Source: a virus | Lineage: Duplodnaviria > Heunggongvirae > Uroviricota > Caudoviricetes | Strand: one strand, 5' to 3' | Length of the DNA stretch: 10,662 bases | Virus record (IMG/VR): IMGVR_UViG_2703718871_000019 | Location: 1-10,662 of that record | In this document: in pieces, positions 1 through 10,662 of the stretch | Position numbering within the stretch: the stretch's first letter is position 1 | Layout: every line of letters starts with the position of its first letter | Made by a program: the position numbers and the translations under genes | The notes under the pieces: generated by a model | Seen by the model: the letters and a program-made list of their open reading frames with translations, nothing else | What the model was told of the DNA's origin: nothing | Databases searched by the model: none

Positions 1-798
1 TTAATGAACATTCGTCGCCGAAAACGAGTCTGTATCATTAGTGCGATGCAGTCTCTGCAAAGGATCTTGTTGATAAAATTGGCAGAAACGTTGCCACAAT
101 GAAGGGAAACGAGGAGCAAAAAGTTCTGGGGCGCTAAAGAAATATTCAGAAAGTACGGCAAAACATTCAGCAGGATCACTGGCAGCATAAGCATCAATGC
201 TCGCCGCATTCTCGCCAACTAATTCGATTTCTTCCTGAATGTTGTTCATTGCAGCATGAAGATCGTGTTCCCAGCCAGCAACCTCACGCAACGGAATAAA
301 GGGAACTCCGCTGGCGCGATCGCCGTTACGGGTGTCCAGCTTATGAGCGACTTCATGAATAATCAGGTTAAAACCAGAAGCATCAAAAGAATCTTGTATA
401 TCCAACCAGTTCAAAACGATAGGCCCTTGCTGCCAGCTCTGACCTGACTGAACAATACGTTGGTTATGCACCAGACCGATATCGTCTTCCCATTCATCAT
501 CGACCACAAATGGCGCAGGATAAATTAAGACTTCATGAAAACCATCCAGCCATTCCAGTCCTAACTCCAGAACGGGTAGGCAAAATAGAAGTGCTATCCG
601 GCAGCTTCTTAATGAATCCAGTTCAAAGCCCTGTAAAGGAACAAGCCGCTTTTGCTGTAAAAAACGTTCGGCAAGAGTGACTAATTTGCTTTGTTCCTGT
701 TCCGTCAGACACGTTAAAAGGGGGATCGATAGTGCTTCCTGCCAGGGAAGGGCAGTTTGATGTGCTGATTCTTGTACTTTCCAGGGCCACTTAATCAT
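1..798 (-). CDS. mtfA: MtfA (Mlc titration factor A), zinc-dependent peptidase-like protein; host gene
   Basis: The track ORF 1..837 (-) contains the sequence [23 protein letters not shown]... with an HEVAH zinc-binding motif, which I recognise as E. coli MtfA/YeeI. The likely true start is the internal Met at 798 (265 aa); the 13 upstream codons of the track ORF are probably not translated. Stop TAA is at 1-3. GC content is host-like. Confidence 0.88.
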
Positions 799-891
799 CG
801 TTTTGCTCGCAAACTCGTCACTTGAACAAAATTGCACGGACAGGGACTGTTAAAATGCCAAATTTCCTGGCATCATGGCAACCATCTGAAC

Positions 892-981
892 GGAGAGATG
901 CCGGAGCGGCTGAACGGACCGGTCTCGAAAACCGGAGTGGGGGCAACTCCACCGGGGGTTCAAATCCCCCTCTCTCCGCCA
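892..981 (+). tRNA. serU: tRNA-Ser (anticodon CGA), class II tRNA with long variable arm; prophage integration target
   Basis: Read by eye: acceptor stem GGAGAGA/TCTCTCC, discriminator G and encoded CCA at 979-981. Anticodon stem ACCGG/CCGGT encloses loop CTCGAAA, giving anticodon CGA. Long variable arm and T-arm GGGGG-TTCAAAT-CCCCC. Length 90 nt. mtfA is divergent and adjacent, as I recall for the E. coli serU locus. Confidence 0.93.
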
Positions 982-998
982 GAATTCAATCACTTACA

Positions 999-1060
999 CA
1001 TCATTAAGTCAATGATGAAAATCACACTTGGAATTACTTGGAATATTTTGTTGGAATATT
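999..1060. repeat. Candidate attL P'-arm: 7-bp inverted repeat CATCATT-n5-AATGATG (999-1017) and three direct TTGGAAT repeats (1028-1034, 1038-1044, 1051-1057)
   Basis: The repeats lie 18-80 bp downstream of the tRNA 3' end and overlap the 3' end of int, which is where arm-type Int binding sites sit in a lambda-type attL. The functional assignment is inference. Confidence 0.4.
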
Positions 1061-2059
1061 CTGGGGTAATGGTACATCCAGTGTGGGTGAGATCTTTACT
1101 TTTCTATCATAGATTAGCACCTGTCCTTCGGTCTTGTGACCAGAGAAAAGTTGCTTATCCCGGCTACTACCTTCGTAATCTGATATCCCCTTGGCTTTAA
1201 GGTCATGGAATGTAAAATCCGTCGCGATCCCTGATATTTGTCCAGCCAAATTTCTTGCCTCAACCCACATTTCATTAAATCCTTTATACATGTAACGGTT
1301 GCCGTACTGATTGCTGATTACATAGGCTGACTTGGGTAGCTGTTTAGCTTTTTCTATAACTGATTGCAGACGGGGAGTCCAGGCTTTTATCTGTTTCTTT
1401 CCTGTTTTACCTTGCTGGATAAAGATCCCGTCGTTTCCGATCTGTTCCCATTTCAGAGACAACACATCGGAAATCCTTGCTGCGCACAGGTATGCAATTT
1501 CCATTGCGATAAAAACAGGCACAGGAGCCACGCTTAATACGGCCTGGTATTCTTTGTCAGTCACATAGCGCTCTCGGTTTTTGGCCTTGAATTTACTTAC
1601 ACCGGTACAAGGATTAGCCTTTACATACCCTCGTTCATACCCCCAACTGTAAACGCGTGACATGCTGCTTTTTTCATGGTTTGCCTGCGTTTTACTCTGC
1701 TCGCCCCTTTTGTCCATGTATCGTCTGATGTGCTCTGGTTTTACAGAATCGGCCAGCACCTTACCAAATACGGCCAGCAGCTTTTTTTGATGTTGCAGAT
1801 AATCTTTTTGCGTTCTGGGACTAAGATCGCTGTAATAGGCGCTGGCGAGAAATTTTTCCCACAAACGCCCAAATGTCATTGCCCGATCGCGATGGTTAAT
1901 TGTTTCTTCGTACTTTTTCCATAATGCGGCTAAACCATCCTCGATTGCAGTTAAGGTTACAGATTCTCTGGATGTCGGTTTCCATACATAACTATATTTA
2001 TTGGGGTATACCTTTGGCGGTAATTTTTCGTGTTCGGGATTTTTCCTTCGTCTTCCCAT
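1034..2059 (-). CDS. int: Tyrosine recombinase, lambda-family phage integrase
   Basis: 341 aa. The N-terminus MGRRRKNPEHEKLPPKVY resembles the lambda Int arm-binding domain (MGRRRSHERRDLPPNLY). The C-terminal catalytic region has ARISDV (Arg), FHDLK (His) and GHKTEGQVLIYDR (His/Arg/Tyr nucleophile). The gene is immediately adjacent to the tRNA 3' end, and its start overlaps the xis stop (TAATG). Confidence 0.92.
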   Translation of the reverse strand: MGRRRKNPEHEKLPPKVYPNKYSYVWKPTSRESVTLTAIEDGLAALWKKYEETINHRDRAMTFGRLWEKFLASAYYSDLSPRTQKDYLQHQKKLLAVFGKVLADSVKPEHIRRYMDKRGEQSKTQANHEKSSMSRVYSWGYERGYVKANPCTGVSKFKAKNRERYVTDKEYQAVLSVAPVPVFIAMEIAYLCAARISDVLSLKWEQIGNDGIFIQQGKTGKKQIKAWTPRLQSVIEKAKQLPKSAYVISNQYGNRYMYKGFNEMWVEARNLAGQISGIATDFTFHDLKAKGISDYEGSSRDKQLFSGHKTEGQVLIYDRKVKISPTLDVPLPQNIPTKYSK

Positions 2060-2262
2060 TAGATCGCACCGAAATCAGGTTCAGCCTCACGTGGTGGTAA
2101 AGTGTTTCTACAGGTAAACAGTTCCCGACTGACGATCGGTTTTCCACTACGATTGGTATAGAACGGAAGCCCATTTTTTATTAACCAGTTGCGCTGGTGG
2201 CTTGCATATTTGCAGCCCGTTAATATTAGCAATTCATCTTCGGTTAAAAATAAGCTGCTCAT
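2059..2262 (-). CDS. xis: Excisionase-like small DNA-binding protein (Xis)
   Basis: 67 aa, directly upstream of int with a 1-nt stop/start overlap. The LTEDELLILTGCKYASHQRNWLIKNGLPF segment looks like the winged-helix of prophage excisionases (DUF4224-like, from memory). Position is canonical. Confidence 0.7.
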   Translation of the reverse strand: MSSLFLTEDELLILTGCKYASHQRNWLIKNGLPFYTNRSGKPIVSRELFTCRNTLPPREAEPDFGAI

Positions 2263-2278
2263 AGCTATATCTCATAAC

Positions 2279-2306
2279 CGCCGCTAACTATATGCGGTTA
2301 GCGGCG
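2279..2306. promoter_or_regulatory. Perfect 10-bp inverted repeat CGCCGCTAAC-n8-GTTAGCGGCG in the 58-bp exo-xis intergenic gap
   Basis: Seen directly: 2279-2288 is the reverse complement of 2297-2306. No U-run follows on the coding (minus) strand, so it is not an intrinsic terminator. It may be an operator or RNA processing element controlling xis-int. Confidence 0.4.
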
Positions 2307-2320
2307 ATCAGGGTTGAACA

Positions 2321-4759
2321 TTAAAAATCAGCCTGACTCGGGAACAGTTTTTGCCAGATAGCTGAAACGTATTTTGCCTGGTAACGCGCATCGTGCAGGG
2401 CATTATGGCGTTCACCCTCAAATGTGGTGACGTTGCGGGCATCGAAATCCATCACCAACCCCAGAGCGACCATCGTTCTTACATCGCGATCATTGGTGTA
2501 ACGCCACGGGCAGGGGATCTCCTGCCGTTCATATGAACGGCGTAAAATCACGTTGTCGAAGTTGGCTCCATTTCCCCAGACCTGAACAAAAAACTCACCG
2601 GAGTTTTCGTCTATAAATTCCCGTAATTGTAAAAGCGCATCATCAAGCGGTATTCGATCAGCTAAAATGGCGGCACGGGCTTCGCCAGAGCGTTGAAGCC
2701 ACCATTCGATGGTGCTTATGTCTACAGTGCCGCCACATGTACCCATATCAATTATTTTGCTGAATTCAGGCCCCTGCTCTCCGGTTTGTGGATCGAAAAA
2801 TACAGCGCCTATTGAGGCTATTGGTGCGTCAGGATTTTTGCCCATTGTTTCAAGGTCAATCATCAGATGGTGCCACAACCTGTTGGTGGATGTGATTTCA
2901 CGATGACCGTTCACCTTAATTAAGGGATTTGCTGTCTCGCCTGTTTCATTATTGCCATTGGCATGTTGATCGCCTTCGGTGCACTCCTTGTTCGGGAGTC
3001 CGGCACTTTCCATTTCCTCCGGATCTTTTTCCCGTGCTTCATCCTGGCTTTCTTCGTTGAATGTCTCCTGGTAGGTTGCGTCACCCATCACTGCGCCACA
3101 ATCAGGGCAGTTACCACCACCAGTCTGATTGCATGCGGTACAAACTTTTTCCTCTTCCTGTTGCACTACTGGTTCAGGTTGTTTCGTTTCTGGCTCGTTT
3201 TGTAACGCATTTGGGCTGTTTTGTTCCGCTTTCTGACCGTTCTGTTCCGTTTCTTGCTGGTTCTGGTTCACAGAATCGCAGGTTTCAATCCCCTTAACCC
3301 ATTTTGGATCATTCGGGTCGCTAATCCCTTCAACAAACTCACCACGAGAAGCGGCAAGCAATTTGTCGGCATCTGGTCGACTGATGTCTGCTGCCTCCAT
3401 AATTTTATTTACTTCTTCAGCAGTAACTTTTACCTGTGACTTGTCATCCAGCGGCTGCGGGTCCTGATGATGTTCAACTGTATCCGCTGCCATTGTTTCA
3501 GCCGTTGCCTGTTCATCTGCCATTGCGCCAGATGGTTGCGGGTTTTCTTCATTATTTTTTTCTTCTTCTGTTTTGCACTCAGCAGCCAGTCCGCCGTTAA
3601 TTTCTTCCAGGATATCTTTTTCCGGTGTATGCCGGGCAGCCGTGAGAGTTTCAGTTGTGGGATTCTCGTGATCGGTCTCTGTCAGGTTGGCATTGATATA
3701 CCCCTGAAGACGTCCCGGGTAGTGATAAAACTCAGGGGGGGCGCTCCGGATAAGTGCAAAAATAGCTGCGCGGGAATAGTCCAGGATACCAGGGGTTGCG
3801 CGAAGTGCTGGGGACCATTCCCTGAACGGACTTTCTTTTTTCAGGACGATTTCTTTTGCGCGACGATAAACGCTCACGGGTATTTCATAAATATTAAAAT
3901 CCATCGGAAGTGTGGCTGCTGCAATCTCCACATCCAGAGTATCGAGGGTGTGTACTAAATCAGGATTACGATCCGTTTTATTTCCGCCACCGGCATTTGC
4001 ACCGGAAGCCGTGCGGGTGATGCGAGAAACACGATTTCCTTTCATCCACTCTTTTGTCAGCAGACCTCGATCGGTATAGTCAGCGTCCAGGTATGCTTCG
4101 AAAAAAGCAGTCATTAACCCCAGACTGGAATTAACGGGATTAGGGAAAACTTTGTCTGTGTCGCGTACCAGTTTATGAAGGTCGCGAATCTCCAGCGGGT
4201 CGAGCAGCTTTGTGTTGTGGGAAATAGCCAGGGCAGTAACAGCCGGCAGTTCTTCAGCTCGTGCGATATGTAATGCCTGAAGTTCTTCCCGTGAAACGTG
4301 CGTTACCGGTTTTTCGCTGCCATGTTGCGCAAGCCAGCGAATGGGCAGTTCCTGACCGGAAATCGGCAGGAGCATATTATCCTCAATCTCAGCCATGTTT
4401 TCGCCATTGACGTTGGTATTGTCAGTGCTGGCTGGTTTGTCCTGAACTGAGGGGGAGGGCGCTATAAATATCATTGTGATGCCATCTTCCCCGCCTTTTT
4501 CATAGCGGTTGCAGAATTCAGTATCAAACACGCCTTCCGGTGGAAGGTCATTCACAACGGGGAAATGGACGCGGACGGGTTTTTTGAAATCATCTGCGTC
4601 GTAGCCTGCCTCGTCCATTGCAACAACGCACCGTGAGATGGCAACAGATAATTTTTTTGCTGTAGTCCAGTAAAAACCTCCTTTAATCCCAAGGCGTTTT
4701 CTGACCTTGTCATTTTTTGCTTCGCAATATAGCGAAAATTCTTCTTTATCAGTGCTCAT
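2321..4759 (-). CDS. Prophage exonuclease: RecE/exonuclease VIII-like N-terminal and central scaffold fused to a C-terminal DnaQ-like DEDDh 3'-5' exonuclease domain
   Basis: 812 aa with GAGGT SD 7 nt upstream of the ATG. Residues about 110-260 (NTNVNGENM...[26 protein letters not shown]...[30 protein letters not shown]) match what I remember of Rac RecE. An acidic low-complexity linker spans aa about 375-620 and contains a C-x2-C-x8-C-x2-C motif ([16 protein letters not shown], about nt 3095-3142). The C-terminal about 180 aa carry DEDDh motifs: MIDLETMG (Exo I), FDNVIL (Exo II) and [13 protein letters not shown] (Exo III), at about nt 2345-2890. Confidence 0.8.
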
Positions 4760-4851
4760 GGATAAACCTCATAACTATTTTAAGGTTGTACGAACCCCTG
4801 CCATTGCTGGCATGCTTAATCAACGGGTATGGCGTTAATACGGCTGCTGGG

Positions 4852-5040
4852 TTATCCAGCCGGTGTTTCGTTATTCAGGTACAGCGATACTTTTTTTAAC
4901 GGGAGGCATTCACCAGAAATTTTTTGCTCGTCTCTTGCCTGGAGGCAGGATTCTTTACTGGCATAAATTCCGGTAATCACATTCTGTGATTCACCCGTTA
5001 TAAGAAAAACCGTCATCACCAGTGCAAATGCTGAAGTCAT
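4852..5040 (-). CDS. Hypothetical small protein with hydrophobic N-terminus (possible signal or membrane anchor)
   Basis: 62 aa. Its start overlaps the stop of the upstream small ORF (ATGA-type coupling). The N-terminus MTSAFALVMTVFLITG is hydrophobic. It sits between rha and exo, where lambdoid phages carry kil/cIII-type small genes. No family recognised. Confidence 0.4.
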   Translation of the reverse strand: MTSAFALVMTVFLITGESQNVITGIYASKESCLQARDEQKISGECLPLKKVSLYLNNETPAG

Positions 5041-5225
5041 TGACGTTCTCCGAAAATACCAAGTTCAAGAAGGGCAATTCTGGAGAGTATGGAATTATCA
5101 TTGAGAAGATAAGGCTCATATTTTCTCATCTTAATGGCATCTTCAGTAAACTCCCGGTTACTGAGCAGAACACCAATATCAAAACACCCTTCAGACGTAT
5201 TAACGTTTGGTAATAACGTTTCCAT
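5037..5225 (-). CDS. Hypothetical small prophage protein
   Basis: 62 aa with GAGGA SD 8 nt upstream of the ATG, lying 10 bp after the Rha stop and translationally coupled to the next ORF. No family recognised. Confidence 0.45.
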   Translation of the reverse strand: METLLPNVNTSEGCFDIGVLLSNREFTEDAIKMRKYEPYLLNDNSILSRIALLELGIFGERQ

Positions 5226-5235
5226 TATCGCGTCC

Positions 5236-5793
5236 TCAACAATGAATTTTTAGTAATTGCTCCACAGTCATATTTTTAATTGCGCTCCGGTTTACAAGAG
5301 TCCAGCCTTGTTTCTCCAGATAAAACTGGAAGGTATCCAGGGTGCAGACCATTGCACCATCAGGAACGGTTTCAGTGAATTTGATATTGCCGTGTTCGTC
5401 GAGACGGATAACCAGGGTACGTCCGTCCCCGTGAATCATTTTGTCGGGAGACGGGGCGTTATTCTGGCGCAGTTCTTTCTCCATGCGATCGAACTCAGCG
5501 ATGTAGGCTTCTTTAAATGCAGCGGCTTTTTTGCCGGTGAAGCCCATCACCAGGAAAACGAAGCCGTTTTTGGTGATTTGGTACATAGGGAGTTTGCGCC
5601 CGGTTGAGTCGGTATATTCACTGGGCGAAAAATTTCGCTCAGTGAATTCTGCTGAACAGTCTAGACGTGAAATTTTTGCCAGTACATCTTTGTGTGGTTT
5701 CCGGAAATACTCGGCAACAGCTAAAGAGGATGTAACAGCACGCCCATTGGCGATAGTAATTTCAGGGTGAGAAAGGGCAGGGATAGTAGCCAT
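5236..5793 (-). CDS. Rha-family phage regulatory protein (Phage_pRha domain)
   Basis: The segment AVTSSLAVAEYFRKPHKDVLAKI...LPMYQITKNGFVFLVMGFTGKKAAAFKEAYIAEFDRME matches the Rha domain pattern. The track ORF runs to 6087 (283 aa), but the Rha domain begins at about aa 110 and an intrinsic terminator lies inside the extension. I therefore prefer the internal start at 5793 (GGAGG 8 nt upstream, product MATIPALSHPEITIANGR..., 185 aa). Alternative starts are 5820 or 6087. Confidence 0.75.
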   Translation of the reverse strand: MATIPALSHPEITIANGRAVTSSLAVAEYFRKPHKDVLAKISRLDCSAEFTERNFSPSEYTDSTGRKLPMYQITKNGFVFLVMGFTGKKAAAFKEAYIAEFDRMEKELRQNNAPSPDKMIHGDGRTLVIRLDEHGNIKFTETVPDGAMVCTLDTFQFYLEKQGWTLVNRSAIKNMTVEQLLKIHC

Positions 5794-5957
5794 GATGGCA
5801 GCCTCCATGATGAATTTCATTAACTCACCACCGGAGGTAGCAATCTCATGGGTGGTGAGACGCACAGGGTTGCTACAACCGGTCATCATGGAACCCGGCC
5901 AGCCTTGCGGCTGCCCTGCACGCCCCACCATAATCTGAATGTGGCTGTGCATTACGC

Positions 5958-5982
5958 ATAAAAAAACCGCCTGAGCGCGGTT
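5958..5982 (-). terminator. Rho-independent terminator for leftward transcription (tL1-like)
   Basis: On the minus strand: stem AACCGC / GCGGTT with loop GCTCAG, followed by T-run TTTTTTT-AT (plus strand A7 at 5960-5966 precedes the hairpin at 5965-5982). No T-run follows on the plus strand, so it is unidirectional. Confidence 0.55.
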
Positions 5983-6574
5983 ATGCGCCATGATGAACAT
6001 CGGGGTAGCAATCCCGGCACCCGCTTTATGAGGTGCAGGTGCACTATAATTCCACCCGTTCTGGTTTTCAATAGCTACATTCAACATTTTCTCTTACCTT
6101 TCATCACCGAAGTGAACTTTGTCGATGCAGTGCCTGGTGCCTCCAGGTGACGTTAACCAGTTAACAATTAACGCCGGAATACAGAAGTATGCCCGTTACG
6201 CCCCGTAAAAGACCACTTTACGGTTTTAACTGTTCCGCGTGCGCTTAGCCGCATTCACCGCATCACAAAATTCACTTTAAAAAGGGTGGCAGAGCAGTCA
6301 CGGAGTAGAACTGATGCCACCAAAGACTACACATGGGTATTGTGGCGGGGCTGTCACTTAAGCGTATGGTCAACCTGACAACCCGGTGCATTTTCTGGAG
6401 CAATGGAGGAAACCCCAGCCATACTTACCGCCGCGCCATTTCGCGGATTGCCACAACCGGAAGCGCACGGTCGAAGAAATCTAACGACAAGCCTTCTAAG
6501 GGAAAGAGCTTCGCCGTACGCTTTCGCGTTGTGTGCCTGCTTTTAACCACGTCAGGCGAGGTGGTTTCCGTCGT

Positions 6575-6624
6575 TCCCCAACGACAGGAAATCTGTATAA
6601 TCTGGATATCCCCAACAACAGGAA
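6575..6624. promoter_or_regulatory. Two 16-bp direct repeats TCCCCAAC(G/A)ACAGGAA (6575-6590, 6609-6624) flanking a TG-TATAAT element (6594-6601)
   Basis: The repeats are 15/16 identical and 34 bp apart, which is not a multiple of 3 and argues against coding. A perfect -10 hexamer lies between them. Candidate promoter and regulator binding sites upstream of the + strand 2-TM gene. Confidence 0.4.
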
Positions 6625-6799
6625 GGTGTTTTATATGGTGGTTCAAAAGAATTGTTCAGGTACTGGTAAGCCTGCGGACAGGGCGGACATTCCGAATACC
6701 AGGAAACATATACCTGAGAAAAACATACGACCAAAACCATCTCCAGCTCCTTCAGAGGAGAGGGGGAACAGCAACAATCAAGCAAGCAGGTGATGATAT

Positions 6800-7246
6800 A
6801 TGGACCGGGATGATATTCTTGACAGGGTTTTATATGGCTATTTTCTTGAACAACTATTCTCTGTAGCGACTGGTCGTCTCGATAAACTTCTCTCAGTGGT
6901 GAGTATTATCCTCGGTTCATCTGTCATTGGTGGATTTATTCCTGAAGTTTCTGGAGTTCTCATTGTTGTGATAGCAACCGTTCAAACGATTTACGGATTC
7001 GGACAAAAGTCAGGTAACGCAATGAGAAAATCCGCAGAATATCTGCAGCTTTATGATGATGCAGAAAAATATTCCGATTCGGAATTGAAAATTCAGTTAA
7101 AGCTTCTGGAAAAAACAGATGATAATATTTGGTCGTCGCTTAAAGATATCGCAATCTTAAAAACCCGGATCAAAATAGGAATCTCCGTAGAACAACAAGA
7201 GAAACTGTCTGCAAAATCCAAATTGATGCGATTCCTTTGTGGTTAG
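6800..7246 (+). CDS. AT-rich moron gene encoding a 148-aa two-TM membrane protein with a charged helical C-terminal tail; candidate superinfection-exclusion or abortive-infection effector
   Basis: AGGTGA SD 7 nt upstream of the ATG. GC content is about 33-35 percent against about 50 percent in flanks (two 60-nt lines counted by hand). Predicted TM1 LLSVVSIILGSSVIGGFI and TM2 VLIVVIATVQTIYGF, followed by a Lys/Glu-rich helical tail. It runs opposite to the surrounding leftward operon, in the position that sieB occupies in Rac-type prophages. No family recognised with certainty. Confidence 0.6.
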   Translation: MDRDDILDRVLYGYFLEQLFSVATGRLDKLLSVVSIILGSSVIGGFIPEVSGVLIVVIATVQTIYGFGQKSGNAMRKSAEYLQLYDDAEKYSDSELKIQLKLLEKTDDNIWSSLKDIAILKTRIKIGISVEQQEKLSAKSKLMRFLCG

Positions 7247-7344
7247 GAATACCCAGATTGTTAAAGATCATGCCGGATGCTTACCCGTGTCCGGCGAACG
7301 TATTCCACTTCGCCTGTGGAGAACTCTTTAATTACTAACCTTCA

Positions 7345-7497
7345 TCAGTCAGAGTTTCTTGCTAACCAGCGACGCGCGCCAGCTGCGGTTTTAAACGTTT
7401 TGCTTCTGGTATACGTCATCGCGGTAAACGTGCCGTCCTGGTTGGGAAACACGCCGCATACCAGAGATTCGTTGTTGCCAAGATTGAGCGTATCCAT
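7345..7497 (-). CDS. Small prophage protein, YdaF-like (DUF1391-like), 50 aa
   Basis: Below the 60-aa cutoff of the track and found by manual translation: ATG at 7497 with GAGGT SD 5 nt upstream, product MDTLNLGNNESLVCGVFPNQDGTFTAMTYTRSKTFKTAAGARRWLARNSD, stop TGA at 7345-7347. It resembles my recollection of Rac YdaF and lies between the repressor operon and the sieB-position gene as in Rac. The overlapping + strand ORF 7277..7537 is rejected. Confidence 0.5.
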   Translation of the reverse strand: MDTLNLGNNESLVCGVFPNQDGTFTAMTYTRSKTFKTAAGARRWLARNSD

Positions 7498-7701
7498 GTT
7501 GACCTCATTTACCCTTAACGCCGGGTCGCGGAACTAAAAACCTGCTGCGCTGTTATACAAAGTATTCCCGCCGTCATGTTCATACGCCTCGGGCTGGCTA
7601 CTTAACCCCTGACCACTGCCGGGTAACTCGAAGTATTGCCTGGCGTTCTGTGGGGCGGGGGGGTTGATGAATGAACAATACCACTACTATTTAATTATGT
7701 A

Positions 7702-7716
7702 AATAGCAGTGCTATT
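7702..7716. promoter_or_regulatory. Perfect palindrome AATAGCA-g-TGCTATT; candidate OL-type operator over a leftward early promoter
   Basis: 7-bp arms are exact reverse complements. The half-site TGCTATT recurs twice in the repressor/cro intergenic region (8808-8814, 8833-8839). It sits just downstream of the repressor-operon terminator and upstream of the ydaF-like gene, with -35/-10-like hexamers nearby on the minus strand (TTGCCA; TATTGT). Confidence 0.4.
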
Positions 7717-7724
7717 ATCGTGGC

Positions 7725-7750
7725 AAGAAAAAAACCACCCGAAGGTGGTT
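7725..7750 (-). terminator. Rho-independent terminator ending the repressor-antitoxin-toxin operon
   Basis: On the minus strand: AACCACC-TTCG-GGTGGTT (7-bp stem, UUCG tetraloop) followed by TTTTTTTCT, 15 bp downstream of the toxin stop codon. No T-run follows on the plus strand. Confidence 0.7.
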
Positions 7751-7764
7751 GTTGACAGGAAGGA

Positions 7765-8055
7765 TTAACAGGTTTTGTTTGGATACTGTCTTCGTGAGTG
7801 AACTACATTTACGATCTCGATGTTAGATGCTGTTACTCGGTAAAGTATTATGTAGTTAGGATGAGTCACTATCTCACGAAGACTTGGAACTCTTTCGCTC
7901 GGTGGGTACAGATAAGGGTGTTCAGTAAGTGACAAAACTGATGTTTCAATGCGTATTTTTAGTCTACGTGCAGCGGGAGGGTTTTCCTTAGCAATATAGG
8001 CTACGATCTGACGTAAATCATCACGTGCAGAAGGTAGCCATAAAATGGGCAGCAT
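7765..8055 (-). CDS. ParE/RelE-superfamily type II toxin (ParE2-like)
   Basis: 96 aa. N-terminus MLPILWLPSARDDLRQIVAYIAKENPPAARRL and C-terminal ...IEIVNVVHSRRQYP are typical of ParE toxins. Its start overlaps the stop of the upstream antitoxin (TAATG). Confidence 0.85.
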   Translation of the reverse strand: MLPILWLPSARDDLRQIVAYIAKENPPAARRLKIRIETSVLSLTEHPYLYPPSERVPSLREIVTHPNYIILYRVTASNIEIVNVVHSRRQYPNKTC

Positions 8056-8246
8056 TACTCACTCCTGTTCGTTGCAGCTAATTGAGCAATAAGGTTTTCC
8101 ATTTCAGCCATTACTTCGTCATGTGGAATTGCAGGACGGGGATCTGAGAGGCTTGCTGCCACTTTGGCTCGCAACCATTCGTTATAGCTGTTTTCTTGTT
8201 CGACTGTTTCAAATTCAGAAATTATCGGGGAAAGGGCTGTACTCAT
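8055..8246 (-). CDS. Small type II antitoxin, PaaA2-like, partner of the ParE-type toxin
   Basis: 63 aa, acidic, immediately upstream of and translationally coupled to the toxin. GGAGG SD 6 nt upstream of the ATG. Size and arrangement match the PaaA2 antitoxin of the O157 paaR2-paaA2-parE2 module as I recall it. Confidence 0.7.
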   Translation of the reverse strand: MSTALSPIISEFETVEQENSYNEWLRAKVAASLSDPRPAIPHDEVMAEMENLIAQLAATNRSE

Positions 8247-8263
8247 GTTTTGACCTCCTCAGA

Positions 8264-8764
8264 TTAGGCGCGACGACCCTTTTGCGCGGCTAGCCATCGC
8301 GCAACGATTTCTTCAATTGATTCTTTTTTCTCCTTCATTTCCTTAAGCATTTTCTCTTTATCTTCTTTGGGGAAAGCCCTGAACGTCTGGAGCAAATCCC
8401 GCTCCATGGGGTCTATATTAAACGGAAGTTCGTTTTCCGATTGTTCCATATCTGCAGATATAGTGACAACATTGTCCTCCCCAGATTCTTGGGGATACAT
8501 CCTTACAATTTGTAACAACTCGGCCATATCTGGTCTGATTGACTCGGGAGGAACTTGCAGCAACCCTGCGAACTTGATAACAGCCTCAAGATTTAAAGGT
8601 GTCTGACCATTTAGATAATGGCTTACAGCTCCCTGTGTCGAAAATCCCAGAATTTCTGCCGCACGCTCTTGGGTTAACCCTAGTTGATTTTTTTTCGCCG
8701 TCCAGATTTCTTTCAGTCTCTGGGCGGCTTGCAGGTCGATCTCTGACAGGGATTTTCTTTTCAT
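8264..8764 (-). CDS. HTH (XRE/cI-type) transcriptional regulator, PaaR2/RacR-like; likely prophage immunity repressor and TA operon regulator
   Basis: 166 aa. N-terminal helix-turn-helix LGLTQERAAEILGFSTQGAVSHYLNGQ. No S24 peptidase domain is visible in the C-terminus. It is the first gene of the operon and is divergent from the cro-like gene across a repeat-rich operator region. Confidence 0.8.
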   Translation of the reverse strand: MKRKSLSEIDLQAAQRLKEIWTAKKNQLGLTQERAAEILGFSTQGAVSHYLNGQTPLNLEAVIKFAGLLQVPPESIRPDMAELLQIVRMYPQESGEDNVVTISADMEQSENELPFNIDPMERDLLQTFRAFPKEDKEKMLKEMKEKKESIEEIVARWLAAQKGRRA

Positions 8765-8871
8765 ACCTTCAATTCTAATAAGATTATTAATCTCTTTGAA
8801 ATAGTGATGCTATTTACTTTTAAAAATAACAATGCTATTAATGATCGTGATGACATCACATGAGGTGAACA
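8765..8871. promoter_or_regulatory. Divergent promoter/operator region between the repressor and the cro-like gene (OR analogue)
   Basis: AT-rich 107-bp gap containing two TGCTATT motifs (8808-8814, 8833-8839) and the perfect palindrome GTGATG-a-CATCAC (8847-8859) just upstream of the cro-like SD. Confidence 0.55.
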
Positions 8872-9147
8872 ATGAATCTTGGAGAATATTTGCATCATTC
8901 CGGTATAACTCAGAAGCATTTTGCTGAAATTGTTGGGGTAACCCAAGGGATGGTAAGCCATGTCATTACCGGACGGGCGAAACTTACGGGGGAAAAAATT
9001 TTACGCTGGTGCGAAGCAACAGGCTGGATAGTAACTCCGCACGAGATTGATAGCAGTACTTATCCCAACCCAACCGACGGCTTACCTGTCGAGTATCAGG
9101 CTAACACACAACCAGAGGCGGGGGTGATTCATGAAAATCAAGCATGA
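8872..9147 (+). CDS. Cro/YdaS-like HTH DNA-binding protein
   Basis: 91 aa with GAGGTGA SD. HTH segment QKHFAEIVGVTQGMVSHVITGRAKLTGEKI. Divergent from the repressor and first gene of the rightward operon. Confidence 0.75.
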   Translation: MNLGEYLHHSGITQKHFAEIVGVTQGMVSHVITGRAKLTGEKILRWCEATGWIVTPHEIDSSTYPNPTDGLPVEYQANTQPEAGVIHENQA

Positions 9148-9556
9148 ACACATCCGCATGGCAATGAATGCCTGGGCGTATCCAGACGGTGAGAAAGTTC
9201 CAGCAGCTGAAATAGCCCGGACTTATTTCGAGCTGGGGATGACGTTCCCGGAACTGTACGACGACAGCCATCCGGAAGCCCTGGCTCGTAATACCCAGAA
9301 AATTTTCCGCTGGGTGGAGAAGGACACGTCTGATGCTGTTGAAAAAATTCAGGCGCTGTTACCGGCGATCGAAAAGGCGATGCCGCCTTTGCTGGTGGCC
9401 CGTATGCGCAGTCACAGTTCTGAATATTACCGGGAGATCGTCGAACGACGGGATCGGCTGGTGAAAGATGTGGATGATTTTGTCGCTGTAGCGATCGCCT
9501 GGGGCACCCTGACTAACAGTGGTGGTCAGCCTGGTAATGCAGTTGTTGTGCATTGA
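9131..9556 (+). CDS. YdaT-like protein (cII-position regulator/toxin-like family)
   Basis: 141 aa, overlapping the cro-like gene by 17 nt. Size and position match Rac YdaT; the sequence-level resemblance is from memory only. Confidence 0.65.
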   Translation: MKIKHEHIRMAMNAWAYPDGEKVPAAEIARTYFELGMTFPELYDDSHPEALARNTQKIFRWVEKDTSDAVEKIQALLPAIEKAMPPLLVARMRSHSSEYYREIVERRDRLVKDVDDFVAVAIAWGTLTNSGGQPGNAVVVH

Positions 9557-9618
9557 CCAACAATATTTATACCGGATTTCTTCCGGAAGTTCGTGGGTAA
9601 AGTTCGGTATCAGAAGAG

Positions 9619-10662
9619 GTGAGTATGGCTAATGCCTGGCTCAGATTGTGGCATGACATGCCAAATGACCCCAAGTGGCGAACGATTGCCAGGGTATCAG
9701 GACAGCCAATCGCAACAGTGATGGCAGTGTATATCCATCTTCTGGTGAGCGCGTCACGAAATGTCACGACATGTCACGGCGTGTCACTACGTGGTCACAT
9801 TGATGTCACGACGGAAGATTTAGCAAGTGCGCTTGATGTGACGGAAGACGTAATTGATTCAATTTTGCATGCAATGCAGGGGCGGGTTCTGGATGGTGAC
9901 CTTATTTCCGGATGGGAAAAACGTCAGGTGCTGAAAGAGGACAATGGTAACGTTTCGCAAACGGCAAAATCCCCGGCAGAGCGCAAGAGAGCGCAGCGGG
10001 AGCGCGAAAAGCTGCGGAAATATGATGCTGATTGTCACGATGAGTCACGACGTGTCACGCATCTGTCACGACAAGTCACGACAGATAAAGATACAGATAC
10101 AGAATTAAACCCCACACATAACGCGCGCATGCGCGAGAGTGCTCCAACCGGTGAGTCGAATGGTGCGTCGTTGCAGACAGCCGAACCTGAATACCTGGAC
10201 GGCCTGAGCGAACCGATCGGGAAATTTTCGATGACCACTGTCTGGCAGCCGTCGCCGGATTTTCGACAACGGGCAGCAGTGTGGGGTATGGCTCTGCCTG
10301 AGCCGGAATTTACACCTGCTGAGCTTGCCGCATTCCGGGATTACTGGATGGCGGAGGGGAAGGTTTTCACGCAGGTTCAGTGGGAGCAGAAATTTGCCCG
10401 CCACGTGCAGCACGTCAGGGCACAGGTAAAACCAGTCAGCAAGGGGGTAAGCCATGCAGCATCAGGTGGCACGGCATCACGGGCAGTTCAGAAAATCCGG
10501 GCAGCACGAGAACAGTGGGAACGTGAAAACGGATTTATCAGCAACGGAAACGGCCTGGAAGCTGTGGGAACTTATGGGGGAGGTGTATTCGAACCGATGG
10601 ACCCAGAAGAACGGGGCTGCGCCGTCGAAACTCTGGATTGCTCAGATTGGCGCGATGACTGA
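9619..10662 (+). CDS. Phage replication initiation protein (YdaU/O-like N-terminal region with DnaT-like C-terminal domain)
   Basis: 347 aa with AGAGGTGAG SD. N-terminus ANAWLRLWHDMPNDPKWRTIARVSG is typical of prophage replication proteins. C-terminal WQPSPDFRQRAAVWGMALPEPEFTPAELAAFRDYWMAEGKVF resembles the primosomal DnaT C-terminal domain. The gene contains iteron arrays. Stop TGA is the last 3 nt of the window. Confidence 0.8.
   Translation: MSMANAWLRLWHDMPNDPKWRTIARVSGQPIATVMAVYIHLLVSASRNVTTCHGVSLRGHIDVTTEDLASALDVTEDVIDSILHAMQGRVLDGDLISGWEKRQVLKEDNGNVSQTAKSPAERKRAQREREKLRKYDADCHDESRRVTHLSRQVTTDKDTDTELNPTHNARMRESAPTGESNGASLQTAEPEYLDGLSEPIGKFSMTTVWQPSPDFRQRAAVWGMALPEPEFTPAELAAFRDYWMAEGKVFTQVQWEQKFARHVQHVRAQVKPVSKGVSHAASGGTASRAVQKIRAAREQWERENGFISNGNGLEAVGTYGGGVFEPMDPEERGCAVETLDCSDWRDD
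9751..9845. repeat. Iteron array 1: six to seven GTCACGA/GTCAC repeats at 10-11 bp spacing inside the replication gene
   Basis: GTCAC at 9753, 9763, 9773, 9783, 9794 and 9805, with a degenerate TGTGACG at about 9837. The repeats are in frame and encode ...SASRNVTTCHGVSLRGHIDVTTED.... Confidence 0.65.
10031..10110. repeat. Iteron array 2 (five GTCACG repeats) followed by an AT-rich tract; probable replication origin
   Basis: GTCACG at 10034, 10044, 10054, 10065 and 10075 with 10-11 bp phasing, followed immediately by ACAGATAAAGATACAGATACAGAATTAAA. This is the lambda-type arrangement of iterons plus an AT-rich unwinding region within the initiator gene. Confidence 0.65.

Follow-up and report, generated by a model that had tools for sequence, protein, structure and literature searches.

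Exonuclease VIII, or RecE, is encoded by the Rac prophage of Escherichia coli K-12 (b1350) in a leftward early operon near xis and int. Residues 592-866 of RecE are a PD-(D/E)XK 5'-3' dsDNA exonuclease, and recE is followed by recT, ralR and rcbA. Full-length RecE is a common tool for linear-linear recombineering. The function of its first ~590 residues is still listed as unknown in a 2023 review (PMC11611040).

Several other described proteins have DEDDh-type nuclease domains. T4 DexA (PDB 8KEL/8KEN) is a free-standing protein of 227 aa from a virulent phage, and its GenBank entry describes it as a 3'-to-5' DNA exonuclease. EcD (HREX), a short enterobacterial DexA-like DEDDh enzyme, is the sole E. 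coli member with a reported assay of function: this DexA homologue degrades T4 DNA, leaves unmodified DNA intact and, when carried on a plasmid, confers protection against T4 (PMC12153337). Rv2179c of M. tuberculosis, the founder of Pfam family PF16473, is encoded on the chromosome as a stand-alone protein and has been described as an exoribonuclease.

The main text of a 2025 study (PMC12315714) defines a class of phages, represented by Tritos, whose Rec module consists of a nuclease only, with no SAP, SSB or anti-RecBCD function, and whose genomes are Chi-rich. A fusion of a RecE scaffold with a DnaQ-type head is not described in this main text.

In this study, we analyzed a nuclease gene in a window of 10,662 nt (i.e., the whole stretch of DNA examined), which contains the left end, ~9.7 kb, of a lambdoid prophage in E. 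coli inserted at tRNA-Ser(CGA), beside mtfA. The early-left operon lies wholly within the window, from a cI-like repressor to int, and no other nuclease is encoded in this pL-type operon. Its surroundings are as follows.

892-981: tRNA-Ser(CGA); the prophage ends beside this tRNA and mtfA
1034..2059, minus strand: tyrosine integrase gene int
2059..2262, minus strand: excisionase gene xis (DUF4224), immediately 3' of the nuclease gene
2263..2320, minus strand: spacer of 58 bp to xis, containing a stable GC-rich hairpin
4852-5040, minus strand: DUF1482 (YdfD-like) gene, 5' in the same leftward operon
5037-5225, minus strand: dicB, 5' in the same leftward operon
8264-8764: cI-like repressor gene

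The gap to xis is exactly 58 bp, as the initial annotation had it. The position of the gene in the leftward early operon, near xis and int, is that of recE in Rac; recT, ralR and rcbA, which come after recE there, are all absent here. The open reading frame (2321-4759, minus strand) starts with ATG, which is preceded by GAGG 7 nt upstream, ends with TAA at 2321-2323 and encodes 812 aa. The following parts were distinguished.

2321..4759, minus strand: whole gene for the RecE-scaffold::DEDDh exonuclease of 812 aa, including the stop codon
4460..4747, minus strand: scaffold domain 1 (aa 5-100), small alpha/beta
4193..4609, minus strand: Exonuc_VIII (PF06630) match in Pfam, aa 51-189
3605..4426, minus strand: scaffold domain 2 (aa 112-385), mainly helical, the best-conserved part of the RecE N-region
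3422..3601, minus strand: linker 1 (aa 387-446), acidic and predicted to be disordered (pLDDT <50)
3296..3421, minus strand: small helical module (aa 447-488) with a 24-residue stretch, conserved in RecE
3098..3142, minus strand: Cys4 zinc-ribbon-like motif CTAC-x7-CPDC (C540, C543, C551, C554), conserved in Rac RecE
2888..3097, minus strand: linker 2 (aa 555-624), acidic and disordered, containing the head-swap junction
2354..2872, minus strand: DEDDh 3'-5' exonuclease head (aa 630-802, Rv2179c-like in Pfam)
2855-2857, 2849-2851, 2555-2557, 2405-2407 and 2390-2392, minus strand: catalytic codons of D635, E637, D735, H785 and D790

Thus, the protein is composed of two folded RecE-type domains, an acidic linker, a helical module, a zinc ribbon, a second acidic linker and a DEDDh domain. 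The resemblance of its N-terminal and central parts to Rac RecE, proposed from the sequence in the initial annotation, was supported by the Exonuc_VIII match (E 2.8e-34) and by BLASTP, which aligned aa 50-614 with RecE 42-591 at 56% identity. The N-terminal ~600 residues of RecE are thus homologous, with the conserved core, acidic linkers, LLAASRGEF module and Cys4 motif in common, whereas the first 49 residues of the 812-aa protein have no alignment to RecE. The acidic linker (22 Asp/Glu residues within aa 361-440) and the four cysteines, both noted earlier, are located in the aligned region. At the DNA level, window positions 3981-4421 (aa 113-260) are 88% identical to Rac recE. The helical module had a weak UBA-like match in Pfam (E 0.015). 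In the AlphaFold2 (AF2) model, pLDDT exceeded 90 for most of scaffold domain 2; the confidently folded scaffold (aa 1-390) had no relative among solved structures (PDB) or in BFVD.

The similarity to RecE ends abruptly. BLASTP gave no alignment past aa 614 (RecE 591), and BLASTN similarity to Rac recE stops at window position 2919, i.e., codon 614. The junction, seen in both protein and DNA, is between codons 614 and 615 (nt 2918|2917). The NCBIfam RecE equivalog NF007259 was matched over model positions 1-602 of 877 and scored 885.6 bits, below its cut-off of 1269. No PD-(D/E)XK nuclease (RecE 592-866) was detected by Pfam, NCBIfam, BLASTP, PDB sequence search or fold search, in agreement with the claim that this C-terminus is missing; the RecE head, used as a tblastn query against the window, 80 related IMG/VR loci and loci L001, L002 and L005, also had no match. 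Non-homologous recombination within linker 2 probably brought the present head and the scaffold together, at the point that corresponds to the start of the PD-(D/E)XK domain in RecE.

A DEDDh domain is present instead. Pfam assigned aa 630-802 to the Rv2179c-like family PF16473 (E 1.4e-62, 211 bits against a gathering cut-off of 27) over profile positions 1-177 of 177, so the search returned the pair of families that had been predicted, the exonuclease VIII N-terminal family and the Rv2179c-like domain. The motifs are MIDLETMG at 633-640, FDNVIL at 734-739 and a stretch of 13 residues at 785-797. D635, E637, D735, H785 and D790 align with D7, E9, D119, H186 and D191 of T4 DexA, and this pentad is invariant across seven aligned sequences. 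H785 and D790 had been numbered correctly, but the first two catalytic residues had been placed one too low, at D634 and E636. The AF2 model of aa 631-810 (block-mean pLDDT mostly 82-97, with one block at 72) has an RNase-H-like DnaQ fold. DexA, RNase T and Orn were its top Foldseek matches, with probability 1.00. Among the 50 matches listed of 90 at E<=0.001, all were DEDD-type exonucleases except one DNA polymerase, and no RecE structure was present. T4 DexA was the best match by structure (E 1.3e-8) and also the best, indeed the sole, match when the PDB was searched by sequence (E 1.5e-5). The two proteins are ~29% identical over aa 632-791 and have the same pentad and fold, although DexA has extra loops and lacks the RecE scaffold. 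Overall, family assignment, catalytic residues, modeled fold and the DexA match agree with the earlier proposal that a DEDDh domain replaces the nuclease of RecE.

Membership in the DEDDh family predicts 3'-5' polarity, i.e., the opposite of that of RecE. The substrate is probably DNA rather than RNA, since the same scaffold bears a dsDNA exonuclease in RecE. An alternative is that the protein is an exoribonuclease acting on RNA 3' ends of the host, the phage or an RNA phage, like Rv2179c and the prophage ISG20-like DEDDh enzymes. According to its Pfam description, PF16473 is a 3'-5' exoribonuclease domain, and RNase T, oligoribonuclease and REXO2 are the structural neighbors after DexA. In addition, a 2026 preprint reports that prophage-borne DEDDh exonucleases with auxiliary domains block RNA phages (PMC13344964), but that study chose ISG20-like proteins of <500 aa and has no tie to the family analyzed here. 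Rv2179c, although in the same Pfam family, is a distant relative, as a phmmer search of the PDB gave no match to it at E<=0.01. As no characterized relative is closer in sequence or structure than the DNA exonuclease DexA, and the scaffold otherwise bears a dsDNA exonuclease, we consider an RNA substrate quite unlikely.

The relationship to DexA suggests another possibility, that the gene encodes a prophage nuclease for defense or superinfection exclusion which, like EcD, attacks hydroxymethylcytosine-modified T-even DNA and spares host DNA. The head is a member of the same DexA-related family with all catalytic residues retained, and prophages often carry defense genes. EcD itself is not this protein, since its primers specify a start of MIDTET and a different C-terminus; it was expressed as a stand-alone domain with that start, and the comparison was made via these primers and the published description. 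In IMG/VR, the EcD primers had no match over 23 nt and one chance match over 20 nt, which lacked a DEDDh ORF. The residues proposed for 5hmC recognition in DexA (PMC12153337) are not clearly conserved: in a MAFFT alignment, W152 and D169 fall on T755 and V769, in a gapped loop where the alignment is uncertain and where W752, D771 and D773 are 2-4 residues off. D90 of DexA, which is involved in tetramer formation and is Ala in EcD, remains Asp (D707) here. PADLOC yielded only a weak generic match to a CRISPR-associated DEDDh protein (E 1.6e-4). Location of the gene also argues against a defense role, as it is flanked by dicB and xis in the leftward early operon, which, by analogy with lambda and Rac, would be repressed in the lysogen, and has no promoter of its own above chance. 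Taken together, these features make an EcD-like function unlikely.

With regard to transcription, neither promoters nor terminators around the gene scored above shuffled expectation, and a weak promoter-like sequence (4804-4777) did not exceed chance. Gene order suggests that expression is from pL after induction or infection.

The annotated absence of a recT/bet-like partner held up in profile scans and tblastn searches of the early-left operon. Pfam and PHROG scans of the main window ORFs from int to the YdaT/cII-like gene, except a relB-like ORF at 8055-8246 (named after the H26 annotation), found no annealase and no SSB-family match. In tblastn searches (E<=0.01) of the window, the 80 IMG/VR loci, L001, L002 and L005, queries for Rac RecT, lambda Bet, Exo and Gam, and P22 Erf, Abc1 and Abc2 had no match; very divergent annealases, such as those of the Sak4 and Gp2.5 types, would escape these queries. 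For the prophage itself, this absence applies to the left end contained in the window, and the 80 loci are close relatives rather than independent observations. A Pfam scan of 139 ORF-cluster representatives from these loci yielded 87 families, of which the 25 most frequent were listed. The complete phage Tritos likewise contains no RecT, Bet, Erf, Exo, Gam or Abc gene. In contrast, among genomes with the RecE head, recT was annotated at the position of the match itself in each of eight matches sampled across the ranking. These data also bear on the idea that the gene encodes an ordinary RecE-type 5'-3' recombination exonuclease whose RecT partner had been overlooked. Many database records do call the protein exodeoxyribonuclease VIII; this explanation is refuted by the domain, fold and annealase searches, and we give it practically no weight.

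The gene has a counterpart in the Tritos-type phages. Gene order, int-xis-nuclease-ydfD-dicB, is the same in Tritos, and neither a SAP nor an anti-RecBCD gene was found in the window. Identity to the Tritos nuclease (823 aa) is 79% over the head and 49% over scaffold aa 270-614; the first ~245 residues of the Tritos protein, corresponding to aa 1-269 here, are a different N-terminal module. Chi sites are strand-biased in the 80 related loci (281 top and 24 bottom sites over 939 kb) and in Tritos (9 top and 2 bottom); the ~9.7 kb of prophage visible in the window has 2 on the top strand and 0 on the bottom strand. The lack of a RecBCD inhibitor and the many correctly oriented Chi sites suggest that phages of this type probably leave recombination to host RecBCD and RecA.

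The best explanation of these observations, to which we assign a probability of about 0.6, is that the protein is a DNA exonuclease of 3'-5' polarity, produced in the lytic cycle of a phage that depends on RecBCD-Chi recombination of the host. According to this model, the leftward early transcript would yield the enzyme after induction or infection, and a two-metal 3'-to-5' exonuclease would take nucleotides off DNA 3' ends. It would act without a phage annealase, and its role would be in trimming 3' ends rather than feeding an annealase. DnaQ-type nucleases usually inhibit recombination, according to the main text of PMC12315714, and a 3'-5' exonuclease is expected to destroy the 3' tails generated by RecBCD at Chi, which makes the link to recombination uncertain.

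A trimming activity on 3' ends could also serve anti-defense or host takeover, by destroying retron msDNA, DRT cDNAs or linear competitor DNA. The early lytic position of the gene would suit such a function, as phages turn nucleases on host systems, and the title of a 2026 preprint ties the host 3'-5' exonuclease SbcB to control of a DRT system. We regard this possibility as very unlikely.

The RecE-DEDDh architecture is very common and already catalogued. The identical protein is present in 333 NCBI contigs under the name "exonuclease", databases label it a 3'-5' exonuclease, and no new sequence annotation is offered here. Of 5426 complete E. coli genomes, 3253 contain DNA of the DEDDh head and 1736 that of the RecE head. 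The gene also occurs in the sequenced phage genomes Tritos, HannyBb, mEp460_ev081 and PhiR42_1. Literature searches on Rv2179c with prophage, and on the RecE N-terminal region, found nothing.

A non-functional chimera, decaying in cryptic prophages, has to be considered. Disrupted copies do exist: strain JNEC-KY171 has a RecE-family pseudogene and a separate 3'-5' exonuclease ORF instead of one intact gene, and partial entries are frequent in the databases. Nevertheless, in a comparison with 19 homologues, dN/dS was 0.10-0.37 (aa 1-360), 0.17-0.34 (aa 361-614) and 0.13-0.22 (aa 615-812), which indicates purifying selection on each of the three regions. The ORF encodes 796-858 aa in 72 of the 80 loci and is shorter in the other 8. 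These values, together with invariant catalytic residues across the aligned heads and occurrence of the gene in sequenced phages, make decay highly improbable.

A scaffold that carries a nuclease of predicted opposite polarity, in a form that is more common in E. coli than the RecE head and with both parts under purifying selection, suggests that the scaffold has a function independent of the nuclease it holds. One tentative and rather doubtful extension is that the RecE N-terminal region is a head-swappable platform that delivers nucleases of either polarity, or none, to one target, which might be DNA ends or a host protein of recombination or replication. If so, the DEDDh version would provide lambdoid phages with annealase-independent processing of DNA ends, and 5' overhangs that anneal unaided might form, as in XthA-dependent in vivo cloning; alternatively, the enzyme might tune what RecBCD-Chi leaves over. 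RecE and the DEDDh fusion are a natural head-swap pair for probing scaffold function. Since the gene is the sole recombination-type gene left in a common Chi-rich class of lambdoid prophages, many of them in O157 and other STEC, its role bears on prophage replication and DNA exchange in this class.

The head also occurs without the scaffold. Stand-alone heads that are 55-75% identical were found in Salmonella, Klebsiella, Enterobacter and Erwinia, and in other enterobacterial prophages a free-standing head gene of 180-190 aa is located just 5' of xis-int. In the Salmonella locus L005, for example, such a gene directly precedes xis-int.

The window is E. coli chromosome carrying the left end of a lambdoid prophage, with the following features.

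1-837, minus strand, mtfA
892-981, tRNA-Ser(CGA)
1034-2059, minus strand, integrase
2059-2262, minus strand, DUF4224 excisionase (xis)
2321-4759, minus strand, RecE-scaffold/DEDDh exonuclease gene
4852-5040, minus strand, DUF1482 (YdfD-like)
5037-5225, minus strand, dicB
5236-6087, minus strand, Ash/Rha regulator
6333-7537, plus strand, three ORFs of unknown kind (177, 148 and 86 aa)
7765-8246, minus strand, RelE/ParE-RelB toxin-antitoxin pair, directly adjoining the cI-like repressor gene
8264-8764, minus strand, cI-like repressor
8872-9147, plus strand, cro-like gene
9131-9556, plus strand, YdaT/cII-like gene
from 9619, plus strand, DnaT-like replication gene

Given this gene content, from mtfA to the DnaT-like gene, the leftward early operon is seen in full, and the exonuclease would be expressed off its transcript. 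The three ORFs at 6333-7537 run against this operon, flanked by the Ash/Rha regulator and RelBE. They had no matches in Pfam, NCBIfam or PADLOC, and only the 148-aa ORF matched a PHROG, one of unknown function. Since the best-matching E. coli genomes covered only 81-84% of the window, and the H26 feature table lacks both the Ash/Rha gene and plus-strand ORFs at this position, this stretch may be a variable part of the window.

The exonuclease ORF is 812 codons long. It starts with ATG, preceded 7 nt upstream by GAGG, and ends in TAA; the distance from there to xis is 58 bp, the gap reported in the initial annotation. That annotation had described a RecE-type front part, with acidic stretches and a Cys4 motif, followed by a DEDDh domain in place of the RecE nuclease, and both parts of the description held. 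In BLASTP against Rac RecE from MG1655, residues 50-614 aligned with RecE 42-591 at 56% identity, Cys4 motif and acidic stretches included; residue 615 onward gave no alignment, and DNA similarity to Rac recE stopped at position 2919 (codon 614). Judged from these alignments, the head-swap point is the linker immediately ahead of the start of the RecE nuclease domain; we refer to residues 1-614 as the scaffold and 615-812 as the head. Pfam returned the two families that had been expected, Exonuc_VIII (PF06630, residues 51-189, E 2.8e-34) and Rv2179c-like (PF16473, residues 630-802, E 1.4e-62), and the NCBIfam RecE equivalog aligned over the first 602 of its 877 positions, scoring under its cut-off. 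T4 DexA (8KEL/8KEN, E 1.5e-5) was the sole match in a PDB sequence search; thus, no RecE nuclease structure was matched. Alignment with DexA and six stand-alone homologues showed D635, E637, D735, H785 and D790 to be invariant, corresponding to DexA D7, E9, D119, H186 and D191; the catalytic pair previously numbered D634/E636 was therefore off by one.

A full-length AlphaFold2 model built with 110 sequences had confident blocks at residues 5-100, about 190-385, 447-488 and 625-805, and very low confidence at 387-446 and 489-624. With a pTM of 0.38, the predicted protein looks like beads on a string. In a Foldseek search of PDB the best hit was DexA (E 1.3e-8), with RNase T, oligoribonuclease, REXO2 and Cap18 next. 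An RNase stays among the alternatives. In NCBI the identical protein is named "exonuclease" or "3'-5' exoribonuclease" and occurs on 333 contigs. DNA is favored as substrate because the closest characterized relative acts as a DNA exonuclease and because this scaffold elsewhere bears a dsDNA exonuclease. On this analysis the product is most likely a 3'-5' exonuclease that uses two metals and works on the 3' ends of DNA; we infer its polarity, substrate, timing and role.

The claimed lack of a recT/bet-like partner was borne out, as Pfam and PHROG scans of the other ORFs in the window found no annealase. Queries with Rac RecT, lambda Bet/Exo/Gam, P22 Erf/Abc1/Abc2 and the RecE nuclease head had no tblastn match (E up to 0.01) in the window, 80 related IMG/VR prophage loci, L001, L002 or the Salmonella prophage L005. 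The reading of the protein as a canonical RecE whose RecT had been missed is refuted: tblastn matched neither a RecE head nor a RecT. The complete 46-kb phage Tritos encodes an 823-aa version of the exonuclease, and no annealase was annotated or detected by tblastn in its genome. In a 2025 Genome Research survey of lambdoid phage Rec modules (PMC12315714), Tritos is the prototype of a nuclease-only class without SAP, SSB or anti-RecBCD and with many top-strand Chi sites; DnaQ-like 3'-5' nucleases are reported there within or near Rec modules, with the remark that they usually inhibit recombination. Chi (GCTGGTGG) occurs twice on the plus strand of the window (2193, 9391) and not on the minus strand, 9 times on the top against 2 on the bottom strand of Tritos, and 281 against 24 times in the 80 loci (939 kb), which are closely related, so that these counts are not independent. 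The counts fit the Chi-rich, Rec-module-poor class of that survey. Having neither annealase nor RecBCD inhibitor, the phage probably relies on host RecBCD-Chi-RecA recombination.

A defense nuclease of the EcD type remains an alternative; EcD, an E. coli DexA homologue, is reported to digest T4 DNA, to leave unmodified DNA undigested and to give protection against T4 (PMC12153337, the NAR 2025 paper in which the DexA structure was solved). EcD begins MIDTET and differs in sequence from the window protein. Three points weaken the defense reading: the window protein retains an Asp absent from EcD, the proposed 5hmC residues are of uncertain conservation, and the operon that holds the gene should be repressed in lysogens. 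An anti-defense factor likewise stays in consideration. As for a decaying chimera, some copies are broken: in E. coli JNEC-KY171 (L092:4501-6939, same mtfA/tRNA-Ser site) the gene is in two pieces, a 3'-5' exonuclease ORF preceded by a RecE-family pseudogene, labels from which it follows that the NCBI pipeline recognizes both halves. However, pairwise dN/dS with 19 homologues (0.10-0.37 for residues 1-360, 0.17-0.34 for 361-614, 0.13-0.22 for 615-812) shows the gene to be under selection, which contradicts decay.

The protein, its two-domain architecture and the phage class are already in databases and one recent paper. PF06630 and PF16473 co-occurred in 120/120 best clusters matching the protein. 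Of 5426 complete E. coli genomes, 3253 matched DEDDh head DNA (2321-2917), at 6692 places and with as many as 7 copies in one genome, and 1736 matched RecE nuclease head DNA (1827 places; recT was annotated under the match in 8/8 rows taken from across the ranking). In E. coli the DEDDh version is thus more common than the RecE one. Such a head-swap pair offers a direct route to the function of the RecE N-terminal region. Among 50%-identity cluster representatives matching the scaffold (P0243-P0387), 83 of at least 450 aa were kept; by BLASTP, 14 had the DEDDh head, 21 a RecE-type head and 48 neither. The last group, in which contig-end truncations are possible, had only Exonuc_VIII (26), RecT (2) and DUF3799 (1) in Pfam, and fits the headless "RecE-2" proteins of PMC12315714. 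The two representatives with a RecT domain may be fusions of scaffold and RecT, or gene calls that were merged.

In the 80 loci, taken with 10 kb upstream of the head, the head lay within a fused ORF of 796-858 aa in 72 and a shorter ORF in 8, 823 aa being the most frequent fused length. This variant (L009, L011 and most of the 80; Tritos L091:26518-28989) shares only scaffold residues 270-614, its first ~245 residues being a different module (MSKVFICAAIPDE...), so that the scaffold, too, is a mosaic. Compared with the window protein, the Tritos nuclease has 79% identity in the head and 49% in the shared scaffold.

In the 58-bp spacer (2263-2320, minus strand), between nuclease stop and xis start, there is a perfect GC-rich hairpin, CGCCGCUAAC-loop-GUUAGCGGCG (RNA MFE -24.7 kcal/mol, z = -3.7), with no U-tract. 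Related prophages from the 80 loci have hairpins of other sequence and the same shape in this position, immediately behind a conserved TAATGTTCAACC; this looks like a conserved structured element with compensatory changes.

Salmonella, Klebsiella, Enterobacter, Raoultella and Erwinia encode the DEDDh head as a free-standing protein (180-190 aa, 55-75% identity), and the gene for it in the Salmonella prophage L005 likewise lies directly ahead of xis-int. There (L005:6703-8570) it abuts a dATP/dGTP pyrophosphohydrolase gene (PF04447), stop and start overlapping, the pair sitting just ahead of xis-int. This prophage also has YfdP and DUF2303 genes, with an LRR-NEL effector nearby.

Follow-up and report, generated by a model that had tools for sequence, protein, structure and literature searches.

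The immunity region of the satellite phage P4 is said to have been described by Forti et al. 1999 (J Bacteriol 181:5225) and by Sabbattini et al. 1995 in terms of the PLE promoter, seqA, the CI RNA, seqC and the nested genes eta and kil, and the c4-icd-ant arrangement of the P1 and P7 immI region was reportedly the subject of Citron and Schuster 1990 and Riedel et al. 1993. The P4 elements eta, kil, CI and seqA have since been summarised, and are detected by the Rfam C4 and isrK models (PMC10111431). Eta is translated only from upstream transcripts, a translation that suppresses termination. The work on the P1/P7 immI operon, with its c4 antisense RNA, icd and ant, is cited in PMC8201110. In both P1 and P4, RNase P cuts C4 out of a longer precursor, leaving a stable antisense RNA some 77-80 nt in length. 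For Gifsy-1, Hershko-Shalev et al. 2016 described IsrK, read-through, orf45 and anrP, with the isrK promoter region driving the transcription of anrP (PMC4825925). Proteins termed 'Rha/Ash' also occur in the Stx-phage literature, where Ash is given without an assigned function (PMC8951638), and one paper equates Ash with the P4 epsilon protein (PMC8628076).

The window analysed here, meaning the whole stretch of 10,662 nt (IMG/VR record IMGVR_UViG_2703718871_000019), contains a minus-strand ORF of 283 aa, as an earlier note on this DNA had stated. The minus-strand segment 6071..5791 is very probably an immunity cassette that acts through RNA, of the kind seen in P1 immI, P4 immunity and Gifsy-1 isrK, located before a Rha-domain gene in a lambdoid prophage; Rha made from the cassette would start at position 5793, and the long ORF would be the equivalent of P4 eta (Table 1). 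The cassette lies between dicF and dicB in a leftward early operon of the dicB type. Of the 5426 complete E. coli genomes, 4643 had matches to the 1.2-kb region, and in 388 at least 80% of it was covered.

Table 1. Positions in the window of the cassette, its pairing sites and the flanking genes
Feature	Position	Strand	Basis or remark
DicF sRNA gene	6284..6335	-	Rfam RF00039, 61.1 bits (gathering score 48)
Long ORF, 283 codons (PGAP 'Rha family phage regulatory protein')	5236..6087	-	Starts upstream of the internal promoter; spans IsrK, terminator, C4 and targets, in frame with Rha
Sigma-70-like promoter, predicted	6043..6071	-	-35 TTGAAA (6071..6066); 17-nt spacer; -10 TATAGT (6048..6043)
IsrK / P4 seqA-type sRNA, predicted	5960..6036	-	Rfam RF01394; two 5' hairpins, single-stranded linker, terminator
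Target-mimic site a1	6011..6005	-	UUGCUAC; loop of IsrK hairpin 2
Target-mimic site b1	5996..5988	-	UCAUCAUGG; IsrK linker
Rho-independent terminator of the IsrK-like sRNA, predicted	5960..5982	-	Stem AACCGC (5982..5977) and GCGGUU (5970..5965); loop GCUCAG; U-run to 5960
C4 / P4 CI-type antisense RNA, predicted	5848..5935	-	Rfam RF01695
AUG at the 5' edge of the C4 closing stem	5929..5931	-	Equals the first Gifsy-1 orf45 start codon in the alignment
C4 segment b'	5893..5883	-	UUCCAUGAUGA; loop of second hairpin
C4 segment a'	5876..5870	-	GUAGCAA; junction strand
Downstream target region (equivalent of P1 a2/b2 and P4 seqC)	5802..5843	-	Complementarity legible directly in the sequence
Site a2	5843..5837	-	UUGCUAC
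Site b2	5813..5803	-	UCAUCAUGGAG; overlaps the Shine-Dalgarno GGAGG (5806..5802)
Rha-domain protein, short form, 185 aa, presumed antirepressor	5236..5793	-	Conserved initiation site GGAGGCUGCCAUCAUGGCUAC
DicB	5037..5225		Pfam, E 4e-37

It had been claimed that a minus-strand terminator is situated at 5958-5982 and ends an upstream leftward transcript, possibly a short RNA, and a terminator that would end a short leftward RNA was borne out. The hairpin (5982..5965) has a folding energy of -9.2 kcal/mol and a GC-rich stem of 6 bp, which begins 35 codons from the start of the ORF; a hairpin with a T5-T7 run was found at the same position in each of the 57 related leaders with a located IsrK start, and the element coincides with the 3' hairpin of an Rfam isrK match. 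Seven T are indeed present as claimed (5966..5960), but two of these are the 3' end of the stem, and the free tail consists of T5 followed by AU. The terminator covaries among the 57 leaders, which carry two classes of stem (CCGCG/CGCGG and GACGC/GCGTC) that were folded separately, the second class having a different loop length. A count of terminator covariation in a fixed register, using the pairing register of the window, failed, the loop lengths differing between the classes. A terminator scan of positions 4800..7400 returned eight sites, as compared with 2.2 +/- 1.5 in shuffled sequences.

The isrK match (64.7 bits, gathering score 50, E 2.4e-12) covers the full model, positions 1-77, and the -10 element of the promoter, which is itself inside the 283-codon ORF, ends 7 nt before the IsrK 5' end. 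This was the sole promoter-like site recovered in a scan of 4800..7400, and its layout (TTGAnn-17-TAnAnT) recurs with unchanged distance in three families whose upstream sequences otherwise differ, as well as upstream of isrK in Gifsy-1. The isrK-type features predicted in the window, namely a 5' promoter of its own and a 3' Rho-independent terminator, are both conserved in relatives, and isrK and C4 were found in tandem in 13 of the 13 related loci tested and also in P4 and Gifsy-1. In most phage hits of the BLAST comparison, homology began at query positions 62-66, which is at the IsrK 5' end (query 65, or 6036) or no more than 3 nt before it, and not at the ATG of the ORF (query position 14). 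The conserved promoter 7 nt upstream and the full-length isrK match indicate that the putative terminator belongs to a short gene of its own, and the hairpin and U-run inside the 'Rha' ORF can be assigned, on these matches, to a known type of prophage sRNA (IsrK/seqA) as its predicted terminator, not to an orphan terminator. Two origins suggested for the terminated RNA did not survive this assignment: the site appears to belong to the IsrK/seqA family and is not primarily a tL1 analogue that ends a pL-type transcript, and an RNA from the 6.1-6.3 kb region was not borne out, the predicted RNA start being at about 6036, from the promoter inside the ORF.

When folded alone, IsrK was not unusual in energy relative to shuffled sequences (z = -1.3), and thermodynamics alone therefore gives no support for it. 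The 257-nt leader did stand out from its shuffles (z = -4.6), and its minimum-free-energy fold had the middle of IsrK paired with the C4 region. The Rfam c4-a1b1 model scored 19.6 bits on the window, under its gathering score of 46.7, and other Rfam hits below gathering (STnc100 at 6263..6125, sX4 and a plastid motif) were set aside.

The C4 RNA was likewise matched over the full Rfam model (77.9 bits, gathering score 45, E 2.6e-14). Across 34 distinct leaders, 87% of the pair cells in the C4 helices were canonical, as compared with 35-49% in shifted controls, and nine pairs had double-sided changes. The IsrK sites a1 and b1 are complementary to C4, and the three sets of sites, being the C4 segments, the IsrK sites and the Shine-Dalgarno sites, covary across 19 C4 specificity types in relatives. 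Over these 19 types, the mean pairing run between b' and b2 was 12.0 nt for cognate and 6.4 nt for non-cognate combinations, the corresponding values being 7.0 and 4.8 for a' with a2, and 8.7 and 5.5 for b' with b1; pairing was judged throughout by ungapped complementarity, the folding of whole C4/target duplexes having given loop-ridden structures of little value. The C4 antisense RNA and the target sites at the Shine-Dalgarno, which form the core of the mechanism set out below, were absent from the earlier note.

The proposal that Rha starts at 5793, behind a GGAGG Shine-Dalgarno, was supported in that this site is a conserved initiation site in relatives. The GGAGG stands 8 nt before ATG 5793, from which the reading opens MATIPALSHPEITIANGR, and this ATG aligns with the annotated Rha start in TL-2011c and VT2phi_272, the icd start in D6 and the kil start in P4. 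Across 84 distinct leaders this initiation region stands in front of various genes, Rha, Icd and Kil among them, and in the window it opens straight into the 185-aa Rha ORF with no separate icd gene. The Pfam domain PF09669 (Phage_pRha) was matched at aa 21-106 of this short form (106.7 bits against a gathering score of 29.9, E 9e-31), which places it at aa 119-204 of the long form, its beginning having previously been put at about aa 110. Judged from this conservation, Rha translated from cassette transcripts would start at 5793, and its antirepressor activity is presumed from its position in the cassette and the family annotation.

The leader and the Rha coding sequence differ in how they vary among relatives. 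Entropies at the first, second and third codon positions were 0.56, 0.54 and 0.53 in the leader, where third positions are no more variable than the others, and 0.43, 0.37 and 0.98 in the Rha coding sequence from ATG 5793 onwards. Synonymous changes made up 79% of the single-nucleotide codon differences in the Rha coding sequence (0.79, against 0.13 and 0.09 off-frame), and the synonymous fraction in the leader was 0.34, against 0.39 and 0.20 in the off-frames. The variation of the leader follows base pairing and the three-way site complementarity instead. Substitution is coding-type in the Rha coding sequence and the leader extension has no such pattern; the presence of coding-type substitution in the N-terminus of the 283-aa form had been named beforehand as the finding that would speak against an over-called start, and none was seen in the extension. 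The extension had further been described as rich in His, Met and Ala; Ala (13%), Gly (10%) and Met (9%) are abundant in it, and its 98 residues include 4 His. The Met excess arises from three copies of the CAUCAUGG/CCAUGAUG pairing site.

A second protein profile, Pfam PF10554 (Phage_ASH), was matched by the extension at aa 14-109 (67.4 bits against a gathering score of 26, E 1.8e-18), a stretch that in the window and in P4 alike is occupied by the Rfam matches to isrK and C4. An Ash-Rha fusion domain was considered and rejected, as the scan of P4 put epsilon in PF25738 and PF10554 over the CI RNA, on an obsolete 'cI gene product' ORF. The same Ash 'domain' precedes unrelated proteins of 63-300 aa. 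Taken together with the RNA matches, the Ash domain can be explained as the translated image of IsrK plus C4, a conceptual translation whose likeness would exist at the nucleotide and RNA level. In the RefSeq records examined, the gene is called as a 283-284-aa "Rha family" protein, with no RNA features for the two RNA genes that it has swallowed.

The start of the long ORF had been regarded as over-called, and this stands in so far as 5793 is the conserved initiation site; the long frame is open in most relatives, however, and over-call alone is therefore too simple. Among the 57 leaders, which come from relatives picked by one exact 20-nt pattern and which exclude 23 of 80 distinct leaders whose IsrK start was missed by the IsrK-anchor motif (mostly P4-like, with long spacers), 50 have a leader length that is a multiple of 3 and no in-frame stop, the other two frames containing 171 and 84 stops. 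Leader indels are multiples of 3, and 34 of 34 leaders were stop-free, compared with 63% under a column-resampling null. The frame was open for at least 100 codons in 74 of 84 leaders, and start codons for the long ORF upstream of the promoter were found in at least seven unrelated contexts. Eight of the 57 leaders, of the TL-2011c and D6 types, are without an open frame; a 1-nt deletion closes it in the functional Stx phages TL-2011c and VT2phi_272, and the D6 leader has in-frame stops. In the window itself, the long ORF begins 17 codons upstream of IsrK, with the terminator of DicF upstream of it, and its ATG 6087 has only a weak Shine-Dalgarno-like AAGAG. There is in the window no abutting upstream ORF and no ATGA overlap for coupling, an in-frame TAA being present at 6096..6094, and several relatives do have ATGA overlaps. 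The frame is held open in relatives though the encoded sequence is not conserved as a protein; most likely, the amino-acid sequence of the long ORF is not selected and yet the frame is kept open, and the long ORF is probably not a simple over-call but the counterpart of P4 eta.

These features may be assembled into the following mechanism. A constitutive promoter inside the annotated ORF would initiate transcription at about 6036, and most transcripts would end at 5982..5960 to yield a 77-nt IsrK/seqA-like sRNA carrying the decoy sites a1 and b1. Read-through transcripts would carry the C4/CI-like RNA, whose a' and b' segments would pair with a2 and b2; as b2 covers the Shine-Dalgarno of ATG 5793, the translation of Rha would be blocked and, by polarity, so would dicB and the genes downstream. 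IsrK, with the same sites, would compete for C4 and may also pair with it in cis. Ribosomes on transcripts that arrive from the upstream early promoter, through dicF, would cross the leader and override both the terminator and C4 control, and this ability is likely the reason that the long frame has been kept open. We infer promoter use and both translation starts for this element and, by homology, the efficiency of termination, C4 processing, translational repression and translation of the long form.

Other explanations of the same locus may be considered against this mechanism. The long frame could be meaningless, the product of a plain over-call, with the hairpin serving, like tL1, as the terminator of an early leftward transcript of the pL type. 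Such an explanation accommodates the conserved start at ATG 5793 and a leader devoid of coding signature, a transcript from dicF or pL would meet the terminator too, and the conservative null was still 63% stop-free; it is nonetheless somewhat unlikely, as the conserved promoter 7 nt upstream of IsrK and the full-length isrK match point to a short gene in its own right, and a frame without meaning is at odds with 50 stop-free leaders out of 57, indels in multiples of 3 and the recurrence of start codons upstream of the promoter. P4, moreover, offers an experimentally described precedent for an ORF of this kind. It is far more difficult to sustain a genuine two-domain Ash-Rha protein of 283 aa, within whose coding region the hairpin would be incidental or weakly attenuating, and we regard this as highly improbable. 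The PF10554 score of 67 bits over aa 14-109, the RefSeq annotation of the long form, the open frame in most relatives and the listing of 'Rha/Ash' in the Stx-phage literature (PMC8951638) are all in keeping with such a protein, yet PF10554 maps onto the isrK and C4 RNA genes, and in P4 onto the ORF over the CI RNA. The leader has neither the third-position nor the synonymous bias that are both strong in the adjoining Rha coding sequence, its variation tracks base pairing and site complementarity, the frame is closed by a 1-nt deletion in TL-2011c and VT2phi_272, and the proteins that follow the supposed domain are unrelated and range from 63 to 300 aa.

Translation might alternatively begin as in Gifsy-1, at the AUG inside C4 (5931), with IsrK acting in trans to refold the read-through mRNA and the fused frames yielding a Rha with 46 extra residues. 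This AUG aligns with the functionally tested orf45 start of Gifsy-1 (PMC4825925), shares the frame of ATG 5793 without an intervening stop, and the leader fold (z = -4.6), in pairing the middle of IsrK with the C4 region, resembles 'structure A' of Gifsy-1. No Shine-Dalgarno precedes AUG 5931, however, whereas ATG 5793 has GGAGG at 8 nt; orf45 ends at AUGA and is only coupled to anrP, and nothing in the window would force re-initiation; and conservation is much stronger in the initiation region at 5793 than coding would require around 5931. We therefore consider a dominant start at 5931 quite unlikely. A Gifsy-1 mode of expression fits the same cassette and differs only in the dominant step.

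With the locus read as an RNA immunity cassette whose Rha start is at 5793 and whose long frame is of the eta type, an antirepressor-type gene and the cell-division inhibitor gene dicB would be placed under an RNA immunity switch of exchangeable specificity, 19 types of which occurred in our sample. Such a switch is relevant to the induction of prophages in E. coli and to their cross-immunity, Stx phages included. The individual mechanisms are all already known, as is the RNA switch, and the finding is real but ordinary. A broader generalisation is offered tentatively, with slightly less than even confidence: the eta-type open frame across the IsrK terminator and C4 may be under selection as a general property of these cassettes, in lambdoid prophages, PICIs and P4-like satellites alike, serving a ribosome-driven bypass in which only upstream, induction-dependent transcripts are translated across the leader. 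The ribosomes on them would open up the terminator as well as the C4 target structures, and early transcription could thereby escape the RNA immunity of its own element; the peptide would be irrelevant, and the Ash domain, together with the annotations 'Ash/Rha', 'Ash/Icd' and 'Ash family', would be by-products of the frame.

Comparison with described systems places the locus among these cassettes. The window ORF matches the PF10554 profile at aa 14-109, as do many annotated database proteins, including those of the 'Rha/Ash' kind in Stx phages, but the match segment coincides with two RNA genes and is without a protein-type substitution pattern. With P1/P7 the window shares a C4 with two recognition segments, complementary to upstream a1/b1 and, where the first gene has its ribosome-binding site, to downstream a2/b2, and an antirepressor, presumed in the window, as the regulated output; in P1, icd lies between c4 and ant, whereas the window is without it and has a presumed antirepressor of the Rha type. 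The P1-like phage D6 has isrK, C4 and the same initiation sequence, although the frame through its leader is interrupted by stops and that of the window is open. Gifsy-1 likewise encodes an IsrK sRNA, which has a promoter to itself and an intrinsic terminator that leaks, followed by a C4-like RNA (STnc1160) and then an antirepressor-type gene, and its promoter-to-+1 geometry is identical to that of the window. It differs in that orf45 stops at an AUGA overlap with anrP (confirmed in the sequence), where the frame of the window is fused to Rha; in that antQ ends at the promoter -35, and there is therefore no eta-like ORF; in that AnrP is only weakly similar to the window protein, in the C-terminal part (E 0.007); and in that the cassette is found beside a late-gene regulator and not in the early left operon. 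P4 differs in encoding a 65-aa Kil in place of the 185-aa Rha-domain protein, in an IsrK-to-C4 spacer of about 107 nt as compared with 24 nt in the window, and in being a satellite, where the window represents a lambdoid prophage with a dicF-dicB operon; the long ORF of the window also has no abutting alpA-like gene with which to couple. Both nonetheless have the same order of internal promoter, isrK/seqA, C4/CI RNA and a target at the ribosome-binding site, share the initiation sequence GAGGCUGCCAUYAUGGCUAC and have leaders matched by Phage_ASH, and P4 eta (8812..8168), as with the long ORF of the window, has its start before the internal promoter and runs on through every RNA element in the frame of the short gene.

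An Rfam scan of the whole window returned three minus-strand matches exceeding their curated thresholds, those for isrK, the C4 antisense RNA and DicF. The 3' hairpin and U-tail of the isrK match are exactly the terminator that an earlier note had recognised within the 283-aa Rha ORF; this terminator is real (folding energy -9.2 kcal/mol), though the seven T of its T-run include two that form part of the stem, rather than all following the hairpin. The sole sigma-70-like site between 4800 and 7400 ends 7 nt before the IsrK 5' end. Given the Rfam matches and this site, the supposed N-terminal extension of the ORF therefore houses two RNA genes, the first of them a complete sRNA gene including its terminator, as well as a promoter. 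This makes the element an immunity cassette of a known two-RNA kind, equipped with a promoter of its own, a point that the earlier interpretation had missed.

Features of the cassette and its surroundings, in window positions
Feature	Position	Strand	Basis or remark
Long ORF, 283 aa	5236..6087	-	mechanical ORF list
Promoter TTGAAA-17-TATAGT	6071..6043	-	promoter scan of 4800..7400
isrK (RF01394)	6036..5960	-	Rfam, 64.7 bits (threshold 50)
a1 (in IsrK)	6011..6005	-	complementary to a'
b1 (in IsrK)	5996..5988	-	complementary to b'
Terminator stem AACCGC/GCGGUU, loop GCUCAG	5982..5977/5970..5965	-	T-run down to 5960
C4 antisense RNA (RF01695)	5935..5848	-	Rfam, 77.9 bits (threshold 45)
b' (C4 loop)	5893..5883	-	complementary to b1 and b2
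a' (C4 junction)	5876..5870	-	complementary to a1 and a2
a2 (just upstream of start codon)	5843..5837	-	complementary to a'
b2 (just upstream of start codon)	5813..5803	-	complementary to b'; overlaps Shine-Dalgarno
Shine-Dalgarno GGAGG	5806..5802	-	8 nt before ATG 5793
Rha domain	aa 119-204 of 283-aa ORF	-	Pfam
DicF (RF00039)	6335..6284	-	Rfam, 61.1 bits
DicB	5037..5225		downstream of cassette
DUF1482 gene	4852..5040		downstream of cassette
HTH regulator	8264..8764	-	three-gene module
PaaA2-type antitoxin	8055..8246	-	three-gene module
ParE-type toxin	7765..8055	-	three-gene module
Intrinsic terminator-like hairpin	~7725-7750		after three-gene module
Promoter/operator-like AT-rich stretch	~7670-7720		after three-gene module
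Host Peptidase_M90 (MtfA-like) gene	1..837	-	
tRNA-Ser(CGA)	892..981	+	
Tyrosine integrase	1034..2059	-	
DUF4224 excisionase-like gene	2059..2262	-	

BLAST searches against phage genomes retrieved 219 records, in most of which homology starts not at the ATG of the long ORF but at query positions 62-66, 0-3 nt upstream of the IsrK 5' end. The isrK and C4 tandem scored above threshold in 13 of 13 fetched loci, drawn from an E. coli prophage, Stx phages, Salmonella phage 118970_sal3, SfV, Ayreon, Hafnia phage yong2, a P2-like Citrobacter phage and the P1-like phage D6, and the pair also occurs in P4 and Gifsy-1. Leaders, the stretches carrying IsrK and C4 upstream of the conserved ATG, were collected from IMG/VR by the conserved initiation sequence (84 in total, 57 distinct with the IsrK start located). 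Their comparison revealed a -35/-10 layout common to three otherwise unrelated upstream sequence families, a terminator maintained as a hairpin with T5-T7 in two compensatory stem classes, and covarying C4 helices (canonical pair cells 87%, versus 35-49% with shifted partners; double-sided changes in nine pairs). Some viral contigs hold two or three copies of the initiation sequence (about 1.3 kb apart in the IMG/VR contig L031; three copies about 390 nt apart in L116), which suggests tandem or duplicated immunity cassettes. In phage TL-2011c, an Rfam sRNA-Xcc1 match (2223-2306 (+), 79.6 bits against a gathering score of 53) lies directly downstream of the Rha gene.

The C4, IsrK and start-codon pairing sites vary in concert over 19 specificity types, with mean pairing runs of 12.0 nt for cognate b'-b2 against 6.4 for non-cognate combinations, and 8.7 against 5.5 for b'-b1. 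The odd composition previously remarked upon in the extension was borne out for its Met-richness, which derives from the three CAUCAUGG/CCAUGAUG pairing sites.

The proposal that Rha starts at ATG 5793, which opens MATIPALSHPEITIANGR, was correct. The Pfam Rha match begins somewhat later than the suggested aa 110 or so. ATG 5793 is the annotated Rha start in TL-2011c and VT2phi_272 and the annotated icd start in D6, and its P4 counterpart is the kil start. From it onward, evolution is of the protein type (entropy by codon position 0.43/0.37/0.98; among codons differing by a single nucleotide, 79% of the changes are synonymous, whereas the off-frames give 13% and 9%). Upstream it is not (0.56/0.54/0.53; synonymous fraction 0.34, off-frames 0.39 and 0.20). 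The extension thus shows conservation of a non-coding kind, and the coding-type pattern named in the earlier note as its refutation is not seen. The initiation region (G/A)GAGGCUGCCAYYAUGGCUAC, in the window GGAGGCUGCCAUCAUGGCUACUAUCC at 5781-5806 (-), is nearly invariant across the 84 leaders, as is the N-terminus M-A-T-(I/V/T)-(P/L), whilst the genes behind it encode unrelated Rha-type, 63-65-aa Kil/Icd-type, 77-aa and 120-aa proteins; hence the cassette boundary seems to lie some 5-10 codons inside the downstream gene.

Whilst the start at 5793 stood, the accompanying view of the longer frame as a mere over-call is probably too simple, as this frame is not random. The IsrK 5' end lies 237, 243 or 246 nt from the ATG with no in-frame stop in 50 of the 57 leaders, while stops number 171 and 84 in the other two frames, spread over 22 and 30 distinct positions. 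Resampling of alignment columns, a conservative null, left 63% of leaders stop-free, compared with 34 of 34 observed. The frame reaches beyond the internal promoter in every case. Either an ATG stands 17-19 codons upstream of IsrK, as in seven unrelated contexts and frequently within an ATGA overlap, or the ORF opens 136-202 codons ahead of the conserved ATG; the frame is probably deliberately maintained. P4 shows exactly the arrangement of the window in an ORF of 214 aa (8812..8168), whose start precedes the internal promoter and which runs across isrK/seqA and C4/CI to finish as Kil. According to the account of Forti et al. (1999) in PMC10111431, full-length Eta is translated solely from an upstream promoter, its translation prevents termination, and Kil is the product of read-through transcripts from the internal promoter. 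Owing to the non-random frame and the identical P4 arrangement, we lean slightly towards an eta-type frame, in which the 283 codons would be translated only on early-left-promoter transcripts running via dicF, and selected for translatability rather than sequence. Against this, eight leaders lack the open frame, no upstream gene abuts the long ORF in the window, and the Shine-Dalgarno-like element of ATG 6087 is weak. A 7-codon mini-ORF (ATG 6104, MKGKRKC, TGA 6083..6081, minus strand) overlaps that ATG in another frame; its ATG and most codons fall within a sequence context conserved among the eight window-type relatives, and the overlap may be fortuitous or may serve for coupling.

The long form is the RefSeq annotation, and its extension matches PF10554 (Phage_ASH; aa 14-109, E 1.8e-18), taken as an epsilon marker in one paper (PMC8628076). 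A genuine P4 epsilon-type domain was rejected, since in P4 the match to this family (8330-8521 (-)) falls on the obsolete "cI gene product" ORF, at the residues that overlie the CI RNA, whilst the epsilon protein itself belongs to PF25738 and lacks a PF10554 match. Together with the non-coding evolution of the extension, the P4 scan identifies the "Ash domain" as a conceptual translation of the IsrK-C4 cassette, and PF10554 appears to have been built from such translations of IsrK plus C4/CI (window 5794-6048 (-)).

DicF precedes the long ORF by about 200 nt, and DicB and DUF1482 lie downstream, so that the IsrK-C4-Rha cassette is inserted into a Qin-like dicB operon, between its dicF and dicB. 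A three-gene module separating the immunity region from the leftward early genes (7765-8764 (-)) is similar to the paaR2-paaA2-parE2 system known from O157 prophages. The prophage end (1-2262) places the element beside a serU-type tRNA gene, and an 812-aa protein (2321-4759 (-)) unusually joins an N-terminal Exonuc_VIII (RecE-like) region to a Rv2179c-like 3'-5' exoribonuclease domain at its C-terminus (E 1.4e-62).

The value of these findings lies in correcting a widespread annotation, with modest comparative support for the P4 eta principle in lambdoid prophages as well; mechanistically there is no novelty. In P1, as PMC8201110 relates from Citron and Schuster (1990), C4 pairing at a2/b2 blocks first-gene translation, thereby shutting off the antirepressor, and in P4, by the account in PMC10111431, CI RNA acts with seqA and seqC to cause premature termination. 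In Gifsy-1, transcription from the isrK promoter produces IsrK, whose termination is leaky, together with a read-through mRNA; IsrK activates orf45 and anrP translation in trans, and the C4-like segment gives rise to a stable RNA, STnc1160 (PMC4825925). At the level of sequence, the window has all elements of these three systems. When its 257-nt leader is folded, the minimum-free-energy structure (z = -4.6) pairs the IsrK middle with the C4 loop region, resembling the inactive Gifsy-1 structure. Unlike the known systems, the cassette in the window lacks a separate icd gene and is located between dicF and dicB. Whereas an AUGA overlap ends orf45 in Gifsy-1, the equivalent AUG (5931) in the window is fused in frame to Rha, and the output gene is of the Rha type, with only weak C-terminal similarity to AnrP.

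Follow-up and report, generated by a model that had tools for sequence, protein, structure and literature searches.

Which strand, and which genetic unit, does a stretch of prophage DNA belong to when it is crowded with repeats and hairpins? This question arose for positions 6088-6799 of a viral DNA of 10,662 nucleotides (the window, by which we mean that whole stretch). A preliminary description of the window had seen in this 0.7-kb stretch no frame with a plausible ribosome-binding site or protein composition and had read it as a structured non-coding RNA, a leader or a regulatory platform for the adjacent 2-TM gene. Our analysis makes it very probable that two unrelated parts meet here, both located in the early-left operon of a Qin/Rac-like lambdoid prophage. 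The left-hand part (6113-6544), on the minus strand, is the DicF cassette that is conserved among prophages of this type; the right-hand part (6535-6799), on the plus strand, begins a mobile cassette of two genes inserted beside DicF.

A minority allele of the small RNA DicF

A scan with Rfam covariance models, as the preliminary description had proposed, identified the small RNA DicF (RF00039) at 6284-6335 of the minus strand. The hit covers the full model (1-52) and, at 61.1 bits (E = 1e-11), exceeds the gathering score of 48. Its 3' end carries an intrinsic terminator, composed of a stem-loop (stem 6285-6321) followed by UUUUU (6279-6283), and the stem is kept by a compensatory change from GGCGG/CCGCC to GGUGG/CCACC (C-G to U-A). 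The structured RNA is this known sRNA with its precursor, on the minus strand and not on the plus strand as first supposed. No other Rfam family was found at 6336-6799 (E <= 1 over 5700-7400; E <= 5 over 6060-6640).

[quoted passage not shown] 1990, as cited in PMC5069750), where dicF lies in a "long untranslated region" of the operon (bioRxiv 10.1101/2023.04.14.536235). The window shares with Qin the RNA family and its terminator hairpin, as well as the neighbouring genes: a ydfA-like gene upstream (DUF1391/YdfA-like, phrog_751, 7345-7497, minus strand) and, downstream, dicB (PF05358, 5037-5225, minus strand), a DUF1482 gene in the ydfD position and recE. A Rha domain, a RecE-type exonuclease, an integrase and an HTH repressor are also found in this context. 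The location is that of a dicB-type early-left operon (ydfA ... dicF ... dicB), with its classical order broken by two insertions; the window differs from Qin by an inverted two-gene cassette in place of ydfB and ydfC, and by an isrK-C4-Rha (P1 immI-like) module between DicF and dicB.

Canonical alleles reach 72-77 bits with RF00039; about 7 of 123 loci carry the type seen in the window, whose DicF copy is a minority allele. Compared with Qin, its 5' single-stranded seed is replaced (CAUGUGUAGUC instead of UUUCUGGUGACG), and it is 14 nt shorter at the canonical RNase E site, lacking the AU-rich stretch of canonical RNase E cleavage. The predicted pairing of the 5' 14-mer with xylR amounts to -15.0 kcal/mol for K-12 and -6.1 kcal/mol for the window, the latter being at the background level given by shuffled 14-mers (-8.6 +/- 1.8 kcal/mol). 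The 3' region that pairs with ftsZ is almost identical to that of Qin, and only one loop base and a compensated stem pair differ from K-12. Judging from its sequence, the window DicF probably keeps control of ftsZ and loses control of xylR.

Fold and predicted processing of the DicF precursor

The flanks of DicF are conserved to the same degree as DicF itself. The minus-sense RNA of 6105-6535 folds with -163.4 kcal/mol (z = -4.29) and none of 100 shuffled sequences folds as well, confirming that the structure noticed earlier goes beyond chance; the plus sense of the same interval reaches only -141.4 kcal/mol (z = -2.44). The consensus fold comprises 96 pairs, in which 99.2% of the cells are paired, compared to 35-46% with slid partners. 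Its pairing cells also reveal its strand, with 2571 of 2591 in the minus sense (266 of them G-U) against 2319 in the plus sense.

In the upstream part of the precursor (6336-6526, minus strand; RNAalifold on 27 alleles, with pair counts), helix A pairs 6511-6526 with 6458-6474 and is the presumed RNase III site, while helix B pairs 6450-6457 with 6339-6346. Hairpin C (6431-6446) is the CCGCG-n6-CGCGG palindrome of the preliminary description, hairpin D spans 6385-6429 with a variable apex, and hairpin E spans 6348-6384. The downstream domain (6114-6273, minus strand) corresponds to the dicF-dicB spacer in Qin and is closed by a long-range helix F (6256-6273 with 6114-6132) around hairpins G (6237-6252), H (6176-6236), I (6149-6175) and J (6133-6147). 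Hairpin I holds the three TTAAC copies previously noticed (6153-6157, 6161-6165 and 6168-6172), and the variable hairpin H includes the CCGTAAA-n7-TTTACGG element, which is indeed present at 6203-6223 and followed by TTTT. This element is also the sole plus-strand terminator-like site in our scan. We considered it as a plus-strand terminator and rejected it: it is allele-specific, being deleted or replaced in most alleles, and no plus-strand transcription would lead into the site.

Both sides change in no more than 2 of the 96 pairs, the alleles being closely related, and the main arguments for the fold are therefore compatibility, wobble asymmetry and energy. Such very little covariation would also suit a young block that spreads by recombination, with flanks conserved for that reason only and a fold that has no function beyond the DicF terminator hairpin; the sharp recurrent breakpoints, typical of module boundaries, and the variable patches, which resemble swapped alleles, point the same way. 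We nevertheless find this improbable given the energy z-score and the manner in which the pairs vary: 20 pairs change on one side and are still paired, 11 deviate only through unpaired cells, and the variable patches are hairpin apices where each allele re-forms a hairpin. A further argument against a functionless fold is that its two longest predicted helices, A and F, coincide with the positions of both published RNase III processing sites. The 5' end of a 190-nt DicF species of K-12 (bioRxiv 10.1101/2023.04.14.536235), when carried to the window, falls near 6463, inside helix A. A 72-nt form of DicF ends 19 nt beyond the 53-nt form (PMC5069750), and its 3' end falls near 6265, inside helix F. 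From these K-12 fragment lengths, we infer by analogy that RNase III would cut in helices A and F of the window allele. Conserved sequence is shared with Qin in the spacers of about 340 nt upstream and about 174 nt downstream; dicF of K-12 likewise stands between these spacers, which are 340 and 174 nt long and unannotated there.

The downstream domain could alternatively be more than a dicF-dicB spacer, namely a separate sRNA of the STnc100/PasD type. Both STnc100 and PasD are already known as prophage sRNAs (bioRxiv 10.64898/2026.05.13.724894), and the domain has the layout of this family (RF02076), with the same closing helix around internal hairpins that include one with a GGAGGCACC loop. 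This likeness stays below the family threshold (29.1 bits against a gathering score of 47, over model positions 30-148 of 206), on which ground we rejected membership. Moreover, the scan found no promoter or terminator belonging to the domain, PasD maps near the Q antiterminator gene, which is a different prophage region, and no promoter was seen inside the dicBF operon in the K-12 study (bioRxiv 10.1101/2023.04.14.536235). A separate sRNA here therefore appears unlikely.

As the mechanism for this part of the region, we propose that DicF would act as a 52-nt Hfq-dependent sRNA with its own intrinsic terminator, and that it would sit in a conserved, folded untranslated RNA of about 430 nt within a leftward polycistronic transcript (ydfA ... 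dicF ... dicB). RNase III would cut this RNA in helix A upstream and in helix F downstream, giving the 190-nt 5'-extended and the 72-nt 3'-extended forms of DicF, and RNase E would then trim the precursor to the mature sRNA, which would base-pair with ftsZ and other host mRNAs and repress them. In the predicted fold, hairpins of this precursor account for the TTAAC repeats and the CCGCG palindrome, and the CCGTAAA element is likewise one of its hairpins.

Boundaries of the DicF block and its neighbours

On its left, the DicF block ends at a recombination junction (6088-6113, minus strand), where it joins the isrK-C4-Rha module and not the dicB ribosome-binding site. This module contains, on the minus strand and in this order, a sigma-70 promoter (6071-6043; 10 of 12 matches in the promoter scan), isrK (5960-6036) and a C4 antisense RNA (5848-5935), both RNAs being recognised by Rfam (RF01394, 64.7 bits, and RF01695, 77.9 bits, over the isrK/C4 stretch). 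All three features lie inside the 5' end of an annotated 'Rha' ORF of 283 aa, and a Pfam Phage_ASH match in it is the translation of exactly the promoter-isrK-C4 stretch. The first 89 or so codons of that ORF overlie the promoter, isrK and the C4 RNA, and DNA that is truly non-coding probably reaches left as far as about 5821. The minus-strand terminator that had been described as the left boundary of the region is real, as it is the isrK terminator (5965-5982), but it lies about 100 nt outside. The order of promoter, isrK (a1/b1-like), C4 RNA and Rha/Ant-type gene is the same as in the immI module of P1/P7 (c4-icd-ant) and in isrK-orf45-anrP of Gifsy-1, and, as in immI, the ribosome-binding region of the Rha/Ant-type gene (GGUGGUGAG) is complementary to the 3' arm of C4. 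Unlike immI, the window module is spliced into the dicF-dicB spacer, outside the 0.7-kb region.

The breakpoint at 6113 is recurrent in about 120 loci, and the block 6113-6544 was found with identical breakpoints in about 120 viral contigs; part of the region was matched in 4727 of 5426 complete E. coli genomes. E. coli FHI_NMBU_10 carries the arrangement of the window with 99.3% identity (NZ_CP046539.1, 796.6-797.8 kb). For the junction at 6113, allele alignments show two alternative right-hand continuations. Among 113 DicF loci, 33 have a shared junction followed by plus-strand cargo of at least four different kinds, while the other 80 carry the block without adjacent plus-strand cargo. The cassette of the window occupies this recurrent insertion point next to the DicF block, with the opposite orientation; standing inverted between the operon promoter and DicF, it could reduce read-through.

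These distributions also bear on whether all of the 0.7 kb might serve the 2-TM gene from the plus strand, as a structured leader, a riboregulator or a regulatory platform. It is true that conserved repeats and a conserved hairpin that covaries immediately precede the cassette, and sister cassettes have at the same place a hairpin that sequesters the Shine-Dalgarno sequence. However, the conserved element that is linked to the 2-TM gene begins only at about 6535, the 266 G-U cells tie the fold to the minus strand, and it is on that strand that Rfam places DicF. The 2-TM gene does not have its leader or platform in the block 6113-6544, because most DicF loci are free of cargo (the 80 mentioned above) and because Salmonella and other prophages without DicF carry the 2-TM cassette, in copies from which the block is missing. 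This reading of the entire stretch is already largely refuted, and we regard it as extremely improbable. What survives of it concerns the right-hand 100 nt or so (6535-6634), which do belong to the 2-TM unit, whereas the idea that the block travels with the 2-TM gene has to be abandoned.

A two-gene cassette on the plus strand

The cassette starts with a junction element (6535-6565, no strand assigned) that is common to several different plus-strand cargo cassettes. It has an invariant stem GCCTG/CAGGC (6535-6539 with 6553-6557) and possibly a second, pseudoknot-type helix (6546-6550 with 6561-6565), and one of its pairs covaries, with U-A in place of C-G in 3 of 8 sequences. It is followed by hairpin L2 (6566-6590, no strand assigned), which has a CCCC loop and of which the 3' arm is the first direct repeat. 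Six of its 10 pairs change on both sides, and its covariation score of 0.259 compares with 0.10 for shuffled alignments (0 of 500 reach 0.259) and at most 0.068 for slid ones. Paired cells of L2 number 75 of 80 in the minus sense and 68 of 80 in the plus sense, a slight minus-strand preference that fits poorly with a role as leader of a plus-strand mRNA.

The direct repeats reported around TATAAT (6596-6601) were found again: the copies at 6570-6590 and 6604-6624 are spaced by 34 nt, and a third, weaker repeat copy lies at 6685-6705. Together with the TATAAT region, the first two copies are a duplicated translation-initiation (ribosome-binding) module. The initiation module proper (6596-6634, plus strand) combines a candidate -10 box (TATAAT, or TAATCT at 6598-6603), the second repeat CCCCAACAACAGGAAGG and AGGAAGG (6620-6626). 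This element is kept in all eight cassettes compared, including ones with proteins that are only 33-43% identical, and in L002-type cargo the first copy of the module bears a real ATG at the position of the window's TATAAT. As the promoter scan found no -35 box and reported no plus-strand promoter-like site, a promoter of the cassette at this place is only putative; a sigma-70 promoter was rejected on these grounds, and no convincing sigma-32, sigma-E or sigma-54 box was seen by eye. We also rejected a targeting of the CA-rich repeats by GcvB: duplex energies of K-12 GcvB with seven leaders were no better than with shuffled targets, and the CAACAACA core is lost in L166 and L171.

An ATG at 6635 follows AGGAAGG and opens an unannotated ORF of 52 codons (6635-6793, plus strand; MVVQKNCSGTGKPADRADIPNTRKHIPEKNIRPKPSPAPSEERGNSNNQASR), located inside the listed ORF 6533..6793. 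The four overlapping ORFs of the preliminary description do exist, and this frame shows that one of them holds what had been denied to all, namely a ribosome-binding site and conservation at the protein level in distant relatives. The open frame, its start codon and its Shine-Dalgarno sequence are conserved in diverged relatives, pS exceeds pN in 11 of 11 pairs, and it is the sole stop-free frame of the six, so that 6635-6793 is shown by these sequence comparisons to be a real protein-coding gene. The first description had named such a conserved frame with synonymous bias as what would speak against a non-coding stretch; it exists in 6635-6793 only, and most of 6088-6634 is non-coding, as had been claimed, and holds a regulatory RNA. 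Coding was rejected for 6333..6866 (plus), 6425..6646 (minus) and 6552..6785 (minus), in which allele indels of 4, 14 and 3+2+1 nt interrupt the frames; the frame antisense to the small ORF shares its wobble positions but has stops in relatives.

The encoded protein has a conserved motif H-I/M-P-E-K-N/D-I/V-R-P followed by a proline-rich tail, and one allele has an in-frame 12-nt deletion. Its orthologues (33-52 aa) always precede a 2-TM homologue at a distance of 4-12 nt, in Salmonella prophages free of DicF as well, and the 2-TM homologues concerned are 33-92% identical; in the window, the ORF ends 6 nt before the 2-TM start. In the cassette, the leader is followed by the 52-codon ORF, which encodes a hydrophilic proline-rich peptide, and then by the gene of the 148-aa 2-TM protein. 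The tight spacing, together with a 2-TM Shine-Dalgarno sequence located inside the ORF end, would also fit a regulatory uORF, whose product, a sequence-specific, proline-rich peptide, would control translation of the 2-TM gene by stalling or coupling instead of serving as a stable partner protein. The short conserved motif is followed by variable proline runs, the longest uninterrupted ones counting 8 residues in L164 and 7 in L171, the N-terminal half evolves fast (omega up to about 0.5), and four loci retain the 2-TM gene with most of the small ORF removed by a deletion of about 115 nt. On the other hand, the window copy has no PPP run (RPKPSPAPS), and the motif lies at least 20 codons before the stop, too far upstream for a ribosome stalled on it to reach over the 2-TM start. 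We consider a uORF of this type possible but doubtful.

The second gene of the cassette (6800-7246, plus strand), just outside the region, encodes the 2-TM protein and matches phrog_6315 (E = 4e-24); at 50% identity, the family falls into about 140 clusters. Searches of Pfam, NCBIfam, PADLOC and PDB gave no match, even with 66 family members, and a one-genome-per-species scan for the gene found nothing. SLATT and any other named fold were rejected, as 0 of the 66 members match SLATT Pfam models and the SLATT hits in BFVD are not significant (E = 0.5-6.5), with an AF2 model of pLDDT only 62.

Lysogenic-conversion morons that are oriented against the early-left operon are known, such as lambda sieB. 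By position and orientation, the cassette may resemble such exclusion or defence morons, being a small membrane-protein gene between repressor and early-left genes, on the opposite strand and flanked by hairpins. It differs from them by its obligatory small upstream ORF, and it has no sequence or profile similarity to SieB or to PADLOC/Pfam defence families; a comparison with known anti-phage defence and exclusion proteins, SieB among those considered, gave no match in PADLOC, Pfam or NCBIfam. Leader, H-I-P-E-K proline-rich ORF and 2-TM gene might then form an undescribed mobile module of E. coli and Salmonella prophages, in which conservation is stricter for the non-coding leader than for either protein and in which the peptide, as partner or stalling uORF, would act with the leader hairpin to gate a membrane-active exclusion or abortive-infection effector. 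Taken as a whole, this reading is rather unlikely.

The region is largely ordinary, consisting of a known RNA, a variant allele of it and an unannotated small ORF in a cassette; its novelty is low, and no major concept is altered by these results. Apparently unexplained structured DNA turns out to be the well-studied DicF locus, which is blank in RefSeq copies (PGAP) and of which K-12 annotates only the 53-nt dicF. The results add a conserved, almost never annotated gene of 33-52 codons that is tightly linked to an orphan 2-TM family. They also provide a concrete predicted fold for the entire DicF precursor, with both published RNase III cuts in its two long helices, and they show natural DicF scaffolds with exchanged seeds, so that predicted sets of DicF targets would differ between strains.

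The minus-strand DicF block and its prophage setting

The structure-rich stretch at 6088-6799 that the preliminary description singled out is real, and most of it is accounted for by a known opposite-strand RNA together with an overlooked small gene. The window corresponds to the early-left arm in a lambdoid prophage of the Qin/Rac type, with leftward, minus-strand transcription. From right to left it carries an HTH repressor (8264-8764), a RelB-family antitoxin (8055-8246, minus strand), a ParE-family toxin (7765-8055, minus strand) and a YdfA-like DUF1391 gene of 50 aa (7345-7497, minus strand; phrog_751, E = 9e-35). With the prophage repressor on one side and the ydfA-like gene on the other, the RelB/ParE pair (7765-8246) lies inside the early-left operon. 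The RefSeq twin also has DUF1391/YdfA annotated at the counterpart of ORF 7345-7497, and the 86-aa plus-strand ORF opposite it (7277-7537), which returned zero matches, is probably spurious. Leftward of the region follow a Rha/Ant-type gene, dicB (5037-5225), a DUF1482 gene, a RecE-type exonuclease, an excisionase and an integrase; a tRNA lies at 892-978. In a RefSeq copy that is 99.3% identical, annotation is blank over the region itself.

The minus-strand interval 6284-6335 matched DicF in Rfam (61.1 bits, gathering score 48). When viral contigs were scanned by pattern, 120 DicF loci emerged, all with a common block of ~430 nt whose breakpoints, 6113 and 6544, recur among them, and part of the region matched 4727 of 5426 complete E. 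coli genomes. At 6113, the block meets an isrK-C4-Rha module in place of the dicB ribosome-binding site, Rfam placing isrK and C4 directly to its left. The block interior consists of long invariant runs interspersed with three indel-rich patches and, because allele indels break every reading frame, the block (6113-6544) is non-coding, as had been proposed.

The DicF allele of the window belongs to a minority (~7 of 123 loci), with 14 nt (UCUGUUAUCAAUUU) missing and a 5' end that reads CAUGUGUAGUC instead of UUUCUGGUGACG; a compensatory change preserves the DicF stem. Its predicted pairing with xylR is -6.1, versus -15.0 kcal/mol for K-12 (background -8.6 +/- 1.8), and the published xylR-pairing seed is gone from this allele; the ftsZ-pairing part is nearly unaltered. 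At one related viral locus (L164 3480-3560, minus strand, aligned to window 6284-6340), the conserved DicF flanks and the terminator stem are retained, the hairpin has a different loop/seed (GGCGGCAUCAG-UUAAAUGCUGUGG-CUGAUGUCCGCC) and an Rfam scan made no DicF call; it looks like a DicF scaffold with a new seed. STnc100 resembles the downstream domain of DicF in layout, but the domain scored only 29.1 bits versus 47 against the Rfam model; STnc100 and PasD are prophage sRNAs located elsewhere in lambdoid prophages (bioRxiv 10.64898/2026.05.13.724894).

The left neighbour is a 'Rha family' ORF of 283 aa (5236-6087, minus strand), annotated likewise in RefSeq, whose first ~89 codons (5821-6087) cover a sigma-70 promoter (6071-6043), isrK and the C4 RNA. 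Its Pfam Phage_ASH match (PF10554, residues 14-109) is the translation of the isrK/C4 RNA genes, and PF10554 may have been built partly on translated RNA genes. The Rha domain begins no earlier than residue 110-119, and the Rha gene more likely starts at the ATG at 5820, which follows GGUGGUGAG. Between this GGUGGUGAG and the 3' arm of C4, CUCACCACC, there is the same complementarity as in P1 c4/ant control.

Predicted fold and probable processing of the DicF precursor

The dense structure described earlier was confirmed: its folding energy is well below that of shuffled controls, and the minus-strand RNA (-163.4 kcal/mol, z = -4.29) is more stable than its plus-strand counterpart (-141.4 kcal/mol, z = -2.44). 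All listed features were found where they had been placed: the triple TTAAC repeat, the 7-bp hairpin and its TTTT, the CCGCG palindrome and the TATAAT-flanking direct repeats. RNAalifold on 27 alleles gave a consensus fold of the block with three domains, all on the minus strand. Helix A (6511-6526 with 6458-6474) is a 15-bp duplex with a variable apex. A multibranch domain closed by helix B, containing the CCGCG hairpin, a variable hairpin and a 12-bp hairpin adjoining DicF, is followed by DicF with its terminator and then by a third domain, closed by the long-range helix F (6256-6273 with 6114-6132) and containing the TTAAC hairpin, the allele-specific CCGTAAA hairpin and a CCUGG hairpin. 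Paired cells made up 99.2% of this fold versus 35-46% in slid controls; covariation is weak, with both-sided changes in just two pairs. Read as minus-sense RNA, the fold pairs 2571 of 2591 cells, 266 of them as G-U, versus 2319 on the plus strand. These G-U cells assign the fold to minus-sense RNA and, together with the Rfam DicF match, replace the plus-strand framing initially given to the block.

In dicBF, dicF sits within a "long untranslated region" (PMC5069750). Two DicF species owe one end to RNase III, a 190-nt RNA its 5' end and a 72-nt RNA its 3' end, and RNase E makes the 53-nt DicF form (bioRxiv 10.1101/2023.04.14.536235; PMC5069750). Counted on a K-12-like allele, the RNase III ends fall at ~6463, within helix A, and ~6265, within helix F. 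Because these published fragment lengths place the ends in the two helices, the "dense hairpins" are best read as a processing scaffold of the DicF precursor. K-12 dicF has the same spacers (340 nt and 174 nt), likewise unannotated.

A conserved small ORF and its leader in the 2-TM cassette

The interval 6535-6799 forms the plus-strand front of the cassette. In it, an ORF of 52 codons, with its ATG at 6635 preceded by AGGAAGG, ends 6 nt ahead of the 2-TM gene, which encodes a protein with two predicted transmembrane segments (6800-7246, plus strand). We compared 2-TM homologues from E. coli, Salmonella and metagenomic prophages: those at 65%, 59%, 58%, 43% and 33% identity each have an ORF of 33-50 codons 4-12 nt upstream. 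All these ORFs share a K/E/D-H-x-P core followed by a proline-rich tail, the fuller motif H-I/M-P-E-K-N/D-I/V-R-P being kept beside homologues of at least 58% identity. A divergent E. coli allele carries a 12-nt in-frame deletion that keeps the frame. Since pS exceeds pN in every pair and frame +0 alone among the six is stop-free, this stretch is coding, and the earlier view that the region has no coding frame fails here. The ORF is hardly ever called (only six proteins in a collection of 5.8 billion). Four loci (L144, L156, L158, L162) have a ~115-nt deletion (window ~6650-6790) between two copies of CAAGCAGGTG, which removes most of the small ORF and leaves the 2-TM gene intact.

The leader (6535-6634) is more conserved than the proteins downstream of it. 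Its GCCTG/CAGGC stem is invariant, and it may form a pseudoknot-type helix with one covarying pair. The leader hairpin (6566-6575 with 6580-6590) has both-sided changes in 6 of 10 pairs, with a covariation score of 0.259 versus 0.10 in shuffles (attained by 0 of 500); a wobble test slightly preferred the minus strand (75 versus 68 of 80 cells). Two other cargo types have a hairpin in the same position that sequesters the Shine-Dalgarno sequence. TATAAT/TAATCT is a conserved -10 candidate, for which a promoter scan found no -35 box. The direct repeats are two copies of a single translation-initiation module, and in a sister cassette the start codon is still in the first copy, at the TATAAT position of the window. 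The repeat module at 6604-6624 recurs in the same frame at 6685-6705, within the small ORF, encoding DIPNNRK directly upstream of the start codon and DIPNTRK inside the ORF, which suggests that a duplication of its leader enlarged the ORF.

A recurrent insertion point beside DicF

Of 113 DicF loci, 80 have no cargo (inserted plus-strand genes), and in the other 33 a common junction, CAGGCGAGGTGG, leads into cargo of at least four different kinds. One junction with varied cargoes thus marks a recurrent insertion point, at window 6544-6565 and also in loci L002, L014, L034, L105 and L113. Four unrelated cargoes are the 2-TM cassette, a CxxC...CxxC (zinc-ribbon-like) protein, a 66-aa protein and a 106-aa membrane protein. 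Compared with cargo-less loci such as phage Tritos (L003), a hairpin directly after the 2-TM gene (GCCGGA-n12-TCCGGC, 7271-7296) marks the right edge of the cassette insertion. Leader and small ORF always occur together with the 2-TM gene; the surroundings of the cassette in P2-like Salmonella prophages and in two further prophage loci (L171, L172) contain no DicF, and at most a C4 RNA. The block had been viewed as a platform for the 2-TM gene, but DicF block and cassette each also occur without the other.

The 2-TM protein falls into phrog_6315 and into a family of ~140 clusters at 50% identity. Searches against Pfam, NCBIfam, PADLOC and PDB gave zero matches, and its structure model was poor, with no significant fold match. 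From its position and orientation, it may be a lysogenic-conversion or exclusion gene.

What is new is limited to the variant DicF allele, a whole-precursor DicF fold that is consistent with published processing, and a conserved, so far unannotated small ORF in an uncharacterised cassette.

Follow-up and report, generated by a model that had tools for sequence, protein, structure and literature searches.

Ranade and Poteete reportedly showed in 1993 that SieB aborts the lytic growth of heterologous phages and that an antisense RNA regulates SieB. In lambda, RexAB is a lysogen-expressed, membrane-depolarising abortive-infection (Abi) effector, in which RexB has four transmembrane (TM) helices and needs the sensor RexA. 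A small inner-membrane protein encoded by a moron is the general design of the known injection blockers. SLATT proteins (SMODS and SLOG-associating 2TM effectors) are the membrane effectors of CBASS, RADAR, DRT3 and DRT10/UG17. They are predicted to be pore-forming effectors with 2-3 TM helices (10.1101/2021.12.02.470933; 10.64898/2026.04.29.721553), and their activation and action on the membrane are still called a central open question (10.64898/2026.04.29.721553).

The window, which is the whole 10,662-nt stretch of Caudoviricetes DNA analysed here (IMG/VR record IMGVR_UViG_2703718871_000019), contains a locus best explained as a two-gene moron that occupies the slot of sieB in a lambdoid prophage of the Rac/Qin type, integrated at tRNA-Ser (Table 1). 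The larger gene starts with ATG, encodes 148 aa and is annotated only as 'hypothetical protein' by PGAP. The first-pass annotation had placed this gene opposite the leftward early genes and between the immunity region and the recombination genes, and both placements were borne out: DicF, the DUF1391 gene, dicB, the recE-like gene, xis and int all lie on the - strand, and the gene is located between the repressor-like and cro-like genes on one side and the RecE-like exonuclease on the other. The base composition reported with it required correction, as the GC content is 38.5% (GC3 33.6%) and not 33-35%, and that of the flanks 46-49% and not about 50% (window, 47.2%). The gene is the lowest-GC 447-nt stretch in the window (0.6th percentile), and dicB is as low, at 38.1%. 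The 0.7 kb upstream of the gene hold DicF, a conserved 5' element (element A) and a proline-rich micro-ORF.

Table 1. Coordinates of the cassette, its boundaries and the surrounding regulatory and early genes in the window.
Feature	Position	Strand	Evidence
148-aa two-TM inner-membrane protein, divergent SLATT-like family (PHROG 6315)	6800..7246	+	ORF, hydrophobicity, PHROG 6315, AF2
Unannotated 52-aa proline-rich micro-ORF MVVQKNCSGTGKPADRADIPNTRKHIPEKNIRPKPSPAPSEERGNSNNQASR	6635..6793	+	Survey of loci, synonymous codon variation
Element A, conserved 5' element, candidate promoter and leader of the cassette	6520..6634	+	Conservation upstream of + strand cargo
Element B, conserved boundary element, about 57 nt	7270..7326		blastn among loci
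DicF sRNA, left boundary of the slot	6284..6335	-	Rfam RF00039, 61.1 bits
DUF1391 gene (ydfA/ydaF-like), right boundary of the slot	7345..7497	-	Pfam PF07151, 1.5e-29
Candidate OL/PL	7675..7716	-	Promoter scan; repeats common to 8800-8839; putative role by analogy with lambda OL/OR
Candidate OR	8800..8839		Two more AATAG-N5-CTATT sites, with the repressor-like HTH gene on one side and the cro-like gene on the other
Repressor-like HTH gene, immunity region	8264-8764		
cro-like gene, immunity region	8872-9147		
RecE-like exonuclease	2321-4759	-	

The product of the larger gene is a small inner-membrane protein with a tight two-helix hairpin. Its two hydrophobic segments, at about aa 29-47 and 50-69 (Kyte-Doolittle) and parted by a turn at P48-E49, agree with the two TM helices predicted earlier and are both helical in an AF2 model built from a 94-sequence alignment (pLDDT 93.9, pTM 0.85, all helical; helices 3-44, 48-65 and 67-86 at pLDDT >90). 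The helical charged tail described in the same annotation was also recovered, the C-terminal 79 aa being helical and basic (12 K, 3 R, 6 E and 6 D; pI 9.05). The overall layout comprises an N-terminal acidic helix (3-28), the TM hairpin (about 29-69), which is kept in 94/94 aligned family members, and a basic four-helix C-terminal domain (70-148), for which a match to a known domain was not detected. R26 and K29 precede TM1 and K70, R76 and K77 come after TM2, which fits an N-in, C-in topology, and the N-terminal helix and the C-terminal four-helix domain are predicted to lie on the same side of the membrane.

Searches with the window protein returned no model above threshold in Pfam, NCBIfam or PADLOC, and in PADLOC-DB 2.0 no system model was matched and only Csx1 appeared, at E 0.01. 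It does match the unnamed PHROG 6315 at 4e-24. An exhaustive HMMER profile search extended this family to 145 clusters at 50% identity, all of about 150-170 aa, and because the full length is conserved in all of these clusters, the 148-aa ORF is a real gene and not a chance one. The family moves between prophages in Enterobacterales, Aeromonas, Photobacterium and Burkholderiaceae. Of the 12 gene-called contexts, 11 show the member as a lone opposite-strand gene within the prophage, and the usual setting is between cI/cro or YdaS/YdaT and KilR/RecE/int. The homologue in phage EKP1 is the only one that adjoins a lysis cassette, and there it lies on the opposite strand. The literature searches turned up no paper describing the PHROG 6315 family or a SLATT gene in the position of sieB.

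The earlier suggestion that the protein is SLATT-like held in part: SLATT is the sole recurrent family signal, but it stays below the curated cut-offs and has no counterpart in the Pfam SLATT models (SLATT_1-6), which gave no match even at E<=10. The window protein scores 15.6 bits against NCBIfam SLATT_4 (E 0.011) and the family consensus 21.5 bits (E 1.7e-4), compared with a curated threshold of 55. SLATT_4 matches 24 of the 94 aligned members at E<0.01 (best 2.2e-5), all below that cut-off, SLATT_1 matches three, and the PADLOC RTasSLATT and CBASS 2TM effector models each match three, weakly. These weak HMM matches are possibly inflated by hydrophobic composition. Structural comparison added a weak signal from a third independent library: most of the top 14 Foldseek matches in BFVD are SLATT-named viral proteins (probability about 1.0, TM(query) 0.5-0.66), with E only about 1e-2 and a large rmsd. 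One family member (P0191) is named SLATT in UniRef. Loosening the homologue search to E<=10 for borderline SLATT-annotated proteins returned the same 86 proteins, and the search for a solved SLATT structure to compare with found none.

The window protein has the two adjacent TM helices flanked by helices that form the SLATT core, and SLATT proteins and the PHROG 6315 family are both small, share a two-TM hairpin core with flanking helices and occur on mobile elements or prophages. The 148-aa protein is read as a divergent SLATT-like protein, and not as a proven member of that group. The partners also differ, since SLATT systems pair with a cyclase, SLOG, a reverse transcriptase or RADAR, whereas the window cassette pairs with a proline-rich micro-ORF. 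No SMODS cyclase, SLOG, reverse transcriptase or RADAR gene was present within 5 kb in the 12 gene-called contexts, and the absence of a nucleotide-generating or reverse-transcriptase partner nearby counts against an effector role.

The gene had also been assigned to the sieB position, and comparison with Rac confirms the assignment. The order kilR, KilS sRNA, sieB (+) and ydaF (DUF1391) in Rac corresponds to dicB ... DicF sRNA, cassette (+) and DUF1391 in the window, with DicF matching KilS in position (literature searches found no paper on KilS) and the cassette lying on the + strand between the early-left sRNA and the DUF1391 gene, opposing the early-left operon. The upstream DNA of Rac sieB and that of the cassette align start codon on start codon, the sieB ATG falling on the ATG of the micro-ORF. 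The cassette replaces sieB behind the same upstream DNA. SieB and the window protein share this slot, their orientation and homologous upstream DNA, and each is small (about 150-190 aa) and membrane-associated, but Rac SieB has no upstream micro-ORF.

Homology with SieB was rejected, as hhalign gave a probability of 0.3% for the family profile and Rac SieB. The window protein has no match to PF14163 in Pfam, while Rac SieB matches at 1.5e-31, and the window protein family shows no Esc-type conserved internal start, M75 not being conserved.

Element A is conserved upstream of Rac sieB and other + strand cargo genes and is present in 4429 of 5426 complete E. coli genomes (about 82%). It contains a hairpin at 6546-6565 and direct repeats TCCCCAAC(G/A)ACAGGAA at 6575-6590 and 6609-6624, between which sits a perfect TATAAT (6596-6601, read by eye), followed by a Shine-Dalgarno (SD) sequence. 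It is a candidate for the cassette promoter and leader. The sigma-70 scan called no + strand promoter, the -35 at element A being weak. A different cargo gene in this slot (L078) has only part of element A upstream, so that the true promoter may lie elsewhere. RNA folding of the 5' element gave no structure signal (z-score -0.8), and Rfam found nothing on the cassette itself and, to its left, DicF and a sub-threshold STnc100. Element B, with a hairpin GCCGGA...TCCGGC at 7272-7295, is located downstream of the cassette in the window and upstream of it in Klebsiella-type loci (blastn). At the candidate OL/PL, two AATAG-N5-CTATT palindromes overlap a promoter-like TTTACA-17-TATTGT, and the same sites occur in the cI/cro intergenic region that holds the candidate OR. 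By analogy with lambda, leftward early transcription would start at the candidate PL and cross the cassette in antisense.

The first-pass annotation described one gene in this place and missed a second, coupled to it upstream. The TGA that ends the micro-ORF is part of the SD-like AGGTGA preceding the 148-aa gene and stands 6 nt ahead of that gene's ATG; the micro-ORF has an SD of its own (AGGAAGG, 6620-6626). In the main survey, 28 of 30 distinct loci have an equivalent micro-ORF of 26-55 aa whose end is 1-18 nt from the start codon downstream, and a similar one was found in most of five further distant loci read separately. The micro-ORF is translationally coupled to the large gene and is its only nearly constant partner. 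It carries the motif (H/Y)..RPxPxP, over which codons vary synonymously, indicating that it is coding. Conservation is confined to the C-terminal 15-25 residues; the N-terminal half is swapped among loci in which the large protein is about 92% identical to that of the window. These peptides end in R-P-x-P-x-P or in a polyproline run (up to 8 P) near the stop and the downstream SD; the window micro-ORF has no consecutive prolines and continues for 13 codons past the motif. Pfam gave no match for seven of the peptides, which are Pro-rich and of low complexity, and RNA folding at the junction of the two ORFs (z-score -0.6) yielded no SD-sequestering structure and no attenuator evidence. Standard annotation misses the micro-ORF, so that the cassette is recorded as a single hypothetical protein.

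EF-P-dependent polyproline stalling provides a comparison system for such a peptide. Like the micro-ORF, the RAPP-type peptides ApdA/ApdP (PMC10951233; PMC7897499) and the SecM leaders are short, lie directly upstream of the regulated gene and bear a C-terminal Arg/Pro motif, which is RAPP in ApdA/ApdP and RPxPxP in the micro-ORF.

From the genomic context we infer a role in defence or exclusion, and the reading we favour, with confidence about evenly balanced, is that the pair forms a lysogen-expressed abortive-infection or exclusion cassette of a SLATT-type effector and a micro-ORF. In a lysogen, the cassette would be expressed from a weak promoter of its own while the leftward early promoter, with its repressor-type operators, is shut. 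Infection by another phage would activate the membrane protein, which may oligomerise and depolarise or permeabilise the inner membrane, and the damage would abort the other phage's infection in a way functionally similar to SieB or RexB. The micro-ORF would restrain the effector in one of two ways: its product would be a labile partner or antitoxin, or it would serve in cis as a leader limiting and gating downstream translation. On induction of the resident prophage, leftward antisense transcription across the cassette would silence it, possibly conferring self-immunity. The proposed logic parallels that of lambda RexAB, which is likewise prophage-encoded and lysogen-expressed and would share the membrane-depolarising suicide mode, although RexAB has no homology to the window protein.

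Alternatively, the protein could act in superinfection exclusion, blocking DNA entry and leaving the cell alive as do P22 SieA (summarised in PMC11436027), T4 Imm and HK97 gp15; its target would be the injection channel or a membrane factor of the host. In favour of this explanation, the protein is small, has two TM helices, belongs to the inner membrane, comes from a prophage moron on the opposite strand and has no enzymatic or sensor partner. We nevertheless consider it unlikely, as the Imm, SieA and Sie families were unmatched in Pfam, PHROGs and PADLOC, remote similarity recurs only with suicide-type SLATT/2TM effectors, and the conserved 80-aa domain, predicted to be cytoplasmic, and the coupled micro-ORF are foreign to known injection blockers. 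It is about as unlikely that the gene, with no inter-phage role, serves the phage's own life cycle, modulating lysis like a holin or antiholin, or manipulates host physiology, acting at the membrane in a role comparable to that of DicB/KilR. The two TM helices with a charged C-terminus recall class II holin topology, the EKP1 homologue neighbours lysis genes, in one family member (L084) the gene runs in the same direction as phage structural genes, an arrangement that also counts against the effector model, and the neighbours dicB and DicF act on host cell division. Against this, nearly all loci are early-left and on the strand opposite lytic transcription, no holin family was matched in Pfam or PHROGs, and the gene is interchangeable with sieB in its slot and present in few E. 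coli genomes.

An addiction module, in which the micro-ORF peptide neutralises a membrane toxin and the pair chiefly stabilises the prophage and does little to defend it against other phages, would account for the tight coupling and co-inheritance of the two genes in the surveyed loci, an arrangement in which, as in type II toxin-antitoxin systems, a small gene is coupled upstream of a larger one. The same prophage carries PaaA2-ParE (Pfam), in a cI-like, PaaA2, ParE operon in a rexAB-like position, indicating that such modules are tolerated in the region. We regard this explanation as quite unlikely: the micro-ORF has no recognisable DNA-binding or known antitoxin fold in Pfam, its conserved C-terminus and swapped N-terminal half fit a cis-acting leader as well as a binding partner, and stabilisation and defence are not mutually exclusive. 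The probability that the gene is a functionless chance or decaying ORF in AT-rich intergenic DNA is negligible. Its low GC content, PGAP label and lack of a Pfam domain would agree with such an origin, which was rejected on the basis of full-length conservation down to about 20-25% identity across many genera, the highly confident AF2 model obtained from the alignment, and the conservation of the partner micro-ORF with synonymous substitutions.

The distribution of the family is that of an accessory gene. The gene was present in 89 of 5426 E. coli genomes (1.6%), many of them of Shiga-toxin type such as O145:H28, and this rarity in an almost universal slot, together with interchangeability with sieB, argues for moron-like behaviour. 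The locus offers a concrete, testable case of one cargo standing in for another where sieB classically lies. With its upstream element in about 82% of complete E. coli genomes and this cargo in 1.6%, the slot is a place to mine for more prophage defence genes.

A more speculative proposal, to which we assign a low probability, is that the pair is a minimal defence system that senses infection via translation, and that the sieB slot with its portable 5' element is a general hotspot of cargo swapping. Ribosomes would stall at the conserved C-terminal RPxPxP or polyproline tract, or be released there, a few codons away from where the SLATT-like gene starts, and translation changed by a phage (EF-P dependence, ribosome or tRNA status, shut-off) would switch on the synthesis or release of a sensor-less pore protein, which would kill the cell. 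One reason why SLATT activation is still open is that SLATT proteins are normally embedded in multi-component systems. A 148-aa SLATT-like protein with a peptide of 26-55 aa as its sole constant partner would allow activation and pore formation to be studied in a minimal system. In other strains, the slot is occupied by sieB, by a gene for a 66-aa protein, or by no cargo.

The DNA comes from a Rac/Qin-type lambdoid prophage of Escherichia coli and covers its left arm and immunity region; complete E. coli genomes contain matches to it of up to 93-99% identity. The target ORF described in the first-pass annotation exists and encodes 148 aa, a spurious reading frame being excluded, and the neighbouring genes and sRNAs are, as claimed, all on the other strand. 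It had been treated as a single gene; a second gene, absent from annotation too, lies immediately upstream.

This 52-aa micro-ORF has a good Shine-Dalgarno sequence (AGGAAGG), and its TGA lies inside the AGGTGA serving the 148-aa gene, 6 nt before the ATG of the latter. An equivalent micro-ORF of 26-55 aa was present in 28 of the 30 distinct loci of the main survey, ending 1-18 nt before the large-gene start codon, and one of the two loci lacking it looks disrupted; of five additional distant loci, which were read separately, most carry a similar micro-ORF. The peptides include ...HIPEKNIRPKPSPAPSEERGNSNNQASR (window), ...HIPEKNVRPTPPPPVPTKSDSAEKK (Salmonella), MSDENTDYFEKHMPVKQRPPVPPKED (Enterobacter), MEGKMLINQFG...PDGQVPYRPAPSPRPP.. 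(Klebsiella type), ...THVSPRPAPPPPPPPKK (Paraburkholderia) and ...SDKFHHRRESLPPPKPDGDNLN (Photobacterium), and matched no Pfam family. Conservation is confined to the C-terminal 15-25 residues; N-terminal halves can be unrelated although the large proteins are about 92% identical to that of the window. The codons of the common motif vary synonymously (Arg CGA/AGA/CGT/AGG; Pro CCT/CCA/CCG), which shows that selection acts on the peptide; the inherited unit is thus a two-gene cassette. In two such loci, L058 and L067 (upstream of 4001), the N-terminal half is wholly different (MTEQRAQAGGGNSTHKTVWD...) and the C-terminal half is near-identical to that of the window, with one or two substitutions, a pattern that points to a putative mosaic junction inside the micro-ORF.

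The proposed sieB position of the target ORF was borne out by matching gene order and homologous upstream DNA. K-12 Rac carries kilR (-), KilS sRNA (-), sieB (+), ydaF/DUF1391 (-), ydaG and racR, and the window carries dicB ... DicF sRNA (-), target ORF (+) and DUF1391 (-). A conserved 5' element (element A, about 115 nt) can be aligned with the sequence preceding Rac sieB, and in this alignment the sieB ATG coincides with the first ATG of the cassette. Homology of the target protein itself to SieB was rejected (hhalign probability 0.3%; PF14163 matches only SieB). The cassette occurs in 89 of 5426 complete E. coli genomes, several of them O145:H28, and is chromosomal in all; in other strains the slot either encodes a soluble protein of 66 aa or lacks a + strand gene. 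In distant prophages, the family member is the lone opposite-strand gene in 11/12 gene-called contexts. Two loci with non-enterobacterial labels, L003 (phage EKP1, labelled Elizabethkingia phage) and L019 (a Chryseobacterium sp. 18061 contig), have enterobacterial-type cassettes and flanks, and the micro-ORF and element B of L019 closely resemble the Klebsiella type; the hosts may be mislabelled or the assemblies contaminated.

Element A, composed of a hairpin, two TCCCCAACAACAGGAA repeats, a TATAAT and a Shine-Dalgarno sequence, is present in 4429 of the 5426 genomes, with up to 9 copies per genome, and precedes varied + strand cargo (sieB, a 66-aa protein, a 113-aa ORF and the cassette). Copies in other loci lie at about 6560-6671 (L015), 5526-5646 (L012) and 2280-2362 (L078), and the hairpin shows a compensatory change at one position in L004, a Salmonella locus. 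The element may serve as a portable signal for expression or mark a boundary at which morons recombine. Element B, of about 57 nt with a GCCGGA..TCCGGC hairpin, is downstream of the cassette in the window and upstream of it in Klebsiella, Edwardsiella and Raoultella-type loci, and in Klebsiella-type prophages element A lies between the cassette, which it follows, and a further + strand ORF. The cassette is thus bracketed by elements that swap sides.

The GC contrast noted for the target ORF is real, and its size was overstated: the ORF has 38.5% GC (33.6% at third positions) against 46-49% in the immediate flanks and 47.2% in the window, of which it is the lowest-GC 447-nt stretch, dicB being equally low. 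The two predicted transmembrane segments appear in hydropathy as adjacent stretches (about 29-47 and 50-69) joined by Pro48-Glu49, and the helical tail was recovered by AlphaFold2 in the C-terminal 79 residues, which are also basic (pI 9.05). Basic residues beside the cytoplasmic ends of the hairpin (R26, K29; K70, R76, K77) and the helical basic C-terminus fit a predicted N-in, C-in topology. The AlphaFold2 model is confident and all-helical (3-44, 48-65, 67-86, 93-105, 113-126 and 138-147), with a pTM of 0.85 and a pLDDT of 93.9 from a 94-sequence alignment; with 7 close relatives only, the pLDDT was 61.

In single-sequence searches the target protein, labelled 'hypothetical protein' by PGAP, matched PHROG 6315 (function unknown; 4e-24) and no Pfam or PADLOC family, in line with its having been left unassigned. 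An exhaustive profile search gave 145 clusters at 50% identity, all of stand-alone proteins, about 150-170 aa long, that align from end to end. The named sources include Escherichia, Salmonella, Enterobacter, Klebsiella, Serratia, Yersinia, Edwardsiella, Providencia, Aeromonas and Paraburkholderia, and the genome scan added a member from Photobacterium.

The earlier suggestion of a SLATT-like protein gained recurrent weak matches in several libraries and fell short of curated cut-offs. NCBIfam SLATT_4 gave E 0.011 with the target protein alone, far below cut-off; with members scanned singly, it matched 24 of 94 (best 2.2e-5) and SLATT_1 matched 3 (best 4.5e-5), no other family recurring in more than two. 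The family consensus matched SLATT_4 at 1.7e-4, residues 36-96, the hairpin and next helix, covering model positions 37-106 of 154. The only recurrent PADLOC matches were the DRT-associated SLATT and CBASS '2TM effector' models, each matched by three members, at best about 3e-4. SLATT-named proteins made up most of the top 14 Foldseek matches among predicted viral structures (probability about 1.0, TM-score 0.5-0.66, yet E about 1e-2), and one member, P0191, carries a SLATT name in UniRef. These four lines point weakly to SLATT; against it count the simple fold, scores that nowhere reach curated cut-offs, the silence of the Pfam SLATT models and PDB comparisons that were uninformative. The family probably represents a highly divergent branch within the SLATT superfamily; its membership is not demonstrable, and it certainly lies outside the catalogued families.

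Element A has a perfect TATAAT, flanked by two TCCCCAAC(G/A)ACAGGAA copies, and a weak -35; since a consensus promoter scan did not call it, the cassette promoter is a candidate only. In L042, a viral contig (2900-3029), a 9-nt tandem duplication (TGTATAATC twice) falls exactly at the candidate -10. A 15-bp palindrome, AATAG-N5-CTATT, occurs in four copies, two between the repressor-like HTH gene and the cro-like gene and two just past the ParE terminator, where they overlap a leftward promoter-like site (TTTACA-17-TATTGT). The pairs look like the OR and OL operators of the prophage, and by analogy with lambda OL/OR this site would be a repressor-controlled early-left promoter, its transcript running through ydfA, antisense over the cassette, and then DicF and dicB. 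Such control would therefore leave the cassette expressible in the lysogen and opposed by antisense upon induction. Ranade and Poteete are said to have described sieB in 1993 with this kind of logic.

All functional statements on the cassette are inference. In the best-supported reading, to which we give about even odds, the lysogen expresses it for abortive infection or exclusion. The membrane effector would be the SLATT-like protein, which would oligomerise and depolarise or permeabilise the membrane, as is predicted for SLATT proteins generally (10.64898/2026.04.29.721553; 10.1101/2021.12.02.470933), with the micro-ORF as its coupled regulator. The latter could encode a labile partner or antitoxin, lost on host shut-off to free the effector, or be a cis-acting leader whose Arg/Pro-rich C-terminus slows ribosomes beside the downstream start. 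Its C-terminus-only conservation and position favour the leader, which would resemble RAPP-type arrest peptides or EF-P-dependent polyproline tracts (PMC10951233, PMC7897499), although the window peptide lacks consecutive prolines; against it, no RNA structure linking the two genes was found. The rival explanations are that the target protein is an injection-blocking Sie protein, that the cassette is a pure addiction module, or that the protein works in lysis by the phage itself or in manipulating the host. Both SLATT-like 2TM effectors and sieB-position morons are known ingredients; the searchable libraries and literature hold no description of this family, its micro-ORF partner, the sensor-enzyme-free state of such a system or the swap of the cassette with sieB behind a common 5' element. 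The cassette is a well-defined, easily testable defence candidate.

Features of the prophage left arm and immunity region
Feature	Position	Strand
mtfA-like host gene	1-837	-
tRNA-Ser(CGA)	892-981	+
Integrase	1034-2059	-
Excisionase	2059-2262	-
RecE-like exonuclease, 812 aa	2321-4759	-
DUF1482	4852-5040	-
dicB	5037-5225	-
Ash/Rha ORF	5236-6087	-
C4 antisense RNA (Rfam)	5848-5935	
IsrK (Rfam)	5960-6036	
STnc100 match	6125-6263	-
DicF	6284-6335	-
Element A	6520-6634	
TATAAT	6596-6601	
Micro-ORF Shine-Dalgarno	6620-6626	
Micro-ORF	6635-6793	+
Target ORF	6800-7246	+
Element B	7270-7326	
DUF1391 (ydfA/ydaF-like)	7345-7497	-
Palindromes, two copies	7677-7716	
Leftward promoter-like site	7703-7675	-
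Terminator hairpin	7733-7750	
Repressor-like gene to terminator	7733-8764	-
ParE	7765-8055	-
PaaA2	8055-8246	-
HTH repressor-like gene	8264-8764	-
Palindromes, two copies	8800-8839	
cro-like gene	8872-9147	+
YdaT-like gene	9131-9556	+
Replication gene	from 9619	+

The tRNA-Ser(CGA), directly adjoining the integrase gene, is the likely attachment site. Left of it, the ORF is mtfA-like host DNA, and the window therefore begins outside the prophage. The 812-aa early-left protein joins an Exonuc_VIII (RecE) region at its N-terminus to an Rv2179c-like 3'-5' exoribonuclease domain at its C-terminus (2.1e2 bits for the latter); in L004 each of the two parts is a gene of its own. The 283-aa Ash/Rha ORF shares its strand with the overlapping C4 antisense RNA and IsrK, both confident Rfam matches; by analogy with IsrK/AnrP of Gifsy-1, the true antirepressor-like gene probably has its start downstream of the two RNAs. 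This segment is entirely missing in strain JNEC-KY176 (L001). Just downstream of DicF lies an Rfam match to STnc100 sRNA that is sub-threshold, at 29 bits (E 5e-4) where the gathering score is 47. In the position of lambda cI-rexA-rexB, the repressor-like gene, the antitoxin PaaA2 and the toxin ParE make up a probable operon, behind which lies a strong terminator hairpin; the lysogenic transcript appears to carry the toxin-antitoxin pair along.

Follow-up and report, generated by a model that had tools for sequence, protein, structure and literature searches.

The DNA analysed here (a stretch of 10,662 nucleotides, hereafter the window) contains the immunity region of a lambda-like (lambdoid) Escherichia coli prophage integrated at tRNA-Ser beside mtfA. 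In this region, a gene for a helix-turn-helix (HTH) regulator is followed by genes for a PaaA-family antitoxin and a ParE-family toxin. Such an arrangement raises two questions: whether the regulator serves the toxin-antitoxin (TA) pair or the prophage, and what the TA pair does in this position.

The operon and its products

A previous reading of the window from sequence only had placed a three-gene regulator-antitoxin-ParE module at positions 7765-8764. This was confirmed, as three minus-strand open reading frames (ORFs) were present at exactly the proposed positions, with family matches far beyond chance: the HTH regulator (166 aa, 8264-8764; hereafter the repressor), the PaaA-family antitoxin (63 aa, 8055-8246) and the ParE-family toxin (96 aa, 7765-8055). 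The genes follow each other on one strand in the order regulator, antitoxin and toxin, and the operon is closed by a single intrinsic terminator (7726-7750, minus strand), recognized by the 7-bp G+C-rich stem, UUCG loop and U7 tract at 7750-7733 and by its folding energy (−10.4 kcal/mol, z −2.4) and retained in the loci L007 and L008. Translational coupling had been proposed for the whole operon. The stop and start of the antitoxin and toxin genes share TAATG (8053-8057, minus strand), and this pair is therefore coupled, whereas the regulator and antitoxin genes do not overlap and are separated by a 17-nt spacer (8247-8263, minus strand) with the Shine-Dalgarno sequence GAGGAGG; the proposal thus holds for antitoxin and toxin only. 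The module is also divergent from a Cro-like gene (8872-9147, plus strand), and the 107 bp between them contain palindromic repeats. Its position is that of cI or RacR, as had been suggested: in the related prophage H118, integrated at the same mtfA/tRNA-Ser site, this slot holds racR.

No complete E. coli genome covered >84% of the window, and the closest complete relative, L001 (FHI_NMBU_10), was 100% identical over 7600-9200 only. In L001, the annotation shows no further repressor-like gene from int to terminase, the window's own genome being outside the collection. Sequenced phages gave short DNA matches only and, at the protein level, a ParE2-type toxin in phage Evi only.

The antitoxin is acidic, as previously noted (pI 4.4; 11 Asp and Glu versus 4 Lys and Arg residues). 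PaaA2 is its sole Pfam domain (E 1e-22), and it has no DNA-binding domain; it also matched TA_RelB_antitoxin in NCBIfam (E 4e-27) and PaaA2 in the PDB (3zbe, E 5e-23). The toxin is basic (pI 9.7) and matched ParE_toxin in Pfam (E 7e-18) and ParE2 in the PDB (5cw7, E 5e-36). The closest TA pair was that of L002, a second copy from O157:H7 that is presumably paaR1-paaA1-parE1 of CP-933M (83% identity for the antitoxin and 88% for the toxin). BLASTP-type comparison with PaaA2 of phage Evi and with ParE2, which the earlier reading had called for, gave identities of 71% and 65%, respectively, the latter over 92 aa. With a ParE toxin, a PaaA antitoxin encoded upstream of it, an HTH regulator as the first gene and a ydaS-like/ydaT context, the locus shares these features with PaaR-PaaA-ParE systems.

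The antitoxin and toxin ORFs were intact in all variants examined, and internal stops were absent from every variant of the toxin. The dN/dS values (0.06-0.13 for the antitoxin and 0.05-0.13 for the toxin) indicate purifying selection on paaA-parE. Many E. coli lambdoid prophages are defective and the model prophage CP-933P is itself cryptic, and one might consider the module to be decaying within such a prophage, its toxin no longer active. However, the intact ORFs and low dN/dS values argue against decay; moreover, L001 has genes for integrase, replication, Q, lysis and terminase, and a PaaR2-PaaA2-ParE2 version is present in the sequenced phage Evi. We consider a remnant extremely improbable.

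The organization of the operon would also fit the original 2010 view of such systems, in which the regulator is a dedicated third TA component (the DNA-binding module of a 'split antitoxin') whose main task is autoregulation of paaA-parE and which is not a prophage repressor. Gene order, close spacing and the one terminator agree with this view, as does an antitoxin without a DNA-binding domain. In addition, this type of regulator was found in 72 complete E. coli genomes, in all of which the TA pair was adjacent. O104:H4 strains and Shigella sonnei are among the pathogenic lineages that carry the locus.

Domain architecture of the repressor and the immunity cassette

The repressor is a chimera of a lambda-type cI N-terminal domain (NTD) and PaaR-type C-terminal helices. 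It matched HTH_3 in Pfam (E 1e-9) and, by phmmer, PDB chains of the lambda cI NTD (E 1e-9). Residues 2-90 are 52% identical (tblastn) to cI of the Stx2a phage Lyz12581Vzw, a protein annotated as LexA-family cI, and the NTD is 38% identical to that of lambda cI. Two acidic residues, E33 and E37, stand where, by our comparison, lambda cI has its positive-control residues E34 and D38 (pc mutants), and all members of the repressor family have the same recognition helix, TQGAVSHYLN. An AF2 model (pLDDT 76.8) predicted a five-helix, lambda-cI-like NTD (aa ~8-89), residues 90-113 as a disordered linker, and a C-terminus of 50 aa of predicted helix with the PaaR/DicA-type helix-Pro-long-helix arrangement (119-165). 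The best Foldseek matches of this model were lambda cI NTDs (TM 0.85-0.93, rmsd 1.1-1.5 Å). The repressor had no Peptidase_S24 (PF00717) match, and the S24 part was wholly missing in the alignment with the Lyz12581Vzw cI; RecA-dependent cleavage is therefore not expected.

At the other end of the protein, residues 123-166 are 55% identical to the C-terminus of PaaR2 (for PaaR2, the phage Evi protein was used, which begins with MQKKE as in the published sequence). The L002 regulator aligned with 47% identity over 87 aa, and no BLASTP alignment of residues 1-90 was obtained with either protein. The resemblance to paaR2-paaA2-parE2 suggested previously is thus real in that the three-component systems of O157:H7 are homologous; the regulator, however, is PaaR-like in its last ~44-55 residues only and cannot be regarded as a full-length PaaR2 orthologue. 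Its DNA-binding domain was likewise rejected as an orthologue of that of PaaR1/PaaR2, given the failure of aa 1-90 to align and the lack of DNA similarity over 8395-9056. Membership in the DicA family was also rejected, because only the C-terminal 56 aa aligned to the DicA model (NCBIfam NF007257, E 1.5e-7), with 31 bits versus a cutoff of 101 for a full-length match. The PaaR-type C-terminal module is common to the repressor, PaaR2 and the L002 and L004 regulators, and the Pro132 column is invariant in its alignment. A PDB search for a PaaR structure with the L004 regulator found none, the matches being NTDs of the 434 and P22 repressors only. We suppose that this short helical module, also present in PaaR1, PaaR2 and DicA, stands in for the S24 domain of cI; oligomerization is its probable function, since PaaR2 has been reported to be octameric.

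Comparison by blastn with L002 and L003 (the locus of UPEC 26-1) outlined a swapped immunity cassette at 8395-9056, comprising the repressor NTD and linker, the right operator region (OR) and the NTD of the Cro-like protein. These ~660 bp had no DNA similarity to the PaaR1-type loci, and both flanks matched. Homology spanned 7337/7352-8394, where the ydfA-like, toxin and antitoxin genes and the final ~43 regulator codons lie, and restarted at 9057, within the cro-like gene, to include its 3' part and what follows. The breakpoint of the chimera would lie near codon 123, at window position 8394. The Cro-like protein is 41% identical to its L002 counterpart, mostly in the C-terminal part, and its N-terminal part belongs to the swapped cassette. 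Proteins of 244-255 aa in which a complete PaaR1-type regulator comes after a cI-type NTD, and which have two HTH domains, were also identified and may be recombination intermediates. An exchange of immunity that keeps the C-terminal module and paaA-parE would be expected if the TA pair selects against recombinants that lose it, as proposed by Jurenas et al. (PMC8630535).

Operators, promoters and lytic-side genes

The palindrome AATAG-N5-CTATT occurred five times, compared with 0.55 matches expected, and none of 200 shuffles had as many. Three putative operators are located between the repressor and Cro-like genes. The OR1-like operator (AATAACAATGCTATT, 8825-8839) has one mismatch to AATAGCANTGCTATT, overlaps the −10 element of a putative PR and is kept in the 92% and 78% variants, whereas the OR2-like operator (AATAGTGATGCTATT, 8800-8814) adjoins the −35 elements of both a PRM-like promoter and the putative PR. 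A weak, candidate OR3-like site (AATAAGATTATTAAT, 8777-8791) lies between the −35 and −10 elements of the PRM-like promoter, 23 bp from OR2. It is degenerate in the window; its reverse complement has 11 of the 15 bases (counted by eye) of ATTAGTAAAACTATT, the third OR site of L009, L012 and L014, and it is kept in L007 and L008. On the far side of the toxin gene, where 7700-7720 had been flagged as a second site, the same palindromic repeats were indeed present at 7677-7716. They form an OL1-like operator (AATACCACTACTATT, 7677-7691) overlapping the −10 element of a PL-like promoter and an OL2-like operator (AATAGCAGTGCTATT, 7702-7716), a perfect palindrome, overlapping its −35 element. In the 92% and 78% variants, the operators keep their outer half-sites and differ in their centres, and every distant relative examined had the same motif as three OR and two OL sites. 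Multiple putative operators are hence found at a divergent PR/PRM and a distal PL, as in CI-type switches.

The PRM-like promoter (TTCAAA, 17 nt, TAGAAT; 8772-8800, minus strand) has 9 of 12 consensus matches. Its −10 element ends only 7 nt before the repressor ATG, and the repressor mRNA is therefore probably leaderless, as has been documented for paaR2 and cI (PMC8630535). The PL-like promoter (TTTACA, 17 nt, TATTGT, with TG; 7675-7703, minus strand) was found by the consensus scan and is directed toward the ydfA-like gene, dicB and an exonuclease gene. The putative PR (TTTACT, 17 nt, TATTAA; 8813-8841, plus strand) mirrors the layout of PL and was below the threshold of the scan, so that we only infer that it drives the Cro-like gene and YdaT. 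It should be noted that the scan of this region was not enriched over shuffles (4 promoters found versus 3.1 expected), and the promoter assignments therefore rest on geometry and analogy. A promoter-like site inside the regulator gene (8469-8440) was rejected as a TA-specific promoter, as it was indistinguishable from chance.

The Cro/YdaS-like HTH protein (91 aa) matched HTH_3 (E 4e-6) and phrog_35 (E 6e-21). The gene that follows (9131-9556, plus strand) encodes the CII analogue YdaT (Pfam YdaT_toxin; PDB 8bt1, E 1e-76), which has the PHROG label 'CII-like transcriptional activator' and is near-identical to YdaT of CP-933P (the 8bt1 protein) over residues 2-141. An OM-like candidate site for YdaT (GTGATTCATGAAAATCAA, 9124-9141) lies where the Cro-like gene ends, its position matching that of the OM site footprinted in CP-933P (PMC9986795). 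It has one mismatch to TTGATTN6AATCAA, and 0.09 such matches would be expected by chance; with up to three mismatches allowed, the search was uninformative (4 found versus 8.9 expected), and only the one-mismatch match is meaningful.

We consider it very likely that, overall, the 166-aa protein is the prophage repressor of a lambdoid switch, with paaA-parE as cargo in the rexAB slot that serves mainly for addiction. Its lambda-cI-type NTD would bind the 15-bp palindromes, three in OR, between the repressor and cro-like genes, and two in OL, just past the toxin gene and the terminator. Occupancy of OR1/OR2 and OL1/OL2 would cover PR and PL at their −35 and −10 elements, and the PRM-like promoter, with its −35 element adjoining OR2, would make a repressor-antitoxin-toxin mRNA. 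The Cro/YdaS-like protein and YdaT would complete a bistable switch of the CP-933P kind. The regulator itself is almost certainly the prophage repressor, because operators flank the module on both sides and relatives with the same operators lack the TA pair. Against a dedicated third TA component stand the further operators past the operon, which coincide with a PL-like promoter, and the relatives that share the recognition helix and the OR/OL layout but carry different cargo or no cargo. Furthermore, the regulator NTD is homologous to genuine cI repressors, its gene is divergent from cro-like/YdaT and upstream of replication genes, and published work has concluded that PaaR2 is the prophage repressor (PMC8630535). 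The third-component view thus appears highly improbable for this locus.

Role of the toxin-antitoxin pair and comparison with known systems

The interval between the repressor and OL is occupied by HigB/HigA in L012, by HipA_2 and DUF3037 in L014 (a pair matching PADLOC PDC-M66A/B, a candidate defence pair) and by nothing in L009. Because the same operators in relatives go with HigBA, with a candidate defence pair or with an empty slot, the TA pair appears to be cargo in the position of lambda rexAB. A broader reading is that recombination within the repressor gene created a natural chimera, in which a cI-type DNA-binding domain was placed on a PaaR/DicA-type module, immunity specificity was exchanged and the module and paaA-parE were retained, and that the slot between repressor and OL is a general, rexAB-equivalent site for TA or defence cargo (PaaA-ParE, HigBA and PDC-M66). 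We offer this combined reading tentatively, at somewhat less than an even chance.

In the lysogenic state, paaA-parE would be co-transcribed with the repressor, and PaaA, having no DNA-binding domain of its own, would neutralize ParE by direct binding. The most likely role of the TA pair would be addiction, stabilizing the immunity region or the prophage, and the toxin would be released after loss of the locus, not after ordinary induction. According to the account of Hallez (2010) given in PMC4803016, the PaaA-ParE complex partially represses the paaR promoter; the TA pair may therefore feed back on PRM, which a pure-cargo view omits.

The sequence-only reading had suggested a link between induction and toxin release. 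In such a case, once the repressor is off, PRM would be off, labile PaaA would decay and the freed ParE would arrest the growth of the induced cell or kill it. ClpAP and ClpXP degrade PaaA2, published data make the operon at least partly dependent on the repressor promoter, and the geometry here puts the TA genes on the PRM transcript. However, the TA genes of CP-933P have been reported to be transcribed appreciably in both switch states, and SOS-positive CP-933P cells, a readout of ParE2 activity, were alike between the states (0.88% versus 0.95%). A YdaT-activated PRE-type promoter would, moreover, transcribe the operon also when the lytic-side genes are on. We therefore regard induction-coupled killing as very unlikely, and such a link at this locus is speculation.

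It seems less far-fetched, albeit still rather unlikely, that paaA-parE is mainly an anti-phage module that acts from the lysogen by superinfection exclusion (abortive infection), like rexAB, and not mainly an addiction module. The rexAB-equivalent slot, which in relatives holds HigBA or the pair matching PDC-M66, would suit this role, as would co-transcription with the repressor, by which the TA pair would be on in lysogens. On the other hand, a PADLOC scan gave no match for the repressor, the antitoxin, the toxin or a 148-aa ORF, and the homologous RAE2 locus has been reported to stabilize a plasmid (addiction), with no detectable toxin activity in either switch state. An anti-phage role is compatible with the preferred explanation, and the two are not mutually exclusive.

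The locus reveals no new mechanism; it is a heteroimmune case of a known kind of system and modest in reach. It nevertheless gives the CP-933P model a heteroimmune sibling whose repressor is related to lambda cI by sequence and not by analogy alone, so that operator recognition and the positive-control contact at PRM become open to structure-guided prediction. Two ideas can, in addition, be put to a natural test here: that PaaA-ParE guards the immunity region against replacement, and that TA and defence cargo arrives repeatedly in the rexAB-equivalent slot.

A repressor in the cI slot together with a ParE TA pair has already been described in E. coli O157:H7, and the main idea of the earlier reading is in this sense not new. 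In prophage CP-933P, PaaR2 has been shown experimentally to be the analogue of CI, and paaA2-parE2 to lie within the immunity region; YdaS and YdaT were shown to be the analogues of Cro and CII, and OR/OL, bistability, leaderless mRNA and addiction have been published (Jurenas et al., 2021; PMC8630535). The locus in the window shares with the RAE2 locus of CP-933P/Sp12 of O157:H7 (paaR2-paaA2-parE2 plus ydaS-ydaT) the order and orientation of the three genes, divergent from ydaS-like/ydaT, the OR and OL flanking the module, the position of the OM-like site, a PRM-to-ATG geometry that fits a leaderless mRNA and a regulator without an S24 domain (Hallez, 2010; PMC8630535; PMC9986795). It differs in the N-terminal part of the Cro-like protein, in the length of the regulator (166 versus 123 aa for PaaR2), in its operators (AATAG-N5-CTATT versus GTTTAGTAA-type repeats) and in the DNA-binding domain, which is unrelated in sequence to that of PaaR2; PaaR2 is said to have no sequence similarity to CI, in contrast to the lambda-like NTD found here. 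The regulators of L002 and L003 also have a different NTD, with an HTH of the 434/P22-repressor type.

With lambda CI and the cI of Stx2a phages such as Lyz12581Vzw, the repressor shares the five-helix NTD and a basic N-terminal arm (MKRK here), and the lambda layout recurs in the divergent PRM/PR, three operators ~23-25 bp apart, a distal OL and cargo genes downstream on the PRM transcript. Unlike lambda CI, it has PaaR/DicA-type C-terminal helices and no S24 peptidase/dimerization domain that RecA could stimulate to autocleavage, and its operator sequence is not that of lambda. DicA (Qin) and RacR (Rac) are likewise short, non-S24 repressors found in this slot in related E. coli prophages; their loci, however, lack a PaaA-ParE pair, and the NTD here is cI-like. 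What sets this locus apart is a repressor with a different, lambda-cI-like DNA-binding domain, which would make it a heteroimmune sibling of CP-933P.

Organization and prophage setting of the three-gene operon

Three ORFs could be identified on the minus strand at exactly the positions proposed by the sequence-only reading, and their family matches agreed with the functions suggested for them: a regulator gene (8264-8764; 166 aa; HTH_3, E 1e-9), an antitoxin gene (8055-8246; 63 aa; Pfam PaaA2, E 1e-22; NCBIfam RelB-type antitoxin equivalog, E 4e-27; solved PaaA2, E 5e-23) and a toxin gene (7765-8055; 96 aa; Pfam ParE_toxin, E 7e-18; solved ParE2, E 5e-36). The antitoxin is acidic (pI 4.4), whereas the toxin is basic (pI 9.7). 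Translational coupling, previously suggested for the operon, was observed at the antitoxin-toxin junction, where the stop and start codons overlap (TAATG), but not between the regulator and antitoxin genes, which are separated by a 17-nt gap containing GAGGAGG. The expected terminator was also present, as a stem-loop with a U7 tract immediately 3' of the toxin stop. All toxin and antitoxin variants examined had intact ORFs, and dN/dS relative to the window genes (calculated only where dS was unsaturated) was 0.05-0.13 (toxin) and 0.06-0.13 (antitoxin), which argues against decay of the pair.

The prophage follows mtfA and a tRNA-Ser gene (892-981). From the integrase side, it encodes the integrase, a DUF4224 protein, an exonuclease, a DUF1482 protein, DicB, a Rha/Ash protein and a DUF1391 (ydfA-like) gene product, followed by the three-gene module and, divergently, a Cro-like HTH protein, YdaT and a DnaT-domain replication protein. 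Positions 7600-9200 are 100% identical to Escherichia coli FHI_NMBU_10, whose prophage continues with a P-like replication gene, RusA, an antiterminator, tRNAs, lysis genes and terminase. A second, conventional ParD/ParE pair was found in the nin-like region of that genome (L001, 26097-26659), beyond the span of the window. Coverage of the whole window was at most 84% in any complete genome of the collection, in which its particular mosaic was not represented. Among the neighboring genes, a 148-aa ORF at 6800-7246 on the plus strand, opposite to the leftward early genes, matched PHROG 6315 (unknown function) and had no Pfam or PADLOC match. By eye, its N-terminal half contains a hydrophobic stretch that could span a membrane; the ORF is also annotated in L004, a related locus, and may be a moron.

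A chimeric repressor and its predicted operators

The sequence-only reading likened the operon to paaR2-paaA2-parE2. Using the phage Evi regulator (starting MQKKE, as published) as the PaaR2 reference, we found that similarity of the regulator to PaaR2 is confined to residues 123-166 (55% identity), whereas residues 2-90 are cI-like: they share 52% identity with the N-terminal domain of the LexA-family cI of Stx2a phages and 38% with that of lambda cI. In the AlphaFold model (pLDDT 76.8), five N-terminal helices are followed by a disordered linker (90-113) and a C-terminal helix-proline-long helix, and the best structural matches of the model were lambda cI N-terminal domain chains (TM 0.85-0.93). 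No S24 peptidase domain was found in the regulator by domain search. It should be noted that phage Evi also carries a ParE2 gene (L005, 3501-3779; LR597642.1, 24917-25192) whose product is identical to the PDB ParE2 over 92 aa; the GenBank record annotates the regulator and antitoxin only.

DNA homology with PaaR1-type loci extends from 7337/7352 to 8394 and resumes at 9057, and no DNA similarity to these loci was found in the ∼660 bp between. Since this segment contains the repressor N-terminal domain, the operators and the Cro-like N-terminal domain, it is a swapped immunity cassette of the classical type, one of its breakpoints lying within the repressor gene.

The palindrome AATAGCANTGCTATT marks predicted sites in OR (8800-8814 and 8825-8839) and OL (7677-7691 and 7702-7716); five matches occur in the window versus 0.55 expected, a count reached by no shuffle. 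A degenerate third OR site (8777-8791) resembles the third OR site of relatives. In variants 92% and 78% identical over the repressor-plus-OR segment, the outer AATAG/CTATT bases are kept and the centers vary. A PRM-like promoter (TTCAAA-17 nt-TAGAAT) stops 7 nt short of the repressor ATG, a PL-like promoter (TTTACA-17 nt-TATTGT) overlaps the OL sites, and a PR with mirrored layout is readable in the sequence, albeit sub-threshold in the promoter scan. Because promoter-like matches in that scan were not enriched over shuffles, all three assignments are putative. In addition, the stretch between OR1 and the cro-like start codon contains GTGATGACATCAC, a perfect palindrome of 13 bp (8848-8860). 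The right half of this palindrome is conserved in L007 and L008; the palindrome differs from the AATAG-N5-CTATT operators and could be a site specific for the Cro-like protein. In Stx2a phage Lyz12581Vzw, the region between cI and cro contains AATAGTCTAGCTATT (L006, 2442-2456), with the same outer half-sites as the window operators, which fits the 52% identical N-terminal domain and the similar recognition helix (TQGAVSQLLN) of that phage.

A protein search revealed three groups of relatives. The first has the 166-aa architecture (E. coli, E. albertii and Shigella sonnei); the second (147-164 aa, one member from Salmonella enterica subsp. diarizonae) shares the N-terminal domain and has a related short helical C-terminal domain. 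Members of the third (244-255 aa; P0013, P0014, P0018, P0019 and P0020, from loci L009-L011 and L014-L015) carry a cI-type N-terminal domain followed by a complete PaaR1-type regulator (HTH plus PaaR C-terminal domain), that is, two tandem HTH domains, and are possible fusion intermediates on the way to the 166-aa chimera. All three groups share one unvarying recognition helix, TQGAVSHYLN. Every relative locus fetched has three AATAG-N5-CTATT sites between the regulator and the divergent cro-like/YdaT pair and two more downstream of the gene or genes following the regulator. Given this constant layout and the varying downstream genes, the regulator is almost certainly a prophage repressor with OR and OL, as judged from comparative sequence evidence.

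Variable cargo between the repressor gene and OL

The slot after the regulator is empty in L009-L011. In a prophage of S. enterica subsp. diarizonae whose repressor is related and whose operators are the same, it holds HigB and an HTH antitoxin (HigB/HigA-type; L012 and L013, 4612-5339). A HipA_2 and DUF3037 pair occupies it in L014 (4787-6360) and L015 (2298-3871), matching the PADLOC candidate defence system PDC-M66A/B (E 2e-13 and 5e-19). With contents varying in this way next to the same operators, the toxin-antitoxin pair is one alternative among several cargos that occupy the position of lambda rexAB. This repressor type was detected in 72 of 5426 complete E. coli genomes, all 72 of which have the toxin-antitoxin pair; PaaA-ParE homologues overall were present in 842 complete E. 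coli genomes.

L004 is 93.5% identical to the window over 6113-7923 and then diverges (window 7765-7923 compared with L004 3733-3888), so that a recombination breakpoint lies within the toxin gene. L004 thus encodes a mosaic toxin, ParE2-like in its N-terminal part and window-like in its C-terminal part.

Relationship to CP-933P

Three-component paaR-paaA-parE systems in O157:H7 were reported by Hallez et al. (2010), as cited in PMC4803016 and PMC8630535. The central proposal of the sequence-only reading, that a regulator in the cI position governs both lysogeny and the toxin, has already been published for CP-933P, a cryptic prophage in which paaR2-paaA2-parE2 lies within the immunity region and PaaR2 functions as a CI analogue (Jurenas et al., 2021; PMC8630535). 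PaaR2 is translated from a leaderless mRNA, binds OR-type and OL-type operators and lacks an autocleavage domain; YdaS and YdaT are the Cro and CII analogues, the immunity region shows bistability and the toxin-antitoxin pair acts as an addiction module (PMC8630535). On the other hand, the suggested link between prophage induction and toxin release is unsupported in this model locus, as no difference in SOS-positive cells was found between the two transcriptional states (PMC8630535).

In the proposed mechanism, the window locus would form a CI-like switch run by a chimeric repressor that would not be cleavable, and the addictive cargo paaA-parE would be transcribed from PRM along with the repressor. 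If the prophage can be induced, this would require an antirepressor or another route. A 283-aa protein (5236-6087, minus strand) combines Ash and Rha domains, has antirepressor PHROG matches and is a candidate for inducing a prophage whose repressor lacks an autocleavage domain. FHI_NMBU_10, otherwise the closest genome, does not encode it.

The toxin is 88% identical to the non-ParE2 copy of O157:H7 (L002) and 65% to ParE2, and the antitoxin 83% to the L002 copy and 71% to PaaA2. The L002 toxin is presumably ParE1 of CP-933M. The YdaT operator, TTGATTN6AATCAA, is located at the end of ydaS (PMC9986795), and a similar predicted site (OM-like) occurs in the window at 9124-9141 with one mismatch (0.09 expected by chance). 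What is modestly new here is the chimeric repressor, its double-HTH relatives and the slot with its variable cargo, which are worth a note without a claim of novelty. The window YdaT aligns near-identically with the crystallised CP-933P protein (PDB 8bt1, E 1e-76), and the locus is a real, well-described feature, a heteroimmune member of the published kind.

Follow-up and report, generated by a model that had tools for sequence, protein, structure and literature searches.

Two arrays of a short, phased direct repeat lie within the predicted replication initiator gene of an Escherichia coli lambdoid prophage. In related genes of many bacteria both are kept and their repeat changes jointly, which points to a two-part replication origin located inside coding sequence. 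On the reading that we favor, with somewhat better than even confidence, the downstream array (array 2) and the A-rich purine tract adjoining it would form the origin core, and the upstream array (array 1) would be an accessory site of the same initiator. Across the gene family, array 2 and its tract are near-universal, and some lineages can do without array 1. From the sequence comparisons described below, we infer that array 2 plus the tract probably constitutes the origin and that both arrays are probably bound by the product of the gene in which they lie. Iterons and an unwinding tract inside an initiator gene are known from other phages, whereas a pair of in-gene arrays, both of which are kept and change together, appears to be new.

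According to the open reading frame list and its translation, both arrays are contained in the frame at 9625–10662 (+ strand) of the window, meaning the entire 10,662-nucleotide stretch of DNA that was analyzed. This 345-residue gene was assigned as the replication initiator based on the frame itself, the RefSeq annotation of an identical prophage in E. coli IBS28, and the PHROG replication-initiation families. It occupies the position of lambda O, in the order cI-like, cro-like, YdaT/cII-like, initiator and then a short ‘replication protein P’ gene. A mosaic recombination junction (10089–10106, no strand), where megablast matches either stop at query position 604 or begin at 590–607, lies directly 3' of the purine tract; the DNA to its left resembles phages of the Evi type and the DNA to its right those of the PPompW / vB_Apl-pPE4 type. 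To the right of the tract, across this junction, is a 12-bp GC palindrome (CGCGCATGCGCG, 10124–10135, no strand). Counts of internal promoters and terminators equaled the shuffle expectation, with no sigma-70-type promoter signal above chance, and the 10.6-kb window contained no DnaA box.

The repeats are highly concentrated. All seven exact copies of GTCACGA in the window are inside the two arrays, and 9 out of the 10 phased GTCAC-N4-7-GTCAC pairs in the 25-kb prophage region fall within them, as compared to 0.16 pairs expected from shuffled sequences; apart from one other chance-level pair (L001 14209), no further phased GTCAC arrays were present in this region. Tandem Repeats Finder reported both arrays with a period of 10, and all of their GTCAC(G) cores are on the + strand. 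Because the repeat unit measures 10–11 bp, the GTCACG core is read in all three frames, namely as TCA CGx (S-R), GTC ACG (V-T) and xGT CAC (x-H). The first-pass annotation had described the arrays as being kept in frame and encoding a repetitive peptide. They do lie within the open reading frame, but the frame in which the DNA unit is read cycles through all three, and the encoded peptide therefore lacks a true periodic repeat.

Array 2 (10034–10081, + strand) was delimited by core search, Tandem Repeats Finder, homolog comparison and the AlphaFold2 (AF2) model. Its five GTCACG cores, at 10034, 10044, 10054, 10065 and 10075, are spaced by 10, 10, 11 and 10 bp, with four exact GTCACGA units and one GTCACGC, as the earlier description (10034–10080, five copies at 10–11 bp) had it. 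The array codes for residues 137–153, which comprise the end of a helix (117–137) and the start of a disordered linker (138–194 in the AF2 model), and, judging by its setting, presumably provides the core initiator-binding sites of the origin. It is followed by the A-rich purine tract ACAGATAAAGATACAGATACAGAATTAAAC (10081–10110, + strand), built of (GAYAMA)n hexamer repeats and recognized by Tandem Repeats Finder, GC content, AT skew and homolog comparison. Within it, Tandem Repeats Finder identified a period-6 repeat (ACAGAT, 3.8 copies) at 10081–10103, and between 10080 and 10119 the GC content drops to 35% with an AT skew of +0.54. The ‘AT-rich stretch’ of the first-pass annotation is better described as A-rich and purine-rich, and it is short, at only ~30 bp. 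The hexamer varies from 2 to 9 copies among close relatives, and equivalent tracts in GC-rich hosts consist of GATAAA, GAGAAG or CAGAAG. We presume that this tract is the DNA unwinding element.

Array 1 (9753–9811, + strand), delimited by the same four approaches, matched its previously proposed coordinates. It consists of six GTCAC(G) cores at 9753, 9763, 9773, 9783, 9794 and 9805 (spacings of 10, 10, 10, 11 and 11 bp), of which three belong to exact GTCACGA units, one to GTCACGG and two to degenerate units (GTCACTA and GTCACAT). These six copies had been annotated together with a degenerate seventh, which is absent from that range; what had been meant may be a lone inverted core outside it, at 9838–9842 (GTGAC on the + strand, hence a core on the - strand), which was identified by homolog comparison, lies ~3 helical turns past the array and has CGTTGC as its counterpart in phages of the GCAACG class. 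In the AF2 model, array 1 codes for the end of helix 29–45 and the loop leading to helix 63–70. A four-copy version is kept at the same position in homologs from E. coli, Pseudomonas, Aeromonas, Bordetella and others. Relative to this four-copy allele, found in phage Evi and most homologs, the present gene carries a 21-bp expansion of seven codons (TCHGVSL; 9769–9789, + strand) that adds two iterons, as seen from the protein alignment, the copy-number survey and the AF2 confidence, with a pLDDT below 50 for the corresponding residues 49–55. Array 1 has neither a purine-rich nor an AT-rich tract beside it, and the synonymous sites that follow it vary normally.

To what extent the two arrays are shared was assessed in 68 dereplicated homologous loci, in which array 2 was scored at detection threshold. 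Array 2 was detected in 47 of the 68 and in each case directly adjoined a purine tract. Array 1, defined as at least three phased copies of the hexamer of array 2 within the zone coding for the DNA-binding domain, was found in 33 of these 47 loci, with the same orientation as array 2 in 31; two control zones yielded such copies in 1/47 and 0/47 loci, and swapping motifs between loci gave 11/650. The occurrence of two arrays in one initiator gene, which the first-pass annotation considered unusual, is so when compared to lambda, yet within this family it is the majority situation among array-2 homologs. Phage homologs from E. coli, Pseudomonas and Aeromonas with 59–85% amino acid identity carry both arrays at the same positions in the gene. 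In the homologous replication genes, as the suggested check showed, both arrays are kept in 33/47 and array 1 is missing in some lineages: five lineages have array 2 only (L071, L087, L074, L058 and L007), and none clearly has array 1 only. Array 1 varies between 3 and 9 copies, having grown to 8–9 in two loci (L083 and L088), and it occupies a different loop in three others (L070, L076 and L073), in one of which it is also inverted (L073). It is nearly always oriented like array 2 and stays 190–300 bp upstream. A search at the DNA level alone agreed: among 120 IMG/VR contigs with three phased GTCACG copies, 73 had two same-strand arrays 240–340 nt apart, with a mode of 260. For the helical phase between the arrays, Rayleigh R stayed at ~0.5 whichever trial period between 10.0 and 11.0 was used, in loci that are phylogenetically non-independent.

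The repeat itself differs between lineages. We distinguished the hexamer classes GTCACG, CGAACG (CGAACG/AACGCA), GCAACG, GTAACG and GTGACG, which shift with the initiator lineage, and from one lineage to another the hexamer switches in both arrays together; Ralstonia phage Hennie and a Cupriavidus prophage, for example, have GCAACG in both. Since the hexamer changes jointly, a single specificity determinant would read both arrays.

The arrays are under selection as DNA. In 19 genes of the GTCACG class, third-position entropy at invariant four-fold codons was 0–0.59 bits within cores compared to 1.31–1.98 bits outside (Mann-Whitney p = 2.7e-4). Synonymous sites in the cores of array 1 are nearly frozen, and positions in the spacers vary freely.

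Which part of the initiator might read these sites is suggested by its predicted structure. The N-terminal domain (residues 1–100; 9625–9924, + strand) is a predicted winged helix-turn-helix, based on the AF2 model, with helices at 2–14, 16–25, 29–45, 63–70 and 74–84 followed by a beta hairpin at 85–95, and on fold searches, in which its sole PDB matches were weak and to winged-helix regulators; the strong matches of the full model were all to DnaT. Searches against curated families returned nothing for this part of the protein, neither in Pfam at E ≤ 10 (N-terminal 127 residues) nor in NCBIfam at E ≤ 1, and the initiator had no Pfam match to the N-terminal family of replisome organizers. Against PHROG, it weakly matched a DnaD-like helicase loader (E = 8e-7), and NCBI names its close relatives ‘phage replisome organizer’. 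Downstream of the disordered linker, residues 201–267 (10225–10425, + strand) form a DnaT-like single-stranded DNA-binding domain, supported by Pfam PF17948 (E = 2.8e-17; 62.6 bits against a cut-off of 25; the sole Pfam match of the initiator), by a partial match to the NCBIfam DnaT model and by Foldseek (6aeq and 4ou6; E = 1e-5, identity up to 58%, TM-score to target ~0.9). The full-length DnaT equivalog scored 94 bits, which is below its cut-off of 201, and the initiator is therefore a DnaT domain relative and not DnaT itself. We presume, in view of the predicted fold, that the N-terminal domain binds the iterons. No simple pattern related the residues of its recognition helix or wing to the motif class, a comparison that is confounded because the iteron determines which residue follows a conserved RG. 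In the literature, we found no characterized member of the initiator family, binding and replication experiments included.

Based on these features, we propose that the N-terminal winged-helix domain would read both arrays of its own gene, probably with one monomer per 10–11 bp, arranged head to tail on a single face of the helix. An initiator filament on array 2 would then open the A-rich purine tract, after which the C-terminal DnaT-like domain and the P-like protein encoded downstream would recruit the host helicase. Array 1 would most likely increase the local occupancy by initiator and work jointly with array 2, through looping or wrapping, to build the origin complex. As ~30% of the array-2 homologs lack array 1, any such contribution is not essential.

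This arrangement resembles known origins in several respects. In lambda and Stx phages, the origin combines iterons with an AT-rich tract midway through gene O, with an iteron copy number that varies in frame, from four in lambda to six in Stx phages (PMC7466680). Similarly, SPP1 gp38 and the replisome organizers of lactococcal phages recognize direct repeats in their own genes, beside an AT-rich unwinding element (PMC6316719, PMC8965321). As in the lambda origin, and in those of the Stx phages P27 and 933W, the repeats and a strand-asymmetric A/T-rich tract lie here between the DNA-binding and the partner-binding domains of the initiator; the lambda-ori arrangement proposed for array 2 and its tract therefore holds in so far as a comparison of sequences can tell, with the site located between the DNA-binding and C-terminal domains, and so does the description of the repeats as iteron-like arrays phased by one helical turn. 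Further likenesses are the P-type gene that comes next, the pR operon of a lambdoid prophage and the mosaic junction at the origin. The initiator is, however, not a homolog of lambda O, as it has no Phage_rep_O (PF04492) match in Pfam. Each lambda iteron is an inverted repeat of ~19 bp bound by an O dimer, whereas the cores described here are 6–8 bp long, share one orientation and are spaced by 10–11 bp. Moreover, the four iterons of lambda form one cluster, in contrast to the second cluster found here 230–280 bp upstream, within the sequence coding for the DNA-binding domain.

Short direct repeats within the gene, accompanied by an unwinding element, are also a likeness to the replisome organizers of SPP1 (gp38/oriL), TP901-1 (ORF13), Tuc2009 (Rep2009) and r1t (Pro11). 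Pro11 reportedly protects four 6-bp repeats within 47 bp, which is the same geometry of short hexamers at one per turn. The second site of SPP1, oriR, is distant (~13 kbp on the circularized genome) and has its own unwinding element, unlike array 1, which is within the gene and has no tract. To our knowledge, no gene with two conserved arrays has been reported from Gram-positive phages with replisome organizers, and the literature we searched described neither GTCACG iterons nor paired arrays within a gene. Satellite phage P4 likewise has two clusters (ori and crr) of one octamer (TGTTCACC), bound by the same initiator and both serving one origin function. There, kilobases separate the clusters, the alpha primase-helicase serves as initiator and crr has to be present in cis, which differs from the present arrays, being ~260 bp apart with array 1 absent in some lineages.

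A different role for array 1 is suggested by plasmids P1 (incC/incA) and F (incB/incC), which have two clusters of an initiator-binding repeat near the initiator gene, one belonging to the origin and the other dispensable for initiation and exerting negative control. Following this example, and in line with the autoregulatory or handcuffing site suggested in the first-pass annotation, array 1 could be a control element that limits synthesis of the initiator and P as well as origin firing, be it by titration of the protein, by handcuffing with array 2 on the same or a sister molecule, or by blocking RNA polymerase coming from pR. We regard this explanation as unlikely though worth taking seriously. 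The presence of two clusters of one repeat, with the same hexamer in both zones in 33/47 loci, is indeed plasmid-like, and the motif shared by both arrays implies the same protein. Natural lineages without array 1 fit the dispensability of the P1 and F control cluster, the copy number of array 1 is variable (3–9), and the array is situated in the 5' part of the transcription unit of the initiator itself. The likeness has its limits, as plasmid iterons are ~19–22 bp long, lie outside coding sequence and are bound by proteins of the RepA/RepE type, while both clusters are within coding sequence here and have a unit of 10–11 bp. Furthermore, a phage in lytic growth would gain nothing obvious from a brake on its replication, titration alone would require neither the shared orientation nor the distance of 190–300 bp, and array 2, likewise located in the gene, could already serve as a roadblock.

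That some protein besides the initiator reads the arrays instead, be it a host factor or the YdaT/cII-like activator whose gene lies upstream, we consider improbable. The idea has some appeal, given that lambda CII recognizes intragenic direct repeats of TTGC with a 10-bp spacing, that the present repeats look CII-type in being short, direct and spaced by 10 bp, and that a YdaT/cII-like gene is directly upstream here and in several relatives. However, the arrays accompany the initiator gene in phages such as Hennie and Manatee Spring phage, where the region retrieved shows no annotated gene of the YdaT family immediately upstream, and the repeats come in 4–9 copies, not in two. The position and the adjoining purine tract are origin-like, the motif classes follow the initiator lineage, and the promoter and DnaA-box searches reported above were negative. 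The earlier proposal that array 1 binds another factor is accordingly disfavored, as the hexamer switches between lineages and does so jointly in both arrays.

Even less probable is that array 1 acts as a second, independent origin. It does contain at least as many initiator sites as array 2, but no purine-rich or AT-rich tract adjoins it, synonymous variation past it is normal, and several lineages lack it altogether, as opposed to the near-universal array 2 and tract. Finally, that the repeats have no function as DNA is scarcely credible: while a loop and a disordered linker would tolerate insertions, a repetitive peptide, neutral slippage duplication and chance are rejected by a core read in three frames with synonymous sites frozen in the cores only, by the concerted motif change between arrays in several classes, and by the 10 phased pairs observed against 0.16 expected.

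Returning to the favored reading, with array 2 and the tract as origin core and array 1 as accessory site, the comparison yields an origin map and no fewer than five specificity classes found in nature. Synonymous recoding can destroy array 1 while leaving the protein unchanged, which offers a clean genetic handle and a tractable system for studying how origin firing responds to an auxiliary cluster of initiator sites at a distance of a few hundred base pairs. The arrays are also a clear case of a regulatory DNA code laid over a protein code, measurable in both synonymous-site evolution and loop insertions, and their pairing provides a simple signature by which to annotate prophage origins and replicon types. 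The reach of the family is considerable: DNA that matches the initiator region at least in part is present in 40% of complete E. coli genomes, the N-terminal half of the initiator matched more than 1,200 protein clusters, and members occur in prophages of pathogenic E. coli, Pseudomonas, Bordetella and Ralstonia.

More tentatively, and as a possibility we would lean against for now, the family as a whole, widespread in proteobacterial prophages, may be characterized by a bipartite origin whose upstream half is contained in the codons of the same DNA-binding domain by which it is read, with array 1 having been re-inserted repeatedly. As part of that reading, re-insertion into varied surface loops would keep array 1 ~200–300 bp from the unwinding tract. 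If this is true, a switch in origin specificity would require the domain, array 2 and a run of the codons for that domain to change jointly. Array 1 might then act in cis through looping, or through capture of nascent initiator in coupled transcription and translation, and, if it is needed in cis for efficient firing, it would represent a novel means by which mosaic phages enforce cis-action and replicon specificity.

The first-pass annotation had described two phased iteron arrays inside the replication initiator gene (9625–10662, plus strand), a 345-codon ORF that closes the window, and both were borne out. The upstream cluster (array 1) has GTCAC cores on the plus strand at 9753, 9763, 9773, 9783, 9794 and 9805, spaced by 10, 10, 10, 11 and 11 bp, and the downstream cluster (array 2) has plus-strand cores at 10034, 10044, 10054, 10065 and 10075, spaced by 10, 10, 11 and 10 bp; Tandem Repeats Finder reported a period of 10 for both. 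Array 1 was counted at six copies, two of them degenerate, against the six plus a degenerate seventh proposed initially. All seven exact GTCACGA occurrences in the 10.6-kb window fall within the two arrays, and the 25-kb prophage region contains 10 phased GTCAC pairs (9 in the arrays) against 0.16 expected. Directly 3' of array 2 (10080–10119), GC content is only 35% and AT skew reaches +0.54, with a period-6 ACAGAT repeat at 10081–10103 (Tandem Repeats Finder). A lone inverted core is located at 9838–9842, about three turns past array 1 (counterpart in homologous locus L008: gene nt 166 and 196), and tracks the motif class: phages of the GTCACG class have GACGTGACA there, those of the GCAACG class GACGTTGCA.

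E. coli IBS28 has a lambdoid prophage, inserted beside tRNA-Ser and mtfA, to which the region is 100% identical, and DNA matching at least part of the region was present in 2,171 of the 5,426 complete genomes of E. coli. A cI-like repressor gene (8264–8764, minus strand), a cro-like gene (8872–9147) and a YdaT/cII-like gene (9131–9556) precede the initiator gene, the last one directly, and a short 'replication protein P' gene (153 aa) directly follows it, an order that places the initiator in the position of lambda O. A RelE/RelB-type toxin-antitoxin pair (7765–8246) adjoins the cI-like repressor, and the YdaT 'toxin' family protein in the cII position has a further match to a PHROG family made up of CII-like activators.

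Close relatives of the initiator are named 'phage replisome organizer' by NCBI. The sole domain recognised by Pfam was a C-terminal DnaT single-stranded DNA-binding domain (aa 201–267; 10225–10425), supported by Foldseek matches to the domain of the host primosomal protein DnaT (6aeq and 4ou6, up to 58% identity). This resemblance is a hint of mimicry or borrowing, by the phage initiator, of part of the PriA-DnaT restart pathway. The N-terminal 100 residues matched no Pfam or NCBIfam model; AlphaFold2 predicted with confidence a winged helix-turn-helix in this part (helices 2–14, 16–25, 29–45, 63–70 and 74–84; beta hairpin 85–95), followed by a helix (117–137) and a disordered linker (138–194). 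By this model, array 1 encodes the end of helix 29–45 and the next loop (residues 43–62), and array 2 the start of the linker (residues 137–153). The annotation of Pseudomonas phage Marin (L006, 1501–2401) divides the initiator between two ORFs (1501–2061 and 2051–2401) where phita81A has one 900-nt gene; this split just past the origin tract is possibly a frameshift or sequencing error.

Megablast matches to Evi-type phages end at window position ~10103, and those to PPompW- and Actinobacillus vB_Apl-pPE4-type phages start at ~10089–10106, inside the hexamer tract. Since this mosaic junction lies in the (GAYAMA)n tract, the predicted DNA-binding domain and both arrays move as a unit, apart from the C-terminal DnaT-like domain, as would be predicted were these sites read by the N-terminal half. 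Immediately to the right of the purine tract (10081–10110), on the C-terminal side of the junction, is a 12-bp perfect GC palindrome, CGCGCATGCGCG (10124–10135), with variable mutations or a partial deletion in close relatives; it recalls the palindrome to the right of the AT-rich region in lambda.

The N-terminal half is 59–85% identical in Evi and 204576 (E. coli), phita81A and Marin (Pseudomonas) and pAEv1818 (Aeromonas), and in all five phages GTCACG arrays occupy the same two places in the gene, the upstream one with four copies and the downstream one with three to five. Ralstonia phage Hennie (38% identical) has GCAACG at both positions, then a GAGAAG-type purine tract. We surveyed 79 loci, taken from one genome per species, together with the phage loci; dereplication left 68. 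Array 2, defined as at least three exact phased hexamer copies downstream of the conserved W..RQ motif, was present in 47 of these 68, each directly adjoining a purine tract; the thresholds are arbitrary, and some loci scored as lacking it have two exact plus degenerate copies. Both arrays proved to be kept among homologues, as the first-pass annotation had proposed to examine: in 33 of the 47 loci, which share phylogeny and are not independent events, array 2's hexamer was also chained in the zone coding for the DNA-binding domain (phased chain of at least three, one mismatch allowed), in the same orientation in 31 and inverted in 2. In control zones of equal size the counts were 1/47 (downstream) and 0/47 (upstream), and motif swaps between unrelated loci matched in 11 of 650 cases. 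Between lineages the motif changes at both positions together. Its classes (GTCACG, CGAACG/AACGCA, GTGACG, GTAACG and GCAACG) have a 3' ACG part in common, and it is the 5' triplet that differs. Independently, scanning IMG/VR at the DNA level for three phased GTCACG found two same-strand arrays 240–340 nt apart in 73 of 120 contigs, with a modal distance of 260 nt.

The upstream array varies in position and size. In loci L070 and L076 it is found in another loop, the one that joins the second helix to the third, and in L073 it is there too but inverted; L037 has additional copies after the first strand, and L083 and L088 have 8–9 copies. These insertions and expansions add 8–30 residues to the protein. 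The window's six-copy array 1 corresponds to a four-copy version with an extra 21 bp (9769–9789; seven codons, TCHGVSL), a stretch where structure model confidence drops. In the closest E. coli prophage contigs that were retrieved from IMG/VR, the six-copy allele is the predominant one. These near-identical contigs (L089–L168) have 3 to 6 copies of array 2 and 2 to 9 of the GAYAMA tract (10081–10103), a variation suggesting that in-frame slippage is frequent. Array 2 and the tract occurred without an upstream array in L071, L087, L074, L058 and Manatee Spring phage; no clear case of the reverse was seen among the surveyed loci. Judged by these sequences, array 2 is what stays constant, and the upstream array can move or be dispensed with; the distance between them holds at 190–300 bp.

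By analogy with lambda ori and the replisome organizers, array 2 and the purine tract most likely constitute the origin core. Because the cores are short, direct, spaced one per helical turn and all pointing to the tract, they suggest a head-to-tail initiator filament along one DNA face. For array 1 the best explanation is that it forms an accessory cluster of these putative initiator sites and, given that orientation and distance are kept, we favour a role in which it would cooperate with or enhance array 2 via looping or wrapping. A negative role has to be taken seriously as an alternative, whether through titration, through handcuffing or as a transcriptional roadblock. Binding by a factor other than the initiator is unlikely, as iterons also accompany the initiator gene in phages such as Hennie and the Manatee Spring phage, where the retrieved region shows no annotated YdaT-family gene directly upstream; sigma-70-type promoter signals did not exceed chance, and the window has no DnaA box. 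It is also unlikely that array 1 is a second origin, given that no purine or AT tract adjoins it; nor was unusual synonymous conservation found 3' of it.

That the arrays lack function is unlikely too, since synonymous sites are frozen inside the cores and free in the spacers. In 19 GTCACG-class genes with a gapless alignment across the domain, third-position entropy at invariant four-fold-degenerate codons was 0–0.59 bits for third bases inside a core and 1.31–1.98 bits elsewhere (Mann-Whitney p = 2.7e-4), and third positions in the spacers varied freely; selection thus acts on the DNA. The repetitive peptide described initially was not confirmed, because the 10–11 bp unit is read in each of the three frames in turn (S-R, V-T, x-H), which leaves the peptide without periodicity. 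These grounds rule out a peptide repeat, codon bias and neutral duplication.

This system may function like the in-gene origins of lambda, whose iterons and AT-rich tract are located in the middle of gene O (PMC7466680), or of the SPP1, TP901-1 and Tuc2009 replisome organizers, which bind direct repeats located within the genes that encode them (PMC6316719, PMC8965321). However, it falls outside the lambda O family: the protein has no lambda O domain, and the iterons are not palindromes of 19 bp. In its pairing of clusters the system resembles P1 incC/incA and P4 ori/crr, whose clusters lie outside coding DNA and whose initiators are unrelated. Another comparison system, r1t Pro11, reportedly has four hexamers in 47 bp. 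Literature searches on this initiator family found no paper. As far as can be told, what is new is a conserved second array within the coding sequence of the very domain that presumably reads it, specificity switches that are concerted over at least five classes, and the repeated relocation of the array among loops.
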